Shown here: positions 1-55,911 of the stretch, piece after piece | Numbering within the stretch: position 1 is the stretch's first letter | Layout of the letters: every line of letters starts with the position of its first letter | Origin: a virus | Length of the DNA: 55,911 nucleotides | Reading direction: 5' to 3' (one strand) | Virus genome (UHGV): UHGV-1364082 | Translations under genes and position numbers: made by a program | The notes under the pieces: generated by a model | Databases searched by the model: none | What the model saw: the letters and a program-made list of their open reading frames with translations, nothing else | What the model was told of the DNA's origin: nothing

Positions 1-258
<258 letters not shown>

Positions 259-260
259 AT

Positions 261-284
261 TTGCCCCGAAAGGGGCTTTTTTGT
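261..284 (+). terminator. Rho-independent terminator.
   Basis: Stem GCCCCGAAAGGGGC followed by TTTTTTG. Confidence 0.6.
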
Positions 285-410
285 ACCCAAAATATACCTA
301 TATGAATTTTTATCTTGACTTTCAATCGTACCTTTAGGTATTATCTCTTCACGACGCCCGGGGAAGGCGAACACGCCCGGCACACCAGCCGGAAAGTAGC
401 CACAAGCCCC

Positions 411-476
411 GGGCGGAGGAAGCCAGTTTGGGCGGCATGAAGGCCGTAGCGATACGGTGGGCGGAGCAAGAGGCCG
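411..476 (+). repeat. Three imperfect direct repeats, GGGCGG(A/C)NNAAG(A)GGCC.
   Basis: gggcggaggaagcc, gggcggcatgaaggcc and gggcggagcaagaggcc, about 25 bp apart, in GC-rich ORF-free DNA. Confidence 0.5.
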
Positions 477-531
477 CCCGGAAAGCTCGAAAGAGGCCCG
501 TGAGACTGGTGAGGCGAAGAAGTAGTAGCCG

Positions 532-616
532 GGAAGGATGGCAGAGAGGCCGATTGCGGCGGTGAAAACCGCCGATGTGAAAGCATCCGTGGGTTCGAAT
601 CCCACCCCGTCCGCCA
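532..616 (+). tRNA. tRNA-like element with CCA end, type-II (Ser-like) architecture and a non-canonical anticodon loop. Could be a pseudo-tRNA, a frameshift-suppressor-like tRNA, an attP tRNA fragment or a tmRNA-like tRNA domain.
   Basis: Perfect T arm GTGGG-TTCGAAT-CCCAC, then CCCGTCC-G-CCA. Variable hairpin GATG-tgaaag-CATC. Anticodon-like stem with a UGAAAA loop of 6 or 8 nt. D arm GCA...TGC resembles tRNA-Ser. The 5' acceptor strand pairs imperfectly. Confidence 0.45.
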
Positions 617-794
617 GATTGAAAAGTGAAGAGTCGTTGTTTCGAGGGATGGATTCGCAGAGGTGCACGTGTCCAGCGAGTGGTGCACGCGCATAAAAAT
701 TCCTCGCGTAGAGAGAGCCGAATATCTGCGGTGCGTTTGCCAGATTCGGCATGGCAAGCAAAGGCGGCTCCATCCGCTCGAAACAGCGACACAC

Positions 795-869
795 AGCCGG
801 GTAGCCAAGCGGTTACGGCAACAGGCTTTGACCCTGTGATCGGCGGTTCGAATCCGCCCCCGGCTGCCA
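795..869 (+). tRNA. tRNA-Gln (anticodon UUG).
   Basis: Acceptor AGCCGGG/CCCGGCT. D arm GCCAAGCGGTTACGGC, like E. coli tRNA-Gln. Anticodon stem-loop ACAGG-CTTTGAC-CCTGT. T arm GGCGG-TTCGAAT-CCGCC, discriminator G, CCA encoded. Confidence 0.85.
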
Positions 870-1153
870 CGTTCAAATATCGCCGTTCCGGGCGGTGCAG
901 GGAAAACCATATCCCCCTGAAAGCGTGATGATGCCAGTCCCCCTACCCCTGCATCGACCGGAGCAGCGATAAGCCCCAAAACAACGGACGAACATTACCC
1001 GAGCAAGGGGGCGTCCGTTGGAACAACGCGAAGATGTGACTCAAAACGGGCGTTGTACCCCCGCTCAGGCGAGGCAATGCGTTCGGGCGAGGAACGGAGC
1101 ACTATCCACAGACGGCAATAGGGCTGGACTGTGAAACATGACGCGGATGAATT

Positions 1154-1345
1154 ATGGAAGTAACTTTTGTTTGCTGGACGGTATCATGTTGCATCATTGG
1201 ATATGGTCTAGGAGCGATCAGGTCCGCTTTTAGTATTGAAGGGCCAAAAAGCTTACTTGTCATGATTTTTCCTGTTTTTCTATCCATTCTACTGGTTTTG
1301 TTTGGAATGTGGTTTGATGGATATGTAATTTTTTGTATTCGGTAG
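1154..1345 (+). CDS. Small hydrophobic/membrane protein, hypothetical.
   Basis: 63-aa ORF in a local AT-rich patch. Strongly hydrophobic. Weak RBS. Confidence 0.25.
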   Translation: MEVTFVCWTVSCCIIGYGLGAIRSAFSIEGPKSLLVMIFPVFLSILLVLFGMWFDGYVIFCIR

Positions 1346-1749
1346 GCGGTAAGCTGACCTTTCGACAGTTCGACCGCCAGCATGAAAGGGAGCGCGAGGA
1401 ATCGTACTCCCGAACCATGCTAGAGCGTGGATAAGGTTGTTTTCACTAGTCGCTGGTCTAGGGCGTGGTGATTCCCGGTGTACTGTATCCGGCATCGAAC
1501 CACCCGCCCATGAAGTTTTCCCTATCCGCCATACCACCGATGACACTACCACCGGACTGGGCGGGTTATGGGGGCTGATTGTCAAAGAACGATTATTAAA
1601 ATGAGCTTACTTAGAAGATAAAACAGTGTATCCTATTGAAAAAGTTGATATTTTTAAAACTCATAAAATCCCATAAATCGCTTATAAATTGCCCATAAAG
1701 TTCGTGGACAGGCTACGCACAGAGTAAAATGTCCTGTTTGGGAGGATTG

Positions 1750-1914
1750 ATGAAGTTCTGGAAAGCTGTTTTTGGCATGACGTTGTTGTTTTACTTGATA
1801 GGGAGCTTCATTGAAGCAACCCTCAACCCATTTGAATGGGAAATCTTTTTACGCGCACTGCTGGCAATTTCTTGGGGAGTTTGTGTGGTGATGACGTACG
1901 TCGAATGCAAATAA
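1750..1914 (+). CDS. Small membrane protein, hypothetical.
   Basis: ATG preceded by GGGAGGATTG. Two predicted TM helices. Followed by a hairpin terminator. Confidence 0.4.
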   Translation: MKFWKAVFGMTLLFYLIGSFIEATLNPFEWEIFLRALLAISWGVCVVMTYVECK

Positions 1915-1935
1915 CGCCATTTTTCAAACTTCCCG

Positions 1936-1990
1936 GAATCTCAAAAAGAATTGAAAACGGCTTTTGAGATTCTGTTCCCCTTTTTTCATC
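1936..1990 (+). terminator. Hairpin terminator.
   Basis: GAATCTCAAAA...TTTTGAGATTC 11-bp stem, followed by a T-rich tract. Confidence 0.45.
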
Positions 1991-2470
1991 TTTCCCACCC
2001 TCCCCATTCCGGCAAGAGGGCGGGAACCGCCCTGACCCTAGTTCTCGGTAGGCGAAGAGTTCAGGAAGTGCCTAGAGCCAGAAGGCAGAAAGGCATTTGA
2101 GCTTTCCCTGAGTTCCGGGTGGTGAGTCTCAGGAGCAAAGGCAAAGTCTCGCCCTTACCCGCTATCACACGTGGGCAGGACATTGCCTCGACAGGTTCCG
2201 GTATGGAGCCGTCCCTATCGCTTCGGCAGCCACACGCGGACATCACGCTGTGACCTTGGAGCTTTCCGGCTGATGCGCCGTCTTGCGAGATTGTCCCTTC
2301 TCCACTTTCGTCTCTGGACACCCCGGCACTCGCTACGTGGTTCCGGGGGATTTCATGAGACATCACCGCCACCGTCTGAATACCGTCCAGTGATACCGCC
2401 CCTTGAGCGGTTGCCTACTCCCTCCTGTTCGCTTCTTCGCGGGGCGGTTGGGCGTGCCCTGTGAAAAGAG
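1990..2470. ncRNA. Candidate large structured non-coding RNA, identity unknown.
   Basis: About 480 bp of GC-rich DNA with only Arg-rich junk ORFs. Long-range complementarity (GGTGGTGAGTCTCA at about 2119 with TGAGACATCACCGCCACC at about 2355) and a UUCG-type tetraloop. Lies next to tRNA genes. Confidence 0.3.
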
Positions 2471-2473
2471 ATT

Positions 2474-2512
2474 TACTAGATTTTAGTATATTGTCAACTA
2501 CTAAATTTTAGA
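2474..2512. promoter_or_regulatory. Two operator-like repeats (TAGATTTTAGTA / ACTAAATTTTAGAT) upstream of the XRE regulator.
   Basis: Near-palindromic 12-14 bp motif. Two more copies sit downstream of the gene. Confidence 0.55.
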
Positions 2513-2566
2513 TTACCGTCCGATACCAATATCGTGCTACAAGGAGGGTAAAAAGGAGTGGAGAAT

Positions 2567-2854
2567 ATGCTTACCAAAGACGGGATGGTCATCTTTGATG
2601 ATGCAATCCGAACCCAACTTGCAGCACGACAAAAAGAGCTTAGACTGTCAGATAAGGCATTAGGACAAATGGCTTTCCCTTTCATGGGAAACCCTCTTGG
2701 AAAGGTTCGCTCTATATTGATAGCTCAAGGCGCAGGTGAGGATAAGAAGCCTCAGAATCTTCGTATGGCTGACCTTGTGAACCTGTGCCAAGCCTTGGGA
2801 TTGAACCTGCATGACGTAATCAGAATGGGTTTAAAACAGGCAGACGGAAAATAG
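2567..2854 (+). CDS. XRE-family HTH transcriptional regulator (Cro/CI-type).
   Basis: ATG with AAGGAG RBS. HTH signature ...MADLVNLCQALGLNLHDVI. Confidence 0.7.
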   Translation: MLTKDGMVIFDDAIRTQLAARQKELRLSDKALGQMAFPFMGNPLGKVRSILIAQGAGEDKKPQNLRMADLVNLCQALGLNLHDVIRMGLKQADGK

Positions 2855-2878
2855 TTTCATTTGTAACTAGCCGTATTT

Positions 2879-2908
2879 TTTAAGGTAGCTTCGGCTACCT
2901 TTTTTTGT
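2879..2908 (+). terminator. Rho-independent terminator.
   Basis: AAGGTAGC-TTCG-GCTACCTT followed by TTTTTTT. Confidence 0.65.
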
Positions 2909-2916
2909 GCCGAATT

Positions 2917-2970
2917 TTCTAAATTTTAGTAACCAAATCCCTTGACGTTTTACTAAATTTTAGTAATACT
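2917..2970 (+). promoter_or_regulatory. Sigma70-like promoter overlapped by two operator repeats.
   Basis: -35 TTGACG, 16-nt spacer, -10 TAATAC. Operator copies TCTAAATTTTAGTAA and TACTAAATTTTAGTAA overlap it. Confidence 0.55.
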
Positions 2971-3018
2971 GTTTTCAACGAGACGGGGAACGAACCCCGC
3001 CACAAAGGAGAAAGCAGA

Positions 3019-3264
3019 ATGAACGCTCAGAGAAAGGAAAATATCGCCCGCGCCATTATCGCCAACCGCTCGACGGCTCAACTTTGCGAGATGTTCGAGG
3101 CCACCAACAACACGGACAGGGAAAAGATTCTCGAACAGGCGATGGTTCGCGGCTGGATCATGGACGAACTGGAAAAGAGGGACGCGGAAGCATTCGACCG
3201 CTGGATCGACTGTGAAGACCCCAAGATGATGGAAAGGCCCCGTTGTTTCTTCATCGCCGCCTAG
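3019..3264 (+). CDS. Hypothetical early protein.
   Basis: ORF with AAGGAG RBS directly downstream of the promoter. Confidence 0.5.
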   Translation: MNAQRKENIARAIIANRSTAQLCEMFEATNNTDREKILEQAMVRGWIMDELEKRDAEAFDRWIDCEDPKMMERPRCFFIAA

Positions 3265-3310
3265 CCCCGGCCCCTGCCCCGATTCTTCGGGGTAGCAACC
3301 GGGATTGGGA
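3261..3310 (+). repeat. Intergenic hairpin repeat, copy 1 (CCTAGCC...CCCCG-ATTCTT-CGGGG...CGGGATTGGGA).
   Basis: About 50-nt element shared with copies at 3721 and 4194. Confidence 0.6.
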
Positions 3311-3342
3311 TTCAAGCCCGAAAGACCAAAGGAGAACAGCCA

Positions 3343-3554
3343 TGACCACCACGAACGCCTACCTCGTAATCAATCGGAACCCCGACAACGGGATGGATTG
3401 TATCGATGAGTTCAACAGCTTCACAGATGCTTGCGAGTTCGCGGAAGAGTTCGGCGGGGAAGTGGTTAACGCCAGCGACTACCAGCGCAAGGGATTGCTC
3501 GACGGCTGGTTCAGCGGATGGCTCTCCGAATCAGAAGCCCGCTACGCGGGATAG
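3343..3554 (+). CDS. Hypothetical protein.
   Basis: ATG with AAAGGAGAAC RBS. 70 aa. Confidence 0.5.
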
Positions 3555-3720
3555 CGAATTTCGCGGGAACGCCCCGCACAGTTCTTTGACAATCAGCGCG
3601 ACGATGCCCCCAAGCGCGACGTTGTACCCGCATAAGCGGCATGGCGTTGGCCTCTGGTAGCGAAAGCATGGGCGGAGCACACACGGCGAAGACAAGAAGG
3701 ATTGGAGCCGTGAAATCCAG

Positions 3721-3771
3721 CCTAGCCCCGCACTTGCCCCGGATTCCGGGGCAGGAAACGGGATTGGGAAC
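3721..3771 (+). repeat. Intergenic hairpin repeat, copy 2.
   Basis: CCTAGCCCCG...CCCCGGATTCCGGGG...CGGGATTGGGA. Confidence 0.6.
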
Positions 3772-3800
3772 ATTCATCAACACCAACCAAAGAGGACACT

Positions 3801-4106
3801 ATGCCTACGCTCTCCCCATTCATCGGACAGAACGTCATCGTCAGAACCTACAGCGCCGGGGTTTTCTATGGAAAACTCGAAAACATGGACGGTCAGGAAG
3901 CCGTCGTCACGAATGCCCGCCGAGTCTGGTACTGGGCTGGAGCGGCAAGCCTTTCTCAGCTTTCCAAGGACGGCACGAGTAACCCGGATGACTGCAAGTT
4001 TCCCGCTCCGGTCGATGCCGTTCACCTGACCCAAGTGATCGAAGTGCTTCCGCTCACTGAAAAGGCAAAGCTCTCTCTCGATGAGGTGGAAGTATGGCAG
4101 GAGTAA
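3801..4106 (+). CDS. Hypothetical protein.
   Basis: 101-aa ORF with RBS AAAGAGGACACT. Confidence 0.55.
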   Translation: MPTLSPFIGQNVIVRTYSAGVFYGKLENMDGQEAVVTNARRVWYWAGAASLSQLSKDGTSNPDDCKFPAPVDAVHLTQVIEVLPLTEKAKLSLDEVEVWQE

Positions 4107-4189
4107 ACGGCTCCGGCTACGGCTCCGGCTACGGCTACGGCGACGGCTCCGGCTACGGCTCCGGCTACGGCTCCGGCTACGGCGAATAA
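4094..4189 (+). CDS. GSGY-repeat micropeptide of 31 aa (MAGVNGSGYGSGYGYGDGSGYGSGYGSGYGE).
   Basis: ATG 4094 with GAGGTGGA RBS. Overlaps the previous stop, consistent with translational coupling. Encoded by a 12-bp tandem repeat. Ends GAA TAA. Confidence 0.4.
   Translation: MAGVNGSGYGSGYGYGDGSGYGSGYGSGYGE
4109..4183 (+). repeat. Tandem 12-bp repeat (GGCTCCGGCTAC), about 6 units with two variants.
   Basis: Direct reading. Confidence 0.9.
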
Positions 4190-4193
4190 TCAT

Positions 4194-4242
4194 CCTAGCC
4201 TCGAACAATCCCGGATTTTCCGGGATTACATCGGGATTGGGA
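4194..4242 (+). repeat. Intergenic hairpin repeat, copy 3.
   Basis: CCTAGCC...CCCGGATTTTCCGGG...CGGGATTGGGA. Confidence 0.6.
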
Positions 4243-4276
4243 CGCCGATCCAGACTTCAACGCAGGAGAGAAGGTT

Positions 4277-4453
4277 ATGAATTTTACCGCATATCAAGCA
4301 GACGATTTCACCCGTAGCCATCCCGTGCTCGTCGGGGAACGCAAGGGAACGACGCTCCGGGAACGTCTTGAACGCATTTGTGACAAGGCAAGAAAGGCCA
4401 GCGTGCGCGAGGCAGCGGAACAATGGCTGAGAAAGATGGAGGCGACGGCATGA
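4277..4453 (+). CDS. Hypothetical 58-aa protein.
   Basis: ATG with AGGAGAGAAGG RBS. Below the 60-aa cutoff of the ORF track. Confidence 0.45.
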   Translation: MNFTAYQADDFTRSHPVLVGERKGTTLRERLERICDKARKASVREAAEQWLRKMEATA

Positions 4454-4608
4454 TTTCCAACGTCTACATGAAGCACGCCAAGGTATCACTGGAACGGCCT
4501 AAAAAGGTTGACCGGGCTAGAGTTGCTGCGGTCATCATCTTTATGGCTGTCATGCTCGGTATCTGCATTCTTCCACAGATCTTGTACGGGATGGAGGCCA
4601 TGCGATGA
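4450..4608 (+). CDS. Small membrane protein.
   Basis: ATGA overlap with the previous gene. C-terminal TM helix. Confidence 0.4.
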   Translation: MISNVYMKHAKVSLERPKKVDRARVAAVIIFMAVMLGICILPQILYGMEAMR

Positions 4609-4706
4609 AGCCAGAAGCCGATATGTACGACGCGGAGAGGGAAAGCGTAGACCGCACGATTCCCGATGAACCCGAATACTACGGCCCCGGAAAGGGGCCT
4701 TTTTAG
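4605..4706 (+). CDS. Hypothetical 33-aa peptide.
   Basis: ATGA overlap with the previous gene. Followed by a terminator. Confidence 0.25.
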   Translation: MKPEADMYDAERESVDRTIPDEPEYYGPGKGPF

Positions 4707-4708
4707 TT
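4684..4708 (+). terminator. Rho-independent terminator.
   Basis: GGCCCCGGAAAGGGGCC followed by TTTTT. Confidence 0.6.
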
Positions 4709-4737
4709 CCCGCCGATGAGCGGTGAAAGGATGAAAT

Positions 4738-5367
4738 ATGGAGCCTATGTATCAATCAAATGAAATTGGCGAACTCGCTGCGGCGCTCGCGGCAGCACAA
4801 AGCGAATTTACCTTTGCCGTAACAGACGCCACGGGGGGAATGAAAAACAAGTATGCCACGCTCCAAAACGTGCTGGAGGCCATTCGTCAGGGACTCACAG
4901 CAAATGGTATTGCCGTCATTCAAGCTCCCATGCCCGCACAAAATGGCATTATGCTACGAACAACGTTGGCTCACAAATCAGGGCAATGGATGGCATCTGA
5001 AATATCGCTTCCAAACGACAGAATGGGAGGTATTCAGGGGATGGGTAGCGCGTTGACTTATGCCCGCCGTTACGCTCTTGCCGCTATGGTGGGCATTGCA
5101 CAAGACGACGATGACGGAGCTACCGCAATGAAGGAAAGCCAAGAACAAGCCCGCGCAAAGGCAAAAACGGAAAACCCAAACCCAATGACGGCTGCGCAAT
5201 CAAATGCCCTCATGGCTTATCTAACAAAGCGACATGGGAAGAATAGAGAGGCTGGCCTTTCCGAGCTTTCACGATTCTTCGGACGTTCCCTTGCAAGCTC
5301 TAGAGAATTGACAAAGGACGATGTTTCCGAATTTTTGAACGCCATCAATGGAGGGAAAAATGGCTAG
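4738..5367 (+). CDS. erf: ERF-family single-strand annealing protein (recombinase).
   Basis: ...GSALTYARRYALAAMVGIAQDDDDG... is the ERF hallmark. Sits next to SSB. Confidence 0.65.
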   Translation: MEPMYQSNEIGELAAALAAAQSEFTFAVTDATGGMKNKYATLQNVLEAIRQGLTANGIAVIQAPMPAQNGIMLRTTLAHKSGQWMASEISLPNDRMGGIQGMGSALTYARRYALAAMVGIAQDDDDGATAMKESQEQARAKAKTENPNPMTAAQSNALMAYLTKRHGKNREAGLSELSRFFGRSLASSRELTKDDVSEFLNAINGGKNG

Positions 5368-5761
5368 TCTCAACCGTGTAGAAATCATCGGACGCCTTGG
5401 GCGCGATCCAGAACTAAAATATTCCCAAAACGGCGCGGCAATTTGCCGTCTCAATGTCGCTACTGACGAAAGTTACACGGATCGGGAAGGGAATCGGGTT
5501 CAAAAGGCCGAATGGCATAGCGTCGTTGTGTTCCAGAAGGCCGCTGAACATTGCAGCCAGTACTTGAGCAAGGGAAGCCTTGTATTCGTGGAGGGTTCAT
5601 TATCTACGCGGGAATGGCAGGATCAGCAGGGACAGAAACGCTACTCCACGGAAATCAAGGCGCAGCGCGTCCAGTTCCTCGACAAGAAGGACGGAGGAAA
5701 GCCCAGTTCATCCTTACCCTCTGAATCTTATGCATGGACAATGTGCCCTTCTAGGAGGTGA
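5360..5761 (+). CDS. ssb: Single-stranded DNA-binding protein.
   Basis: N-terminus MASLNRVEIIGRLGRDPELKY, then ...WHSVVVF...KGSLVFVEGSL. GGAGGG RBS. Confidence 0.85.
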   Translation: MASLNRVEIIGRLGRDPELKYSQNGAAICRLNVATDESYTDREGNRVQKAEWHSVVVFQKAAEHCSQYLSKGSLVFVEGSLSTREWQDQQGQKRYSTEIKAQRVQFLDKKDGGKPSSSLPSESYAWTMCPSRR

Positions 5762-6261
5762 ACATGCCTACCTTCAACGAAATTCAGCAAGAAATCGCCG
5801 GGATGCTTTCTGTTCCCGATGAAGAACTGACTCCGGAACAACGCGAGGCTATGGACGCCTACATAGATGAACTCGCTAAACTTGAAGCCGACAAGGTGGA
5901 TGGGTTCGGGCAGCTCTTGAAAATTCAGTCGACACTTGCCGAAGCTTGCAAGGAAGAGGCCAGACGCCTTGCAGCCAAGGCGAGGACAGCGGAATCACGC
6001 CTTGCATGGCTCAAGGAACACTACACCATCGTACTCAGGGAAAACGGCCTCAAGAAAGTATCCGGCAACGCCTACACAATCAGCGTTCGGGAAACTGAGG
6101 CTGTAGCGGTAACGGCGCAAATGGAAGAACTTCCCGAACTGTACCGCCGCACAAAGACGACAGTGGAGCCGGACAAGCCCACAATCAAAGAAGCCCTCAA
6201 AGGCGGATTGACCATCCCCGGCTGTGCTCTGGTGAAGACATACAGCTTGCAAGTACGATAA
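5758..6261 (+). CDS. Siphovirus Gp157-like protein.
   Basis: Size, coiled coil, C-terminus ...GGLTIPGCALVKTYSLQVR, and position after ERF/SSB. Confidence 0.4.
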   Translation: MNMPTFNEIQQEIAGMLSVPDEELTPEQREAMDAYIDELAKLEADKVDGFGQLLKIQSTLAEACKEEARRLAAKARTAESRLAWLKEHYTIVLRENGLKKVSGNAYTISVRETEAVAVTAQMEELPELYRRTKTTVEPDKPTIKEALKGGLTIPGCALVKTYSLQVR

Positions 6262-6307
6262 CCACCCCGGCCCGGCTCACCACCGGGCCTTTCTTTTGGG
6301 AAAGACT

Positions 6308-6541
6308 ATGATCGTATGGCATGTGACCACGGCAAAGAAGCTTAAGCGCTACAAGGATTCGGGGGGCATTCTTCCGCCCGTCAGGGCATGGGAACACTTT
6401 TCCGCTGCTGAACGTTTTTCAAAACAGACAGGGCGCAAGGTGATTCTTCGTTTGAAATTCCCAAACACGGCGGAACGGCTTCCCGGTCATCGTGGGGAAG
6501 CTTTTGTACTCAATGAAAAGTATAGGCTCACAAGCATATGA
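6308..6541 (+). CDS. Hypothetical protein.
   Basis: ORF; table start is TTG, ATG at 6308. Confidence 0.4.
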   Translation: MIVWHVTTAKKLKRYKDSGGILPPVRAWEHFSAAERFSKQTGRKVILRLKFPNTAERLPGHRGEAFVLNEKYRLTSI

Positions 6542-6550
6542 GGTAATGCC

Positions 6551-6844
6551 ATGAACAAATCTGATTTCGTCATAATGGTTCGATCTTCCGATACTACGGG
6601 CATCATGACTTCAATCGAGAAGACCGATCTTGTCGTCAATCAGGTATTGGATACGCTCCAACGGGCTATCGTTGAATACGGCTCCCTGAAAATTCAGGGC
6701 TTCGGCGTGTTCGAAGTCGTGGACGTGCCCGAACGTCAAGGCCGCAATCCGCGCACCGGGGAAAGCATCCCCATCCCCGCGCACAAGGCCGTGAAGTTCA
6801 GGCCGGGAAAGGAACTGCGGGAGGCGGTGAACTGTGAGCGTTGA
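6551..6844 (+). CDS. HU/IHF-family DNA-binding protein.
   Basis: MNKSD...GFGVFEV...RQGRNPRTGESIPIPA...KFRPGKELREAVN. Confidence 0.85.
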   Translation: MNKSDFVIMVRSSDTTGIMTSIEKTDLVVNQVLDTLQRAIVEYGSLKIQGFGVFEVVDVPERQGRNPRTGESIPIPAHKAVKFRPGKELREAVNCER

Positions 6845-7235
6845 TTTGTACGGGGATTACACGGCTGAGGTACTTTCGCTTCCACAGCAATGGCGGGAAC
6901 AGATGTGGTTAGCCAACGGAGAAACCGGAATTTCTTCTAAAACGATTCACGCAGTCTTAACCGGAATGGTCGACAACACGGTTTTCAATACCAGTCCTTC
7001 ATGGTTTAGATACGATGTACCTTATGACCCGTCTGATTTCCGACGCTGTTATCTCTTGCTCAAGTTCATACCGGAATGGAAGCAACGCTTACATGAAGTT
7101 GCGGAAAGATTCCCGAAATGGAAACCCTTTGTCGAACATTGGGATGAATTGACGCGTCTTTATGAAGAGGAACGAGATAGAAGCGATAGGACCGCGCCAA
7201 AGCTATTTGCTAAAATTATGGCATTGGAAAGTTAA
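6834..7235 (+). CDS. Hypothetical protein.
   Basis: 133-aa ORF in the operon. Confidence 0.5.
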   Translation: MSVDLYGDYTAEVLSLPQQWREQMWLANGETGISSKTIHAVLTGMVDNTVFNTSPSWFRYDVPYDPSDFRRCYLLLKFIPEWKQRLHEVAERFPKWKPFVEHWDELTRLYEEERDRSDRTAPKLFAKIMALES

Positions 7236-7238
7236 GCT

Positions 7239-7490
7239 ATGCCCGACACAGATACCCTCCCCGACATCAGACTAAAATGTCCTGATTTGGCATCAATAAT
7301 TCCGGGACGCCGTTTCCTCTACCGAGCCAAGGTAGGCGGCGAACGCCAAACAGTCACCGTTACGGCCTCCTGCGCCCCGTATCTCCGTGATTTCGGGAAG
7401 GGACGCAAGGCTATGTACGTCACCGTGTACGGCTACGAGGGGAAATGGACGGTCCCGGCAAGCAAGCTGAGGATTGCTGAGAAAGCATGA
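7239..7490 (+). CDS. Hypothetical protein.
   Basis: 83-aa ORF. Confidence 0.45.
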   Translation: MPDTDTLPDIRLKCPDLASIIPGRRFLYRAKVGGERQTVTVTASCAPYLRDFGKGRKAMYVTVYGYEGKWTVPASKLRIAEKA

Positions 7491-7702
7491 AAAAGGCCCC
7501 GAACCATAAAGGACTCGGAGCCTTGAGCAGAAGAACGTGGCATAGTGCCTCGCTCTCCCCTAAACCTAGCAATTTAGGATAGAGCTTTCATTAGCTCTTG
7601 TCAAAATTGCAGAAGCACCCCACGCCCCGCCCTCCCCCGGCGGGGCTTTTCATACCCCAAACCGTGGGCCGCGCATACGAATCACGCTGGAAGGATAAAC
7701 GC

Positions 7703-8024
7703 ATGAGAGCAATGTTATCACAGCCTATGGCTGGAAAAACGGAAGAGGAAATCAGGGAAGCACGCGAACGAGCTATCTCTGTGCTTGAAGCCAAAGGCTA
7801 TGAAATCGTGAATACCCTGTTCACGGATGAATGGTATTCGCAAGAATCCATGAAAGAACGAGGCGTCGTCCAAATCCCTCTGTGTTTTTTTGGCGAAGTC
7901 TCTCGAAAACATGAGTCTGTGCCATGCCGCATTCTTCTGCAAAGGTTGGGAACGGGCCCGTGGATGCACGATCGAGCACGCGGCTGCAAAAGCGTATGGG
8001 CTTGAAATCCTGTACGAGGAATAA
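7703..8024 (+). pseudogene. DUF4406-like (nucleoside 2-deoxyribosyltransferase-like) gene that needs a +1 frameshift in a T7 run.
   Basis: N-terminus MRAMLSQPMAGKTEEEI...GYEIVN in frame 2. The conserved C-terminus ...FFCKGWERARGCTIEHAAAKAYGLEILYEE is in the +1 frame after TTTTTTT at 7885-7891. Confidence 0.5.
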
Positions 8025-8129
8025 ATGGGAAAGGCGGCTCACGTGGGTGTGGGTCGCCTTCTTCGTGTGGGTGGTCTGGATGGTGTGCAGGGGCGCGGCT
8101 GCATGAACAACACGCGGGGAATAAAAAAT

Positions 8130-8501
8130 ATGGATTTTAAGCAAAAGCTCTATATTATTTTATGTTTTCATACTTATAAATACTCATCTTATGTTGATAA
8201 TTTTATAAAAAAGTTAATCAGTGAGGGTGAGGTTCTAAATTATGATAGATATCGTGTTGAGATAAAGTGGCGCGGTAATCAATATGGCGTCTGGATAGAA
8301 AATTTTCCTTATAGTGATTTGAGTGATGTAAAACAGCGTGGCTATAACAATATTACCTTTTATAAAAATTTACGCCCATCACGATCTACACAGATAGCTT
8401 TCTGGGGATGGATGAATAAACAAGGTATATATCCGAATAAATATAATGAAGATATAACATATGAAAAGGTAAAGGCATTGCTGACCAAAACAAAACTATA
8501 G
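8130..8501 (+). CDS. Hypothetical protein on an AT-rich moron.
   Basis: Sharp GC drop relative to flanks. ATG at 8130. Lys/Tyr/Asn-rich. Confidence 0.5.
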   Translation: MDFKQKLYIILCFHTYKYSSYVDNFIKKLISEGEVLNYDRYRVEIKWRGNQYGVWIENFPYSDLSDVKQRGYNNITFYKNLRPSRSTQIAFWGWMNKQGIYPNKYNEDITYEKVKALLTKTKL

Positions 8502-8520
8502 CTTTAAGTGAGCTTGAAAA

Positions 8521-8868
8521 ATGCTGACTGAACGAGAAAGAAAGTGGCTGGGGAAGCGAAAAATTAGATGCAGCCGTTGCGTACATTATGAAGTCAGCGG
8601 CGTTGGAGGCATCTGCTTTTGGTGCGCCGATAGGGAGAAATTTGAAACGAGCGCGTACACACTTGCATCTGACTACCGCGACGCCGCCGAGTTCGAGGCG
8701 AGGGTATCACGATATATCGTTGAGAACGCATCAGAACTAGATTTTAGTTCTAATAACTGGCAGTTCTTTGATGGTTTCAAAGCCAAAAGCCTAGCGTGGT
8801 ACATCCTGCGGGAAGCGCGTATCGCCGTTGAAGTGGAGATGGAAAATGACAGCACAGGAATGGCTTGA
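8521..8868 (+). CDS. Hypothetical CxxC protein.
   Basis: CSRC...CFWC. Confidence 0.45.
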   Translation: MLTERERKWLGKRKIRCSRCVHYEVSGVGGICFWCADREKFETSAYTLASDYRDAAEFEARVSRYIVENASELDFSSNNWQFFDGFKAKSLAWYILREARIAVEVEMENDSTGMA

Positions 8869-9214
8869 CGAACTAGAACGGCTTAGGAAGGCGGCGACGC
8901 CGGGGCCGTGGAAGCATAACATTGAACCCCGTCGTGACGGTATGGGGTTTATCTGGCCTTTTTCCTCTATCGAAAGCGAAGATGCAAAAGCTATCGAGGA
9001 CGAAGAGGAAAACATCACGGATAGCATAACCAGCGCCGACGCCGCATACATCGTCGCCGCGTGCAACGCCGTGCCGAGGCTGGTGGAGATGGTGAAATAC
9101 TTATCAGAAGAGGCAAGTGGCGAAATTACTCTTTTGGGGCGTGGGCGTTGGATAGAAGTTACACCCCAAAATATGATTGAAAAAGCATACCAAGCTACGG
9201 AGCCGAAAGAATGA
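8846..9214 (+). CDS. Ead/Ea22-like protein.
   Basis: ATPGPW...ADAAYIVAACNAVPRLVEMVKYL. RBS GGAGATGG. Confidence 0.6.
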   Translation: MTAQEWLDELERLRKAATPGPWKHNIEPRRDGMGFIWPFSSIESEDAKAIEDEEENITDSITSADAAYIVAACNAVPRLVEMVKYLSEEASGEITLLGRGRWIEVTPQNMIEKAYQATEPKE

Positions 9215-9699
9215 ACATCACCACAGAAGAACTAGCCCGCATCCGTTCCGCCGCCATTGGCGACATGCTCGGAGACTCCAAGGAACTCGACGGAATGGGG
9301 TCAGCGACCACCATTTTCAGGCTGTGCCAAGAACTGGAACTATCGCGGAAACACGCCGTCACCATGTCAGAAGTAGCAGCCGCAGCGTGGGGCGGGGAAA
9401 TCCCGTCACCGTTGCCCGGTCATACTCACATGACCGAAGAAGGTTTTACCGAAAGATATAACTGCCCTTGGTGTGGCGGTTCTGGTCACATCGACGATTG
9501 CGATGAAGCAGACAAACAGGTCAAGGCTCAACTGGAACGGCTGGATCAGGAGGCGGATTGGCTGGCGACAAAGCTCAATGAGATAGCCAGCCCATGCAGA
9601 ACCCTACATCCTTGTGAAGGAAGTCCATCTTGCAACTATCCCGACGGAGAACCACGTTGTTGGCGCGACGTGGCACACAAAGCTGTGGAGAAAATATGA
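9211..9699 (+). CDS. Hypothetical zinc-ribbon protein.
   Basis: CPWCGGSGHIDDCDE. Confidence 0.45.
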   Translation: MNITTEELARIRSAAIGDMLGDSKELDGMGSATTIFRLCQELELSRKHAVTMSEVAAAAWGGEIPSPLPGHTHMTEEGFTERYNCPWCGGSGHIDDCDEADKQVKAQLERLDQEADWLATKLNEIASPCRTLHPCEGSPSCNYPDGEPRCWRDVAHKAVEKI

Positions 9700-10046
9700 C
9701 TCTAACAAAAGAAGAGCGCGACCAGTGGCGCGAAAGACTGTTATCCTCATATACATGTTTCGATGCAGAACACGCGACTTTCACCATCCGGCTACTTAAT
9801 GCGCTGAACCAAGCCGAGGAAGAAATAGCACGGCTGGAGCAAGAAGTATTTTTCTGGCGTGAAGAGACTAAAGACGTGCGAGAAGTCTTCACCAGACAGC
9901 TAGGCTATAAAGACGCAGAGATAGCACGGTTTGAGAGAGAGTTGCACTGGCTGGCGACTATAGCGTTTGACGGGACGGCGGGGATTTATGACAGTCCAGA
10001 AAGGCTCATGGAAGCCGCACGCGAGGCCGTGGAGGAAGGGAGATGA
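9696..10046 (+). CDS. Hypothetical protein.
   Basis: ATG at 9696. Coiled coil. Confidence 0.4.
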   Translation: MTLTKEERDQWRERLLSSYTCFDAEHATFTIRLLNALNQAEEEIARLEQEVFFWREETKDVREVFTRQLGYKDAEIARFERELHWLATIAFDGTAGIYDSPERLMEAAREAVEEGR

Positions 10047-10360
10047 ACACCACAGTACAAAAAGCAATTAACGATGGGATGGAAGCAACTGGGATAACAC
10101 AAACTGAACTAGCCATTGTTTTACGCAGCAGAGCGCGTGCTTCCGAGATTATTAATGGGAAAAGGGATCTAAGGAGGACTGAACTGCTTGTACTTTCATA
10201 TCTGCTTCATATCCCGCTTGAAACGCTGATGCCTCCTCTTAGTGAAGAGGATAAGCTGCATATCGACTCGCTCATTGCTTGGGAGAGAAAACTTCAAGAG
10301 ACAAGATATATAAAAAAAAGAACTTCTAAACGGAGTAAAAAAGCATGTCCGAAGAACTGA
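10043..10360 (+). CDS. HTH (XRE/HigA-like) DNA-binding protein.
   Basis: GITQTELAIVLRSRARASEIINGKRDL. Confidence 0.6.
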   Translation: MNTTVQKAINDGMEATGITQTELAIVLRSRARASEIINGKRDLRRTELLVLSYLLHIPLETLMPPLSEEDKLHIDSLIAWERKLQETRYIKKRTSKRSKKACPKN

Positions 10361-10686
10361 CGTTGCTACCGTGCCCACTGTGTCAAGCAAGAGCACACGT
10401 TGAATGCCACAATGGAAAGTTCCGTGTGATATGTAAAGGCGAATCAGGATGTCCATTCAGAATGGGCGGAAAGAGGTTTGTTTTTCCCGATGAGTGCTAT
10501 GACTGGTGGAACGCCTTACCCCGAACACTGGAGTGGACGGACGAGCCGCCGAAGGTGCCGGGATGGTACTGGTATAAAACATCTTCACACCTTGGGATTA
10601 CGAAGTTCCCCGAATTATGCGACAGAACAAGAGAGGGCTGGCAATGGGCAGGCCCCATCCCAGAGCCTGTCGAGCCGAAGGAGTAA
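10345..10686 (+). CDS. Lar-like zinc ribbon fused to a DUF551-like domain.
   Basis: LLPCPLCQARAHVEC...VICKGESGCPF, and a C-terminal ...GWQWAGPIPEPVEP. Confidence 0.5.
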   Translation: MSEELTLLPCPLCQARAHVECHNGKFRVICKGESGCPFRMGGKRFVFPDECYDWWNALPRTLEWTDEPPKVPGWYWYKTSSHLGITKFPELCDRTREGWQWAGPIPEPVEPKE

Positions 10687-10706
10687 CCGTGGCAGTAGCA
10701 GAAGTA

Positions 10707-10904
10707 ATGCTCATCGTGACCGTGATCGTCTCCCCTCTCGCCATTGAGGGGCAATCCGCAAGGCACTCGGAGTACACCCGAGAGTATCCGCAGATGGGTA
10801 TATACCAGTGTACAGAACAGGCCGAGCAGATAATGGCACAACACGGGATAAACCATACGGTAGTTGCCGTATGCGTCCCCGCCGACAAGCACGAACAGAA
10901 GTAG
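10707..10904 (+). CDS. Small membrane protein.
   Basis: ATG at 10707. N-terminal TM helix. Followed by a terminator. Confidence 0.35.
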   Translation: MLIVTVIVSPLAIEGQSARHSEYTREYPQMGIYQCTEQAEQIMAQHGINHTVVAVCVPADKHEQK

Positions 10905-10930
10905 CCCCGAAAGGGGCTTTTCTTTTTCAG
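10902..10930 (+). terminator. Rho-independent terminator.
   Basis: AGCCCCGAAAGGGGCT followed by TTTCTTTTT. Confidence 0.6.
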
Positions 10931-10939
10931 GAGGATCAC

Positions 10940-11434
10940 ATGCGAAGACCCATCAATCCCGTAATCCCGTACCCGCACGAGGCCATCCAGCACACCCGCT
11001 GTGTTCTGGCCTTGTCCATGATCACCGTGGCGATTTCTTTCTTGAAGCCGGAAACGCTGGCCCTGCTTGGCGACCTCGGAAAGCAGGTCGAAAAGGTCAA
11101 CCGCTGGATCGACCGATGTGCGGACGACACGCAGAAGCGCAGGCTCTCCGCAGGCGCGAAGCGAGATCTGGATACCCGGTTCCATATCCTTGCAGGGCAT
11201 GTCGGGGACATTCAGGCGGCTTCCGGCGACGCTTCCCGCTGGACACAATGGGCCGCCGGGATGTGGGCCGGACTGACCTTCCTTGAGGACTGCCGGAACA
11301 CCTGCCCCGCCTACTTCCGGGGCCTTCACTGGCACAACCTGCTCAAAACGCTGACCACGCTGTGTAATGCGCTCGAAAAGGTCGACCCGAAAATAGCCGA
11401 GATCGGGACGCGGGTGTACGAGCGGGCCGCGTAG
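10940..11434 (+). CDS. Hypothetical protein.
   Basis: ATG with CAGGAGGATCAC RBS. Confidence 0.5.
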   Translation: MRRPINPVIPYPHEAIQHTRCVLALSMITVAISFLKPETLALLGDLGKQVEKVNRWIDRCADDTQKRRLSAGAKRDLDTRFHILAGHVGDIQAASGDASRWTQWAAGMWAGLTFLEDCRNTCPAYFRGLHWHNLLKTLTTLCNALEKVDPKIAEIGTRVYERAA

Positions 11435-11457
11435 AAACTGCAACAAAAGGAGAACCT

Positions 11458-12252
11458 ATGAATATCGAAATCGCATTGAATAATATCAACGGAAAGGACG
11501 TTCCCGCCGTGACCTCGTTGCAGGTGGCGGAGGCATTTGGGAAGGAACATTTCAACGTGTTGCGGGACATTGAGACTATCTTGTTGCAAGTACCTGAAAA
11601 CTTCCGAAAACTCAATTTTGAAGTTTCGGAGTACACAATTCAGAATCCCTTGACAGGAGGCGAACTTCCGAAGCCCATGTATCTGCTTACCAAGGACGCC
11701 TTCACGCTCTTGACTATGGGCTACACAGGCGAAAAGGCTATGGCCTTCAAAGTTGCCTACATCGCCCGGTTCAACGAGATGGAAAAGGCCCTCCAAGCAA
11801 ACGCCCCAACCTCTCTCCCAGAGGCATTACGCGCATATGCCAACATGCTTGAAGAGAATGAGCTTATCCGCCGCCAACGGGACGAGGCCATCCGCACCAA
11901 AGCATGGATCAGCGACAAAAAGACAGCCACCGCGATGGCCACCGCTTCCGTCGCCGTCCGCAAGGTCAACGCTCTTGAAGACGAACTTGGACGCGGGAAG
12001 CGCTACAAGTCCGTAAAGGCCATTCCGTGGTTGCTGACAGAATTCGTTGAAAGCAAGGGGATGTATTCAGTCGTCGGGAAAGCCCTCAAGCGCATGTCTA
12101 CCGATCTTGGTTACTCCATAGAGAAAATCGCCACCCCAGAATACCCGGAAGGTATCAACGCCTACCATGTGGACGTGATTTCCGCATTCCGGTGCGAGCT
12201 CGCTCAGAACCCCGGTATGCTCGACAGATACAGAAAAAGGCGGGCCGCGTAG
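11458..12252 (+). CDS. rha: Rha-family phage regulatory protein / antirepressor.
   Basis: VTSLQVAEAFGKEHFNVLRDIE...YLLTKDAFTLLTMGYTGEKAMAFKVAYIARFNEME. Confidence 0.75.
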   Translation: MNIEIALNNINGKDVPAVTSLQVAEAFGKEHFNVLRDIETILLQVPENFRKLNFEVSEYTIQNPLTGGELPKPMYLLTKDAFTLLTMGYTGEKAMAFKVAYIARFNEMEKALQANAPTSLPEALRAYANMLEENELIRRQRDEAIRTKAWISDKKTATAMATASVAVRKVNALEDELGRGKRYKSVKAIPWLLTEFVESKGMYSVVGKALKRMSTDLGYSIEKIATPEYPEGINAYHVDVISAFRCELAQNPGMLDRYRKRRAA

Positions 12253-12262
12253 GGGGGGAGAT

Positions 12263-12475
12263 ATGGACACAACTGTTTCAGAAATCCGTTCAATCGTTCT
12301 ACGGCGTAGGGAATTGGCTCTTGAAGATGAACGCCTCTTTCAACGGTTTCTCGAACTGCTCGAACTCAACCAAGGGGCTAGAAAATCATCTCGTGATACG
12401 CTATCCCCCAAAGCAGGGAAGGCGTTTTTTGCTGACGTGAAAAGGAAATCCCATGAGCGTAGCAAAGCGCGGTGA
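12263..12475 (+). CDS. Small protein upstream of the integrase; possible excisionase or directionality factor.
   Basis: Position only. Overlaps the integrase start. Confidence 0.3.
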   Translation: MDTTVSEIRSIVLRRRELALEDERLFQRFLELLELNQGARKSSRDTLSPKAGKAFFADVKRKSHERSKAR

Positions 12476-13511
12476 CGGCAGATTTGTCGTCAAGTTCAAG
12501 GATGAGGAGGGGCGCTGGAGACAGCGCTCTTTCCGTAGTGAGGAAAAGGCTTGGCAGTTCGATGCGGATTGCCAGTATGATGCGGTGGAAAACACACGGT
12601 TGACGTTGTTGGAGGCGGTTCTGGTGTACCTAAAAAATACCGAACACGCCGAGAACACCGTAGGAATTTATGAGTTCATTGTGTGCGGGCATGATCGAAA
12701 GAATGGGGAACACAGAGAGGGTCCAGCGGAGTTCCTTGCAAACAGATTCGTGGATACATTGACTCGTCGTGACCTCGAAACTGTACGTGAACGGTGCAGG
12801 AATGACGGCCTCTCAACAGCGAGTATCAATATCTATGTCGGAAAGATCAAAGCTGCACTCAGTTGGTGCGTTGAACAAGACTTACTCCATGAAAACCCTT
12901 GGGGTAAATATCGGCAACTCCCCGGAGCAAAAAACAAGCCACGTACAGGAACACTGGAAGACTTCCGCAAACTCTTTCCAGTGCTCCCCCCGTGGCTTCA
13001 ATGGGCAGCTAAAACTGCCATTGCCTTATGTTTGCGTCCCGGCGTGTCCGAACTGTTTCGATTAGAATGGTCGGCATTCGATTGGAAGAGTAGAGCCGTG
13101 AACGTTTACATGCCGAAGGTAGATAGCACCAAAATAGTATTCCCACCAGAGGAATATCTTCAAGAGGCATGGGTACGCTACCAAGATGATGCTCAAAATG
13201 GTCAAAGTTTGGTTTGCAGAAGCAGAAAGGGGGGCAACGTGAATAGAGGGCTTTATCAAACTGCATGGAGAAGAGCTTGCAGAAAAGCTAAAGTTTCCAT
13301 GTCGATGTATGCCCTGAGACATATCGCTGCATCCGAAATGCTTTCAAGAGGTGTGGATATTGCCGCAATAGCTGCACAGCTTGGACATAAAGATATTACC
13401 ACCACAGGCAGTTTTTACACACACGCTCTCGCATCTTCCCAACGTCGAGCAGCGTCAGCTCTTTCTGCTTGCACCACGTTGGTGCAGATTGGTGCGGAAA
13501 ACGGTATCTAA
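12453..13511 (+). CDS. int: Tyrosine site-specific integrase.
   Basis: C-terminal ...ALRHIAASEMLSRGVDIAAIAAQLGHKDITTTGSFYTHA (R..H..R..Y catalytic box). Confidence 0.9.
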   Translation: MSVAKRGDGRFVVKFKDEEGRWRQRSFRSEEKAWQFDADCQYDAVENTRLTLLEAVLVYLKNTEHAENTVGIYEFIVCGHDRKNGEHREGPAEFLANRFVDTLTRRDLETVRERCRNDGLSTASINIYVGKIKAALSWCVEQDLLHENPWGKYRQLPGAKNKPRTGTLEDFRKLFPVLPPWLQWAAKTAIALCLRPGVSELFRLEWSAFDWKSRAVNVYMPKVDSTKIVFPPEEYLQEAWVRYQDDAQNGQSLVCRSRKGGNVNRGLYQTAWRRACRKAKVSMSMYALRHIAASEMLSRGVDIAAIAAQLGHKDITTTGSFYTHALASSQRRAASALSACTTLVQIGAENGI

Positions 13512-13730
13512 AACAAATATTATCAATAAATTACACAAAAAACTTGCTTTTTCCTGAAAAAGGCATATACACAATTTATTTCAATAAGTAACAAATATCC
13601 TGCACCAAACAGCTTGGTGCAAACAGCAAAAAGCGTCTTCCCAACGCGCTAAAAAAGGTGCCTTAATATGTTGTGTGGATACTTCGATCCCCCTCTCGGT
13701 TCGCGCCGGGAGGGGGATTTTTTTGTGTCT
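13512..13730. other. Candidate attP region.
   Basis: AT-rich ORF-free DNA right after the integrase. Palindrome TGCACCAA-acagc-TTGGTGCA. Hairpin CCCCCTC...GAGGGGG followed by TTTTTTT (terminator). Confidence 0.4.
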
Positions 13731-14015
13731 TCAATCCGACTTTTTCGCCACGAATCGGATCTCATCTCGGTGCTCAGGCAACCATCTGCACTTGTGCAAG
13801 CACCACCACGGCGTGATGATAAACCGACCATCCGCTTTCGCCTTTCTATCGGGATGAGCACCGGACAAATCACAATTAAGCGAGCAGAGCATCAAAGCCT
13901 GATTACGTTCACCGTGTGGACAGCGAAACTTTTCCTCTTCCTCTGGCATGGGTAGCGGCATGACCTTCCTCCTTGTTTCTAAAGAGTCTAGCCATGCCTA
14001 TAATTTTTGCAACGG

Positions 14016-14546
14016 CTATGGTTCCACGGGCCACGGGCACGCCGGGTCATCCGGTCCTTGCCACGGAAAGCCAAGCTGTTGCGGCAAGTCACGCAGGGAT
14101 TGGCGGTATTTCAACCACGCTTGATACTCGGCATCAGTGAGTGTCGTTACCTCTCCGCTGGAAAGCTGATCGCGGTGACGCTCGACAATCCAAGCACAGT
14201 CAGAAAGACGACGGTCACGCTCGGTTCGGATGCGAGAGGGTGCTGTAGAGACTGGTTCCCATTCGCCGCTTTCTTTCGCAATCCATGTTTTTATTACTGT
14301 ACCATCATCACCGTAGGTATCACTGGGACGGGGTCCAGACATCGTGACCCATCTCATAGGGCATTCACCACCAATCTGTTGTTCAGATGTGCCGGGATTG
14401 CCGTAGACAGTAGGAAGGGCATCGACACGATATAGTCCACCGTCAGGGTAGCGTATGACATCGCACGGGCACGGTTCGGATCCGTGGAATTCATGATCTG
14501 CAAAGGCTAAAATATTTCCATCATTATCTTTTACAATATATTTCAT
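14016..14546 (-). CDS. tfa: Tail fibre assembly protein (Tfa/gpU family chaperone).
   Basis: C-terminal ...TLTDAEYQAWLKYRQSLRDLPQQ...WPVEP. Confidence 0.7.
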   Translation of the reverse strand: MKYIVKDNDGNILAFADHEFHGSEPCPCDVIRYPDGGLYRVDALPTVYGNPGTSEQQIGGECPMRWVTMSGPRPSDTYGDDGTVIKTWIAKESGEWEPVSTAPSRIRTERDRRLSDCAWIVERHRDQLSSGEVTTLTDAEYQAWLKYRQSLRDLPQQLGFPWQGPDDPACPWPVEP

Positions 14547-15418
14547 GAGCCAGCTCCCTCTGCATAGTAAAACCTAGCTATGATAGCATTGTCTACAGAT
14601 GCGGCAGTTCCATACGCCGCATATGATATTTTTTCTCCAGATTTAACTTGAAAAACTAAATTTCCAGTTACCCCTGTATTCTCCAAAGAATTTGTGATCG
14701 GAATATTTTGTGCAAATATATTCGTATCGGTTTTTCTCTCACAGTAAACACGACCATTTGTTGTTGATATAAGTCGTATAAAAATAAAACCATCCGCCAC
14801 AGCTGTGTATTCTAAAATGGTGTTTAATTGTAAATTGATAGATATATATCTATCACTCGGCATCGCTGCATGTGCGGCCATAGCAGGGATATCATCATAT
14901 ACTGCCTTTATAGCTTTCGATGACGCCGCCGTCGTCGAGCTATTCAAGTTCACGCTGTCCGAAATTTTTACAGCCGCAGGAAGTTCTTGCCAATATGTAA
15001 TACTTTCAGTGCTGACGAGCTTCAATCTAAGAGAGTAAGACATTCCGAGGACAAGATCTTCGCCGCGTATCGTCCGAATTCCTGAAAAAGCGGTGCTGTT
15101 TTTTATGGTTACTACACGCGATGAATCTGCGCTAATCAGCTCAATTTCCATTCCATCATGAAGATCGCCCGGATTAATCGCCGTAAGATCGTCAGCGGGG
15201 GCTCCCCCCTCCGTATCAACAATAACGAAGGCTGCGGACGGACTGATCGCTCCATCTTGGATTGCAATCTTTTGCATAGGCAGAGCACCGGGGAGATGTC
15301 TGATGTCGTCTTGATTAGTCCGCCACTTTTGAACATCGGTCACTCGTGTCGCGTTGGGACTAGATCTATCCGTGACATAGAGATCGTCTTTCCCGTACAT
15401 CAATCTTTGTCTTGCCAT
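14543..15418 (-). CDS. Tail fibre protein.
   Basis: NSSTTAASSKAIKAVYD motif. The distal C-terminal part is AT-rich (mosaic). ATG with AAAGGAG RBS. Confidence 0.7.
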   Translation of the reverse strand: MARQRLMYGKDDLYVTDRSSPNATRVTDVQKWRTNQDDIRHLPGALPMQKIAIQDGAISPSAAFVIVDTEGGAPADDLTAINPGDLHDGMEIELISADSSRVVTIKNSTAFSGIRTIRGEDLVLGMSYSLRLKLVSTESITYWQELPAAVKISDSVNLNSSTTAASSKAIKAVYDDIPAMAAHAAMPSDRYISINLQLNTILEYTAVADGFIFIRLISTTNGRVYCERKTDTNIFAQNIPITNSLENTGVTGNLVFQVKSGEKISYAAYGTAASVDNAIIARFYYAEGAGS

Positions 15419-15428
15419 AATATCTCCT

Positions 15429-18400
15429 TTAGTATCCACTAATTACTGCATCTATTTGTATTTCTGCGTAGTTTCCGGATGCATCGATACCGACAACGAG
15501 CGGCCCCTCAAGCAAGTATCCGGATTCGTCACGGGAACCATTCTTGTCGAGGGTTACAGGCTTTTCAGCGGTCAAGCCTGATACGGCTTCAACACCAAAG
15601 GTCACCCCAAGGATGGTCCTAAATGTTTTTTGAGGAATCGGTAGACGTAGTCCGGAAGCTGGCACACGAATGTTGTTGACCGGGAACACAACATCGGGGA
15701 CATCAAGTATAACGCGTATGTCATCAACAATCGCTGATGATTCCCCCGGAGCGAACGTTACGCGTACGTCTAAGACTTCATTCCCCGGAGAGATGTAATT
15801 GGTAGGTGTGGCTTCCCATTCAGCAGGAACAATCGTCGGAAAAACAAAATCCATATCTTGGGCGGGGAAGATGTATGCATATCCAGAGGAGAATAGATAT
15901 GGTATCGTATATTTCCTCCATTCTATCGACTGTACAGTCCCTTGCACGATATCAGGAACGATAAGAACACGTGCACCAACCATATCTCTTGGAATAGATA
16001 ACGAGAACGTATAAACGAGAGGAGCCCCAGAAGATGTAGGAAAGACCAAAGATTTTGCCGTATCCGCGAAAACGAAGTCTTCAGTGGTAGAAGCAAAGAC
16101 GAACGTTTCATCAGAAGCATAAAGTCTGTCTTTTTCTCCAATGGTTCCATTGACGAGAGTTCCGGGCCAATTTTGGTCTTTTTGCGAATACTCGACGAGA
16201 ATATTGTCTGGCCTCACATCACCAAAATCAATAAGTCCGGATATCAAATCAGAGGTAAGCCCAACTTCATCGATAGCCCTCACATAATAACGTCTTGCAT
16301 GTCCTGCCCAAGGTTTGAGATCGAATTTACCGTCAGCAGTATATGGGCTTGTGACTTTAAGCGACATACCGAAAGTATCAGTGTCGTCCATCGCAATAAA
16401 AACTTCAAAGCCAACGACATCAATCGGTTTGTTTTCCATCATAATTGTCAATACATAGCCATCAAGTCCAACCGCGTCAGGGGGTAAAGGAGGTGTTGTC
16501 CGCCCCACGACAGCATGTCCGGAAATAGACGCCCAGTCACTTGCCCAACCTATTTGATTGACAGCTCGTACTTGTACATCGTAAGTGATACCGTTCTGTA
16601 TCTTGACACCCTCAACAATATCCCATCCCTCCTTTACTCCCGAGATATAACACTCTGTAGCCCTGCTCTGTAGGGCTGGAACATAGGACCATACATCGGT
16701 TCCCGTCTGGCGATAGCGAACCTGAACAGTGGTTGAATCGTCCGAGAACTGCCACTCCAGATATATACGAGGCTGACTTCCTCGCCCCGAAGAATATGTA
16801 AGCACAGACTCATCTGAGCGGATTGACGTGATAATCGGCGTTTTGGCTTTACGCAAAGGTCCTGTGCCGGGAAGCGTGATCGAAGGCGTATAGTCAGGAA
16901 TTTGACCATCTTTCTGATAGAGTTCCTCTACATAATCACATAACCCGACAATGGCGGTTAGATTACTTCCCGGCTTGATGCTTGTGACAAGACACATTCT
17001 TCCCACATCATCAACAGTGCCCACCATAACCAAATCAGCTTTTCGGGGAGCGGGCACGGGGGCGGGAAGGGGATCGTCTATGCGCATCGTGCGACCGTCA
17101 TCACTTGTTCCTGTGACAGTCCATTCGCTGCCGTCTCCAAGGCGCACTATCGCGGCATATCGCTGGCCCGGTGTCATCTGGAGTTCCGCATCCCAGCGGA
17201 TAGCCGTAATGTTCCCGGCATCATCAAGCGTCCATGCTACAAGTGCGGCGGAACCGATGCCGTAGAGCACTTCTGGACGCAGTACTCTGATTTTATCTCC
17301 TTTTTTAAGGCGCAGGAACTCAAGCGGCATCGTGACGCTATACTGCTCTATAAGCAGAAGTGCCTGCATAAGATACCAGCGTCCGCGCATCGCGGCGAGA
17401 TCTGGTGTCGTTGTCCCAAAGAGTTCCAGACTCTCAAAAAGCGTCGCGGTATGCTCGTCATAGCCCGGCGCGTATACCGTCAGTTCGTCTTGCTCGTAGC
17501 GCAGATCTTCGGAGACGAACTTGATCTTTACGCCGTGGATAAGTTCCTTGTATTCCCGGCTGCTTTTGAAATCCCGGCTGTTCCTGACGGTGATATGTCC
17601 TACGGGCTGCCCCGGCTGCTCATGCTGCCATACAATCCCAAATTTGCCGTCTATAAGGCATGGGGAACCGCGACCAGCGGCGGCAATGTCCGAAAGCGCA
17701 TCCCATACCTTGCTTTGCGTGTCATAGACACCATCGAAAAGGTAGCCGTTATCGTCGCACCACTCATGCCAGCGCTGGATACTATCAAAATCGATCTCCT
17801 CGTCTTTCCTTGGGCGCAGGTTTGCAGTTCCCCGGAGCACATCGAGAAAAGCGGAGGCCGGGTTTCTTGTTGGACGTACTGTATTCCAGTTTTTTGCCTT
17901 CCGATCCCAGTCAGAAAGTTCCGAAGTAGCGATCAAGGTGACGAGCGGAAGCGAGCCCGAAAGCTGGTTGCTTGCGCGGATCTTCATTCCCATCATTGCA
18001 ATAGGGATATCTCCGGCATACGGCTTTTGGGTCGTATCCGCAGCTCGTATCGCGCTCCAGTACAAGGCATCAACAACGCGTGAACTCGTCGATTCCTGCT
18101 CATTCCTCCTAATTTGTATATCGTACCCTGTTGATGAATACGGAACACGCCATTTGATGCCTTTTCTAACGGCTTTGTCCGGTTCTGCGCTATGCCCGGT
18201 CAAAGTGACAAAGGTATATGCTGTGCTGAATGTTCCCGCAGAAAACGACAGAGTCAGCGGTCCAGACTGCGTTATCGATATTCCGGTTCCGTTAAGTATA
18301 GGTTCAGGAGTAAAAGAGGATATGGAATCCCCGGTTATCGTCACGCGGGCAATGAGCGTCACAAACGACGAAGGCAACGCTGGATTATCAAACTCTCTTC

Positions 18401-19670
18401 TTGAAACAGATACTGTACCAAAAATCTCATGCTTTTTGACTTTCCAGTTCGCAACGCCAATGACACCTGATTGATCGATATACACAAGCGAAGGCGCGGA
18501 ATACGGTTCAGCAGGATGATGTACGGTGTACGGATAAGCGTCACGATCACCTACCGTCTCAGTGTACGCTGGCCAGACAGCAGAAGGTAAAGATACGGAC
18601 TGAGCAGTGACTTTGCTCGTCAGTCCATGCCATTCACCAACAGGTACGCCGACGCCCCCTTTTGTCCTGTATCTGATCTGTACAGAGCGCGAAATGGCTT
18701 TCCTGTTTGCTTTATCGTCAAGTTCATAGAGTCCCTGCGGGGCCTGAATATCCATGCCGATTTCATCGACCCCGGCGCGGGTCGAACGCGTCACCCACCA
18801 ATTCCCGGAATCAAGCTGATTCCCAAGGCTATCCGTGCTCAAAAGCTGGATCGAAAGGCTTTCCTGATAGACGACGGAAGGGAAAATATTCGGGATGGCT
18901 TCCCCTTGATGCCCGTAGCAATACTGAACAAAGACATCCTTGTAGAGGTCAAGATCCGTATCGCCTATCTGCGGATCTTCAAGCTGATATGCGCCGATGC
19001 CGATGACGCCGAGGAAATAAAGATACTCGTCGCTTCCTGAGATTTCCGTGTAGTCGTCCATGATGCGCGTCGGGGGCACAAGATGACGTCCGAACAGGCG
19101 GCGTATCGGCTGCCCGAAGCCCATAGAGTTAGATGAGGCGTTCAGGCTGTATGTGGGGCTGGCAGACAATGATTCTTTGGTATCGTACTTCGGCGGGCGA
19201 ATCGGGGCGATGGCGTCGGCAAGAAGCGAGATGCCGAGGGTGGCTCCAGCCGCAAAAAGGCCATTGACGAAAGCCGCTCCAGCGAAACCCGTAAAAGGTG
19301 CCCATGCAGCGATTGCGATGCCCACGACAGCACCGACCAGCTTCAAAAAGCTGTTGAAGCCGCTTCCGCGCGGGCAAACGATAAGTTCAATACGATCACC
19401 ATGCTGGACACGGATTTTATCATGCGCCCACGCCGGGATTGAAATACCATTAAGCCAAATTTTGCATTGCCCACGGAGACAGTGCGGGACATGGGCCATG
19501 TCGCAAATCGTAGATGCGACATGAGAAAGCGTCACGAGATCGGGGACAGTTCCCGTCCAACGCTTATGTGGAGCCAACGCGTTCGGTATCGCTGAGGCAT
19601 GAACGCGCCCCGGAATCGCCGGAAGCCTCGAGGTCATGATGCGGTCATCGGACACGCCAAAAGCCTCCAA
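15429..19670 (-). CDS. Host-specificity / central tail fibre protein (lambda gpJ-like), 1413 aa.
   Basis: Size and position after the NlpC/P60 tail-tip protein. It is the last large tail gene before the fibre. Confidence 0.65.
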   Translation of the reverse strand: MEAFGVSDDRIMTSRLPAIPGRVHASAIPNALAPHKRWTGTVPDLVTLSHVASTICDMAHVPHCLRGQCKIWLNGISIPAWAHDKIRVQHGDRIELIVCPRGSGFNSFLKLVGAVVGIAIAAWAPFTGFAGAAFVNGLFAAGATLGISLLADAIAPIRPPKYDTKESLSASPTYSLNASSNSMGFGQPIRRLFGRHLVPPTRIMDDYTEISGSDEYLYFLGVIGIGAYQLEDPQIGDTDLDLYKDVFVQYCYGHQGEAIPNIFPSVVYQESLSIQLLSTDSLGNQLDSGNWWVTRSTRAGVDEIGMDIQAPQGLYELDDKANRKAISRSVQIRYRTKGGVGVPVGEWHGLTSKVTAQSVSLPSAVWPAYTETVGDRDAYPYTVHHPAEPYSAPSLVYIDQSGVIGVANWKVKKHEIFGTVSVSRREFDNPALPSSFVTLIARVTITGDSISSFTPEPILNGTGISITQSGPLTLSFSAGTFSTAYTFVTLTGHSAEPDKAVRKGIKWRVPYSSTGYDIQIRRNEQESTSSRVVDALYWSAIRAADTTQKPYAGDIPIAMMGMKIRASNQLSGSLPLVTLIATSELSDWDRKAKNWNTVRPTRNPASAFLDVLRGTANLRPRKDEEIDFDSIQRWHEWCDDNGYLFDGVYDTQSKVWDALSDIAAAGRGSPCLIDGKFGIVWQHEQPGQPVGHITVRNSRDFKSSREYKELIHGVKIKFVSEDLRYEQDELTVYAPGYDEHTATLFESLELFGTTTPDLAAMRGRWYLMQALLLIEQYSVTMPLEFLRLKKGDKIRVLRPEVLYGIGSAALVAWTLDDAGNITAIRWDAELQMTPGQRYAAIVRLGDGSEWTVTGTSDDGRTMRIDDPLPAPVPAPRKADLVMVGTVDDVGRMCLVTSIKPGSNLTAIVGLCDYVEELYQKDGQIPDYTPSITLPGTGPLRKAKTPIITSIRSDESVLTYSSGRGSQPRIYLEWQFSDDSTTVQVRYRQTGTDVWSYVPALQSRATECYISGVKEGWDIVEGVKIQNGITYDVQVRAVNQIGWASDWASISGHAVVGRTTPPLPPDAVGLDGYVLTIMMENKPIDVVGFEVFIAMDDTDTFGMSLKVTSPYTADGKFDLKPWAGHARRYYVRAIDEVGLTSDLISGLIDFGDVRPDNILVEYSQKDQNWPGTLVNGTIGEKDRLYASDETFVFASTTEDFVFADTAKSLVFPTSSGAPLVYTFSLSIPRDMVGARVLIVPDIVQGTVQSIEWRKYTIPYLFSSGYAYIFPAQDMDFVFPTIVPAEWEATPTNYISPGNEVLDVRVTFAPGESSAIVDDIRVILDVPDVVFPVNNIRVPASGLRLPIPQKTFRTILGVTFGVEAVSGLTAEKPVTLDKNGSRDESGYLLEGPLVVGIDASGNYAEIQIDAVISGY

Positions 19671-20064
19671 ACTGCTTTCTCAAATCGGGACGCAACGTCC
19701 AGTCTTCGCACTGACTTCCCTCCTGTCCTTCGATGTGCAGCATGGTATGGGGAAGTTCGACGAGAATGCCCACATGCCAGAGTGCGGGACCGATAAAGAA
19801 AGTCACGATGTCAAAAGGTTGCTCTTCTCCGGCAGCAACACAGGAAAAACGGTCAAGATGCCTATTGAATGCCCGCGACCGGGAACGGCATGTCTCTCCG
19901 TGGGCGTCAGGGTCATCATCCCATGACGGCACGTCAATCCCGGCTTCATTGTGTAGGACGAGGCGTACGAGGCCCCAGCAATCAATGCCACCGTGCAGTT
20001 CACGTCCCCCGATTTTCCACGGGAGGCCAATGTATCTATCAAGCCAGTTGTTGGGACGGTTCAT
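19645..20064 (-). CDS. NlpC/P60-family tail-tip peptidase (gpK-like).
   Basis: GIDCWGLVRLV catalytic Cys motif, and position. Confidence 0.65.
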   Translation of the reverse strand: MNRPNNWLDRYIGLPWKIGGRELHGGIDCWGLVRLVLHNEAGIDVPSWDDDPDAHGETCRSRSRAFNRHLDRFSCVAAGEEQPFDIVTFFIGPALWHVGILVELPHTMLHIEGQEGSQCEDWTLRPDLRKQFGGFWRVR

Positions 20065-20597
20065 GAATGCACCCCCGGAAAATACTTTTTGCTGTATGAA
20101 GGGCCGGGAAAGGGTTCCGTCTCTTGCATGTCTATGCCCATCGTCCCATCCACCGTTGCCCCGCCTATTTCGACGTGTGAAAGCGAGAATCCGGGATAAT
20201 CGGCACGTACAAGGTTCGGTTCCTTTGCGCTCACTTGGTACATGCGTACAAAGATACGAGTCCTGAACGTACGGAGAAGAACGACAAGCTCATTCGTCCT
20301 GAACACAGTAAGAGAGGCCGTAGGTGCCCCATCCTCTTCTTGTGACGGTGGCGTGAGTGCCATTGGGACAAAGATATAGGGGTTGAGTTCCGTCCCCCCG
20401 AGTGTAGACATCACCCCGTATTGCGGTGCTCCATCATCCCACAGCCCGATGCGCTGGATATTTGAAGAGCACAGGCGCAAAAGCCCTTCATAGTCAGGAT
20501 GCGTCAACTCAAGCAAAAAAACGGGGTAATCATCACAATCTCGGTCGAAGTACATTGAGCAATCCAGAGGTATCTGGCTCACGGTAGAACCTCCCAT
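20061..20597 (-). CDS. Minor tail protein (by position).
   Basis: Position between the tape measure and the gpK-like gene. Confidence 0.35.
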   Translation of the reverse strand: MGGSTVSQIPLDCSMYFDRDCDDYPVFLLELTHPDYEGLLRLCSSNIQRIGLWDDGAPQYGVMSTLGGTELNPYIFVPMALTPPSQEEDGAPTASLTVFRTNELVVLLRTFRTRIFVRMYQVSAKEPNLVRADYPGFSLSHVEIGGATVDGTMGIDMQETEPFPGPSYSKKYFPGVHS

Positions 20598-21004
20598 GTC
20601 ATGCTCACTTCACGGTGAAGCGGGCCGCGCTCTTTCACTGAAAAGTCTTCGCTCGCTGACGGATCAAAACGCACATCAAAAAACTCATTGAGATCCGGAT
20701 CAAAGTAGTTGAAGGGAATAACGCCTCCGTTTAAGCCGACTTTCCAGAATTGCCGGAACTGCGCCCACTGGTCGAGCGTCATCACAAAAGTCATGCTCAT
20801 CTTTTCGCCCACGGTGCCCTTGGGCCGGGTCATAGCCGGGCCTTCGTCAGCTTCAAACGTCCAGCGGGAAGCAGGCTGATTTTTTGCCCACGGGTCAGAT
20901 TGAGGGCGCTGCGGAAGAGTAGGAGGCCATATGATCGGTGACATAACGGCTTCTTCACGGAGATTTGACAACGCTCTTGTATTAAAAACCGCCCGAAAAT
21001 TCAT
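20579..21004 (-). CDS. Minor tail protein (by position).
   Basis: Position. Confidence 0.35.
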   Translation of the reverse strand: MNFRAVFNTRALSNLREEAVMSPIIWPPTLPQRPQSDPWAKNQPASRWTFEADEGPAMTRPKGTVGEKMSMTFVMTLDQWAQFRQFWKVGLNGGVIPFNYFDPDLNEFFDVRFDPSASEDFSVKERGPLHREVSMTWEVLP

Positions 21005-21037
21005 GAAGTTACCCTTTACTCTTCGGCTGGAACAGAG

Positions 21038-21778
21038 TTAAGCCTGCGCAGCGGCGATAAGCGTCGCTATGTCCCGCCATTCTCCATCGCCACAGAGCAC
21101 GTAGGTGGCTTGCCCGGCGGCTGCGGGCGGAACAAGGCCGCTTGTCCCGGCTGCCGATGCCGTAGCCCCCTCGTATTCGGGGACGGAGATGATGCCGTTG
21201 TTGACAGTGAGGCCGTCGCCGACCTGGGAAGATGTGATGAACTGCGTCCAGACAGACCAAGATGAACTCGCCATTCTATACTGGCGGATAAAAACCAAGT
21301 CGGCTACAGACGAATAATTGTAAGCAATCTGAAACAAATTTTTGGTGATTGCTCCTTTAACACTTCGAACCACCTGCAAAAAGAAAGCCTGATTTTCCCG
21401 AGGGGCGTTCACGCTCCCTATGGCATTTATCAGATAAAGACCTGCCTCAGTGACGGTATTAAAATCTACGTTGTTTCCAAGTTCTCTTGCGGGCCCAACC
21501 TGTCCCCGCGCACTCGCCAGATCCTCGAGATTTCCCCCAATCGCCACATCTTTCACGGTGATCACGCCGCCCGCGTCGGCCCGCGTGGTCTTCCCGTCGA
21601 CAAGGTTTGAGGCTGTGGCACGCTCAAGTGCCTCGTTTGCCGTGGTTTGTGCCGTACTTGCCGCCGTCGACGCGGCACCAGCCGCAGCCGATACTTGCTG
21701 AAAAAACTGTGTGGTTTGTCGCTCAAAGTCTACACCGGACAACGGGCCGCTAGACGGCTGGTATGAAAAATCAGGCAT
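21038..21778 (-). CDS. Tail protein with fibre-like Ala/Thr-rich N-terminus (distal tail or fibre-like).
   Basis: AAAGAASTAASTAQTTANEALE... and ...GLVPPAAAGQATYVLCGDGEWRDI. Immediately downstream of the tape measure. Confidence 0.35.
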   Translation of the reverse strand: MPDFSYQPSSGPLSGVDFERQTTQFFQQVSAAAGAASTAASTAQTTANEALERATASNLVDGKTTRADAGGVITVKDVAIGGNLEDLASARGQVGPARELGNNVDFNTVTEAGLYLINAIGSVNAPRENQAFFLQVVRSVKGAITKNLFQIAYNYSSVADLVFIRQYRMASSSWSVWTQFITSSQVGDGLTVNNGIISVPEYEGATASAAGTSGLVPPAAAGQATYVLCGDGEWRDIATLIAAAQA

Positions 21779-21797
21779 ACAATCTCCTTACTGCTCT

Positions 21798-24700
21798 TTA
21801 TCTTGAAGTGGGAATCATGCTCATGCCATAGCCCTTACGAAGCACATTGCTTGCCCCCCCACTGCGCTTGACCATGCTACGGGTGACCATTTGGTCAATC
21901 ATGATCTCAACATCAAGGCTTCCGTCTTCATTTTGCCGTTGGTTCGTTTCGACCTGTGCCCCGGCGTTGTTGATGACGGTGACGTTGACAATCTGCTTTC
22001 CCGTTCCCTCCGCCCGGACGCCCAGATTGCCGCCGGAAGTCCGCACAAGCGGCATGACCGCTTCCGGCCCGGCCTCGCCCATGATTCCGCCACGGGCGAA
22101 AGGAGTGAGTCTATCAAACCCGAACAGCGTGGGCTCGCTGACAATACTGTTGGAATACGAGGAGATGCCCGCACCGGACAGGATATTCCCATGTGCGCTC
22201 GGGGTAGCCCCTGCAACGATGGAGTCAGCAAGATTATTGAACTTGATGTTCGTAGACCAATCAGAAAACAGGTTACTCAGTCCACTACCCAACGCACCAG
22301 CCAGAGGCCCGGTGATGTTCGCCCGCACAGTGAGCCGGATCAGGTCGGAAATCATGGAGTTCACCATGTCCGAGAACGATAGCTTCCCGGTAGAAGCGAA
22401 CGCCACTATCGCGTCTTCCATGCTCGAAAAGGCATTGGTGGTCAGGTTCTCAAAACCTTGCGCGAGGTTGGTAGCCTCTGAAAAATACTCTTGCGTCGCC
22501 CGGTACGCCCCGGCCCATGCTTCCCGGCTGTTCTGTATTTTCTGGAGCCGCAACCATTCGTCCGCAAGCTCACGAGTAATGCCCACGTTCCGAATCAGGT
22601 TGTCCGCCTGTAGCGAAAGAAGCTGGTCCACATATTCCTGAGAACGCCCCGCATCCCCCGACAATTGCGCAAGCTCACGGTAGAAGTCGGCGGCGGCTTG
22701 CGCGTCCTTGATCTGCGATTGCAGATTCATAGCTTCGCGGAGTTGGTTCGTTTTCGCCGTCACCTCTGTTTCAGTGAGGCCAAGCCCGTTGAGCCGCGTA
22801 GTCCATTCATTGATGGCTTCCACAATCTCAATAGCCCGCAGTTCCTTGGTATTCCCTTGAGCTTGAAGAAGTTCTTTGTTGAATTCCTTCAACGTGCTGG
22901 TTTTGAACGCGGTTTCGTAATCCGTCTTGAGCTTGTTGATTTCATCGCCGGAAAGTTTCGCCTTAGCCCCTACAGATTCGATTTCCCGCAGGGTCTTGGA
23001 AAGGTCAGTATTGGCCTTTACGTCAGTACCATTCAGACGGTCTATTTCTTCCCGAAGCTGCTGCACCTTTTCCTTGGCATTATCGATTTCAGAAGTGCCT
23101 TTAGTGGATGTCTTGAGCTTGGGTGTTTTCAGATTGTTAATAATTTGTTGCAGCTTTTTGGCGTCATCAGGATTGAATCCCTCAAAAGTTCCCTTGAGTG
23201 CCTTCTCAATTTGTTCTGGTTTCAAATCCTTAAAAGAACTCTGAAGAAATGATGCCGCTGAACGCATTTCTGTAGGGAGACGATTTGTAAAAGCTATGAG
23301 TTCGCTTTGTTTAAGTGCTTCATCAATACCTGAAAGACTTAACAAAGAGGCTTTGGTTACCTGAGAAGCATTTGAGGCTTGATTTAGGCTATTTGTAAGG
23401 TTTTTTATATTGTTAGTTGCATTTTGTATGGTTATTGTTGCTGCATCATAGTTTTTTAACGTGTTTAATACTTCTTGTGCAAATTTAGCGGCATCTTCGG
23501 ATGTTGAACCAAGAAAACTGATCTCCTTTGCCGTTGCGCCGATATCTGCTTTTCCATTTTTAACGTCTTGAAGAAAGTTGCTTACGACTCCGCGAATTTT
23601 ATCAACCGCGTCTATTTCTCCGTTCGTATTAAGATACGATTCCCACGGATTGGCATTAGCCATAAAAGCTAACGCAGTAAGGGAATTTTGCTGATCTCTT
23701 TTAGCTTGCTCTTGTGCCAATTTAGCTTGTGTTGCCGAAAGGTTTTTTATATTTGTTTCGGTGTCTCCAGCCTGCTTTGCCTGTTCTTTAAGAGCCTGAG
23801 ATACCCGCGTGTTTACATCTTTATACCTTTCGGCAATGGCCTCTGATTCGCTTTGGCGTGTAGCGAGATAGGCAACCGCACTAGCCGCAATTGTAAAAGC
23901 CGCGCCCCAAGGACCACCAAAAAAACTGAGTACCCCCGCGCCAACAGAGCGAAGTCCAGAGAGGGCTTTAGAGGCTGCCAAAGTGCTAGAAACCAAAACT
24001 CCAGATTTAGCTTGGAGTTGAGCGATAGCGGCATTTGCTCCAGCTATCTGCTCTTTGTATCCTTCCACGGTAGCAAGCATCTGTTGCCGTAGCTGTGGAG
24101 CGGCATAAGAAAAATTAGGGCCAAAACCTTTTTTGCTGGAAACATAGCTAGACAGAGCCTGTTGTGCGGCCTGTAATTCTAGTTGCTTGTTTTGAATGGC
24201 AGATTGTTTTGCAGTAGCGATTTCTTGGGTTAAGGCTATAGACCTTTCCCTAATGGATTGAGTATCAGCCTGACGTGCAGCCCTCAACGCAATAAGGCCA
24301 GCAACAACAGAAGCGGTCGCAGCTTGGAGGGAATGAAGATTTTCCGTAGTGAACGTGAGCCCGTTATTGAACAGATCTAAAGCCTTAGCAGCGACGCCTC
24401 CGAAAGATTCACCAATTTCCGTGGCAAGGTTGGAAAGTAAACTTTGCGTTGTAGAGGTAAGGCCATTGATGGTTTTGGTATATCTCCCAAAGGCAGAAGC
24501 TAGCGTCCCGGATCGATTTTCCAATCCAGTTAGAGCCTTTTGGTATTCTGAAGCCAGATCGATAAGATTCTTTGCGGCTATCTGCGCCTCTTGAGAACCA
24601 AACAACGAAGATATAGAAGTTCCCGTTTTTTCTGCTTGCTTAGAAATGGTTTGCAAGGCTTTGAGAATATCTCCACCGCTGGACTGCAAAAGCTCCTGAA

Positions 24701-25541
24701 AATTTTCTTTTCCAAGATCGGATAACACTCTCTTGAGGTTTTCGCTTTCCTTGGTGGTTTCAAGAAAAAGGGCCTTAACTTGGGTAGAAGCTGTAGCGGT
24801 GCTTCCTGCCGTCTGAGTAATGATGGAAAGGGAAGCTCCAAGGCTATTGAGGTTAACCCCGGCAATGCGGGAAACACTGGAAAGCTCCCCGATATACGGT
24901 ACAAGTTCCTGAACGGAAGTTTTCCCATATCGTTCAATCGCAAAAAGAGTATCTGCCGCGTCCGTAGCACCCTTCAATTGCCCCGTATACCCTGTCATGA
25001 GCGAAGTCAGGGCTTTAATCGTGTCGGCCTGACTAACCCCCGATGCCTTTGCAGCTTTAGAAGACGTCTCAAGAACATCAAGAGACTTCGCGGTATCGGT
25101 GACGCCCGCAGAAAGGACTTGATAGTATCCAGTCGCAAGCTCAGTATATGACCCTAAAGAGGAGTCGATAGAACGCAAATTTTTGTCTACCGAAGCGAGA
25201 GATTGATCTGAAACCTTCCCAATGTTTACGAGTGCGGTTTCATAGTCGGCATATCCTTTGATTGACTGGCGCAAAAATTCTTCAAGGCCAATCGCGGAAA
25301 GAGCCGTCAATGCTGTTTTTTTGAGAGAAACAAGAGAACCATTCAACCCAGAGACAGCATTTTGTGCTTGCTGCATGGAAGTAGATAGAGCACGTTCGGC
25401 GTTAGTGGCTTCACGTGGTACTATCTTGAGAAATTTGTTTGTCTCTTTGAGGGATTCGGTTACGCCATGAATCGAATTTTGAGCCTCTTTCGATTTCTTT
25501 TGGATTTCCGAAATATTGAAACGAAGAGTAATGCCTGCCAT
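21798..25541 (-). CDS. Tail tape measure protein.
   Basis: About 1250 aa, largely helical and repetitive. Position. ATG at 25541 with GGGGGT RBS (table start is TTG). Confidence 0.85.
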   Translation of the reverse strand: MAGITLRFNISEIQKKSKEAQNSIHGVTESLKETNKFLKIVPREATNAERALSTSMQQAQNAVSGLNGSLVSLKKTALTALSAIGLEEFLRQSIKGYADYETALVNIGKVSDQSLASVDKNLRSIDSSLGSYTELATGYYQVLSAGVTDTAKSLDVLETSSKAAKASGVSQADTIKALTSLMTGYTGQLKGATDAADTLFAIERYGKTSVQELVPYIGELSSVSRIAGVNLNSLGASLSIITQTAGSTATASTQVKALFLETTKESENLKRVLSDLGKENFQELLQSSGGDILKALQTISKQAEKTGTSISSLFGSQEAQIAAKNLIDLASEYQKALTGLENRSGTLASAFGRYTKTINGLTSTTQSLLSNLATEIGESFGGVAAKALDLFNNGLTFTTENLHSLQAATASVVAGLIALRAARQADTQSIRERSIALTQEIATAKQSAIQNKQLELQAAQQALSSYVSSKKGFGPNFSYAAPQLRQQMLATVEGYKEQIAGANAAIAQLQAKSGVLVSSTLAASKALSGLRSVGAGVLSFFGGPWGAAFTIAASAVAYLATRQSESEAIAERYKDVNTRVSQALKEQAKQAGDTETNIKNLSATQAKLAQEQAKRDQQNSLTALAFMANANPWESYLNTNGEIDAVDKIRGVVSNFLQDVKNGKADIGATAKEISFLGSTSEDAAKFAQEVLNTLKNYDAATITIQNATNNIKNLTNSLNQASNASQVTKASLLSLSGIDEALKQSELIAFTNRLPTEMRSAASFLQSSFKDLKPEQIEKALKGTFEGFNPDDAKKLQQIINNLKTPKLKTSTKGTSEIDNAKEKVQQLREEIDRLNGTDVKANTDLSKTLREIESVGAKAKLSGDEINKLKTDYETAFKTSTLKEFNKELLQAQGNTKELRAIEIVEAINEWTTRLNGLGLTETEVTAKTNQLREAMNLQSQIKDAQAAADFYRELAQLSGDAGRSQEYVDQLLSLQADNLIRNVGITRELADEWLRLQKIQNSREAWAGAYRATQEYFSEATNLAQGFENLTTNAFSSMEDAIVAFASTGKLSFSDMVNSMISDLIRLTVRANITGPLAGALGSGLSNLFSDWSTNIKFNNLADSIVAGATPSAHGNILSGAGISSYSNSIVSEPTLFGFDRLTPFARGGIMGEAGPEAVMPLVRTSGGNLGVRAEGTGKQIVNVTVINNAGAQVETNQRQNEDGSLDVEIMIDQMVTRSMVKRSGGASNVLRKGYGMSMIPTSR

Positions 25542-25674
25542 CTTTTCTACCCCCGGATGAATGCCTATGAGCAAACATCACTGGAGGGGAAAAAGCGAGG
25601 CAATGTTGGTATAAAATAAAAAACAAAGCCCCCTCCGCACGTTACAATACAGAGGGGGCTTTGTTAAATAATTT

Positions 25675-26322
25675 TTAAACTGACGATGCCATTTTTAAAG
25701 AAACTAATTTTTTTTGTAATTCATCCAATTTAAGAACTAATTGAGGAAATAAAGGTTTTTCCTCAGTATCATTAATATGTTTTATGGCAGTTCCCACACA
25801 TGATATGATTAACATTCCATTACCACGAGTGGCCTCTGTTACCGTCAAAGTTACTCCTGATAAAGCATTTCCTCCTTTTTTTAAGGATTCCATTTTGGCA
25901 ACATTAATCGCCCTAGCCTCACCTGTACGGATTTTTTCAAAATAGGCTACAGATTCTTGTCCAAACAAATCAGTAAAGGCAGAAGCTATTTCTGTAAATG
26001 GGCCTGTCCCAATAACAGAATACCCTGAAACCATTCCCTTAATTTCAAATTTCCAATCTTCTGGGGGAGGCGTTGTGAAAACTTGTATTTTTTCTAATTC
26101 TTCTTCTGTAACAGATTTTAATTTTGTCTTTAATTCTTCAATATTAGCCTCTATATCGTTTTCTACTTCTGCACGTTTCTTTACAAAGCATTGCAGACAA
26201 TAATCATCAACATTTTTTCCTAATTGTTTGAGAGCTTGTACGGCAGAATCACTAGGTCTGTCAGCTTTAAATAATCCAGTGAATTTATTACCACATACAC
26301 AGCATTTCTCTGCATCAGACAT
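25675..26322 (-). CDS. Zinc-ribbon protein with C-terminal YbjQ/DUF74-like domain.
   Basis: CCVCGNKF...CLQC, then ...YSVIGTGPFTEIASAFTDLFGQ...GEARAINVAKMESLKKGGNALSGVTLTV. AT-rich. GGGGG RBS before M11. Confidence 0.45.
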   Translation of the reverse strand: MSDAEKCCVCGNKFTGLFKADRPSDSAVQALKQLGKNVDDYCLQCFVKKRAEVENDIEANIEELKTKLKSVTEEELEKIQVFTTPPPEDWKFEIKGMVSGYSVIGTGPFTEIASAFTDLFGQESVAYFEKIRTGEARAINVAKMESLKKGGNALSGVTLTVTEATRGNGMLIISCVGTAIKHINDTEEKPLFPQLVLKLDELQKKLVSLKMASSV

Positions 26323-26445
26323 AAATTTCCCCCTTTTACCCCCACCCTCCACATTTTCCGGCGCATGTCAACCGCTATTGAGCGCACGATGAACAACCTG
26401 TTGACTTTCTAACTCCGGTATGGTTCGGAATCGGCAGGAGGAGTT

Positions 26446-27096
26446 ATGAAAAAACTTTTATTGACGCTGGTTGTGGCGGGGATGTGTTTAGGGATGGTCG
26501 GGTGTGCCTCTCAAAAGCCATTAACCCCAGAGGAAATAGCTGCCGAAAGAGAACGGCAAATCCAAATGACTACTCGTATATACGAGGGAAAGACGCCTGA
26601 AGAAGTACTACTTGCTGCGGATAGAGTTTTCCGACTTGCTGATGATGACTACAATGTTTCTCATCAAGGAACGTCTCTACAGGCTCAAAGAGATTGGCTA
26701 GTTTATATAGTTATCGCGGCTGCTAGGGGGACGGATACTTGGGTTGTTCAAACATTCCCTGTGGAAAATGGGACTAAAATTGTTGCTATGCATAGCGGAC
26801 AAGGGCAATCCATTAATGCAGTCCCGACAGCTAACTTTAATGGGGGGATGGGGGTTACCGCTACAACAGGCCCCATCATGGCAAACATGACCACTTCTCC
26901 TGCCATTTATCAACTTTTCTTCGCTCGTTTAGACAATCTATTGGGTAAAAGTCCTAACTGGATTACTTGCAAAGAAGCCAACAAGCTATTTACAGATGGT
27001 AATTTAGAACCTTTATGCCTTGTTGCTAATGATAGAACTCCTGATGGCAAATCTGCTGTACAGAGGAATAGAGAACTCGAACAGGCTAATCAGTAG
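26446..27096 (+). CDS. Lipoprotein (candidate superinfection-exclusion or lysogenic-conversion factor).
   Basis: Signal peptide MKKLLLTLVVAGMCLGMVGC with a lipobox. Divergent from neighbours. Confidence 0.6.
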   Translation: MKKLLLTLVVAGMCLGMVGCASQKPLTPEEIAAERERQIQMTTRIYEGKTPEEVLLAADRVFRLADDDYNVSHQGTSLQAQRDWLVYIVIAAARGTDTWVVQTFPVENGTKIVAMHSGQGQSINAVPTANFNGGMGVTATTGPIMANMTTSPAIYQLFFARLDNLLGKSPNWITCKEANKLFTDGNLEPLCLVANDRTPDGKSAVQRNRELEQANQ

Positions 27097-27103
27097 GTAC
27101 GAA

Positions 27104-27130
27104 TAAAGGCGGTCGTAATGACCGCCTTTT
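27104..27130 (+). terminator. Rho-independent terminator.
   Basis: AAGGCGGTCGTAATGACCGCCTT followed by TTTTT. Confidence 0.65.
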
Positions 27131-27324
27131 TTTACATTTCATTTGTTAATGCAAGCATAACACACTTAAATATAACGAAATACTCTGTTTTTATTGAAAC
27201 TTCGCGGCCGATACGGATTGAACGCCGCTGGCCCGGTTTCACGCCTTGAAATATAAGGATATTTTCCGTTTTTTCTATGATCGCTCGCCCACGGTGAAGG
27301 CGGTTCTTGGAGCCGCCTTTTCGT

Positions 27325-27852
27325 CTATTCAGATTCATCTGTTGGTGCCAGAATCAGCCCACACTTTGCTGCCATTTCCTCATTCAGTACTAGAACCGGG
27401 CGGCTTCCCCAATTCCATGCCGTACAGAAGTGGCGAAGATACTCCTTCAATGCGTCATGAACGCCGGGGAGCCAGTCTTTTTCATGATTCTTGATAACAA
27501 GTACAAAGCAAAAATCAGTTTTGGCATAATCGACTGATGCCAACAATTCTCCTAGATCTGCATTCCTTCTTGAAATGATGACACTGAGCAGCAAAGAAAA
27601 TCCGTCAATAGCCTTCTGTGCGATTTCGCCTATGAATTGTTTAAAGTTATCTGGTGATGGTTCCTTGGGGTGTGGCGCAGATGTCTTTGCCTCCACCAAG
27701 CAAATCAGCCCGGGACTTTTCTTCCTGATGAACTCAACGGACTTGACACCTTGCAACCCGGTATCATGAACGTATTTTTCGACAAAAAATGTGTGGCGGG
27801 GATCACAAAGAAAATGCATCCCTGACTCACAAATCGTCTGAACAGTGCTCAT
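27325..27852 (-). CDS. Small partner protein, possibly a PD-(D/E)xK nuclease.
   Basis: ...FLCDPRH...GLICLVEAKTS... resembles D...ExK. ATGA overlap with the upstream ATPase. Confidence 0.35.
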   Translation of the reverse strand: MSTVQTICESGMHFLCDPRHTFFVEKYVHDTGLQGVKSVEFIRKKSPGLICLVEAKTSAPHPKEPSPDNFKQFIGEIAQKAIDGFSLLLSVIISRRNADLGELLASVDYAKTDFCFVLVIKNHEKDWLPGVHDALKEYLRHFCTAWNWGSRPVLVLNEEMAAKCGLILAPTDESE

Positions 27853-28859
27853 GCCAGTGATACCCTAACTTCTTCTTCGTAAAGCCTCACAGACTCGTCA
27901 ATGATGCTGTTCTTAGGCATTCCATCAAGCATGTCATTGTAGACTGCCTTACCATCCCCAAGCGAAAGGACAGGGATGGACATGTCCCTTTCGAGCGCAA
28001 TAATAAAGAGCTTTTTGATAACGAAGTAAGAATGCGTTGCGATAAAAAATTGTATACCGCATTCAGCAAGCAACGTGATAATTTCCATGAGTTCGCTGAT
28101 TGCCTGTGGATGGAGGGCGGCTTCCGGTTCATCTATGAAAATCCGTGAATCAGGCGTGAGGTAACGGTTTCCAAGAAGTGTATCTAGGATAGCCGTCTTT
28201 TTCGTGCCTTCCGAAGTCGTACCAATCGGAAAACGGAAACTTCCCTTCTTGAACGTCCAGCGATCCTTTTGCGGGTCGAACTCAATCTTACCGCCGAGGA
28301 AATCGCGCAGCTTTTCCCGTGAAGAGGCAAAGGCCGTGAGGTTTCTACCTTTGGTGGTAGAAATGCGTAACGCTTTTGCGAGATCAAAATAGGTGTCGTC
28401 AAACCCGAACATTGCATCCTGTTCCCGCGACTTCAAAATGATCTTTTGTAAGGAAAGCACTTCCTTTGCGGGAAGAAAGATGGAGCTTGTTTCCGTTGGT
28501 AGCGTGTTGCTTGTGACCGAAACTTTTCTTGTCGTATCCTGACCAAACGAGAAAGAAATACCACCCTGTTCCGTCATCATGGAAAAACTAAGGGGTGATT
28601 CAATAGGTTTTCGTACCAGATCGCCAAGCCTTTCAGCCTGAAAAGTCCAGTAAAGTTTGTCGGATACGATCTCGGAAATGGTTCGGTTATCATTTCCACG
28701 CCCGTTCTGCTCAATACCCTTTATCGCCACATACATAGCCTTGAGCAAGAAAGTCTTGCCTTGACCATTCCCGCCAAGTATAAGGTTGATATTGGTGAGA
28801 TTGTCCCATTCGATACTCTCTAATGGGCCGAAATTCTTGAGTGCAACTGACGTGATCAT
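27849..28859 (-). CDS. ABC-type AAA ATPase (AAA_15/AAA_21-like), defence-associated type.
   Basis: Walker A ILGGNGQGKTFL, Walker B RIFIDEPEAALHP, H-loop IATHS. Confidence 0.65.
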   Translation of the reverse strand: MITSVALKNFGPLESIEWDNLTNINLILGGNGQGKTFLLKAMYVAIKGIEQNGRGNDNRTISEIVSDKLYWTFQAERLGDLVRKPIESPLSFSMMTEQGGISFSFGQDTTRKVSVTSNTLPTETSSIFLPAKEVLSLQKIILKSREQDAMFGFDDTYFDLAKALRISTTKGRNLTAFASSREKLRDFLGGKIEFDPQKDRWTFKKGSFRFPIGTTSEGTKKTAILDTLLGNRYLTPDSRIFIDEPEAALHPQAISELMEIITLLAECGIQFFIATHSYFVIKKLFIIALERDMSIPVLSLGDGKAVYNDMLDGMPKNSIIDESVRLYEEEVRVSLA

Positions 28860-29029
28860 GTTTTTTCCTATGGAATATATAACGTTTTGTAAACAATACA
28901 GAAAAAAGAATTAGAGAACAAGAGGGCATCCCCCATAGAAATGAAAGATGATGCGGAATAACACAAGGAAGCCCCAACCGTGGGAGGACAAGACGGTTGG
29001 GGCTTCGCGTGGGGAGGGGAAGGGAATTT

Positions 29030-29806
29030 TTAGGCGGCTGCGGGCGTGGTGGCAGAAAGAAATTTTTTGACGAAGTAGAGTTGCCCCTTGCCTGTGACCT
29101 TGGTTGTAAATCTGGTTCTGGTTGAACCATCAGGGTTATGAACGAGGTATTCTTTGACCTCAAACAAACCCATTTCCATGCTTTTCTGCGTGGGCGTATT
29201 CTTACGGCTGCCCGACTGAATGAGAAAGCCCTTTTCGCGGAGATAGACAAAAAGACGGTTCTGTCCAATCTTCACGCCATTTTGCACCAGAAGCTTCGCC
29301 AAGTGCCCAATCAAGATAGACGAACGGGAAGCCGCTACGGAATCAGCAAAAAGGACTTTCGGCGCGTCCTGTTCGACCTTGGCGGCAAGGGCGGCGCTTT
29401 TGGCACGCTCCTCTTTCAGTGAGGTAAGCAACTTGATAGCCGTATCGGGGTCAGCAAGCATAGCTTCAACGGTATGGGGAGTAGCGTATAGGCCGCGCTT
29501 GCGGATGGAGGGGATGACATCATGAGTCACCCACCGTTTGAACGCCTTGGCTTCCGGCTTGCGGGAACGGAGAATGAGGGAATACAGGCCGGGTTCGGAT
29601 ACGACGAGCATTTGCTGTTCTCCGCCGGGGGTACGAATACTGTTCGTACCCTTTTCGTCGTCATCCAAAAGGGAAATTGTTTTGCTCACATCAGTAAGTT
29701 CCAGACACTCGCACACGTCCTTAGCTACAAACCACGGATCACCCTCGCGCTCGACAACCCGAACCTTCCCAAACTCAGCCTTCTCGAAAATCTGCATTTC
29801 GGACAT
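29030..29806 (-). CDS. BRO-N / KilAC antirepressor.
   Basis: N-terminus MSEMQIFEKAEFGKVRVVEREGDPWFVAKDVC...SEPGLYSLILRSRKPEAKAFKRWVTHDVIPSIRK. C-terminus FADSVAASRSSILIGHLAKLL (KilAC). Confidence 0.75.
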   Translation of the reverse strand: MSEMQIFEKAEFGKVRVVEREGDPWFVAKDVCECLELTDVSKTISLLDDDEKGTNSIRTPGGEQQMLVVSEPGLYSLILRSRKPEAKAFKRWVTHDVIPSIRKRGLYATPHTVEAMLADPDTAIKLLTSLKEERAKSAALAAKVEQDAPKVLFADSVAASRSSILIGHLAKLLVQNGVKIGQNRLFVYLREKGFLIQSGSRKNTPTQKSMEMGLFEVKEYLVHNPDGSTRTRFTTKVTGKGQLYFVKKFLSATTPAAA

Positions 29807-29910
29807 ACACAATCTCACTGCTAAATGTGGATGTGCCCGCGTCGCTAATGTGTAGCAGAGAAGAACCACATCAGCGACCGGACACCGGATATCGAGAGAG
29901 AATCAACACG

Positions 29911-29952
29911 GCTGGAGAGGGAAAATCCAGATGATGTTGGTACGAAAGTTTG
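29911..29952 (-). promoter_or_regulatory. Conserved 41-bp late element, copy A.
   Basis: GCTGGAGAGGGAAAATCCAGATGATGTTGGTACGAAAGTTTG, shared with copies at 40999 and 48496. Confidence 0.5.
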
Positions 29953-29988
29953 TGTCTTCCGAAAAAAGAAAGGCTCCTGAATGGAGCC

Positions 29989-30234
29989 TCATTTCTCATA
30001 CGCCCTATCAAGGGCTTGTACTGTTACCTCGCTTAATTCCGGGCATATCCCACAGCATTCTCCTTTTCCTGTTCCAAAATGCCGCATAAAAAGATGACAC
30101 CATGCTGGTCGGGGTGCGTCTTCAGGTAAGGGGAAATCGTGAGATAGTGCGGCGTCGATGGAAAGAAGCACCTCAACAAGTTTTCTCTCATCTTGCGTCA
30201 TGCCGCCCCCATTGGCCTGATACCTCCCCTGCAT
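29989..30234 (-). CDS. Hypothetical protein.
   Basis: 81-aa ORF. Confidence 0.35.
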   Translation of the reverse strand: MQGRYQANGGGMTQDERKLVEVLLSIDAALSHDFPLPEDAPRPAWCHLFMRHFGTGKGECCGICPELSEVTVQALDRAYEK

Positions 30235-30624
30235 CCGTCTGTCGGCCTTGTCTTCATCTCAGGCCATTTCTTTCTTGAACATATCCCATCGTCATTGTTC
30301 CTAGATTCCTGATTCTTTCCCGGAATCCACAGGGCGCAAAGAGCACATAACAGATACGGACGGCTCAAGCATTTTGGGGATACAGAATCATCCGGCGTCG
30401 GCATTGGTTTTGACCTTTTTCTTTGCAGAAAGCCGTATTGCCTTTTTGGAAGAAGGGGATTGTACCGATGCCTTCTTTGCTTTTTCATCGCCCAACACGG
30501 TTTGCGGTGCGGTCTTTATAAAAGGAGGAACCAGTATAGGAACTCTACGCATCAAAAAAAATGATTGTAGCATATCGAATATCCTTGAGAGCCCCGGAGA
30601 GTGCGAACCCTCCGGGGTATTGGT

Positions 30625-30858
30625 TCATCGTCTCGCTTCTTCCGTTGCTACGACGATGGCAAGCAACTTGGTAGCTACCCTTTCCAGCGCGTCAACCGAA
30701 GGGACACGACCACGCATCTTGTAGGCCATGAACATAGGCGCACCTTCTTGAATGACCTGATTAAGGACACCCCGTGAACTCGGTTCACGGTCAAGAATAC
30801 GTTCTACATCCTGCTCTATGCGCCGAAAGACGCGGTCGACAGTGGTTTCTTCGCTCAT
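30625..30858 (-). CDS. Hypothetical protein.
   Basis: 77-aa ORF coupled to the upstream gene. Confidence 0.4.
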   Translation of the reverse strand: MSEETTVDRVFRRIEQDVERILDREPSSRGVLNQVIQEGAPMFMAYKMRGRVPSVDALERVATKLLAIVVATEEARR

Positions 30859-31397
30859 TCCCCTTCCTCCTGATGGTTTTCCTGTCCGTTGGGTTCAGAA
30901 ATCCGCATCTCAGATTGAGGGGCCGTTTCCGTTTCTTCCTGCTCCTGTGGGGGCTGGAACAGTTCGCTTGCCCACGTGTCACGGGGACGTTCCGCCTGTG
31001 CGTCTGCCGAAACCTGACCAAAGAGGGAATCGACAAAGCATTGAGCAGGATCTGTAGTGACATGTTTTGGCGTAGCAGCGTAGCAAATCATGTCTCCCGG
31101 CTTGAGCAAATCCAAGGGGATAGGCTTATCCGAGAGCCGGAAGAAGAGATACTGCCGGGCCGGGGTTGTCGTCCCGGGTTTGGCTGGCTGTTCCATCAAG
31201 ACCCATGTGAAGATCATCTTTCCTTTTCCCGTGATATTCACGGATTGGACGTTCCGACCTATGGGCCTCATGCTGGTCACATTGGGTTCAACGGAATACC
31301 GGGGATCTGTATCCGCAGGGAGTCCGGGGATGTACACGAGCGAATACGACATTGCATCGTCAGAGAAACGCGCTGGAAGGGGTAACTTATTGCTCAT
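30855..31397 (-). CDS. Hypothetical protein with an acidic C-terminal tail.
   Basis: 180-aa ORF. Confidence 0.45.
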   Translation of the reverse strand: MSNKLPLPARFSDDAMSYSLVYIPGLPADTDPRYSVEPNVTSMRPIGRNVQSVNITGKGKMIFTWVLMEQPAKPGTTTPARQYLFFRLSDKPIPLDLLKPGDMICYAATPKHVTTDPAQCFVDSLFGQVSADAQAERPRDTWASELFQPPQEQEETETAPQSEMRISEPNGQENHQEEGE

Positions 31398-31399
31398 AT

Positions 31400-31636
31400 T
31401 TACACCTTTACCTTTTCAGGAAGGTCTTGCATTTCAGAGAGTTTCATCAGATGGGCGCGGGCCTGAGCCGCCGCAGAAGCGACGTGCCCAAGTTCTTTGA
31501 TGGCATCGCAGATGGACATGGAGCCGTTTTTGAAGCCCTCTACGGCCTTCTTCGCTTCCCCGTATTCCATTTCAACGATGCCCCAATATTCGCCCTTCGC
31601 TAGATAAGGCGGCCATGTCGGGGGCGGGTTATCCAC
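31400..31636 (-). CDS. Hypothetical protein.
   Basis: 78-aa ORF. Confidence 0.4.
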   Translation of the reverse strand: MDNPPPTWPPYLAKGEYWGIVEMEYGEAKKAVEGFKNGSMSICDAIKELGHVASAAAQARAHLMKLSEMQDLPEKVKV

Positions 31637-31737
31637 GGTATGCTGTTCAAAAATCAGCGTTTCCCGTAGATAATCACCGCCGCTCCGAGATCCTTGGTCA
31701 GGTTCTTCAAGGTCTTCTTGATGTCCTTGAGCCTCAT

Positions 31738-32097
31738 CTAGTCATAGCCGTCGCCGTCATCCCCGTATTCATCCATCATACGGCGGTGACGTTCGCGACG
31801 GCGTTCGCGTTCTTCATCTTCAAAGTACGGCTCCCGGCGTTCGTCATAACCGTAGCGATCCCAGTCGTCTTCGCGGTAATGGCGATTTTCGTAGTCGTCA
31901 CCGAACTCATAACGGCCCATGCCGTCATTGTATTCCCGACGGCTGCGACGGCGGCGGAACTCCCCATAACGGTTGCGCGGGGGAAGGCGGCGCGCTTCAT
32001 AGCGGCCCCCACCATACTCGCCACCGTGGGAAGAACGGCTTCCGCTACGGCTGTAGCCGTCACCACGTTCCGAACCCATCATATAGCGCATAGCCAT
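31738..32097 (-). CDS. Hyper-charged low-complexity protein (R/E/D/Y/G-rich).
   Basis: Strong RBS AAAGGGGGGTGA. RYG/RRE/YEDD repeats. Confidence 0.45.
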   Translation of the reverse strand: MAMRYMMGSERGDGYSRSGSRSSHGGEYGGGRYEARRLPPRNRYGEFRRRRSRREYNDGMGRYEFGDDYENRHYREDDWDRYGYDERREPYFEDEERERRRERHRRMMDEYGDDGDGYD

Positions 32098-32110
32098 AGG
32101 TCACCCCCCT

Positions 32111-32947
32111 TTAGGCCGCAGCCGTAGCAGTGCCAGAAGTGGGACGCGGAATAACCGCCATATGCCCGATGATGTTCAGGGTGTTCTGCTGCATTTCGGT
32201 ACGAAGCTGAGAACCCAGCGCGGAAATGGCAGCGGTGGTGAAGTTCTGGCTCTTCAGGCTGGAATTTTCGCTCTTGAGATCGCAAATCTGCGTCAGGAGG
32301 CGTTCGCGGTCGAGTTGAGACACGAGAGCACGGGTAGCCGAGCCTTCCGCAGCGATAGTGCGCTGAGTAGTGCAGCAACAAGAGTCGATGGCATTGGTCA
32401 ACTGATTGGTTGACTGACAATTCTGAAGAGCGGCGTCTTTGGAGCTCACCAGAACGGCGGTGTTCAAGCCGTTGAAGCCCTGACAAAGGCTGTTCTGGAT
32501 GGCCTGATCACCGGAAACGATGGTGGTGTTCAGTCCCGCGAAGCCCTGCGTGAGGGAATTGTTCACGCTGGCGGTGTTGGCATTGTCAGCCGCAACCACG
32601 CCAGAGAATCCCTGACACATCGCCATATTGGTCGTATTCTGGCCTTGAAGTGACTGGAGGCCAAGGCTGTTGACGCTGGCCTGAAGGCCCGTCAAAGCGT
32701 CAAGTTCCGCAGTAGAACCACACCCACCAGCACCGCCAGCAATGACCACCGAGGGGGCGGAGGGGGCGGAACCACAGCAACCGCCGTTACCACCATTGTT
32801 GCCGAAGCCACCGCCCCAGCCGTTGCCCCACCAAGAGCCAATCAGAGCGCCAGCAAACGCACCAACCGCATCACCCCAACCGCCGCCATTGTAGCCGTTC
32901 CCGTCGCCATTGACGGAAAAAGTAGGAACGAGACCGTCCATACCCAT
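32111..32947 (-). CDS. Gly-rich / Cys-containing repeat protein (three QGF-GLNT repeats plus a coiled coil).
   Basis: RBS TGGAGGT before M22. GGGWGDAVGAFAGALIGSWWGNGWGGGFG... and repeated (C/T)QGF(S/A/N)GLNT units. Confidence 0.5.
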   Translation of the reverse strand: MGMDGLVPTFSVNGDGNGYNGGGWGDAVGAFAGALIGSWWGNGWGGGFGNNGGNGGCCGSAPSAPSVVIAGGAGGCGSTAELDALTGLQASVNSLGLQSLQGQNTTNMAMCQGFSGVVAADNANTASVNNSLTQGFAGLNTTIVSGDQAIQNSLCQGFNGLNTAVLVSSKDAALQNCQSTNQLTNAIDSCCCTTQRTIAAEGSATRALVSQLDRERLLTQICDLKSENSSLKSQNFTTAAISALGSQLRTEMQQNTLNIIGHMAVIPRPTSGTATAAA

Positions 32948-33028
32948 AAGAAACCTCCAAAAGTTTTTGCCCGGCGGGATGCCGGAACTTCTAGAGGTAT
33001 GATGATTCAACTATGGATAATTACTTAC

Positions 33029-33265
33029 CTATCCATAGGACATGGATAGGTGTTTCTGGTAAGAATAGGACGGGCTGTCCTGAACTCTGGTCAATTTTCC
33101 TTCTGGGGTATCAAGCACAAAACGAGCCCCGCAGGTTCGACATATCCATATCGAACGCCGTGAGGCTTCAAGATAATGCCCTAAGTATGTCTCATCAGGG
33201 CGAGTTTCGGAACAACGGAGAGAATAGGTATCGCAAACAGGACAAATTTGAAGGGGACGCGGCAT
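33029..33265 (-). CDS. Small zinc-ribbon protein.
   Basis: CPVC...CRTC. Confidence 0.3.
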   Translation of the reverse strand: MPRPLQICPVCDTYSLRCSETRPDETYLGHYLEASRRSIWICRTCGARFVLDTPEGKLTRVQDSPSYSYQKHLSMSYG

Positions 33266-33400
33266 ATGATAATCATACCCCTAACCGCACTCCCAAGTTA
33301 GACAGGGATCGCGGATACCCTGTACGGGGGCCGCGATTCCCGTACAGGGCCGTGATCCGGCGCTGCTACGCCGGGTCGAGGGGGAGTTGGTAGCTCCCCC

Positions 33401-34110
33401 TTATTTTTTGGACTTCTTTTTCTCTTCTTTCTCGCGTTTTTTCGCCTGTTCTTCCAAAAATAGCCTGTCCAACAGGGAAATGCGCCAAAAAAGTTCTTCT
33501 GAATCAGTGAAACGGTCACACTCGACGCGGAGAGCTTCATATCTGATAGGAAGCGGGATTCCCGCCCATGTATCTAGCCCCGCACCGTGCTGGCGAAGGA
33601 ACGCCCACCGTTCCACGGCGATTTCAGAACGTGGGGAAAGCGGTTGAAAGCGTGTACAGGATGAACAATCCTGTTTTTCCTTATAAATCCATCGGCATTC
33701 GTCACACGTGGGCCGTTCGGCAAATTGCCACGCGGCCCACTCCGTCAGTTTTTTTCTTCTTCCAACCGCCCTTCTCGGGCAATGCGGCGAATGCGGTTCA
33801 ACTGTGCTTCCATAAATTCATAATCATATTCGCACAGTTCCAAAAGCATTTCCTTGGAATACGGGATTGGAGCCCCTGAAACATCTTGCAGTCCTTCCCA
33901 TCCGACAATATGGGCCTCAAGCAGTGCAGGAAGTATCTTGAATGCTGCAATCTGTGCGTCAAAAGCGTATTCAGCCATGACCTTTTTAGCGATTTCGTTC
34001 TGTTTTGAGCCAACAATGGGCTTACAGACGAAATAAGCTGAACCGTCAGCGGTAAGATCGAGCCTGAAAGTACAGGAAGCAAACTTTTTCGTGAGCAGAG
34101 TAAGAGACAT
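33401..34110 (-). CDS. Tail assembly chaperone GT fusion made by a programmed -1 frameshift.
   Basis: The -1 frame stays open for about 113 codons from the GAAAAAAC heptamer (around 33748-33756) to the stop at 33401. Confidence 0.6.
33745..34110 (-). CDS. Tail assembly chaperone (gpG-like).
   Basis: Position after the major tail gene. Slippery G_AAA_AAC just before the stop. Confidence 0.7.
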   Translation of the reverse strand: MSLTLLTKKFASCTFRLDLTADGSAYFVCKPIVGSKQNEIAKKVMAEYAFDAQIAAFKILPALLEAHIVGWEGLQDVSGAPIPYSKEMLLELCEYDYEFMEAQLNRIRRIAREGRLEEEKN

Positions 34111-35258
34111 TAAACGCCCGCCTTGGTAATAGTGATGGTAAAAGAGTCTTCGCCCGTAAGCCCCAAAGCCGTACCCGAACTGTCGAGGGTCAAAACGGCG
34201 TCGTCTTCCCCAATGGTAGGCGAAGAGATGCGAACGCGGGGCATGGCGACTTCGATACTGCCATTCTCGTTTTTCGCCTTGAGCTTTACAGAGAGGGTCT
34301 TGCCCTCAAGAGCCTGCCCAAACCGTACAGCCTCGGCACGGCGGAAATAGACGCTCATGTCCATCGTGATGGAGCGTTTGTTGTCGGCGCTTTCCCCGGG
34401 ATATTGATCCCCGATTTCTTCAAGGAATTGTGTCGGTAGGGACGCGGTAAAGGTAGAAGGGCGCATTTTTCCTTCTACATCGTCGATAAGCAAAATGACG
34501 CTATTGTTTTCGACCTCTTTACCGATGGAGTCAGCCGCAGGAAGCCACGGACCAATCTCTTCACCAGCCACCCACTCGGCAGGGGCACTGTCGAGGACGA
34601 TAGTATCCGTAGCCGTATCAATGGCGGTGATTTGGTATTCTGTTCCGTCTTGTTTGGTTCTGTTGGTGATATAGCCCCCGATGGAAAAAGCCATCGATTG
34701 GCCTGTTTCAAGCTTGACGGTAGCGGAAGTAGGGGCTTCCGCCAGTTCCCCAACGCCAACAATCCCCGCCCTTCTTCCACGACCGGAGAAAGTAAAGATG
34801 GTCAATCCGTCACGGTCTACGGCCCATTCCAAGGACTCCACGGTACAACCGCTCATGAACTGTACGGTTTCATCATTCTGGAGCCACAAGGAAAGCGTGG
34901 GTCGGCAGGTATCCAATTTATAGGCGCGCTTGCCGGATACCGAAGTATCAAGCTTGCCAAGTGCCGCATGAAACATGGCGTCCCCCTGTGGTGCTCCGGC
35001 ATTGGCAGCAAGCCGCGCCACCATCGGCAAAGACCAATCGCCGGGCGGCATGGCGTCTCTGGATTGGCTCACTACGTCAAGCGTATTGGAGAGTTCGGGG
35101 GAATCCGTATATGTGGGTGCTTGAGAAATGGAACCACGGCCTGCCGGGGCCACAAAACCGGAAGCCGTCGGTTTTTCCAACTCTCCCGGAACCGTCTCAA
35201 TCATCGCAAACGCCCGTTGGACGTTCGATTTCTGCACAGTGGGGCAGTACTGCGACAT
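34110..35258 (-). CDS. Major tail protein.
   Basis: Position before G/GT. 382 aa. Confidence 0.55.
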   Translation of the reverse strand: MSQYCPTVQKSNVQRAFAMIETVPGELEKPTASGFVAPAGRGSISQAPTYTDSPELSNTLDVVSQSRDAMPPGDWSLPMVARLAANAGAPQGDAMFHAALGKLDTSVSGKRAYKLDTCRPTLSLWLQNDETVQFMSGCTVESLEWAVDRDGLTIFTFSGRGRRAGIVGVGELAEAPTSATVKLETGQSMAFSIGGYITNRTKQDGTEYQITAIDTATDTIVLDSAPAEWVAGEEIGPWLPAADSIGKEVENNSVILLIDDVEGKMRPSTFTASLPTQFLEEIGDQYPGESADNKRSITMDMSVYFRRAEAVRFGQALEGKTLSVKLKAKNENGSIEVAMPRVRISSPTIGEDDAVLTLDSSGTALGLTGEDSFTITITKAGV

Positions 35259-35261
35259 CGT

Positions 35262-35726
35262 TTACTCCTTTGCACCGCCCGAATAGGCGGTATACCACGG
35301 AATGGTTGTAGAAATGAGGTAACGTCCCTGATCGGGGTCCGTTCCCCTGTTGGCGGTAGAGGGCACATCAAGCCATACGCAACACTCGCCAGTGTAAAAG
35401 GGGGTTTCCCTGATGAATTGCCAAAAATAGCTCTCTAGCCCGCTGGCAATTCTCCACGCTTCATCAACGTTCATTCCCTGCGGTAGGGATTGCGTGATGA
35501 TGTACACGCCGTCGCGGATAGCGAGAGAACCGGGGCCACCGAGTTCTTGTGTTGAGGATTCCCCCGGATTGAAACCCGTTATGATATGCAGCTTGGACAA
35601 GTCAGGCGTTGAAGAGACGTTAAGCCCCAACCAAACGAACGGTGTCGGGGTGCCCGGCAAAAGCTCCTTCATCTGCGCAAGCATGGCGTTGTCAAAAGCT
35701 TTCCGTATGAGGTCGAGCCTAATCAT
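35262..35726 (-). CDS. Tail completion / terminator-type protein (by position).
   Basis: Position. Confidence 0.35.
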   Translation of the reverse strand: MIRLDLIRKAFDNAMLAQMKELLPGTPTPFVWLGLNVSSTPDLSKLHIITGFNPGESSTQELGGPGSLAIRDGVYIITQSLPQGMNVDEAWRIASGLESYFWQFIRETPFYTGECCVWLDVPSTANRGTDPDQGRYLISTTIPWYTAYSGGAKE

Positions 35727-36235
35727 GCTTTTCCAAGTTCCTGTTCAAGTTGCCGGGTCATTTCTCTGAGAGTCAACGAAACCATGCCCGCAGGGGCCTG
35801 TTTCTTTGACCATCCCGCCTCTAGCGCTTCGATGTACTCAAGATTGTTTGAGATAAACCAAACAGATGCAGGAGCTACCGATATTTCCTCAAGAGCAGAA
35901 GCGACAGCCGCCCGCACCTGAGTTTCTGAAATTTCTTTATCTTTGAGTTCGGGATACTCTTTGTCCGGAGCAACCCCCGATGGTGCCGTTCCGACGCCGA
36001 ATTGCCATGAAGCCCTCGCCCGCCCCGTATCGACAGGCGTTCGCAGGACGATGCGGACAAAGACTTCTGAGATTACTTTCTTGACGATGAGGAGGGCTTC
36101 CCCCTCAATGGTGAGCCGAACTTGCTCCTGTAATATCTTCTCAAACTTGTTCACATCGTCCGTCATGACGGAATCAAGTTCCTTGATCTTGCGACGGATT
36201 TCTTGGATGCGGTATTCGTAGGCTTCAACGGGCAT
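35723..36235 (-). CDS. HK97 gp10-like head-tail protein.
   Basis: ...VLRTPVDTGRARASWQF... and ...NNLEYIEALEAGWS. Confidence 0.5.
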   Translation of the reverse strand: MPVEAYEYRIQEIRRKIKELDSVMTDDVNKFEKILQEQVRLTIEGEALLIVKKVISEVFVRIVLRTPVDTGRARASWQFGVGTAPSGVAPDKEYPELKDKEISETQVRAAVASALEEISVAPASVWFISNNLEYIEALEAGWSKKQAPAGMVSLTLREMTRQLEQELGKA

Positions 36236-36645
36236 TAGGCTTTTCTCCCTAATCGCTTATACCCCTTTGAACTTCCCGCACTCCGAACATATATTTTGTA
36301 CACGATAGGGATAGAACCCGGTTTTGTGGGTTCTACATCAACAATATTCCACGCTTCCCCGTCAACATCTATCCAATCGGTATTGTCAGGCTTGGGGATT
36401 GCCAAGCCTCCAGCCCAAATCACAGCATCGCCAACCTGAATGAGCGTTCCAATCTCCTGTAGAGAGATGGTGTCCCACAACCCATAGAACTCTGTTGGTA
36501 TTGTATCGACTTCGGGTTGCCCCGTGTCTGGATTTGGCTGTTCACTCTCATTCTCTTGAATGAAGGTCATGGCCTGTCCATTTTTTCTGAACTGCTTATC
36601 TGCTTTCTTGGCAAGTGCTGCGGGATTCATCGGTAAACCCACCAC
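36235..36645 (-). CDS. Head-tail joining protein (by position).
   Basis: Position. Confidence 0.35.
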   Translation of the reverse strand: MVGLPMNPAALAKKADKQFRKNGQAMTFIQENESEQPNPDTGQPEVDTIPTEFYGLWDTISLQEIGTLIQVGDAVIWAGGLAIPKPDNTDWIDVDGEAWNIVDVEPTKPGSIPIVYKIYVRSAGSSKGYKRLGRKA

Positions 36646-37073
36646 ATATCAGGGTCTAACCTCCACAGCCACCTGTACACGGCTTTTGTGAGCTTCCCCG
36701 TCAGGTAACACAGGCGTTCCTCTTCATCGACGCTGGCGTCGGGGTTTATCTGCAACACACGGCGGCATTGCTGGCTAGCGTGCTGGCACTCATGGGAAAC
36801 AATCTCTTCATCCCATTCCCCAACCGCGAAATGGATCTCCCCAAGTTCGTCAGAGGCATCCACCGTTCCATCCCGGCGCAGGGTAAAGGACTCGGGACAC
36901 GTGAGTCCCTTGACGGCGGTTGAGCATTTATCACCGTGGCAATCCCTCGCCTTTTGCAACGCCTTCCCGTTCGTCCACAGGTAGACAGTCCAGTACTTTG
37001 GACCGCCTTCAACCGGGATATGGGTATGGGAAAGGACTTGTGAGAGTTCGGGATGGTAGATGCAAGAGCCCAT
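36627..37073 (-). CDS. Hypothetical protein with an HExxH motif.
   Basis: SHECQHA. RBS GGGGAGGG before M9. Confidence 0.4.
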   Translation of the reverse strand: MGSCIYHPELSQVLSHTHIPVEGGPKYWTVYLWTNGKALQKARDCHGDKCSTAVKGLTCPESFTLRRDGTVDASDELGEIHFAVGEWDEEIVSHECQHASQQCRRVLQINPDASVDEEERLCYLTGKLTKAVYRWLWRLDPDMWWVYR

Positions 37074-37074
37074 G

Positions 37075-37659
37075 CTATGCCCTCCCCGTTTCGGCAAAAC
37101 CGGAGATACTCCCCGATTGACCGGGAATTTCCCTCAAAAATGCCCATACAAGGCCGGAAACGGCAGGATACAGGGTTTCGCTAGCGGCATCGTCAAAATA
37201 GCTGGTAGAGATAGGCCCAACGGTTTCAGACGCCACACGCCCACCGCGTTCGATGGGTGCAAGCGGGTCTTCCCCGGCAATGAAAAGCGCGGCAAGTTCG
37301 ATACATGCCCGTTTGACCGCAGAGGGAACAGTGTCACAAGCGACGAATTGCATCACGCCGTGAATGTTCTTGACTCCGGTAGGCACTCCGGCGCGGGGCC
37401 ACGCCATAGGCCAATCGTACTCAATTTTTTCTCCTTTCCACTTCAAACCGTTGAGGTAATCGGCGGAACGGATGAGGGCGGCTTCTTTAGCTGAAAGCTG
37501 CGGATCTGGCTCCAGATCGGAAGACGGCGGCGCGGCCCAATCAGAAACACCACGGGATAAAAGATAAGCGTCCGCATCTGCTACTGAAGCGTAGGTATTT
37601 GCGCCTTCGGGCATGGTTCCATCTTCAACGATAAGAGGCATAGCTATTCTTTGCTCCAA
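37075..37659 (-). CDS. Head-tail connector / DnaT-like (gp6-type) protein.
   Basis: ...ANTYASVADADAYLLSRGVSDW...KEAALIRSADYLNGLKWKG. Confidence 0.55.
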   Translation of the reverse strand: MEQRIAMPLIVEDGTMPEGANTYASVADADAYLLSRGVSDWAAPPSSDLEPDPQLSAKEAALIRSADYLNGLKWKGEKIEYDWPMAWPRAGVPTGVKNIHGVMQFVACDTVPSAVKRACIELAALFIAGEDPLAPIERGGRVASETVGPISTSYFDDAASETLYPAVSGLVWAFLREIPGQSGSISGFAETGRA

Positions 37660-37868
37660 GGTGCGGTAATAAATCTTTCGGCGTAAAGGGTGGTCTGTAT
37701 TTCCGCCGGGCCACCGCCCCTAATCCGGAGAATGAAGTCAGAATCCATCAAGAAAGGAATACTGCGTCCATTGACCGTAAGAGACTTCACAGGCACCGGA
37801 TGCCCTTTATCGCTGCACCCACCAATGTTGATTTCCACTGTTCCGGGAGCCAGATTTTTATCTTCCAT
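37644..37868 (-). CDS. Hypothetical protein.
   Basis: 74-aa ORF. Confidence 0.35.
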   Translation of the reverse strand: MEDKNLAPGTVEINIGGCSDKGHPVPVKSLTVNGRSIPFLMDSDFILRIRGGGPAEIQTTLYAERFITAPWSKE

Positions 37869-37874
37869 ACATGC

Positions 37875-38270
37875 TCACCCCTCTAATTCAACATGGTTGA
37901 AAATAGAATTTTCCATTCTTCTAATTACTTCATGCGTTTCAGATTCGGTAAGCCCCTGTCTCTCATGGTGCGGTATTTCTTCATCAAGTGCTATAAAGGT
38001 AATACTTGAAAGAAGAAGCTCACACACCTCATGGAAGGCCGATTTTTTTACGGATTCATCTGTAATTGGTTCACATACTTCTTGTCTTTTATTCAAAGCA
38101 AGGTGCGCTATTTTGTGCAAATGTTTTGTATAGCACGCCGCTCTACATCCATCTTCATATGTTTCATGAACGAAAAATATTTCCCATTCTGTAATTCCAA
38201 AGAATTTGATCCACTTGATACATTCTTCTTTGAATACAGAGAAATGTTTCTCATTGGTTTCATATATCAT
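37875..38270 (-). CDS. Hypothetical protein on an AT-rich moron.
   Basis: AT-rich 131-aa ORF. Confidence 0.4.
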   Translation of the reverse strand: MIYETNEKHFSVFKEECIKWIKFFGITEWEIFFVHETYEDGCRAACYTKHLHKIAHLALNKRQEVCEPITDESVKKSAFHEVCELLLSSITFIALDEEIPHHERQGLTESETHEVIRRMENSIFNHVELEG

Positions 38271-38288
38271 TGGCTTCTCACTTGTTCC

Positions 38289-38657
38289 CTACTCTTCTTC
38301 CACATAGTCACAGGGTGGCGTTTCTTTAAACCGTACCGCCTTGATGGTTTCCCGGCCTTCAAAAAGAGCCTTTGCGATGCGGTGCCATCCGTCCATGACA
38401 AACCCTGATTCATCAAGAATAATCGGACAATTCAGATCGGCTTGCTGAACTCGCTTCATCTTGCGGGCAAGGTGATACGCGCAAGAAACGGGGTGCCAAA
38501 CGTTCGAACTGGCGTTGAGGGCAATCAGGGGCAAGTCAAACGGCTCAAGCTCTTTCGCCCGCTCAATCAAGTTGGCGACGATATAGACCTTGTTCCCGTC
38601 CCGATACTTGTTCTCGGAAAGCTTCGTGACATTGAGTTCAACCGTTTCATACGACAT
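38289..38657 (-). CDS. ParB-like nuclease domain protein.
   Basis: ...IILDESGFVMDGWHRIAKALFEGRETIKAVRF... AT-rich. Confidence 0.5.
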   Translation of the reverse strand: MSYETVELNVTKLSENKYRDGNKVYIVANLIERAKELEPFDLPLIALNASSNVWHPVSCAYHLARKMKRVQQADLNCPIILDESGFVMDGWHRIAKALFEGRETIKAVRFKETPPCDYVEEE

Positions 38658-38787
38658 ATCTTTGTCCTTTGTTCCGTTCTTGATTCCGGGCGGGACATGG
38701 GAGGCTGTGCCCCGCCCGTGGTCAAGCTCAGACGCTAGGCGTTAAGGAGTGCTGTTGCTGTGGGCCTGTGCTCGTGACCTTGATGTC

Positions 38788-39018
38788 TTATTGTCCTGAT
38801 TCAAGCCTTTTGAGCTTTGCTTTGAGCATTTGGTTTTCACCCCGCAAGGCATCCATGCTCTGCCCCTGTGCCTTTTTACGCAACAGTTCAGAAATATACA
38901 TATTTTGCTGGTTGGGGGTTCTTTCGCTCATGCGCTCGGCTTTACCTGATTCCTTACTCTGTTGAGGCGGAATCTTTTCCTCTACAGGCTGCTCAGGGGA
39001 TTCTTTTTCTTTCGCCAT
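38788..39018 (-). CDS. Small charged protein (possible head decoration or hypothetical).
   Basis: 76-aa ORF after the capsid gene. Confidence 0.3.
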   Translation of the reverse strand: MAKEKESPEQPVEEKIPPQQSKESGKAERMSERTPNQQNMYISELLRKKAQGQSMDALRGENQMLKAKLKRLESGQ

Positions 39019-39029
39019 AAAGACGCCTC

Positions 39030-40058
39030 CTAGCCCTGCGTAATCAGGGCAGCAAGGGCAATGCGCTTGCGCTCATACTGACGAGTCCAGTTGCTTGCCG
39101 TTTCAAGCTGCGCCAAGGTAGGCGTCTCTTCCAGACCGAAACTGAACCCCTGCGGGTGGATGATCCATTCAAGGCGGGAATGAACGATTTCTTCACCGCC
39201 GCCATTGCCCGCAGCTTCATCACGATGGATAGCAAAGGGGGTCTTCGGAGTGCCCACGCCGAGAGCTACCGCGCCCCGTCCGAACAGGTAGGTGTAATAT
39301 TTAGCAGGAGAAGGAGAATCGCCAGTGACCGCAGGAACATAGGTCATGGCGTCATCCTGAATGACAGTAAGGCCTTGATAGGTGGGAATTTCCACCCTCC
39401 CCTCAGAAGCGGGGATGAAGTCAATCAGGTTAAGTTTTTTCATGGTGGCGTACACAGTAGAGTGTACGGCTACAGCAGTCAGAGAGGACGCCATGTCCCC
39501 CATCGTGGTTTGAGCATCGATAAATGCTTCGGCATTGAACAGGGCATCAGCGCCCGTCTTCCCCGTAACGTCTACGGTCATGACGGGACTACCTGTCGCC
39601 AAATCTGCGGCGATGATCCCTTTAAGAGAAGCCAAAAGTCTTTTGTTTTCTTGGGTATTCCAGTAATCGCCGATCTGATTGGTGATCGCCGTGGTAATGT
39701 CCAACCCCAAATAGGTATTGGTCAAATCCATCGAAGACCACGACTGGTTGAGGCTTTGCCTGACAGCCTTATTTTTCCCGCCCGTAATCTTTTTGGGCGT
39801 GGACTTTTCGGAAGGGTCATCCGAGGAAATGTTCGGCTCATCATCGGCAAGCGGGCCGAGATAACGAGGCGCAAAGGTTTTGCCGCCAAGATTGTTGGTC
39901 AAAAAGGCGTCGGCTTCCGGGTCACGGATCATAACCCCGGAATTGACGAACGCATTGCTGTTAAGCGAACGCAGAATGATGGCTGCGGTCGCAATCTCCG
40001 GTACAATCGGCACATCGGAGAGACGAGTGGAAACCTGAGAACCGCTCTGAACTGCCAT
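39030..40058 (-). CDS. Major capsid protein.
   Basis: 342 aa, directly after the scaffold gene. Confidence 0.6.
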   Translation of the reverse strand: MAVQSGSQVSTRLSDVPIVPEIATAAIILRSLNSNAFVNSGVMIRDPEADAFLTNNLGGKTFAPRYLGPLADDEPNISSDDPSEKSTPKKITGGKNKAVRQSLNQSWSSMDLTNTYLGLDITTAITNQIGDYWNTQENKRLLASLKGIIAADLATGSPVMTVDVTGKTGADALFNAEAFIDAQTTMGDMASSLTAVAVHSTVYATMKKLNLIDFIPASEGRVEIPTYQGLTVIQDDAMTYVPAVTGDSPSPAKYYTYLFGRGAVALGVGTPKTPFAIHRDEAAGNGGGEEIVHSRLEWIIHPQGFSFGLEETPTLAQLETASNWTRQYERKRIALAALITQG

Positions 40059-40067
40059 AAATACTCC

Positions 40068-40928
40068 TTAGAGGCCCGCAGGAATCGGGACGCCAGCTTC
40101 TTGCATCAACGCTTTGGCGCGGGCCGGATTAACGCTAAAAAGTTTCATTTGTTCCCCTACGTTCCAACTTTCCTTTGCCCACGGATTTTTGGCGGAGCTT
40201 ACAAAGCTAGGCTTGGTCGCACCGGAACCGCCGGGCATGGTGTCCCGCAAAATGCGTTCTTTGTAGGGATACTTTTCGATCAGTGCTTCGATAGCCTCTT
40301 CCGGAGAAGCGAATGTTCCCGGATTGGAACGGCTGAAAATGGGCTGACCGTCGAGGGATGCCACGGCTTTAAGTTCGCCGTTTTCTTCTTTCACTTCGAA
40401 ATGTTTGCCGAAAGCGGCATAGGCCATGTCAGCGGGAAGGGTAGTTTTTTCTCGCAAAAAGGTACTTGCTTCAAAAGCACCCCGCACAACGAGATTGCGA
40501 ATCGCCGCGTTCTTGCTATCCAAGGCTTCTGTGAGTTTTTCAATTTCCTTCACATGAGCCTTGTCTTTATCTTCAAGCTTGACTTTCCATCCCTGATCAA
40601 CCTGCGCCTTGAACTCTTCCACCTTCCCGGCGTCAATGAGTTTCCCGGCTTCAAGGTTGGCGACGGTTTCAAGGGCGGCCTTAGCCTTCTCCGGATCAAG
40701 CCCTTCAAACGGCTTGAACTTGGCATTGAGGTCATCCAGTTCCTTACGGCGTCCGGCGGATTCCGCATTCACAGCGGACAGCTTGCCTACAAGATCAGGG
40801 ACATTGTAGGGGATTTCTTTGCCGTCATCGGCTACCCATACAGGGATACCTTCCTGCAAAACCGCATTGCCGTTGTCATCGAGCTTGAGTTTCATCTTTT
40901 CCTTCTCGGTTCGTTGTTGCGGCATCAC
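40068..40928 (-). CDS. Head scaffolding protein.
   Basis: Lys/Glu-rich coiled-coil protein upstream of the capsid gene. Confidence 0.55.
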   Translation of the reverse strand: MMPQQRTEKEKMKLKLDDNGNAVLQEGIPVWVADDGKEIPYNVPDLVGKLSAVNAESAGRRKELDDLNAKFKPFEGLDPEKAKAALETVANLEAGKLIDAGKVEEFKAQVDQGWKVKLEDKDKAHVKEIEKLTEALDSKNAAIRNLVVRGAFEASTFLREKTTLPADMAYAAFGKHFEVKEENGELKAVASLDGQPIFSRSNPGTFASPEEAIEALIEKYPYKERILRDTMPGGSGATKPSFVSSAKNPWAKESWNVGEQMKLFSVNPARAKALMQEAGVPIPAGL

Positions 40929-40998
40929 GCCGGATTCATTGCCTCGGCTTCACGCCACCTCTGCGGATCGTGCCGCGTAACTGCTCAGAATAGACGAG

Positions 40999-41039
40999 GC
41001 TGGAGAGGAAAAAACAACGTGATGTTGGTACGAAATACG
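40999..41039 (-). promoter_or_regulatory. Conserved 41-bp late element, copy B.
   Basis: GCTGGAGAGGAAAAAACAACGTGATGTTGGTACGAAATACG. Confidence 0.5.
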
Positions 41040-41156
41040 AAAAGGCACAAAAAAATCCCCCGCATCGTCTGACACGGGGGATATTGATTGCGGATGGAGG
41101 TGTGATTTTGTAGGATAGGGATGTGGGGCAACCTCTCCCGAAAGGAGGGTATCCCC

Positions 41157-41240
41157 ATGAAACGCTTCCTCCGGGACGTTCTCGTTGGCTTGCTGGCGAG
41201 CGTTCTTGCGGCTGTGCTGGTTCGCTTGCTGAACCTCTAA
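41157..41240 (+). CDS. 27-aa membrane peptide, type-I-toxin-like (MKRFLRDVLVGLLASVLAAVLVRLLNL).
   Basis: Strong RBS AAAGGAGGG. Followed by a hairpin. Opposite strand to the surrounding operon. Confidence 0.4.
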   Translation: MKRFLRDVLVGLLASVLAAVLVRLLNL

Positions 41241-41247
41241 AAACGCA

Positions 41248-41285
41248 GTTGCCCCGGTAGGGAGCGAACCTACCGGGGCGCAAAA
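41248..41285 (+). terminator. Hairpin terminator.
   Basis: CCCCGGTAGG...CCTACCGGGG. Confidence 0.45.
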
Positions 41286-41397
41286 CTGTGATGCTGAATC
41301 ACGGGGGACGTGCCCCACACGGGGCGGTGAGTGTTAGCGCACTTGCCGCCCTTCTTCTCTAGAAGATAAATTTTCCTGTTGGGAAGGTCAAGAGCCA

Positions 41398-42516
41398 CTA
41401 GCGCAACGGATTTCCCTGTTCATCAAATCCCAACTGTTCCAGCGTGTACGGCAACCCTGTGCGCTTATCGCTCAGGTCTTCCCATCGCACTAGCCCCTCT
41501 TGAAGCAACCTTCCACGCACTGGTCCGACACTGGTTTTCAGCTTGTCTTCTGCGGAGAGGGATTCCCACCAGCCGCCGAAATTCTCTTTCGTGGTGCCGA
41601 AGTTCAGGATTTTTCGACCGCCCGTGCCTATCGGCCCCGTTTCTCGGATAGTCCACGGCCTCGCAACTTTCTCAAGTTCGTCTATATTCAACCCAACCTC
41701 TCGAAATGTTTTCAAGATCGGTACATATACGCCTCGGCAATTCGGGTGCGCCGGGAGTTCGGGACGTTTCTCGTTTTTCCCATACACGGCTCCATCTGCC
41801 AACGCACAGATTCGGCATGTACGGTTATCGAGCGTCTCAACGCGCTTGTATCCCTTGATTATTCCCTCATTCTGCTCGTAAACCGCTTCTTGTGCGCCTG
41901 TATTGGCACTCTGAACGTACGTTCGGACTAAGGTTGTGGCCTCGCGTTGAGTAATGGAGAACCCCGCATCAGCCGCCGTCATGACGCGTTTGACGAGCTT
42001 GCGATATCCCTCACCCATGACCACGCCCTCGCGGATGGCGTCCAGAATGGAATCCCGCGTCCCGGTCGAGAAGGCATTGCCCACCCAGTCGGAAAGTAAT
42101 TTCCCGCCTAGGGGCTGGTCTTGGAAGAATTGCTTCACCTGTTCCCGTGTGAGCCCTTCAACTAGCTTTACCGCCTTTGCTTTCCCGTCAAAAGACAGGA
42201 TGCTATTGTACGTCGCCACGGACGCAAGGGCCACGCCTACGGACGCTTCGGAAATGTAGCTGGTGACGCTTGCCGATGTGCCCGCAAGAACATCGTCAAT
42301 CCATGCGGAAATCTGGTCATTCCTTTCCCTCGTCCACTCCGAAATGGAGGCCAGACCTTGCGCTTCGGCTTCGATTTGCGCCACGATTCCGGCACGTGCC
42401 GAACGCAGCACCTTGATGAGTTCCGAAACGGCCTCATCGGAAAGCAAGCCGAGTTCATGCCGCCACCAAAGGGAACGGGAGAGAAGATAGAGTTCAGCGA
42501 GGTCTTGAGGGGTCAT
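41398..42516 (-). CDS. Head morphogenesis protein (SPP1 gp7 / Mu F family).
   Basis: ...NRTCRICALADGAVY...PAHPNCRG... Confidence 0.7.
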   Translation of the reverse strand: MTPQDLAELYLLSRSLWWRHELGLLSDEAVSELIKVLRSARAGIVAQIEAEAQGLASISEWTRERNDQISAWIDDVLAGTSASVTSYISEASVGVALASVATYNSILSFDGKAKAVKLVEGLTREQVKQFFQDQPLGGKLLSDWVGNAFSTGTRDSILDAIREGVVMGEGYRKLVKRVMTAADAGFSITQREATTLVRTYVQSANTGAQEAVYEQNEGIIKGYKRVETLDNRTCRICALADGAVYGKNEKRPELPAHPNCRGVYVPILKTFREVGLNIDELEKVARPWTIRETGPIGTGGRKILNFGTTKENFGGWWESLSAEDKLKTSVGPVRGRLLQEGLVRWEDLSDKRTGLPYTLEQLGFDEQGNPLR

Positions 42517-42863
42517 TCTCTACCCCACGACATCATAACATCTTCTATGCTTTGAGCATATACATTCTCTCCATTACAATTGTGACAACACATTGCATAG
42601 AATGAATCAAAGTATTCATATGCGTTAAATGATAATTCCACATGATCACGTGTTCCACAATTTCTACAATTCAATATCATCTCCGGTTTAACTATGCATG
42701 ATTGTTCAAACTCAGCATAATGATAAGATAAATCTATCTCTCCCCTCGCATACCTTTTGAATAATTTAAAGTCATGCCTTATCTGCTCTGGAGAACGAGG
42801 ATCGGGGAAAGGGATTTCATCGTAATTTTTTATTCTCATCTTCCAACTCCCGAATCCGGGCAA
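42513..42863 (-). CDS. Hypothetical Cys-rich protein on an AT-rich moron.
   Basis: CRNC...CHNC. Confidence 0.4.
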   Translation of the reverse strand: MPGFGSWKMRIKNYDEIPFPDPRSPEQIRHDFKLFKRYARGEIDLSYHYAEFEQSCIVKPEMILNCRNCGTRDHVELSFNAYEYFDSFYAMCCHNCNGENVYAQSIEDVMMSWGRE

Positions 42864-43128
42864 TGAGCGCCTTGGTTGTTTCGGGGTTCATTGCTGCGAT
42901 ATAGGCGGCAGTATTTTTCTGCTCTTCAATATCCCTATATTCGTGATATTCTCCATCATTAAGATCACAAACAAAATTTGGTAGATCGCCATAAACTCCA
43001 TATGCCCTTTTAGGTGGAAGATGTTCATTGCTGCTAAAAACACCACCACCGGATTCTTCATCTTGCCAAGGCCCGGGGACAGCACCGTTCGCCAACCGTT
43101 CGAGTTCGTCAAGGTCGATATCGTTCAT
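42817..43128 (-). CDS. Ead/Ea22-like protein.
   Basis: VPGPW...AAYIAAMNPETTKALIARIRELE. Confidence 0.5.
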   Translation of the reverse strand: MNDIDLDELERLANGAVPGPWQDEESGGGVFSSNEHLPPKRAYGVYGDLPNFVCDLNDGEYHEYRDIEEQKNTAAYIAAMNPETTKALIARIRELEDENKKLR

Positions 43129-43131
43129 TTT

Positions 43132-43440
43132 TTATTTTGCATCCTCTCGAAGATCAATATCATCTCTATTACACCCTTCAATATCTATTTTTACTGACGG
43201 TGGAGAGTAAGGGCTTACTATTTCTTCAATGGGTATTTTATGGTTTGCGGTTATAATTCTGTTTGAAGTGATACCACGGATAGGCCCTTTCAGCGGATCG
43301 AAATCAGTTAAATGTTGAATATTAATGTCTACATCTAAGCCTTGTGCAAGAGCATTACTACATGCGACACAAAGATTCATCACGGCATCTTCAATAGCCT
43401 TACGGTACGGTTCACGTTCAACTTTGGTAAGCTCTTTCAT
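43132..43440 (-). CDS. Hypothetical protein on an AT-rich moron.
   Basis: RBS AGGGAGGATAAAA before M22. Confidence 0.4.
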   Translation of the reverse strand: MKELTKVEREPYRKAIEDAVMNLCVACSNALAQGLDVDINIQHLTDFDPLKGPIRGITSNRIITANHKIPIEEIVSPYSPPSVKIDIEGCNRDDIDLREDAK

Positions 43441-43546
43441 TTTTATCCTCCCTATACCCGCCATTCTACCAAACATCACAACCCATTGGAAGTAAAAAGG
43501 CACGGCATGAACCGTACCTTTATCTTTAAATATTCATGCCTTGCGT

Positions 43547-44983
43547 TCACGTCCCTCCAAGAATATTCGGCAAACGCAAAGTTCCAGAAGCTCCCCTCGT
43601 GCTTCCAAGCTCTTGCTGCAACCGCGTCTCTTCCTCTTTGGGATTCCATCCTTCGGGCATCATCTTCTTGACTGCGGATGTGTCCCTGATGGTTTGCTTG
43701 GAGATGATAGCTTGCGAGTTCAGAGATACCAAAGCGGAGACAATCGCATCCCCTGCGGCCTCAACATCGTAATTTTCAGTATAAGGCGTGGAAATGTCGC
43801 TATCGTCCAGTCCCATCCATCGGGCCGCGATTTTCCAGCACTGCGCCTCAGCATTGGCACACCTGCGGGCGAAGTTCGCAAGCTGTGTATCAAGCTGTTG
43901 ACGGTCAAGCTGTTTGGATTCGGCGGACTCCCCTACCCCGGACTGCGGGCGGATCATGCGGAGCGCGATTTCACGCACCGAGTTCTCGTCACGGGTCAAA
44001 AATTCAGTCTGCGCCGAAAAGGAGGTCCCCGTGGATTCCACATATTCAGCCGTGATGCCACCCGGGTCCGTACTCATAAGGGCATTGGAGCTTCCCAAAA
44101 TAAAGGAATCCCAATTTTCTCGGCTTATCCCGCCCACATTGAGCAGAGGGACGGCCCGGTCGAACAGCATCTTATCCAGTTCGGAATCGCGCCTATAAAT
44201 GCGAAGAACAAGCGAAAGAACGTCATCCGTCGCCGGGACGCCAGACATGATGGAACCCGCCGTATCTTCAAACGTGAACGGAACGATGGGCACCAGCCCG
44301 GAAGGGTTTATGCCTCTACCGTACTCTTTCCATCCTAGGCTTGTGCCTGCCTTTGCCGTGGAATCCGTTTCCCGCCTGTAGCGCGTCCATTCCGTCCGCG
44401 TCCACACGGTCAAGGTTTCGTAGCGCGTACCCTTGGTGAATGGTGCATTCCCCTCCATACCTGCGCCGTGGATGACAACCCAATCCAAACCGTCCGCGCC
44501 GATTTCCCAATCCCATACGTCCGTGGGATCAAGGGAGATGAAATAAGGCCACTGCCTGCGCCCGGCTTCTTCCGCTTCGGCTTGTGTAATGCCCGCCTGC
44601 GGTTCCGCATCAACCTGCACAAACCTGATGCCCCCGGCAGCGGCAAGGCGCGTCACATCGGCAAAGAAGGTATTGGCATTGGTGCCGAGACGGTCAACGT
44701 TATCCTGCATATCCTCAAGCTTGGCGGGCAATACGCGTGGGGGCCTCCCCTCGTTGATGAAGCTGGCGAACACGTCAACAATAGGGGCCGCAAAATTGCG
44801 GTAGGTTGCCCGCTGGAACCGGATATCATACTGCTTTTGCGTCTCGTACGGGTGCCGGATAAGATACGCGGGGTTTTCCTCCACACGCCTGCCGCCTTCA
44901 TACAGGTCAAGGGCCAGCCCCCGGCGTTGGTATGACTCGGAATAGTCCGGGTGCTTTTTGCTATACTCAGTGTTGTCAGCCAT
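43547..44983 (-). CDS. Portal protein.
   Basis: About 480 aa between TerL and the head morphogenesis gene. AGGAGAAAATAT RBS. Confidence 0.65.
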   Translation of the reverse strand: MADNTEYSKKHPDYSESYQRRGLALDLYEGGRRVEENPAYLIRHPYETQKQYDIRFQRATYRNFAAPIVDVFASFINEGRPPRVLPAKLEDMQDNVDRLGTNANTFFADVTRLAAAGGIRFVQVDAEPQAGITQAEAEEAGRRQWPYFISLDPTDVWDWEIGADGLDWVVIHGAGMEGNAPFTKGTRYETLTVWTRTEWTRYRRETDSTAKAGTSLGWKEYGRGINPSGLVPIVPFTFEDTAGSIMSGVPATDDVLSLVLRIYRRDSELDKMLFDRAVPLLNVGGISRENWDSFILGSSNALMSTDPGGITAEYVESTGTSFSAQTEFLTRDENSVREIALRMIRPQSGVGESAESKQLDRQQLDTQLANFARRCANAEAQCWKIAARWMGLDDSDISTPYTENYDVEAAGDAIVSALVSLNSQAIISKQTIRDTSAVKKMMPEGWNPKEEETRLQQELGSTRGASGTLRLPNILGGT

Positions 44984-44993
44984 ATATTTTCTC

Positions 44994-46310
44994 CTAGCCC
45001 ATTGAACTGCCAAAAAAGACTTCACGTTTAACAACAGGATATTCTTTGACGATGAAATACCCGGCAGCGTCGTTTACATGATCATGCCCGGTCGTCTTGT
45101 CCGGTTCTCCATTTTTTGCCCACGGCTGTTGTTCCAACGCCTCCGCATATGAAGGGCATTTATCGGGGTTGACCCTGTACCGCCTCTCGCCCAATGCATT
45201 GCAGAACATGGAGTTCATTGCGTTGATACGGTCCTTCACCGGGGGATTTGAGCTATTCACGCAAACCACAAAACCCGCTTCCCGGAGTAAAGCAATATCC
45301 GTCTTGCTGGCATTCACTGAGCGTCTGGAATCGCCGGATGCATCAGGATAGATACGGATCTGGCAAGTTGGCAGATATTTCCCCCCCTCATATCGCCAAT
45401 AGCGTTCTTTGATTCTCTGTATCATGTCTGGTGTATCGTAGGCATTGACGATTTCATCAACGGCGCAGGGAAACCCATCACGCTTTACATGGGCAACGGA
45501 AGCCATTTTCCCCACGTTGAAGTCCATACCTATGTAGAGCGGCTCGCCTTCTCGGATACCCTCAGAACAACTATTGTACTGACGATTGAAGGCACAATAG
45601 ACAGTTCCAGACGTGAGATTGACGAACTCACCGTTGATGTAAGCGTCGATAAGCTGTGTGGGATATGATTGCAGCAAAGAAGGGATGTAATCATCAGGCA
45701 GGTTGATTTCATTGTCGTATGTGCTGGCCTTAACGATTCCGTACATCTTTGAAAGCTCAGGCTTCTCTCTCACCTGCTTTACAAACTGATTGTAGACGAA
45801 CTTGAAACCCTCTGGCGTTGTCGTAACATCAATACCATTGCGCAAACCAACGACATTGTAGCGCATACGTGAGATTATTTTTCTCCATGCAAGGGACGCC
45901 TTATCAACAGGCATAACGTCTATTTCATCGACAAGCGCATGGCCAATTTTGAAACCAACGATTGTTTGGGGATTGTCCATCGAACGGCACTTTATGATCC
46001 CCCTAAATGTGGTTCCAGAATAGACAAAAACTTCGTGGTTACCTTCCTTGACCTGAGTCCTAAGTCCCCAATTGTAGAAGCACTCTTCAACCGTGGGATA
46101 AAAAATATCGCGGATTTGAGGATAGGTAGGGGCGAAATATCCGGCATCAATGCGTGGGAATCCCCAAAAGTGCTTAGCAAGGCCACAGCACCCCACATAA
46201 GTCTTTCCACTGCCAAACCCACCTACAAAGCTCTTGAACTTTACATCAAGGAACAAAAATTCGGCCTGTCGTTCGTTCAACTCTGGGCGGATGACGAGCG
46301 TGCCATTCAT
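44994..46310 (-). CDS. terL: Terminase large subunit.
   Basis: Walker A GGFGSGKT, Walker B ALVDEID, C-terminal nuclease region. Confidence 0.85.
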   Translation of the reverse strand: MNGTLVIRPELNERQAEFLFLDVKFKSFVGGFGSGKTYVGCCGLAKHFWGFPRIDAGYFAPTYPQIRDIFYPTVEECFYNWGLRTQVKEGNHEVFVYSGTTFRGIIKCRSMDNPQTIVGFKIGHALVDEIDVMPVDKASLAWRKIISRMRYNVVGLRNGIDVTTTPEGFKFVYNQFVKQVREKPELSKMYGIVKASTYDNEINLPDDYIPSLLQSYPTQLIDAYINGEFVNLTSGTVYCAFNRQYNSCSEGIREGEPLYIGMDFNVGKMASVAHVKRDGFPCAVDEIVNAYDTPDMIQRIKERYWRYEGGKYLPTCQIRIYPDASGDSRRSVNASKTDIALLREAGFVVCVNSSNPPVKDRINAMNSMFCNALGERRYRVNPDKCPSYAEALEQQPWAKNGEPDKTTGHDHVNDAAGYFIVKEYPVVKREVFFGSSMG

Positions 46311-46768
46311 GTGCCACGCCTCCCGTTCACTACCTGAACTTGAATCGCTACAGGGATTTCATCGATAGGATCGTCCTTGCGTTCGCCAAAGGCGTTGACA
46401 TGCTTTCCAAGAAGTTCAAGCGCACGGTTGGCTCCTGATGAATCGAAACGCCAAACGGATCGTCCCTCTTCATCAACAACCTGTTCCCCGCGAGTATTAT
46501 AGACGGGTGCCTTTTGCATACAGCGTTCGGCAACCTCACGAAGAGATGTAACGACATAATCGACGGTGACTAGAGTCCTCTTTTGTCTCTCTTGCTGCCC
46601 CTTCTGTATCGCCTCCTGAACACTAGCTTTCGTTAACAGACGTGCGGCCTGTTCATTTGCCGTTCTCTGACTATACCCTGCACGAATAGCAGCCTGCGTC
46701 CCATTAAGGTCGACAAGATACTCTTGAGCAAATCTAGCTTGTTTAGGCGTCAGAGATAGTTCTTTCAT
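46307..46768 (-). CDS. terS: Terminase small subunit (Terminase_2 / P27 family).
   Basis: MKELSLTPKQARFAQEYLVDLNGTQAAIRAGYSQRTA... Confidence 0.8.
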   Translation of the reverse strand: MKELSLTPKQARFAQEYLVDLNGTQAAIRAGYSQRTANEQAARLLTKASVQEAIQKGQQERQKRTLVTVDYVVTSLREVAERCMQKAPVYNTRGEQVVDEEGRSVWRFDSSGANRALELLGKHVNAFGERKDDPIDEIPVAIQVQVVNGRRGT

Positions 46769-47192
46769 TCTGTTCCCTCTGGAACCGTTTTTCATCGCGT
46801 TTGTTCAGTTCTTCGATTCGCGTACTGAGCGACGTGTCCAAATCAAAAGGTGCGCCTTTCCGTTTGCGCCGATACCCCAATTTTTGGGGTAGCTGATGCC
46901 CAGTATTTGGGGTATCCATATTTCCAGTATTATTTCCAAGCGCAAGAACCGCAGCGCGTCCTGTTTGCTGCGAGATGAACACCCCGGAAGCTATCAGGCG
47001 TTGAAGGGCTTTTTGTACCGTGTTTCGTGAATAGCCTGTCTCCTCAATGAGCGTCTTCTGACGGACTTGGATGGTTCCCGTTTTTTGATTGAGATGCAGT
47101 GCAAGCACCATTCCGACATAGCGTTCACCGGGCAGCAAATCCATTTTCAGGATAACCCGTTGTAAGGCGTAAGTGTCCATCCATTTTCCCAA
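46743..47192 (-). CDS. Winged-helix DNA-binding protein.
   Basis: LIEETGYSRNTVQKALQRLIASGVF. TTG start in the table. Confidence 0.4.
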   Translation of the reverse strand: MGKWMDTYALQRVILKMDLLPGERYVGMVLALHLNQKTGTIQVRQKTLIEETGYSRNTVQKALQRLIASGVFISQQTGRAAVLALGNNTGNMDTPNTGHQLPQKLGYRRKRKGAPFDLDTSLSTRIEELNKRDEKRFQREQNERTISDA

Positions 47193-47275
47193 CTCCGCTA
47201 TCGGCCCCGCATGAAAACCTTGGGCAGGGGCGCGGAATACCCTTTTCGGCTGGCCTACCTAGCCCAAGGAAATTT

Positions 47276-47500
47276 TTAATTCCAAAATACTTTGCTGATA
47301 ACCGCACCAAGGGCGGAACACATAAGACCGAGAATTGCGTATGCACCCGTCCTTTGATCCCTTTCAGCTTCAAGCGATGCTACGCGGGCGGGGATATTCA
47401 GTTCATGTTCAGATGCAAGGAGCGTTTCGATACGCACAAGACGCTCCCTGATTTCCTTGTCGGTACACTCGGGACAAGTTGTTCCGGCGACCATGCTCAC
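47276..47500 (-). CDS. Small lysis-associated membrane protein.
   Basis: C-terminal TM helix. Within the lysis cassette. Confidence 0.35.
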   Translation of the reverse strand: MSMVAGTTCPECTDKEIRERLVRIETLLASEHELNIPARVASLEAERDQRTGAYAILGLMCSALGAVISKVFWN

Positions 47501-47784
47501 CTTCCTGATTGCTCAACATCATAAATCCATTCTGCCAATGTTGCCGCGTCTCTATCGTCCATCCACACGCCATCGATTCCATCAAGATTCACTTTTCGGA
47601 TGCTCGCCAGTATGGGCGTAGACGGTATCTGTGTTCTTTCCGCCCAATTTGCTGACGAGCACCCCAGAAGCATCAAGAGCAACAGACCGCCGAAAATCGT
47701 CAGCAGCGGCTTTATCCACCGTATCAAGAAGGCGTAAAGCAAGTTGCAGGAAGGACAGAATGACGGCGGTAATGTTCGACACAT
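47497..47784 (-). CDS. Spanin-like lipoprotein / membrane protein.
   Basis: TM helix plus lipobox LLGCSS. Confidence 0.45.
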   Translation of the reverse strand: MCRTLPPSFCPSCNLLYAFLIRWIKPLLTIFGGLLLLMLLGCSSANWAERTQIPSTPILASIRKVNLDGIDGVWMDDRDAATLAEWIYDVEQSGR

Positions 47785-47788
47785 GCCC

Positions 47789-48079
47789 TCACTTCCCGGT
47801 CACGGCCTTGACTTCAGACTGGACAGCGGGAGACTTGCCGTCAGCCACGGCCCCTTTGTTCTGCCCGAAGTGCGCTGCAAAGGCATGAACCCACCGATAT
47901 ACGGCGGCATAGGCCCCGGTTGTTTCCTTGGGTACGGGCATCCATACGGTGGCTACGGCGCATAGGCCGCACACAGTCATGAGCACACTCAGGGCGGTGA
48001 TGATCCATGCCGCGTCGGGATACTGTGCAGAAAGCTGCGCCAAGGTAGACAGAATGAAGTCAATCACGGTGGTTTCCAT
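47789..48079 (-). CDS. Holin-like protein.
   Basis: Two TM helices. Coupled to the endolysin. Confidence 0.5.
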   Translation of the reverse strand: METTVIDFILSTLAQLSAQYPDAAWIITALSVLMTVCGLCAVATVWMPVPKETTGAYAAVYRWVHAFAAHFGQNKGAVADGKSPAVQSEVKAVTGK

Positions 48080-48462
48080 CAGTATTTACCTCCATGCTGG
48101 TAAAAGGCGACGTCCTGCGGCTTGTTCGGATCGTTGTCGAGATGAACCCATGTGGGGGCCAGTTCGATACGCCGGAATCCGACTTCAAGCGCAGCTTGGA
48201 GAATCAGGAAACGGGTGTGCGAGTTGATGCACTTGATATCTACGGCGTACCCACGGGTATGGGCGGAATCGTCCACTCCACCGACTGCCTGATTGTGCGC
48301 CGGACAACGGTAGGCGGAAGACAATACCAGCGGGATACCAGCACGATCTCGAACTTCATCAAGCATCATGAGCAAGTCTTGATTCATGTGCTCAATGCCG
48401 CCACCGCATCCGTCCTTGCAACGGAATTCATCCGGGGAGAAATGGCGAAGAGAAATTTGCAT
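48079..48462 (-). CDS. Endolysin, peptidase M15 (DUF882/YcbK-like).
   Basis: FSPDEFRCKDGCG...LSSAYRCPAHNQAVGGVDDSAHTRGYAVDI. Confidence 0.7.
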   Translation of the reverse strand: MQISLRHFSPDEFRCKDGCGGGIEHMNQDLLMMLDEVRDRAGIPLVLSSAYRCPAHNQAVGGVDDSAHTRGYAVDIKCINSHTRFLILQAALEVGFRRIELAPTWVHLDNDPNKPQDVAFYQHGGKY

Positions 48463-48495
48463 AAGAAAAGCTCCTATTTCTGGATACTAGGAGCT

Positions 48496-48538
48496 TCTGG
48501 AGGAGAAAAATCAACAGCATGTTGGTACGAAGTTTGGA
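48496..48538 (-). promoter_or_regulatory. Conserved 41-bp late element, copy C, with a sigma70-like -35/-10 downstream in minus orientation.
   Basis: TCTGGAGGAGAAAAATCAACAGCATGTTGGTACGAAGTTTGG. On the minus strand: TTGATT, 19-nt spacer, TAGTAT, then the RBS of the endolysin. Confidence 0.5.
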
Positions 48539-49050
48539 TTATTCCACCATTTGTTGTTTTTCGTCTCAATGAAAACGGAGGTATGCCCACAGGCAGAGCA
48601 CTTTGAGTACCTGACAATCATGCGGATGTTCCCATCATCGTCATATTTTTTCTTGGTGTGATAACAGACCATTGCGTCCTGATGGCACTTGGGGCACGGC
48701 GGGCACTTGCGCTTTCTGGGCTCAGTCCGGACTTCCTTACGTGGACGGATGATTTCGAGGGGAGTAGAACGTCCTATTTTGACTTGAATGATGGTAAGCG
48801 CGCCACGGCTGCGCAACCGCCGATAAAAGCGATAGATGGAGCGGTAGTTCTTGATTTTGCGCCAAGGACAGTAGAAAACGGACAGATACAGAATAGCGTC
48901 CAGATGCGCCCTGATTTCAATGGCAGACATGGAAAGATGGATGCGGGGCATGTACTGGTGGATGATAGGGAGAATCCGGGCAAAGGCCGCATCGTCAATA
49001 GCGGTCAACCCGCCCCTGCGTTCAAAGTCCAGCTTGGCGCGTTTTCTCAT
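48511..49050 (-). CDS. Possible Ogr/Delta-like zinc-finger late activator (N-terminus uncertain).
   Basis: ...CPKCHQDAMVCYH...KCSACGHTSVFIETK resembles C-x2-C...C-x2-C..TFI. Located at the lambda Q position. Confidence 0.3.
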   Translation of the reverse strand: MRKRAKLDFERRGGLTAIDDAAFARILPIIHQYMPRIHLSMSAIEIRAHLDAILYLSVFYCPWRKIKNYRSIYRFYRRLRSRGALTIIQVKIGRSTPLEIIRPRKEVRTEPRKRKCPPCPKCHQDAMVCYHTKKKYDDDGNIRMIVRYSKCSACGHTSVFIETKNNKWWNNPNFVPTCC

Positions 49051-49052
49051 GC

Positions 49053-49478
49053 TTACCTTCCCGTGCTTCCGTAGCCGTTTGTTCCACGCTTGGATGGTGA
49101 AAGTTCCTTTGCTTCGATATACTGGACTGACGGAATGGGGATGATAACAAGCTGTCCGATGCGGTCACCGGGCTGGTAAAGCGGCTCGCCTCCATCGGTA
49201 CGCCTGAACTTTGCCTTGATTTCCCCACGGTAATCAGCGTCAATCACGCCCACGGAATTGGAGAGCTGGAGCGGAACCCGGAAAATGGACGAACGGGGAA
49301 ACAGGAGGGCGGCGAATCCTTTGGGGACTTCAATAGCAAGCCCGGTACCGTATTCGTAACAGGCTTCATCGGGAAGCCATTTGCGGCTGATCGCGGTAAT
49401 GTCGAACCCCGCAGCCCATTCCGACCCCTGTTTCGGGGTAACGGCGTCAGGATGAAGGCGTTTGAATTTGATGGTCAT
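49053..49478 (-). CDS. dut: dUTP diphosphatase.
   Basis: AAGFDI...PRSS...NSVGVIDADYRGEI...GDRIGQLV...GSTGR. Confidence 0.85.
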   Translation of the reverse strand: MTIKFKRLHPDAVTPKQGSEWAAGFDITAISRKWLPDEACYEYGTGLAIEVPKGFAALLFPRSSIFRVPLQLSNSVGVIDADYRGEIKAKFRRTDGGEPLYQPGDRIGQLVIIPIPSVQYIEAKELSPSKRGTNGYGSTGR

Positions 49479-49613
49479 GGGTTTTACTTTCCCACTTGCC
49501 AAACCACAAAAATTTTTCATGATTACCACCCCATTGCCTTGCTTATGACCCCAACCACAGCCGCGACAATCAACACGACGCCAACGCACCCATATGCCCA
49601 CAACCTGCTTCCG

Positions 49614-49817
49614 CTAGGCTTTCCCATGCTTGATAGCCTCCATGTGCGCGTCAAGCTCGTCGGTGTAAGCACAGACGCCGTACCCGTGGTTAGCGGACCT
49701 GTCGCAATCATAGACGGGATAGCCGTAGCGGATCATCAGGAGGCGGCTTACCTTGGCGTAGGCTATGATAGCCTTCCAGCCGCACAGCAATTTCCGTTCA
49801 TTCTCAGCCATGCTCAC
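49614..49817 (-). CDS. Hypothetical protein.
   Basis: 67-aa ORF. Confidence 0.4.
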   Translation of the reverse strand: MSMAENERKLLCGWKAIIAYAKVSRLLMIRYGYPVYDCDRSANHGYGVCAYTDELDAHMEAIKHGKA

Positions 49818-50209
49818 ACCCCCATCGGCAGGATCTCGACAACGGCCTTTCCACCCTTCACCACTTCTCCGCGTGTGATGTAAATCGAATCGACTTGCTC
49901 ATCGTCCAGCCACACCCCGGCGTGGGTGAGGGAATCAAGAAGGGACTTAAGGTATCCGTCAATATCCCTCTTGCGACGATCTGGCGGGCAAACAACCACA
50001 TTGACTTTGACTCGAGAATCGATTTTTAGAGCCTTCTTTTTATCACCCACAATCTGCACCACGTTTTTTCTAAAATCGCGTCCACGGGCGGATATGAGCG
50101 TTCTGGGGGTTCCGTTGATGGTAATGTGCCGCCAGTAGTGATTGACAAGCGGAGGGATAGGGAGTTCGAGGTGTACATTTTCCATTACCGATTTTTTCGC
50201 TGTGCTCAT
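49814..50209 (-). CDS. rusA: RusA-family Holliday junction resolvase.
   Basis: PLVNHYW...ARGRDFRK...VVCPPDRRKRDIDGYLKSLLDSLTHAGVWLDDEQV. RBS AAAAAGGAG. Confidence 0.8.
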   Translation of the reverse strand: MSTAKKSVMENVHLELPIPPLVNHYWRHITINGTPRTLISARGRDFRKNVVQIVGDKKKALKIDSRVKVNVVVCPPDRRKRDIDGYLKSLLDSLTHAGVWLDDEQVDSIYITRGEVVKGGKAVVEILPMGV

Positions 50210-50280
50210 CACACACTCCTTTTTGTCAAATACCCCTGCACACGCGCCGGGGCCGAAGATTTCACAGTACCGTGGGCACA

Positions 50281-51726
50281 TCACAAATCGTTTTCCTGTA
50301 CCGCAGGACGCCCGGCCCATGCTTCACCCTCGGTAAACTCAGAAAAAGCTTTTTCGAAACGCAAGAACGATGCACCTGTTCCCGTACTGCGGGATTTCCC
50401 GACTATGCATTTCACGTCAGGTCTGGCATTAGCCCTGTCCAGATCGCGGGTGTGCAGCAAAATGATGATGTCGGCGTCCTGCTCAATCGCTCCAGACTCT
50501 CTGAGATCGGAAACCCGGGGCTCTCGCTTGCCTTCTTCGCTTGAGCGGTTAAGCTGGGAAAGCAGGAGTACAGGAACTTGCAGATCAAGGGCCATTTGCT
50601 TAAACGAGCGTGACATCTCCGCAACTTCTCGTTCTCTGCTGGTGCTTTTCTCGTCAGGATGCAAAAGCTGGAGATAGTCCACTACGATGAGCCCTAAATC
50701 CTTGATGCCCCGCGCCAGCCTGCGGACTTCGCGGGGGCACATGGGCACAGTTGACTTTTCCACGATGGACAAGGGAAGGGCTTCAAGCTGCCCTATGGCG
50801 GTGTCAATAGCTCCACGGATCTGCGGCGTGACGCCCATCCCCTCACGGAAAAACCGCCCATCGATACGCCCTACACGGGAGATGAGGCGATGCCCAAGGC
50901 TTTCGTCGCTCATCTCGCATGAGACAAAGAGCACACCCATTCCGCGCCATGCGGCACCCAACGCCACATTTGCGGCTAAAGCCGTCTTTCCAAGGCCGGG
51001 ACGAGCGGCAAGGACGATCAATTCCCCCGGCATGAATCCCCCACGCAAAACGCTGTTCAAGCTTTTCCACGGAGTCTGAATTTTGCGCAGCGATTGCGGA
51101 TTATCGAGCTTTGCCCGAATGCGGCCCATGAGGTTCGACATAGTTACGGCTTCCTGAATCCCTCCCGAAGCTTCAACAAGCTTTCGGGCACGGTCAGCGA
51201 TGTATTCGGAGTCCACGCCGTAAACCGATGCTTCCGCAGCAATTTCGAGCAATCCGGCATGGAGTTCCGCCCGGCGATGTTCATCGGCAAGCTTTCGGGC
51301 CAAACTCTCGGCATGGCCTTTCAACCCCCACGCGGACGTAGAAAGTTCAGCCATGCGCGCCATATCCGGGGCGGGCCAAAGTTCAGGATCTTTCGCCCAA
51401 CGCGATTGCATCTGTGTTGCCAACGCGGTGAGATTGGGACGTTGACCGGACTGACGGAGCAAATCGAGAGCCACGGCAAGCGGCGCAGCTTCCGGCGTCA
51501 CAAAACAACCTGCGGGGCAGATATCGAGTACATCCCCAAGCAAATGGGCATCCCGGTTCATGCCCGAGAGAGTCGCGGCAATGACGCTGGACTCAAGCTG
51601 TGCACGGGCTTCCGAGGCCATGACGGGCTTTGGCGCGGGAGCATTCTGCCTGCGGGCCATGATGCCGCGTTCAAGCGTCTGAACTGCCATTTCAAGCCAC
51701 CTCCCGATTGTCGTACTTGCCTTCAA
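50281..51726 (-). CDS. dnaB: Replicative DNA helicase DnaB.
   Basis: GELIVLAARPGLGKTALAANVAL...VLLLSQLNRSSEEG...ADIIILLHTRD. Confidence 0.9.
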   Translation of the reverse strand: MKASTTIGRWLEMAVQTLERGIMARRQNAPAPKPVMASEARAQLESSVIAATLSGMNRDAHLLGDVLDICPAGCFVTPEAAPLAVALDLLRQSGQRPNLTALATQMQSRWAKDPELWPAPDMARMAELSTSAWGLKGHAESLARKLADEHRRAELHAGLLEIAAEASVYGVDSEYIADRARKLVEASGGIQEAVTMSNLMGRIRAKLDNPQSLRKIQTPWKSLNSVLRGGFMPGELIVLAARPGLGKTALAANVALGAAWRGMGVLFVSCEMSDESLGHRLISRVGRIDGRFFREGMGVTPQIRGAIDTAIGQLEALPLSIVEKSTVPMCPREVRRLARGIKDLGLIVVDYLQLLHPDEKSTSREREVAEMSRSFKQMALDLQVPVLLLSQLNRSSEEGKREPRVSDLRESGAIEQDADIIILLHTRDLDRANARPDVKCIVGKSRSTGTGASFLRFEKAFSEFTEGEAWAGRPAVQENDL

Positions 51727-52606
51727 TCACGCCCATAAACCCGCTTGGGGACATGAGCTTGTCGAAATCCACCCGGTACACTGTCCCATCTCGAAAAGCC
51801 TTTTTGCCAGTGAGAAAATCAGACCGGGAAGCCCTTGCAAACAGCCGCCGAAAGTAATCCAGCCTTTCGGCGGCGGAGGTGTCCCTGTTCAGCATTCGCA
51901 GCCTCTCTCCGGCCTCTGTCCATCTTGCCTTCATTGCCCCCTTGCGCTTTGCGTTCACGATTGCAACCCGGGGATGTTCCGGGAAAGCCTCGTGATACAG
52001 GCCGACAATGGCGTCATAGGGGCAGGCTGGCGAGGCATGGGCCTGCCGCTTTTCGCCGGGCTGGGAGGCGTCGACGGCTTCGGCGTCGACAACTACCCCG
52101 TCAGGGGTAGTATCTTCTTCTAGGCTTGGTTTGGTTTGGTTTGGGGCATTGCTTAACGATGCGTCCAGTATGCTATTAGCATAGTGTAAGCATAGCTCAC
52201 TTGAATCATTAGCATTGCTATTTTCATTTTTTGGCATACCGGAGGCATTCTTATTGCCCCAACGAGCATCGGCAGCCCTGCGCGCACGATCCTTTCGTTC
52301 TTCTTCCTTGCTGGCATATTCTTGATGCTCACACCAATCATGCAGCGCATAAACTCCATCCGTTTCGTCTATAAAACGCAGATCCACGAGCGTCTGGCAA
52401 AATTCTCCGGGTTCCCCATCCCACTTCGCGGCAATTTCCACATCCTCGCAGTCTATTCCGCTCAACACGCCGTTTGAACGATTTTGAGCCGTCCAAATCC
52501 AAAGCCGTTGCAGGCAGATAACCGCACCAACACCAAGACGTCTCTGGAGCTTGACCGTCTTGGGGTGATCGAAAAACTCCACAGAAAGGCGGATGTCATT
52601 GTTCAT
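51692..52606 (-). CDS. Phage replisome organiser / replication initiation protein.
   Basis: N-terminus ...LSVEFFDHPKTVKLQRRLGVGAVICLQRLWIWTAQN. Confidence 0.6.
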   Translation of the reverse strand: MNNDIRLSVEFFDHPKTVKLQRRLGVGAVICLQRLWIWTAQNRSNGVLSGIDCEDVEIAAKWDGEPGEFCQTLVDLRFIDETDGVYALHDWCEHQEYASKEEERKDRARRAADARWGNKNASGMPKNENSNANDSSELCLHYANSILDASLSNAPNQTKPSLEEDTTPDGVVVDAEAVDASQPGEKRQAHASPACPYDAIVGLYHEAFPEHPRVAIVNAKRKGAMKARWTEAGERLRMLNRDTSAAERLDYFRRLFARASRSDFLTGKKAFRDGTVYRVDFDKLMSPSGFMGVIEGKYDNREVA

Positions 52607-52763
52607 GCCTTCTCCACCTTTTCGAGGCTCGCTATCTTATCGCGCTCGACTTGAATCTTTGCATTGATAGCGTCGACAATACGCGCCTTGATTCGGAATA
52701 GGCGTTCGACCTTCTTGAGCGATTCAATAATTATCGGATTGACTTTACTCTGCGATTCCATCA
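52607..52763 (-). CDS. Small coiled-coil protein (51 aa).
   Basis: ATGATG with GGAG RBS. Coupled to the replisome organiser gene. Confidence 0.3.
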
Positions 52764-52830
52764 TAATTACTCCGTCAGTTTAGTTGTTTTGGTTTGGCCC
52801 GGTGTTCCCGCATCGGGCCTTTTCTTTTGC

Positions 52831-53028
52831 CTATGCCTTAGAAGCATCAAGTTTCACTTCAACCCTGTTCCGGCACTTCTGGCATCGCTTCTTGTCGAGC
52901 CACCACCAGTTGGCTTTTGGGCATGGCCTCAAGTGCGGAAATGCGCTGATAGCCTCCAGCAATGCCTCTTTCGTCTCGTACCCTGCGGCTTGCGGCGTAG
53001 GGAGGCGGTGACGGCAATGGAGCGACAT
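52831..53028 (-). CDS. Small zinc-ribbon protein.
   Basis: C-terminal part of the table ORF 52831..53343. CPKANWWWLDKKRCQKC. Confidence 0.3.
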   Translation of the reverse strand: MSLHCRHRLPTPQAAGYETKEALLEAISAFPHLRPCPKANWWWLDKKRCQKCRNRVEVKLDASKA

Positions 53029-53029
53029 A

Positions 53030-53521
53030 TCAAAACCCCAGAACCGGATCTGCGGCCCTTCCCGGCATACTTCCCCGGACGCTATGCAGCCCGTCGAAGT
53101 ACAACTTCTTCCCTTGATACGGATCGGGCATACAGAATTGCCCGTACCAAGGTGCAGGAGTAAAATCCCCTTTGTATCGGGCCGCATCATACCGCTTCTT
53201 GTATTCTGCCCTGCATGATTGCTTTTCACATACCAATTGGTTGTGACTACGCGGGATAAATTCTTCCTCACATATGGCACAAGGCCTTGTCTCCCTATCC
53301 TCTTTTTCCTTCTCTTTGAACCGACGCACCCGCTCGGCACCATCCAGACTCTTCTTTGCTTTTAGGCAGCTTTCCGAGCAACAGATCTGGTTGTGTCCTG
53401 CCGGAATAAACATCGTGTGGCAGATCACGCACTCTCGCTCTTCATAGACGCGATCAATCTCGCAGACATGATCCGCCTTTTTCCCTTTGAACCACCGACC
53501 GCAAAGCTGGCATTTTTGCAT
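53030..53521 (-). CDS. Tandem zinc-ribbon protein.
   Basis: Two C.IC...FIP..HNQ..C repeats. Confidence 0.5.
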   Translation of the reverse strand: MQKCQLCGRWFKGKKADHVCEIDRVYEERECVICHTMFIPAGHNQICCSESCLKAKKSLDGAERVRRFKEKEKEDRETRPCAICEEEFIPRSHNQLVCEKQSCRAEYKKRYDAARYKGDFTPAPWYGQFCMPDPYQGKKLYFDGLHSVRGSMPGRAADPVLGF

Positions 53522-53523
53522 GG

Positions 53524-53967
53524 TTACTGCCTCGCTTGATTGTAATCTCGTCTATACCGAGTGTTCGTCTGGTCTATCTCGTCCTTCCATTCTTCCGCAG
53601 CCTTGGAGACGATGGACGGATGCGCTTTTTCCTGCATGAGCATGACCATCTTCCCGCAGCATATGGTATCGTCCACGGATTCTCCTTCCCAAGTCGGCTT
53701 GTCTGGCTCTGCCCATTCCTTGGGCTTCACGACATAACCGAGCCTGTCCGCCAGCCATTCCAAGGGCGCGATTGAGCCACAGGAGGCCATAATGCCGAGT
53801 AGTGCGTCCGCTCCGAGCTTCGCGCCGTCGTCAGCCGGGTTCAGCTCACGCTTGAGAGTCGGATACGGCTTGCCTATCTCGGCGGCGATAGCTTTTATCG
53901 GCTTTTCGCCTTCATCGATCATGGACTCAATGACTTCGGTCAACGTGTTATAATCTTGGGTATTCAT
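53524..53967 (-). CDS. Putative early regulatory protein (CII-like position).
   Basis: Second gene of the Cro operon. Identity uncertain. Confidence 0.35.
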   Translation of the reverse strand: MNTQDYNTLTEVIESMIDEGEKPIKAIAAEIGKPYPTLKRELNPADDGAKLGADALLGIMASCGSIAPLEWLADRLGYVVKPKEWAEPDKPTWEGESVDDTICCGKMVMLMQEKAHPSIVSKAAEEWKDEIDQTNTRYRRDYNQARQ

Positions 53968-54213
53968 CGATCATTTTCCTTGGTGTATCCCCATGCTCTA
54001 ATGGGGGCATGGAAACCGTTCACCTGCTCATCACACGGCGTCGTACCGTCTGGCGTGTCCGCATCCTCTTTCGTGGCTCCATTCTTTGGAAAAGCTACCG
54101 GATAGCGGAATACCCGACTCTGGAAGAGGCGGTAAGACGGTGCACTACGGGATTAGTCTGTAGGGACAAAGACGACGAGCATAACAAGGGCCACAACAAT
54201 TCCTATCAAGGCG

Positions 54214-54471
54214 CTACCCATTGCAAGACACCTCTTTGCGTTCGTTGGGAGTTTCAGCCGTGGCTGTGGGCCTAAGTTCGCACTCAAGGCGACGCATGGC
54301 GGCGCGGAGTCTGTCGGCGTTTTCAGACCGCATATCATGACGCTTGCCGGAAAGAAGCCGCGTAAGCGTGTTGGGAAGAAGTCCAGCAGCAATCGCTAGC
54401 TTTCTTGCTGACATATTGTATTTATTCAGAAAAAAATCTAATTCGGTTACAATTTGCGCTTTCATAGGCAT
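54214..54471 (-). CDS. Cro-like HTH regulator.
   Basis: MSARKLAIAAGLLPNTLTRLLSGKR. Divergent from the CI-like gene. Confidence 0.65.
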   Translation of the reverse strand: MPMKAQIVTELDFFLNKYNMSARKLAIAAGLLPNTLTRLLSGKRHDMRSENADRLRAAMRRLECELRPTATAETPNERKEVSCNG

Positions 54472-54555
54472 ATTATACCTTTAGGTATTTTATAGATCAA
54501 GAAAATTATTCCTATACGGCATTGAAGGATTAATACCTTTTGGTAGCATAAAAAA
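54472..54555. promoter_or_regulatory. Divergent promoter/operator region of the genetic switch.
   Basis: Two ATACC-N4-GGTAT(g) palindromes. Confidence 0.55.
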
Positions 54556-54978
54556 ATGAATGAAAACATGTACGAACGTATTATGCGAAATTTGAAGATG
54601 ATCCTACAGGATCGCGGCAAGCAGGCGGAGCTTTCAGCAATTACGGGAATAGCTGCACCTAATCTTTCTCGATGGTATACCGGAGAGCGAAACAACCCTA
54701 CGCTGAAAAACGTAGGTGCTGTATTCGACGCGGTAGGGGTCAAGGTAATTTTCCCTTGGGAAGTAGAGGGAGATTTTTCTAAAGATATTGATGCAAAGAA
54801 TAAAAGGATTCACGAACTTGAAATATCTATGGAAAAGTTGTCTCAAGAAAATTTAAGGCTTGAGGGGGAAAATAGACTTGCGCAAAAGCAGATCGAAAAT
54901 CTTACTAATGAGAAAATTGATCTTCTAATAAAAATTCGCCAAATGAGTAAAGAAAACCCCGCACAGGGCGGGGAATAA
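54556..54978 (+). CDS. CI-like repressor (XRE HTH plus coiled coil).
   Basis: LSAITGIAAPNLSRWYTGERNNPTLKNVGAVFDAVG. Confidence 0.65.
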   Translation: MNENMYERIMRNLKMILQDRGKQAELSAITGIAAPNLSRWYTGERNNPTLKNVGAVFDAVGVKVIFPWEVEGDFSKDIDAKNKRIHELEISMEKLSQENLRLEGENRLAQKQIENLTNEKIDLLIKIRQMSKENPAQGGE

Positions 54979-54982
54979 TATT

Positions 54983-55396
54983 ATGTCTTATAGTATAACG
55001 ATTGCTGATGTTGCTGGAATAGTAACAGCTTGTGCTACAGTATACCTTACATTCAAAGCAAATCAGAATATAGGTTTGATTCTTGAAGATAAGGAAACTC
55101 TATATAATACTTCTTCAAAACCCATAACTATATGTAAAGCCATATCTATTAAGGGATTCGATATTATCGAAAATTCAGAAGAAATGGACCCAAACACTGG
55201 ACAATTTAAAGAGCACATAAAAATTGGAAATGTAAAAAATATTCAAAAAGTTTTATATAAAAATCAAAAATATAAATTTAATTGTTTATTATCAGATGGT
55301 AAATGTAAATATGAAATAGAGATAAAAATAAAACGATCATGGTTTTGTGGATTTAATACGTACAATATTATTCTTTATCCTTATTGTAAAATTTAG
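54983..55396 (+). CDS. Hypothetical membrane protein co-transcribed with the repressor (candidate exclusion factor).
   Basis: AT-rich. N-terminal TM helix. Confidence 0.45.
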   Translation: MSYSITIADVAGIVTACATVYLTFKANQNIGLILEDKETLYNTSSKPITICKAISIKGFDIIENSEEMDPNTGQFKEHIKIGNVKNIQKVLYKNQKYKFNCLLSDGKCKYEIEIKIKRSWFCGFNTYNIILYPYCKI

Positions 55397-55646
55397 TTAT
55401 ATTTTCTAGTGCGTTTTCAAAAAAAGGTTGCATAAATAAAGGGGCAGGAATTTTACCGCGTTGTGTCAATATACCGAAAGGTTCCGGGTACATTGTATGC
55501 AATACATATGATTTATCTTGTTCTTTTCCGAAAATGGAATGATGATATTCTTGCGTGTTATAGTATAAGTACAAATCTCTCTGAGAGAGTAAAATATTCT
55601 TAATATCTTCCAACAAAGAAACAATACGATCTTCATTATTCCTTTC
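55368..55646 (-). CDS. Hypothetical protein.
   Basis: AT-rich ORF. RBS GGAGTG before the internal ATG. Confidence 0.35.
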   Translation of the reverse strand, partial: ERNNEDRIVSLLEDIKNILLSQRDLYLYYNTQEYHHSIFGKEQDKSYVLHTMYPEPFGILTQRGKIPAPLFMQPFFENALENITKFYNKDKE

Positions 55647-55650
55647 CATA

Positions 55651-55682
55651 CTACACTCCTGCCCGCTACATGCGGGCTTTTT
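55651..55682 (+). terminator. Rho-independent terminator.
   Basis: GCCCGCTACATGCGGGC followed by TTTTTTATT. Confidence 0.5.
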
Positions 55683-55811
55683 TATTGGTTGTGCATTCAT
55701 CCATTATTATCATCAAGATATAAAGAGTATAACATCTTATCTAATAGATCAGCAAGCCGTATAATATGTATCACATGATTAATAATTAAACTCACTCAAA
55801 GGAGCATCCCC

Positions 55812-55911
<100 letters not shown>

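Follow-up and report, generated by a model that had tools for sequence, protein, structure and literature searches.

The element at positions 532–616 (+ strand) of the DNA stretch analysed here, a phage genome of 55.9 kb that we refer to as the window, is most likely a chimeric pseudo-tRNA that arose by deletion between two neighbouring tRNA-shaped elements and that does not decode and serves at most as a processing unit, a reading to which we assign a probability of about 0.8. In the following, we describe the architecture of the element, the two parents from which it can be reconstructed base for base, the related tRNA-shaped modules of sister phages and the structured leader RNA behind which all of them are found.

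Architecture of the element

ARAGORN reports two tRNA-type genes in the window. The second one is a canonical tRNA-Gln(UUG) located where the first-pass annotation had already recognized a tRNA-Gln (Table 1), and the first one is the element itself, which the program labels "tRNA-???" with a 2-base anticodon that corresponds to a 6-nt loop. Folded as a cloverleaf, its 85 nt resemble tRNA-Ser, including the long variable arm, G73 and an encoded CCA end, and both the T arm and the D loop are canonical (UUCRAAU-type T loop, GG in the D loop). The individual parts named in the first-pass annotation, i.e. the T arm, the acceptor 3′ strand, the discriminator base and CCA, the variable-arm hairpin and the D arm, can all be seen in the sequence. 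The imperfect pairing of the 5′ acceptor strand mentioned there is likewise real and can be assigned to two positions, as the acceptor stem contains five Watson–Crick pairs and two non-pairs, A4·G69 and A7·C66. A G3·U70 pair, which had been considered as well, is absent because position 3–70 is an A-U pair.

Table 1. Coordinates of the element 532–616 and of the features surrounding it in the window.
Feature	Position	Strand	Sequence or remark	Basis
Operator-like 12-mers	295–306, 329–340	+	TACCTTTAGGTA	repeat of the 12-mer
Early promoter	315–344	+	TTGACT-18-TATTAT; 10/12 matches, best in region	promoter scan
Structured leader RNA	349–520	+	cores CACGACGNNCGGGGAAGGCGAA, GGAGGAAGCC and GGUGA	conserved in relatives
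Acceptor 5′ strand	532–538	+	GGAAGGA	read from sequence
Chimera 5′ part	532–562	+	acceptor 5′ strand, D arm, 5′ anticodon-stem strand	from odd module
D arm	541–557	+	GCA/UGC stem	read from sequence
Anticodon-arm remnant	559–572	+	GCGGU-GAAA-ACCGC	read from sequence
Crossover microhomology	563–571	+	TGAAAACCG; includes GAAA tetraloop 564–567	in-silico deletion
Chimera 3′ part	572–616	+	variable arm to CCA	from phage tRNA-Ser(UGA)
Variable arm	574–587	+	GAUGU-GAAA-GCAUC	read from sequence
T arm	589–605	+	GUGGG-UUCGAAU-CCCAC, perfect	read from sequence
Acceptor 3′ strand	606–612	+	CCCGUCC	read from sequence
G73	613	+		read from sequence
CCA	614–616	+		read from sequence
Conserved spacer, chimera (elsewhere tRNA-Ser) to tRNA-Gln	617–794	+		alignment
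Canonical tRNA-Gln(UUG)	795–869	+	Rfam tRNA 63.1 bits	ARAGORN; Rfam

When compared to the Rfam tRNA model (RF00005), the element scores 27.7 bits (E = 0.0018 in 851 nt) and thereby falls just below the gathering score of 29 bits. BLAST searches against phage genomes show that it is 75–78% identical to annotated tRNA-Ser genes over its full length, and that its 3′ two-thirds (bases 563–616) are 90.7% identical to the tRNA-Ser of Synechococcus phage S-H9-1. The resemblance to tRNA is far above chance, and the element is derived from tRNA-Ser but carries a non-canonical anticodon arm.

This arm comprises 14 nt as opposed to the normal 17 nt and is 3 nt short. It can be drawn either with 5 bp and a GAAA tetraloop or with 4 bp and a UGAAAA hexaloop. 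The covariance model picks the former, which at −30.8 kcal/mol is also more stable than the hexaloop drawing (−28.4 kcal/mol), and in the Rfam alignment four unpaired bases (GAAA, closed by U-A) replace the 7-nt anticodon loop. The non-canonical arm reported in the first-pass annotation is thus confirmed, while its restriction to loops of 6 or 8 nt does not hold, since the 5-bp drawing with the tetraloop is possible as a third one. An ordinary 7-nt loop under another fold, which had been named as the observation that would speak against such an arm, is given by no covariance model, and no other fold produces one because the arm has 14 and not 17 nt. We also considered a redrawing with the 7-nt loop GGUGAAA and a C·A mismatch and rejected it, as the D stem and the variable arm fix the register and leave only the 14 nt to the arm. 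Without constraints, the minimum-free-energy fold of the chimera amounts to −35.2 kcal/mol compared to −30.8 kcal/mol for the cloverleaf, with a shifted acceptor register and loss of the D stem; judged by this model, the chimera RNA may misfold and merely be degraded.

Probable origin by deletion between two neighbouring elements

Relatives of the phage were found as contigs that encode the exact 81-aa protein of positions 3019–3264. Three of these (L002, L004 and L006) match the window with 100% identity across as much as 3.3 kb; L002 and L004 contain the chimera, and L006 begins just 3′ of the junction. An integrated prophage (L001) possesses a canonical 88-nt tRNA-Ser(UGA) at the homologous place. 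In L003, an odd "tRNA-???" with the same short loop as the window element, hereafter the odd module, is followed after 35 nt by a canonical tRNA-Ser(UGA). The alignments (A1 and A2) reveal that the window element corresponds to the odd module up to the anticodon arm and to tRNA-Ser thereafter. Its 5′ part is identical to that of the odd module in L003, L104, L140, L149 and L160, and its 3′ part (45 nt) is identical to that of tRNA-Ser(UGA) in L001, L104 and others.

The 9-mer TGAAAACCG is present once in the anticodon arm of each of the two parents, and its copies lie 125 nt apart. In-silico removal of the 125 nt between these copies from L104, L140, L149 and L160 yields the 85 nt of the window with zero mismatches, and the same deletion in L003 and L023 leaves a single mismatch to the window element. 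Hence, the element begins as the odd module and continues, 3′ of the crossover, as tRNA-Ser. The surroundings are closely similar too, as the window differs from L003, L104 and L140 at only 5–9 positions over 438 nt of flanks. The composition also accounts for the unusual features of the chimera: the short anticodon arm is inherited from the odd module, and the two acceptor mismatches exist because the co-evolved partners of A4 and A7, U69 and U66 of the odd module, have been replaced by the G69 and C66 that came with tRNA-Ser. The energy of the acceptor helix is −5.2 kcal/mol for the chimera, −9.8 kcal/mol for the odd module and −12.8 kcal/mol for tRNA-Ser. The 125-nt deletion would have occurred via replication slippage or short-homology recombination, and we argue from parsimony that the event was a deletion rather than an insertion.

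Two elements sharing short identical stretches might also be collapsed into one by an assembly program as if they were repeats. That the junction is such an artefact is scarcely credible, as the longest common word at this position measures 9 nt, far below the k-mer sizes of assemblers, and SPAdes (L002) and MEGAHIT (L004) arrived at the same junction from independent samples. We therefore consider the chimera a real genotype. Among the loci fetched, 15 carry the odd module, three the chimera (the window, L002 and L004) and 13 tRNA-Ser without the odd module, counts in which some contigs may be included from two collections. A chimera-specific pattern gave no match in the viral contigs of IMG/VR.

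It could be argued that tRNA-Ser decayed in place by point mutations in its 5′ half and a 3-nt deletion in the loop, without recombination with another element. The 5′ part indeed resembles the 5′ half of an L015-type tRNA-Ser, GGCAGAGCGGCCUAAUGC, and defective tRNA copies do occur in the cluster. Such a course of events is nevertheless very improbable: the 5′ part equals base for base the odd module, in which this strand is perfectly paired with the module's 3′ half, the in-silico deletion reproduces the element exactly, and five substitutions plus a 3-nt deletion would all have to fall into one half and none into the other, which decay does not predict. The first-pass annotation came closest to the truth where it considered a degenerate pseudo-tRNA, with the amendment that recombination and not slow decay appears to be the cause. 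Its suggestion of an attP-type 3′ tRNA fragment finds no support in the data. The 3′ part equals the phage's own tRNA-Ser(UGA) gene as found at the same locus of sister phages, the element lies 12 kb away from the integrase gene (12453–13511), and the locus is internal in the integrated prophage L001.

Equally, the short arm bears on the question of decoding. ARAGORN assigns a 6-nt loop and a 2-base anticodon to the element, which is part of a tRNA cluster, and one might conceive of a decoding tRNA with a non-canonical loop that acts as a frameshift suppressor or as a two-base or four-base reader. We find this hardly tenable, since three bases are missing relative to the parent tRNA-Ser(UGA), U33 and the 32–38 frame are absent, the U-A closing pair yields a GNRA tetraloop and the acceptor stem is mismatched. 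The expanded loop of a +1 frameshift suppressor, as initially proposed, is contradicted by the same comparison because the loop is contracted and contains 3 nt fewer than in the tRNA-Ser parent, not one more. As its loop is a GNRA tetraloop or has 6 nt, lacks U33 and is three bases shorter than that of the parent, the chimeric pseudo-tRNA would be non-decoding.

ARAGORN detects no other tRNA-Ser gene within the window, from which we conclude that tRNA-Ser was lost in this lineage. For annotation, this means that the phage is to be scored as being without tRNA-Ser, and that an entry such as "tRNA of unknown specificity" could mislead readers into assuming a recoding device. If our reading is correct, the locus provides a base-for-base record of how phage tRNA arrays are remodelled by short-homology deletion between paralogous tRNA-shaped genes.

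The odd module and other tRNA-shaped elements in the same slot

The odd module is an anticodon-less type II tRNA shape of 87–88 nt, whose acceptor stem is perfect and whose loop is the same short one as in the chimera. It scores 38.7 bits on the Rfam tRNA model, without any non-canonical pair and with an explicit 3-nt gap in the loop, compared to 48.9–54.7 bits for the tRNA-Ser of sister phages. An alignment (A4) of the chimera with two variants of the odd module and six of tRNA-Ser was used to count the pairs on the cloverleaf. Standard pairs occupy 98.6% of the pair cells as opposed to 36–62% with the partners slid. In six pairs both partners change, and five of these distinguish the odd module from tRNA-Ser, namely 4–69 (C-G to A-U), 7–66 (G-C to A-U), one pair of the variable arm and two pairs of the T stem. 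The sole unpaired cells are 4–69 and 7–66 of the chimera and A7·C66 of one tRNA-Ser variant. The odd module and tRNA-Ser are diverged paralogues, and the compensatory changes, which keep the fold, indicate that the odd module is a maintained structure, i.e. a conserved tRNA mimic that lacks an anticodon.

Only three sequence variants of the odd module exist, and since all relatives are close, either selection or recent spread could account for this near-invariance. Its conservation is exact from G-1 to C73-U-C-C, whereas the flanking sequences on both sides vary with the context (L003-type, L045 and L051/L066). The module is always located directly behind the leader RNA, and in five loci it stands there alone, with neither tRNA-Ser nor tRNA-Gln. 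The odd module does not encode CCA, and a pair between G-1 and its C73 is possible.

Other loci make different use of this slot. Nothing tRNA-like is found behind the leader in most of them, and the remainder carry the odd module alone, the odd module followed by tRNA-Ser and tRNA-Gln, or tRNA-Ser directly after the leader. Five contigs (L001, L028, L086, L117 and L147) contain a 113-nt element that forms a four-way junction with a 7-bp acceptor stem and the T arm GAGG-UUCGAUU-CCUC. L099 and L175 harbor an array of tRNA-Met, a 77-nt tRNA(UAA), a 101-nt type II element, tRNA-Ser and tRNA-Gln, in which the "anticodon arm" of the 101-nt element folds into 7 bp and a triloop. The spacer between the chimera, or tRNA-Ser elsewhere, and tRNA-Gln is present in 20 loci and hardly varies among the window, L001 and L003, three loci with differences elsewhere. 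Some tRNA copies of the cluster are defective, such as tRNA-Met of L175 with a 1-nt deletion and tRNA-Gln of L003 with the anticodon UUA and a deletion in the D arm. That indels are tolerated in the cluster fits relaxed selection and scars, and the recurrence of non-decoding tRNA shapes suggests some shape-dependent role. According to Rfam and literature searches, the odd module, its 113-nt and 101-nt counterparts and the leader RNA are undescribed. A search with the pattern GCGGTGAAAACCG plus T loop mostly returned tRNA genes of unrelated large phages with the hairpin just upstream of the 3′ half. In the four loci that could be checked, an Rfam group I intron ends at that GCGGTGAAAACCG hairpin, and we take these matches as irrelevant ones on a GAAA-capped hairpin.

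These observations raise the question whether the chimera itself, like its odd parent, might be a selected and functional non-decoding tRNA mimic. It could act on host factors that bind the tRNA shape, as a decoy or sponge for defence nucleases directed at type II tRNAs, for nucleotidyltransferase toxins, for SerRS or for the CCA-adding enzyme, or alternatively as a serylated carrier in a non-ribosomal reaction. Three unrelated anticodon-less modules (the odd, the 113-nt and the 101-nt one) in the same slot of sister phages are in line with such a role, as are the five compensatory double changes that keep the fold of the odd module, its exact conservation up to the edges of the cloverleaf between changing flanks, and the serine identity elements and CCA kept in the chimera. 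A precedent exists as well, because defences that cleave the variable loop of type II tRNAs are known, e.g. the cleavage of the tRNA-Tyr variable loop by Septu, and phages counter them by tRNA dosage (PMC13096335). On the other hand, the acceptor stem of the chimera is weakened, the chimera is rare (3 of 18 odd-derived loci, all of one lineage), the frequent indels in the tRNA copies of the cluster (tRNA-Met of L175, tRNA-Gln of L003) suggest relaxed selection, and no tRNA-related enzymes are among the Pfam matches of the phage. We consequently regard a selected function of the chimera as improbable and favour the chimeric pseudo-tRNA left by a deletion.

Early transcript, leader RNA and comparison with known systems

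Matches to PHROG and Pfam identify the window as the genome of a temperate siphovirus, with structural genes for a tape measure protein, a J-like tail fibre protein, the major head protein, the portal and the large terminase, and further genes for a DnaB-type helicase, an ERF recombinase, the tyrosine integrase and a cII-like protein. A divergent pair of Cro/CI-type HTH genes is found near 54.2–55.0 kb, flanking position 54476. The window represents a circular permutation cut inside a (GA)n run, which is found at both of its ends and is contiguous in L002. BLAST against phage genomes revealed no close cultured phage at the DNA level; its terminase shares about 70% identity with terminases of Pseudomonas and Klebsiella siphophages, and the related contigs originate largely from human-gut metagenomes.

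One of the two operator-like 12-mers lies within the early promoter (Table 1). Exact copies of TACCTTTAGGTA exist only at 329–340 and at 54476–54487, between the divergent CI-like and Cro-like genes, and near-copies are found at 295–306 and 54534–54545. With up to two mismatches allowed, 17 matches were observed versus 4.8 expected. Since copies of this 12-mer are common to the promoter and to the CI/Cro region, the promoter is very probably controlled by the phage repressor. The genes are arranged in the order CI-like gene, AT-rich accessory gene, terminator (263–276), promoter, leader, small genes, ERF/SSB and integrase, which parallels the order cI-rex-PL-nutL-N-red-xis-int of lambda. Several strong terminator hairpins on the + strand are located inside the early operon.

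The leader RNA comprises about 172 nt in the window and 150–175 nt in relatives, is GC- and purine-rich as well as ORF-free, and ends 11 nt before the element. Scanning for its conserved 5′ motif identified 22 viral contigs and, after chance matches had been filtered out, a total of about 60 loci, among which the leader occurs in 42 distinct sequences. Three matches to the leader pattern in species-representative genomes (a Methanobacteriota MAG, a Casimicrobiaceae MAG and Haloarcula) were deemed chance from their taxa alone. The leader has a mosaic structure, in which conserved cores are combined with swapped hairpin inserts, and a long-range helix is marked by three consecutive pairs with compensatory changes. 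Indels that are not multiples of three occur in L012 and L140 and speak against a coding function. We also inspected a 45-codon arginine-rich ORF (428–565) as a candidate for an N-like protein and dismissed it, as the other leader subtypes lack it and 1-nt indels interrupt it in L012 and L140. A closing helix UCUUCAC/GUGAAGA of the leader is doubtful because transcription likely starts (at about 351) inside its 5′ strand. At both gathering and lax E-value thresholds, neither the leader nor the spacer nor the GC-rich modules that stand behind the leader in most loci match an Rfam family.

The existence of this RNA changes the view on the upstream sequence, which the first-pass annotation had tentatively joined with the element into a tmRNA-like RNA. 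That 180 nt upstream are GC-rich and non-coding is correct, but they belong to a conserved leader RNA and not to a tmRNA. The leader is a separate module that in most relatives has no tRNA-like element behind it. The tmRNA mode of ARAGORN and the Rfam models found neither a tmRNA nor a permuted tmRNA, in the case of Rfam up to E = 10.

Its position invites a comparison of the leader with the antitermination RNAs of lambdoid phages. The put RNA of HK022 is a much shorter two-hairpin RNA. It shows no similarity in sequence or size to the 150–175-nt leader, and in contrast to what the putR analogy would lead one to expect, the leader is single-copy, with no second copy in the window. The common ground with HK022 put and lambda nutL is that the operon behind contains several intrinsic terminators and, according to PMC9378689, that a structured RNA follows right after an immunity-controlled early-left promoter. 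By this analogy, we hypothesize that the leader might act as a putL/nutL-like antitermination RNA. In any case, it represents an undescribed structured leader RNA at the position of lambda nutL and HK022 putL in a family of temperate phages of the human gut.

Within this framework, the chimera RNA would be transcribed as part of an early polycistronic precursor. Lacking a presentable anticodon, it would neither decode nor suppress frameshifts. Still, it offers a tRNA-like fold without a functional anticodon loop 3′ of a longer non-coding RNA. With its acceptor stem, T arm and encoded GCCA, it would be cut by RNase P at G532 and trimmed at its 3′ end, and the tRNA shape would thereby separate the leader RNA from the downstream spacer and tRNA-Gln. 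As predicted from the fold, the chimera is thus probably still a tRNA-shaped processing unit. Serine identity resides in the variable arm together with G73 and the initial acceptor pairs, and the anticodon plays no part in it (PMC9976931). The chimera keeps these features (long variable arm, G73, G1-C72 and G2-C71), and from its sequence a weak serylation appears possible. The mismatched stem argues for poor folding, and the serylated RNA would be without ribosomal use.

In a wider sense, the anticodon-less mimics could be a functional and recurrent part of the early transcript, either as decoys or sponges or as RNase P punctuation that frees a put-like leader. We consider this a tentative and rather unlikely interpretation. 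The host targets would include SerRS or HisRS, the CCA-adding enzyme and nucleases or toxins directed against type II tRNAs, and, if true, the chimera of the window would be a working variant that gained G73-CCA. The odd mimic and the leader are in this respect candidates for new RNA functions such as processing punctuation, anti-defence decoys and RNA-mediated antitermination.

Among characterized RNAs, bacterial and phage tRNA-Ser(UGA) shares with the chimeric pseudo-tRNA the cloverleaf, in which the D stem has 3 bp and the D loop contains GG, the 5-bp variable arm with a GAAA loop, the T arm GUGGG-UUCGAAU-CCCAC, the pairs G1-C72, G2-C71 and A3-U70, G73 and the encoded CCA. The chimera differs from it by the missing C32, U33 and U34, which leave an arm of 14 nt, and by the two acceptor mismatches. 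Suppressors of +1 frameshifts of the sufD and sufB2 type have an 8-nt loop with one extra base and keep U33 and a perfect acceptor stem. The chimera resembles them in the non-canonical size of its anticodon loop, whereas it has lost three nucleotides and its acceptor stem is mismatched. The T arm, acceptor stem and CCA are also found in the tRNA-like domain of tmRNA, yet the element possesses neither a tag reading frame nor pseudoknots, and its 5′ acceptor strand is adjacent and not hundreds of nucleotides away.

The bacterial Y RNA YrlA mimics the acceptor, D and T arms of a tRNA and has its anticodon arm replaced by a long Ro-binding helix (PMC4201824). The element gave no match to the Y RNA models of Rfam, and the phage carries no Ro or Rsr gene. 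A further parallel is mascRNA, which likewise has a tRNA shape but no working anticodon loop and directly follows the 3′ side of a longer structured non-coding RNA, and at which RNase P cleavage defines the 3′ end of MALAT1 (PMC8457004). This eukaryotic RNA is not homologous to the element, which is a derivative of bacterial-type tRNA-Ser in a phage early transcript and whose cleavage is putative. Taken together with these systems, the element works most like a pseudo-tRNA or a tRNA-like processing element.

tRNA-shaped modules and tRNA copies

In the sister phages, two further tRNA-shaped modules occupy the same slot behind the leader RNA in the early transcript, and both are devoid of a usable anticodon loop. 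The 113-nt module pairs its acceptor strands as CCCCUAG/CUAGGGG and carries the T loop UUCGAUU, while the anticodon arm of the 101-nt element folds as a triloop on a stem of 7 bp, an element that ARAGORN forces into 'Phe(aaa)'. The odd module, the anticodon-less element of the sister phages, does not encode CCA; G-1 and C73 of its conserved block could form an eighth acceptor pair. A G-1:C73 pair is the identity mark of bacterial tRNA-His. In the related contig L003, the tRNA-Gln copy has an anticodon of the ochre-suppressor type and a D arm shortened by a 1-nt deletion. This copy could be a genuine suppressor, or it could be in decay.

In the unrelated large phages L036-L058, which were picked up by a sequence-pattern scan, the tRNA genes harbor a conserved GGCGGUGAAAACCGUAGUGGUAAG hairpin just 5' of the tRNA 3' half. 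For four of these loci (L036, L040, L044 and L053), Rfam identifies a group I intron that ends at this hairpin, and tmRNA or permuted tmRNA genes are also found in several of the L036-L058 loci.

Features of the window and of related phage contigs (L handles)
Feature	Location	Remarks
(GA)n run	window 1-45 and 55877-55911	both record ends
Early promoter	window 315-344	repressor-controlled; operator-like sites at 295-306 and 329-340
Leader RNA, structured and conserved	window 349-520	150-175 nt; directly 3' of early promoter
Spacer	window 617-794	178 nt; from chimeric pseudo-tRNA (or tRNA-Ser) to tRNA-Gln
Non-coding module GGCGGUAAGCUGACCUUUCGACAGUUCGACCGCC...	window about 1342-1600	
GC-rich, ORF-poor block	window about 1950-2460	about 500 bp
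Palindromic motif ACTAAATTTTAGT, repeated	window around 2470-2510 and 2920-2965	
Intergenic repeat motif CCCGGAUU..CCGGG...CGGGAUUGGGA	window about 3265-3310, 3725-3770 and 4200-4245	
int-alpA RNA motif (RF02996)	window 47205-47269 (-)	43.5 bits; gathering score 35.8
Small AT-rich ORF enclosing (GA)n run	window, start 55813	predicted Glu-Arg repeat product
Odd module	L003:6880-6967 and other odd-module loci	conserved block G-1 to C73-U-C-C
tRNA-Gln copy, anticodon UUA	L003:7269-7342	Rfam tRNA, 46.3 bits
tRNA-shaped module, four-way junction	L001:5470-5582; also L028, L086, L117, L147	113 nt
Type II tRNA-shaped element	L099 and L175	101 nt; flanked by tRNA(UAA) and tRNA-Ser

Non-coding blocks, repeats and record ends

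Almost invariant among phages whose flanking tRNAs and leader differ, the spacer preceding tRNA-Gln harbors a long hairpin (GCCGAAUAUCUG...CAGAUUCGGC) and may represent a further small RNA. Other sequence takes its place in some relatives (L021, L023 and L149). Further downstream, the GC-rich block lies between two small membrane-protein ORFs and a 98-aa gene (2558-2854), is 98-99% conserved in L001, L003, L005 and L008-L010, and found no match in Rfam. The ACTAAATTTTAGT repeats lie beside this 98-aa gene as well as a second promoter at 2942-2970, and the CCCGGAUU..CCGGG...CGGGAUUGGGA motif is positioned 5' of successive early genes. The int-alpA RNA motif adjoins the terminase small-subunit region.

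Since the (GA)n run is present at both window ends, the record represents a circular genome opened within this repeat, which is real, as it is unbroken in the related contig L002. The enclosing ORF looks like an accessory gene with the CI-like gene on one side and the early promoter on the other.

The leader RNA and its modular set

The leader RNA exists in 42 distinct versions among about 60 human-gut phage contigs. It combines conserved cores with exchanged hairpins in a mosaic, and three pairs of one long-range helix covary. The GGCGGUAAGCUGACCUUUCGACAGUUCGACCGCC module recurs 3' of the leader in tRNA-less relatives such as L014 and belongs to the same modular non-coding RNA set. No Rfam family matched the leader RNA. 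As it occupies the same genome position as nutL of lambda and putL of HK022, we consider the leader RNA a candidate for a new phage non-coding RNA family.

Follow-up and report, generated by a model that had tools for sequence, protein, structure and literature searches.

The window analysed here, i.e., the whole stretch of DNA of 55,911 nucleotides, is a temperate phage genome of about 56 kb with a GC content of 50.4%. It carries genes for an integrase, an ERF recombinase, a DnaB-like helicase, a terminase and tail proteins, and (GA)n runs at both of its ends suggest that the contig is circular or permuted. A GC-rich noncoding block lies in this genome between an island of tRNA genes, small ORFs and other GC-rich blocks on its left and the promoter of a small immunity-type regulator on its right. 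The promoter and operators of the regulator were read from the sequence and by comparison across eight immunity types, the hexamers being putative assignments, and the main features of the locus are as follows:

315 to 344, + strand: promoter P315, a strong sigma-70-type promoter (TTGACT-18-TATTAT) assigned by consensus match
532 to 616 and 795 to 869, + strand: tRNA genes (ARAGORN)
1345 to 1600, + strand: block B, GC-rich and ORF-free, usually preceding the block, with the 3' end GGGGCTGATTGTCAAAGAAC
1936 to 1975, + strand: AT-rich hairpin, GGAATCTCAAAAAG / CTTTTGAGATTC, followed by a T-run
2004 to 2461, + strand: the noncoding block, with a variable 5' part (2004 to 2100) and a near-invariant core (2101 to 2461), from BLAST and alignments of 24 distinct copies
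2461 to 2520, + strand: regulator promoter/operator region, with a putative -35 at 2461 to 2466 (TTGAAA; TTGACT in relatives) and a putative -10, TAGTAT, at 2484 to 2489
2474 to 2488 and 2499 to 2513: putative operators TACTAGATTTTAGTA and TACTAAATTTTAGAT, which flank TTGTCAAC at 2491 to 2498
2558 to 2854, + strand: ORF of the 98-aa immunity-type regulator

The GC content reaches 0.585-0.60 across 1990-2470 (about 59% within 2004-2461) versus 0.504 for the window. The original prediction had drawn the block at 1990-2470, as a GC-rich stretch with nothing but Arg-rich junk ORFs; such a block exists and its ORF-free character was borne out, although the conserved unit is the narrower interval 2004-2461. 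Stop codons are present in all six frames of the block. The longest ORFs at 1990-2470 (103 aa on the - strand and 97 aa on the + strand) are Arg/Ser/Pro-rich, as are the shorter ones of 49, 44 and 36 aa on the + strand, and a Pfam search of the ORF translations at 1990-2470 gave no match. Searched against protein libraries of 5.8 billion and 1.84 billion entries, the 103-aa ORF returned translations of the block DNA itself and, otherwise, only four weak multi-stretch matches in long proteins, which we judged to be spurious.

Using three anchors, namely the 98-aa regulator, exact words from the block and the translated junk ORF, we recovered 24 distinct copies of the block (loci are numbered L003, L005 and so on). 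All are in phage or prophage contigs of gut Desulfovibrionaceae, drawn from IMG/VR contigs, human-gut metagenome contigs, Logan/ENA assemblies and one Bilophila MAG, and their identity to the window over the block is about 87-99.6%. Scanning IMG/VR, JGI metagenomes and GTDB genomes for exact words yielded close copies only, within this same range of identity, and a degenerate-pattern scan of IMG/VR with the junk ORF returned the block's own family again. In blastn "distant" mode, 50,697 phage records gave matches to the tRNA genes and none to the block, and an nhmmer profile of the block found no diverged copy in the window or in any of the fetched loci, including relatives that lack the block. 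A 19-mer match in L005 lies inside a coding region and was set aside as chance, and a GC block at the same position in L019 gave a local alignment score of 44.5 compared with 36.3 ± 6.4 for shuffled sequences, which is not significant. There is no second copy within the window, which excludes both the template repeat of a diversity-generating retroelement and an internal repeat. Full-text literature searches found no description of the block, and the passages returned from a paper on Desulfovibrio piger prophages (PMC12724379) do not mention it. The block family is real but shallow.

Within this family, conservation is distributed very unevenly. Across the 18 loci tested, the core never falls below 95.6% identity to the window and reaches 99.7%. 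Elsewhere in those genomes, identity ranges over 67-99% for the P315 leader, 68-99.6% for block A and 68-96% for block B, and adjacent immunity genes often show no relationship between block-carrying loci. The 361-nt core contains only about 28 variable sites and one single-base deletion, with 2101-2160 among its invariant stretches, while 2004-2100 holds most of the block's variation in the form of many substitutions and indels. The right border everywhere reads ...GGGCGTGCCCTG (end point ...GCCCTG) and is directly followed by a -35-like TTGAC(T); beyond it come operator palindromes and a regulator of about 95-100 aa, of which there are at least eight immunity types, often unalignable. To the left of the block there is usually the AT-rich hairpin together with a junction motif, GGGTAAAATGTCCTGTTT, and the sequences differ beyond. 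This hairpin accompanies the block in most copies and is absent in L008 and L035, which define the shortest shared extent of the block (2001-2463). The block is optional, being missing from the relatives L009-L019.

The regulator of the window, for which the sequence pattern suggests an HTH fold, has 22 homologues, one of them named as from an uncultured Desulfovibrio, and gave no match in Pfam, PHROG or PDB. Its homologues are also found in loci without the block, where homology begins at 2469-2471, and the operator sequence of the regulator is seen again at the following early promoter (2942-2970).

On the other side of the block, + strand transcripts crossing the island probably originate at P315, as judged from its match to the promoter consensus. 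In 12 loci a P315-homologous promoter with a conserved hairpin leader lies 0.85-2.7 kb upstream of the block and is co-oriented with it. Two minimal genomes (L029 and L037) have noncoding GC-rich sequence only between a P315-like promoter and the regulator, in the order leader, block B, linker, hairpin, block. In the window, the island's two tRNA genes and two small ORFs are all encoded on the + strand, as is a truncated ORF in L025. The block had been described as lying next to tRNAs, a loose description given a distance of more than 1.1 kb to the tRNA genes; the two other GC-rich, ORF-free blocks reported at 870-1140 and 1345-1600 (the latter being block B) do exist and are conserved in relatives, block B also in relatives without the block (L009, L016 and L019). 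At gathering score, Rfam 15 recognized only a tRNA-Gln (795-866) and an int-alpA element (47205-47269) in the whole window, and a permissive scan of 250-2600 (E <= 10) showed a sub-threshold tRNA-like gene at 532-613. The AT-rich hairpin scored 25 bits (E = 0.18) as CRISPR-DR45 against a gathering score of 37, and we treated this match as chance. Consensus matching found no strong + strand terminator between 345 and 2470. A + strand terminator-like hairpin does lie inside the island of L025, L009 and L016, and therefore read-through may need antitermination.

Folding of the block and alignment of its copies gave the following predicted elements:

2018 to 2033, + strand: 5'-edge GC hairpin, GGGCGG-GAAC-CGCCC, from the alignments
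2051 to 2110, + strand: variable hairpin domain, -22.1 kcal/mol (z = -2.6) on the + strand versus -16.4 kcal/mol (z = -1.4) on the - strand
2117 to 2133 (5' arm) and 2354 to 2372 (3' arm), + strand: long-range helix, in the MFE and consensus folds
2137 to 2190, + strand: invariant hairpin, AGGCAA-GUCU-GCCC / GGGC-AGGA-UUGCCU, with an 18-nt loop
2231 to 2252, + strand: hairpin, CACA.CGC / GCG.UGUG
2321 to 2348, + strand: hairpin, CCCCGG / CCGGGG
2384 to 2454, + strand: long 3' hairpin ending the block, apical loop ACUCCCUCCUGU, -31.1 kcal/mol on the + strand versus -26.5 kcal/mol on the - strand

The long-range complementarity noticed earlier, at about 2119-2132 and 2355-2372, reappears in the MFE fold of 491 nt as a helix of G2117-A2131 with U2356-C2372, with one bulge and a U2120.G2368 wobble that becomes U-A in three haplotypes, and in the consensus fold of 22 sequences as 17 pairs (columns 178-195 with 412-430). 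A local hairpin, CCUGAG...CUCAGG, competes with this helix. Stable local hairpins had been predicted as well, and for the invariant hairpin this is strongly non-random: its z score is -4.5 on the + strand and -4.2 on the - strand, with none of 200 shuffles as stable. This hairpin, which also shows up as an inverted repeat, is the sole sub-structure clearly more stable than chance, the other hairpins having z scores between -1.0 and -2.6. The energy of the whole block is not clearly better than that of shuffled sequence, with z scores against dinucleotide shuffles of -1.7 (+) and -2.1 (-) for 1985-2475 and of -1.2 (+) and -0.6 (-) for the trimmed block. The 5'-edge hairpin is present as its exact reverse complement (loop TTCC) in some copies, and elsewhere another GGGC-loop-GCCC hairpin takes its place.

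Covariation in the homologues produced two double changes between G-C and A-U. At 2238-2246, 10 core haplotypes have G-C and five have A-U, with no mixed state, and the pair 2326-2343 is G-C, or A-U in six haplotypes, or A.C in L036 only; the two changes are incompletely linked, L037 having only that at 2326/2343. In the 22-sequence alignment, cells in which both sides of a pair change numbered six on the + strand (1.8 ± 1.1 in column shuffles, 0 of 500 reaching the observed value) and 12 for the best structure on the - strand (3.4 in shuffles, likewise 0 of 500), counts that come from copies at least about 87% identical and are thus to be read with the caveat that related sequences can beat all shuffles without any structure. 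Covariation has little power here because all 24 copies share this high identity. Support for a base-pairing constraint on the block is real but thin. The idea of a large structured noncoding RNA therefore holds in part: the block is noncoding, discrete and strongly conserved and shows some pairing constraint, but little speaks for a large ornate fold, given an energy at about the shuffled level and low-powered covariation that behaves the same on both strands.

The block is thus noncoding, modular, extremely conserved and fixed in position, with a co-oriented promoter upstream and a few pair-preserving substitutions; its transcription, strand, processing and any regulatory or host-directed role are what we infer from this. 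We give an even chance to what we regard as the best explanation, that the block is a narrowly distributed phage noncoding RNA module, read from the + strand as the last element of a long and mostly noncoding early transcript. In this group of temperate phages of gut Desulfovibrionaceae, the block forms a separate noncoding unit that is shuffled horizontally. The early transcript would start at P315, run through the conserved promoter-proximal hairpin leader and continue through purine-rich GC blocks, the optional tRNA genes and small ORFs and block B; it would then pass the AU-rich linker and its hairpin, the block, the promoter/operator region and finally the small immunity regulator gene. 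Within it, the block RNA would fold into a set of hairpins that long-range helices enclose. Processing at the AU-rich linker might set it free as a stable RNA whose 3' end the long terminal hairpin protects, or it might work in cis, on transcripts that read through into the regulator gene. A more ambitious proposal, which we think improbable, is a new large class of phage RNA of about 460 nt that works in the lysis-lysogeny switch by controlling the adjacent regulator or disabling a host function; a role of this kind would explain the near-invariance of the block amid surrounding modules that are exchanged. We also considered a CsrA sponge, for which the 8 GGA and 3 CAGGA motifs counted by eye are only weakly above a rough expectation, and an anti-Shine-Dalgarno loop (CCCUCCU, 2421-2427), one such pentamer being expected by chance, and set both aside.

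The block may alternatively act as DNA, either as a protein-binding platform or as a recombination or replication site beside the switch, with the inverted repeats as binding sites, a serious rival although we hold it to be rather unlikely. The near-invariance extends across stems and loops alike, as this reading would have it. It also agrees with a folding energy at about the shuffled level and with pair statistics that do not differ between the strands, as expected of DNA palindromes. In L003 the block abuts the replication operon; in most genomes, however, it lies 1-4 kb from that operon, and at least two kinds of replication module occur, one with an initiator and a primase/polymerase-type protein (L003) and one with an initiator and a primase/helicase (L029). 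The hexamer TTCCGG is found five times on one strand within 459 bp and not once on the block's other strand (30 and 36 times on the two strands of the 55.9-kb window), and about 1% of shuffles reach five copies of any hexamer, but the intervals between copies are irregular (106, 83, 68 and 77 bp) and the copies have no longer sequence context in common. Wobble-compatible polymorphisms would be meaningless for duplex DNA, and the block lies inside a putative transcription unit that also contains tRNA genes; both points count against a DNA-level role.

Among RNA models, the block RNA is probably on the + strand. Covariation cannot decide between the strands, and we have therefore relied on context: P315, the tRNA genes and the + strand ORFs all lie upstream in the same orientation. 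The common polymorphisms at 2068, 2097, 2100, 2368, 2395 and 2453 are G.U-compatible on the + strand and C.A mismatches on the - strand. Those in the variable hairpin domain (2068 G/A, 2097 T/C and 2100 A/G) are paired only with + strand G.U wobbles, and those in the 3' hairpin (2395 A/G, 2445 C/T and 2453 C/T) are wobble-compatible on the + strand. Furthermore, folding of the 5' and 3' hairpins is favoured by 5-6 kcal/mol on the + strand compared with the - strand. Against a + strand RNA stand the consensus folds and pair statistics, which are equally good on the - strand, and three singletons (L036 at 2236 and 2326, L020 at 2195) that form A.C on the + strand and G.U on the - strand. The core is pyrimidine-rich on the + strand; such a composition is unusual for structured RNAs.

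A functional RNA on the - strand would run leftward from a promoter interleaved with that of the regulator and start at the right edge of the block, serving either as the leader or attenuator of the leftward early operon or as a separate RNA that ends at the hairpin 2018-2033. The sequence TTGTCAA (TTGACA on the - strand) does lie about 30 bp to the right of the block in all immunity types, and plausible leftward -10 hexamers, themselves putative, would place the start at the sharp conservation boundary. The sequence TTGTCAAC, located past the -10 of the regulator, has look-alikes at the corresponding place in P315 and in the early promoter at 2942-2970; because it recurs at these two rightward promoters, it is better read as a shared + strand promoter-proximal element than as a -35 box facing leftward. 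At the left end, various GC hairpins replace that of the window, and on the - strand a U/C-rich tract comes after each of them, but no canonical - strand terminator was found. The - strand has the lower MFE, by 9.5 kcal/mol over 1985-2475, and the purine-rich version of the core, and it accommodates the L036 and L020 singletons as G.U pairs, while the common polymorphisms become C.A mismatches. The arrangement in L003, where the leftward replication operon directly follows the block with no obvious promoter of its own, would fit leftward transcription. Nearly everywhere else, however, the region to the left of the block points in the + direction (block B, tRNAs, P315), and the leftward operon begins farther away, beyond P315, with a promoter region and a cro-like gene of its own. 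We consider a - strand RNA unlikely. Two other apparent cases of leftward organization dissolved on inspection. A leftward protein gene at the position of the block in L014-L018 was judged spurious, the DNA there being rightward promoter-like sequence and a GC-rich stretch, and in L029 block B and a P315-like promoter intervene between the block and the leftward operon, so that only L003 shows the two abutting.

It seems quite improbable that the block has no function of its own and is neutral DNA, recently spread by recombination and hitch-hiking beside the switch. All copies are very similar and come from a single narrow host group and habitat, and mosaicism is evident all round the block, as recent spread would predict. 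Nevertheless, the block is conserved far above the other noncoding modules and the neighbouring genes of the same genomes, and its variation is split between a variable 5' part of 100 nt and a near-invariant core of 360 nt; this unevenness and the contrast with neighbouring modules make recent neutral spread less likely. The same right boundary in at least eight immunity contexts and the double substitutions that keep pairing point in the same direction.

Very little recommends the idea that a protein is encoded here through stop-codon recoding or frameshifting, or was until a recent decay into a pseudogene: the + frame from 1987 is broken by TGA codons alone (five of them) and is open under code 4, but elsewhere in the phage, table 11 gives long ORFs of the ordinary kind, a translation of the block with TGA as Trp gives no Pfam match, and the protein relatives are those of the junk ORF described above. 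Copies of the block differ by indels of 1, 2, 14 and 17 nt, which break the frame and include the 1-nt deletion inside the core of L037, and the variable core sites are spread over positions modulo 3 as 6/12/10, with no third-position bias or codon periodicity. These indels and the lack of periodicity rule out a coding gene.

We find it scarcely credible that the block belongs, as a divergent representative, to one of the known large RNA families (ROOL, GOLLD, HEARO/omega RNA, a group I or II intron, RNase P, 6S or tmRNA): its size and phage context recall ROOL and GOLLD, which the original prediction had cited, but Rfam 15 places no family in the block at gathering score, and cmscan of 250-2600 with permissive filters (E <= 10) gave no ROOL, GOLLD, HEARO, OLE, raiA, group I or II intron, RNase P, 6S or tmRNA. 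The matches inside the block were at chance level (mir-3070, 22 bits; Ocean-VII, 11.7 bits; a snoRNA, 19.8 bits), and ARAGORN reported no tmRNA in the window, only the two tRNA genes. The sensitivity of the search is shown by a bona fide HEARO RNA (RF02033), which the same tool detected at 137 bits in the rightward early region of two relatives, L003 and L037. As a GC-rich structured RNA of mobile elements, HEARO/IscB omega RNA resembles the block in general character; the copies in L003 and L037 lie outside the block, elsewhere in those genomes, whereas in the window RF02033 has no match and the ORF list contains no long ORF of IscB size adjoining the block.

The block is thereby a candidate for a new RNA family of a known general kind, with a narrow distribution and weak structural evidence. 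If it is a functional RNA, it would represent a previously undescribed RNA family in phages of an important group of gut sulfate and sulfite reducers (Desulfovibrio and Bilophila). Its location is unusual, adjoining the promoter of an immunity regulator within a putative long, largely noncoding early transcript that also contains tRNA and tRNA-like genes. Its extreme conservation amid mosaicism suggests that these phages cannot easily change it. If it is a DNA site or a hitch-hiker, the finding is an ordinary one.

Several known systems offer points of comparison for the RNA module that we favour. ROOL is about 580 nt and GOLLD about 800 nt in length. Both are large ornate RNAs that are common in phages and prophages, often near tRNA genes, and cryo-EM structures are available (PMC12286853). 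The block resembles them in being noncoding, several hundred nucleotides long and borne by phages or prophages, with tRNA genes in the same transcription region; it differs in being smaller, in having no sequence or structure match to them, in its confinement to a narrow phage group, in its fixed position beside an immunity promoter and in the weakness of the evidence for an ornate fold.

The c4 antisense RNA of P1 and P7 and the CI RNA of P4 are immunity RNAs of about 70-80 nt that are processed from leader transcripts and base-pair with targets repeated within the transcript they come from, and C4 families are represented in Rfam. Like them, the block is noncoding and lies inside a putative early or immunity leader beside the switch, and its precursor would also include tRNA or tRNA-like elements that could direct processing. 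In contrast, the block is about 460 nt long, a protein regulator with operators is present as well, and target repeats are not significant: the best complementarity between the block and the rest of the window is that of 2262-2280 with 378-396 in the P315 leader (BLAST E = 7). No C4 family matched within 250-2600, and a c4-a1b1 match at 3261-3324, outside the block, was at chance level (12.7 bits, E = 6.9).

The put sites of HK022 and the nut/boxB sites of lambda are short (less than about 75 nt), promoter-near, cis-acting antitermination RNAs. In lambdoid early operons they are RNA elements downstream of a promoter, as the block would be in its own early unit, although the block is optional and, in the window, 1.7 kb from P315. 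The block's island has boxB-like hairpins of its own, one directly after P315, and another directly follows the early promoter.

The noncoding island, which holds tRNA genes, GC-rich blocks and the conserved main block (window 2004-2461, plus strand), lies downstream of P315, a strong sigma-70-type promoter at window 315-344 (plus strand). At the other end of the window, a second genetic switch was identified at 54260-54560, where two regulator genes are divergent.

54417 back to 54260, minus strand: cro-like HTH gene
54556-54978: 140-aa repressor-like gene, matching a PHROG transcriptional repressor

The operator of this switch, ATACCTTTAGGTAT, is found again at 327-340, across the spacer and -10 of P315, so the noncoding island is probably controlled by the product of the 140-aa repressor-like gene. 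Sequence comparison revealed a further element at P315 that is shared with the early promoter at 2942-2970: immediately 3' of the -10 box of each of these two rightward promoters lies the same hairpin motif, TTCA(A/C)CGA..ACGGGGAA(C/G)G...CCCCG.

345-380, plus strand: hairpin motif following P315
2971-3000, plus strand: hairpin motif following the early promoter

The motif is also kept in five related loci (L009, L019, L025, L029 and L037), and it resembles a pause element or one of boxB/nut type.

Within the island lie a tRNA-like gene and two further ORF-free, GC-rich blocks.

532-616, plus strand: tRNA-Ser-like gene
870-1140, plus strand: block A
1345-1600, plus strand: block B

The tRNA-Ser-like gene shows 76-80% identity to tRNA-Ser genes of phages and has a long variable arm; it lacks an anticodon, since a 4-nt GAAA loop stands in place of the anticodon loop. 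ARAGORN labelled it 'tRNA-???', and its score against the Rfam tRNA model (27.7 bits) falls below the gathering score of 29. The gene could serve as a decoy or processing signal rather than as a decoding tRNA. Blocks A and B are 67-99% identical between the window and its relatives, and block B, whose 3' terminus is GGGGCTGATTGTCAAAGAAC, is present also in L009, L016 and L019, phages without the main block. An inverted copy of the end of block B occupies window 3581-3646.

The main block itself carries a repeated hexamer, exclusively on its plus strand (five copies against none on the minus strand).

2007, 2113, 2196, 2264 and 2341, plus strand: TTCCGG

All five copies are unevenly spaced and sit at positions that are invariant across homologues.

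Two related phages carry a bona fide HEARO (IscB omega) RNA within their rightward early region; it scores 137 bits, where the gathering score is 83.

L003:3373-3587, minus strand: HEARO RNA
L037:1045-1259, minus strand: HEARO RNA

A search of the window for a HEARO RNA of this type returned none. The window does contain an int-alpA RNA motif (RF02996) at 47205-47269 on the minus strand (43.5 bits, gathering score 35.8).

An intergenic repeat of ~55 nt (83% identity) occurs at 3256-3311 and 3720-3769 on the plus strand, each copy immediately 5' of an early ORF, and is kept in L001 and L003 as well. The window has (GA)n runs at both termini (1-45 and 55880-55911), and the contig is therefore probably circular or permuted; an ORF from 55813 extends into the run, with a Glu-Arg repeat as its predicted product. 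The phage also carries a candidate two-gene anti-phage defence system, HEC-02, at 27325-28859 on the minus strand (component A, 335 aa, E = 3e-145; component B, 174 aa, E = 2e-39).

Follow-up and report, generated by a model that had tools for sequence, protein, structure and literature searches.

The late genes of temperate phages are switched on by a handful of known regulator families: Q, Ogr/Delta, C/Mor and RinA/ArpU. In P2, four late operons are each headed by one conserved upstream element, a TGT-N12-ACA dyad near -55 of promoters that have no usable -35, and the activators of this group (P2 Ogr, P4 Delta, 186 B) are small zinc-binding phage proteins. Mu has four activator-dependent late promoters (Plys, PI, PP and Pmom); the sites of C (and Mor) are dyads centred at -43.5, and Pmom combines a poor -35 with a 19-bp spacer and a T-run. 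In lambda, Q is flanked by the nin/RusA genes on one side and the lysis genes on the other, and a single regulatory site directly behind it, followed by a hairpin ahead of the lysis genes (PR'-qut-tR'), serves a read-through logic. In Gram-positive siphophages, a dedicated regulator (RinA, ArpU, LtrC or Alt) encoded just upstream of the lysis and packaging genes switches on late transcription, usually from one late promoter placed before terS. At the middle promoters of T4 (MotA/AsiA), the box of the phage factor, a single 9-bp MotA box at -30, replaces the -35 contact and the sigma-70-type -10 is kept. Phage late promoters with a dedicated factor are well known as a kind; the element and the candidate factor described here are new.

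The window, i.e. the whole stretch of viral DNA that was analysed, is a complete, circularly permuted genome of about 55.9 kb (in a relative, positions 349-910 are joined to 55911) with a lambdoid layout. A CI-like repressor gene (54556-54978, plus strand) faces a consensus early promoter (TTGATC-17-TATAAT, 54500-54472), and the early minus-strand genes come in the order CII-like, replisome organiser, DnaB, RusA, dUTPase and a gene for a 179-aa protein. The lysis and packaging genes encode an M15 endolysin, an Rz-like spanin, terS, terL, portal and a Mu-F-like protein; the head and tail genes comprise scaffold, capsid, tail genes, a low-GC island that opens with an anti-repressor, tape measure and distal tail; the left arm carries Erf, SSB, HU, Rha and integrase. 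A diderm host is suggested by the Rz-like spanin and by the large terminase, whose counterparts in temperate phages of Pseudomonas, Klebsiella and Salmonella show 67-70% identity to it. The region of the 179-aa gene had no DNA or protein match among deposited phages (50,697 records) and no match in E. coli genomes, and a literature search returned nothing relevant. Four copies of a short element are present in this genome. With a probability of about 0.55, we take them to be factor-dependent late promoters that restart transcription after terminators, the 179-aa protein being the probable activator. In function, such a regulon resembles those of P2 (Ogr) and Mu (C), with their several late promoters, but it would operate in a lambdoid genome and from the Q locus.

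All four copies are 36 bp long, lie on the minus (gene) strand and consist of two blocks. Copy c3 (48497..48532; CTTCGTACCAACATGCTGTTGATTTTTCTCCTCCAG) lies upstream of the M15 endolysin gene, c2 (41000..41035; TTTCGTACCAACATCACGTTGTTTTTTCCTCTCCAG) between the Mu-F-like gene and the scaffold gene, c1 (29912..29947; TTTCGTACCAACATCATCTGGATTTTCCCTCTCCAG) upstream of the anti-repressor gene (Bro-N + KilAC) at the start of the low-GC accessory island, and c4 (25581..25616; TTTTATACCAACATTGCCTCGCTTTTTCCCCTCCAG) upstream of the tape-measure gene. A sequence-only reading of this DNA had reported three copies. These were found again where they had been placed (29912-29946, 41000-41034 and 48497-48531, with 3, 0 and 1 mismatches to its consensus; 0.00 matches expected by chance, 100 shuffles), and a repeat search and a PWM brought the number to four by adding the copy at 25581-25616. 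The PWM made from the four sites scored them at 46-51 bits; the next best match in the window reached 11.9 bits, the shuffle background being 11.7 bits on average and 17.6 at most, and no further weak copy rose above that background in a scan of the whole window.

Read on the minus strand, every copy follows one invariant plan, in which 16 nt separate TACCAACAT from CTCCAG and a T-run immediately precedes CTCCAG. With five flanking bases, the copies read TTTTA TACCAACAT TGCCTCGCTTTTTCCC CTCCAG (c4), TTTCG TACCAACAT CATCTGGATTTTCCCT CTCCAG (c1), TTTCG TACCAACAT CACGTTGTTTTTTCCT CTCCAG (c2) and CTTCG TACCAACAT GCTGTTGATTTTTCTC CTCCAG (c3). The sequence of the blocks and their spacing are constant and the bases between them are free to vary; when the copies were aligned, their likeness stopped at the borders of the 36-nt element. 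The CAAC-N5-GTTG dyad that had been proposed as part of the element falls within the variable stretch. It is present in c2 and c3 (the 41000 and 48497 copies), whereas its position is taken by CAAC-ATCAT-CTGG in c1 (29912) and by CAAC-ATTGC-CTCG in c4 (25581), and the same stretch differs among relatives too. The proposal of an activator-dependent promoter was borne out as to location, since the copies sit where promoters of late operons should be, but not as to the dyad as the activator's site. The orientation that had been assigned, that of the minus-strand genes, was supported.

In close relatives, both blocks and the 16-nt spacing were unchanged, and 7-9 nt after TACCAACAT had changed; these genomes, from human-gut metagenomes, are 91-99% identical to the window, so that the invariance of the blocks among them is of limited weight alone. 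The c4 stretch reads TGCCTCGC in the window and GAACTGGT in the relative L003, and c1 has three spacer variants among relatives. At the c4 position, L003 has another upstream gene and another terminator, yet the order terminator, then element is kept. Its homology to the window begins inside the element; to the left of block 2 the sequence is unrelated except for TACCAACAT, and the spacer resembles that of c1. The elements thus clearly serve as crossover points, as in L003, and gene conversion between copies could add to their likeness. When viral contigs were scanned for the exact pattern, nothing but relatives at 91-99% identity came back, and protein-based scans of viral and metagenome contigs returned mostly near-identical ones.

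Every copy is intergenic or at a gene end, before the first gene of a functional block. The earlier placement upstream of lysis, head and antirepressor operons was right, and the genes could be named. Copy c3 heads the lysis and packaging genes, beginning with the endolysin (Peptidase_M15_3; 48079..48462, minus strand). Copy c2 heads the head and proximal tail genes, beginning with the scaffold protein (DUF6651 / phrog_206; 40068..40895, minus strand), the start of which is taken to be the ATG with the Shine-Dalgarno sequence (SD) GAAGGA. Downstream of c1 comes the Ant/accessory island with the anti-repressor Ant (Bro-N + KilAC; 29030..29869, minus strand; probable start ATG 29806), and downstream of c4 the tape-measure protein (21798..25541, minus strand), whose ATG (25541) is 39 nt from the element, and the distal tail genes. 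These sites are analogous to those of the four C-dependent promoters of Mu, which stand before the lysis genes, in the gap between the F-like and the scaffold-protease genes, before the tail genes and before an accessory gene. The genome itself is unlike Mu in that the phage is not transposable and has DnaB, RusA, Erf and an integrase.

Three of the elements follow intrinsic terminators of the same strand. Upstream of c2 the terminator is at 41055..41082 (minus strand; 12 pairs, T7 tail), upstream of c1 at 29970..29990 (minus strand; 8 pairs, TCTTTTTT tail) and upstream of c4 at 25622..25665 (minus strand; 19 pairs, T-rich tail); the distances to TACCAACAT of the element are 24, 27 and 10 nt, respectively. 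No other minus-strand terminators in the late region are as strong as these three, after each of which an element comes within 10-27 nt; c1, c2 and c4 have no terminator close downstream. Since three operons begin right after strong terminators, late transcription would proceed by stop and re-initiation, not by read-through of the lambda Q type. Furthermore, c2 is preceded by a small opposite-strand ORF with its own terminator, and c1 and c4 flank the low-GC island, which is variable between relatives; in view of these contexts, the terminators seem to have come in with inserted accessory genes, and the elements look like restarts.

The arrangement at c3 is more compact. This copy runs into the 179-aa gene and covers its final six codons and stop, block 1 being the gene's end (TTC GTA CCA ACA TGC TGT TGA = F V P T C C stop). 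Against it lies a hairpin (48466..48498, minus strand) with an 11-bp stem, an 11-nt loop and a U-rich tail, followed by the endolysin ATG. The 3' arm of the hairpin holds the endolysin SD, AGGAG, and the structure is read as a terminator combined with a translation block for early read-through RNA.

The 179-aa gene (48511..49050, minus strand) occupies the place that Q has in lambda, with RusA/dUTPase on one side and the endolysin on the other. In the structure model of its product (mean pLDDT 76), a helical N-terminal domain and a four-stranded Cys4 zinc ribbon are joined by a disordered linker. The N-terminal domain is a helix-turn-helix (HTH) of the IS5-transposase DUF4096 type, distant members of the family passing the DUF4096 gathering score, and the zinc ribbon resembles NrdR, TFIIS and TFIIB. 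The family is without a characterised member and rare (18 clusters among 1.84 billion representatives, all from uncultured gut and environmental phages); its only database name, 'TFIIS-like', is automatic, and its sole genome match is a Selenomonadaceae MAG at 36% identity.

Known activators were compared with this protein. It has no likeness to Q families by sequence or fold. Like the small zinc-binding activators of P2-like phages it has a zinc-binding domain, but it carries an IS5-type HTH in addition; PF04606 (Ogr_Delta) was not among the matches of the C-terminal domain even at E <= 10, short relatives made of the zinc ribbon only reached at most 22.5 bits against a cut-off of 26.3, beside many generic zinc ribbons, and BLASTP against P2 Ogr (an approximate sequence) gave no alignment. 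A scan with a distant subfamily matched only transposase-like HTH domains. The Mor/C family had no Pfam match in the ~50 ORFs scanned, and proteins resembling AsiA or MotA were not found either. Sequence, fold and domain tests thus do not support placing the 179-aa protein in the Q, Ogr or Mor families, and RinA, ArpU, LtrC and Alt are unrelated protein families too. A Klebsiella phage with the same terS-terL-portal-MuF-scaffold-capsid module encodes antitermination protein Q at the equivalent position, in the order RusA, Q, lysis genes, and there the Q gene is followed by TTGACT-17-TATTAT. With its HTH and zinc ribbon, its place at the Q position and its occurrence together with the motif in relatives, the 179-aa protein, already singled out in the sequence-only reading, is a good candidate and probably the factor that acts on the elements.

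No consensus sigma-70 promoter was found at any copy, nor on the minus strand near 48400-48560. A candidate -10-like hexamer, TAGTAT (48484..48489), starts 7 nt after CTCCAG at c3, and the equivalent hexamers are TATTCT at c2 (40987-40992), GATTCT at c1 (29899-29904) and TGCTCA at c4 (25568-25573). None of the four is a convincing -10; an AT-rich hexamer is acceptable in three of them but not in c4. The same position is occupied by TATTAT and TATTTT in two loci of the regulator family (L018 and L045). The layout proposed earlier, TTGATT/TTGTTT, 19 bp, TAGTAT/TATTCT, accordingly holds for two copies, is weaker in a third (TGGATT...GATTCT) and is absent from the fourth (TCGCTT...TGCTCA), and the distance of 25-30 nt to the ribosome-binding site did not hold: at c3, 8 nt separate the hexamer from the endolysin SD, at c2 the scaffold SD is ~80 nt away, and at c1 the likely Ant start ~90 nt. 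As a sigma-70 promoter with a 19-bp spacer, this layout is one of two possible geometries, though it leaves the best-conserved block, CTCCAG, in the spacer and fails at the tape-measure copy.

We favour this geometry in the form in which the 179-aa protein would help sigma-70 holoenzyme to use the weak AT-rich hexamer. The T-run with TTGATT would then serve as a poor -35 with a 19-bp spacer, like that of Mu Pmom; the likeness depends on TAnTnT being the -10, which applies to three of the four copies. The elements would not be self-sufficient sigma-70 promoters. A phage factor would read the asymmetric TACCAACAT-N16-CTCCAG including the T-run, from about -50 to -20, its contact would stand in for a proper -35, and host RNA polymerase would start a few bases downstream; the factor would most probably be the HTH and zinc-ribbon protein whose stop codon lies inside c3. 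The mechanistic analogy is with T4 MotA. The read site would differ from those of P2 and Mu in being an asymmetric two-block site with no conserved dyad.

At c3, the promoter would be packed against the terminator of the early operon, whose hairpin would hide the endolysin ribosome-binding site. A start inside or at the foot of this hairpin would yield a late mRNA with a free ribosome-binding site, and early read-through RNA would be both terminated and untranslatable. A fuller version of this scheme, which we put forward only tentatively and hold to have somewhat less than an even chance, is that an uncharacterised family of IS5-type HTH and TFIIS/Ogr-like zinc-ribbon proteins has replaced Q in a lambdoid lineage and drives late expression not through antitermination but by starting transcription anew at terminator-promoter modules; the final codons of its own gene (P-T-C-C-stop) would be part of its first target promoter, which would fire inside the early terminator and SD-sequestering hairpin so that only late RNA makes endolysin.

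In any case, a compact and defined cis element is paired here with a candidate regulator family, in a phage whose close structural relatives use Q. If confirmed, this would be a new class of late regulator, and the read-through design of the Q type would appear swappable for stop-and-restart on the same set of structural genes. It would also supply a terminator-promoter cassette that is portable, and the overlap of promoter and terminator would keep the endolysin silent until late. Stop-and-restart would explain how accessory islands with their own terminators can lie inside the late operon and the tail genes are not cut off.

We considered the possibility that the two blocks are themselves the -35 (CCAACA) and the -10 (CTCCAG) of a promoter with a 17-bp spacer, read by a phage sigma-like factor or a re-targeted polymerase that would start ~7 nt after CTCCAG. 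This second geometry is unlikely in our view, though it has points in its favour. Invariant blocks at a fixed sigma-like spacing (CCAACA-17-CTCCAG) are present in all four copies and all close relatives, including the tape-measure copy that has no AT-rich hexamer; the 17-nt distance is the same to CTCGAA in L017 and to CTTCAT in L018, two loci of the regulator family; and the two-block spacing of 16-18 bp and the AAC in the -35 block are as in ECF-like promoters, AAC being typical of ECF-type -35 boxes. Yet no cognate sigma gene was found. Pfam detected no sigma (Sigma70_r2/r4) or RNA-polymerase domain in ~50 ORFs (~40 early or unknown ones; ORFs <90 aa partly covered), and the 179-aa protein does not resemble a sigma factor, although a host sigma factor could still serve. 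In addition, CTCCAG is GC-rich for a melting element, and any similar hexamer in L038 and L039 stands at another distance. It is improbable, too, that the 179-aa protein is a lambda Q analogue, the element a promoter-proximal loading site and the c3 hairpin an overridden tR'-like terminator. The gene is exactly at the Q position, as the Klebsiella phage shows, with a regulatory site right after it; family loci conserve a hairpin, ending in a U-rich tail, that separates c3 from the lysis genes, and strong terminators do lie within the late region. The protein, however, is unlike Q, and c3 has no strong constitutive promoter, unlike the Q phage. An antiterminated polymerase needs one loading site only, whereas there are four copies, three of which lie right after terminators, not before them, with none close downstream; the c3 hairpin abuts the element; and the leader before it would be a few nt at most, too short for a paused complex of the Q type.

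The remaining readings do not involve a promoter on the gene strand. The element might act in read-through late RNA, its pyrimidine block UUUUCCUCUCC serving as an anti-Shine-Dalgarno, processing or protein-binding site in 5' leaders. A CCUCC-like block can indeed pair with nearby SDs (CCCCUCC with GGGGGU at c4, UUUUCCUCUC with GAGAAGGAAAA at c2), and in the family locus L040 the motif is the 5' arm of an SD hairpin. Against this, RNAalifold gave 0 pairs and no covarying pairs among the copies, and no Rfam family was matched at the sites at gathering score (only tRNA and int-alpA, both elsewhere), so that a structured RNA element was rejected; the SD lies anywhere between about 25 and about 95 nt away, there is nothing for block 1 to pair with, and c4 begins 10 nt after a 19-bp terminator, so little RNA would include it. 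An RNA-level role is therefore quite improbable. We give very little credence to the idea that the copies are leftover junctions at module borders, spread by duplication and kept alike by recombination, with no regulatory role. It would account for the break of homology inside the element in L003, with its c1-like spacer, and for the position of c1 and c4 on either side of the variable low-GC island. But the spacer diverges while both blocks and their spacing are fixed, all copies have the same orientation and the same order of terminator, element and gene, and equivalent sites retain the motif in a relative with no more than 43% identity in the regulator (see below); moreover, use as a crossover is compatible with promoter function and may follow from it. 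Hardly credible, finally, is a feature of the plus strand, be it a small gene (RBS + ATG TTG GTA CGA), a cis-antisense RNA ending at the adjacent hairpins, or stoperators of a repressor. GGAGAGG does stand 12-13 nt before a plus-strand ATG, and the sites are asymmetric, intergenic and in one orientation, as are mycobacteriophage stoperators. The plus-strand frames, however, encode 3 (MLV*), 16, 17 and 51 aa (51/52 with read-through) with only MLV(R) in common, so a conserved peptide was rejected, and the statement of the sequence-only reading that the peptides diverge at once and that conservation is at the nucleotide level of a cis element was upheld. The T-tails of the hairpins near the elements run on the minus strand. 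An operator or stoperator was rejected as well: unlike in the mycobacteriophages, the early promoter and immunity region (53.9-55.9 kb) held nothing above background and no copy or near-copy of TACCAACAT, which in its exact form is confined to the four late sites, leaving no matching operator for the CI-like repressor.

The association of element and factor was followed through the more distant loci of the regulator family. In nine of 11 further loci, the gene lies between nin-type genes (RusA, VRR_NUC, dUTPase) and the endolysin gene, or beside the endolysin gene, in some cases within a P2-like lysis cassette; of the other two, L036 is cut off too early for its next gene to be named, and L049 is without a lysis gene. 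The sequence (T/A)CCAAC(A/T)T, followed after ~8 nt by a T-run, was found at or just after the end of the gene in the window and in L018, L045, L048, L049, L047 and L040, and variant or looser forms in L017, L038, L039 and L046. A recognisable motif was absent from the two distant loci L024 and L036, the former (Selenomonadaceae, 36% identity) being too diverged to show it. The motif reads TCCAACAT-ATTGTTGA-TTTTCCCC-CTCCGT in L045 (59% identity to the window protein), TCCAACAT-AAGATTGA-TTTTTCCCG-CTTCGT in L048 (41%), TCCAACTT-GCGGTTGA-TTTTTTCTTCCGTCCAG in L049 (38%), TCCAACTT-GCGCGTGA-TGTTTCTCTTCC in L047 (43%) and TCCAACAT-CCCCTTG-TTTTT in L040 (about 30%). CTCCAG differs in orthologues (CTTCAT in L018, CTCCGT in L045). 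In L048 the stop codon lies upstream of TTGATTTTT and the stretch is still kept, indicating that TTGATTTTT is conserved as DNA and not as codons.

An independent test was made with a PWM from eight sites, L047 left out, on the 18.5-kb locus of L047, the one distant relative represented by a long contig, in which two of the positions are covered. The top two matches were at the end of the regulator gene (22.9 bits) and in the gap between the Mu-F and scaffold genes (18.1 bits), against a maximum of 14.8 in shuffles, whereas the Q-carrying Klebsiella phage L044 reached 9.0 at most. The genome-wide motif search that had been called for thus returned four sites in the window and, in L047, matches at precisely the c3 and c2 positions, the second of them preceded by a weak hairpin. 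The hairpin that holds the endolysin SD recurs in L018, L038, L039, L040, L045 and L046.

The final residues of the candidate late regulator are conserved as P-T-C-C across the regulator family, in the window (48511-48531) as well as in family loci. This is so despite the tail being disordered in the structure model, where the C-terminus has a pLDDT below 50. At the end of the regulator gene these residues are encoded by CCA ACA TGC TGT, codons that fall on block 1 of the motif heading the late operons. The DNA element may therefore be what drives conservation of the peptide. In L047, the locus of a distant relative that carries the motif at the end of its regulator gene, an exact 11-mer of this regulator-end site, TCCAACTTGCG, was also seen at 9934-9945 (-). 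This copy lies on the opposite strand, within the 400-nt gap between holin and terS, and has no T-run behind it.

Between the c4 and c1 copies of the late element lies an accessory island of low GC content (about 0.44; 25622-29990), which separates the tail chaperone-like genes from the tape measure. The island contains Ant, a 336-aa ATPase-like protein (27849-28859), a 175-aa partner, a 225-aa gene and, on the plus strand, a 216-aa gene that has a terminator of its own. Its gene content varies, being different in the relatives' loci L003 and L012, and the bracketed island may represent a defence or moron hotspot. A small opposite-strand ORF (about 34 aa; 41157-41260, +) has a strong RBS, AAAGGAGGG, and is served by a separate terminator (41321-41352, +). 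Its position, squeezed in between the Mu-F-like gene and the terminator preceding the c2 copy, makes it look like a moron.

An int-alpA RNA motif (Rfam; 47205-47269, -) scored 43.5 bits, the gathering score being 35.8, and lies within the 95 nt that separate the lysis genes from the gene upstream of terS. Two phage-borne tRNA genes are present on the plus strand (532-616 and 795-869). One is a tRNA-Gln(TTG); the other, of 85 nt, is tRNA-like and was given no amino acid by ARAGORN ('tRNA-???'). Both are also found in relatives (L009).

In the left arm, three copies of an 18-nt palindrome, TTTACTAAATTTTAGTAA (2472-2489, 2915-2932 and 2949-2966), surround small ORFs; these copies resemble operators and have no relation to the late element. 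A 12-nt unit, ACGGCTCCGGCT, occurs six times in tandem at 4095-4190, inside overlapping ORFs, and the array would encode a Gly/Ser/Tyr-rich repeat.
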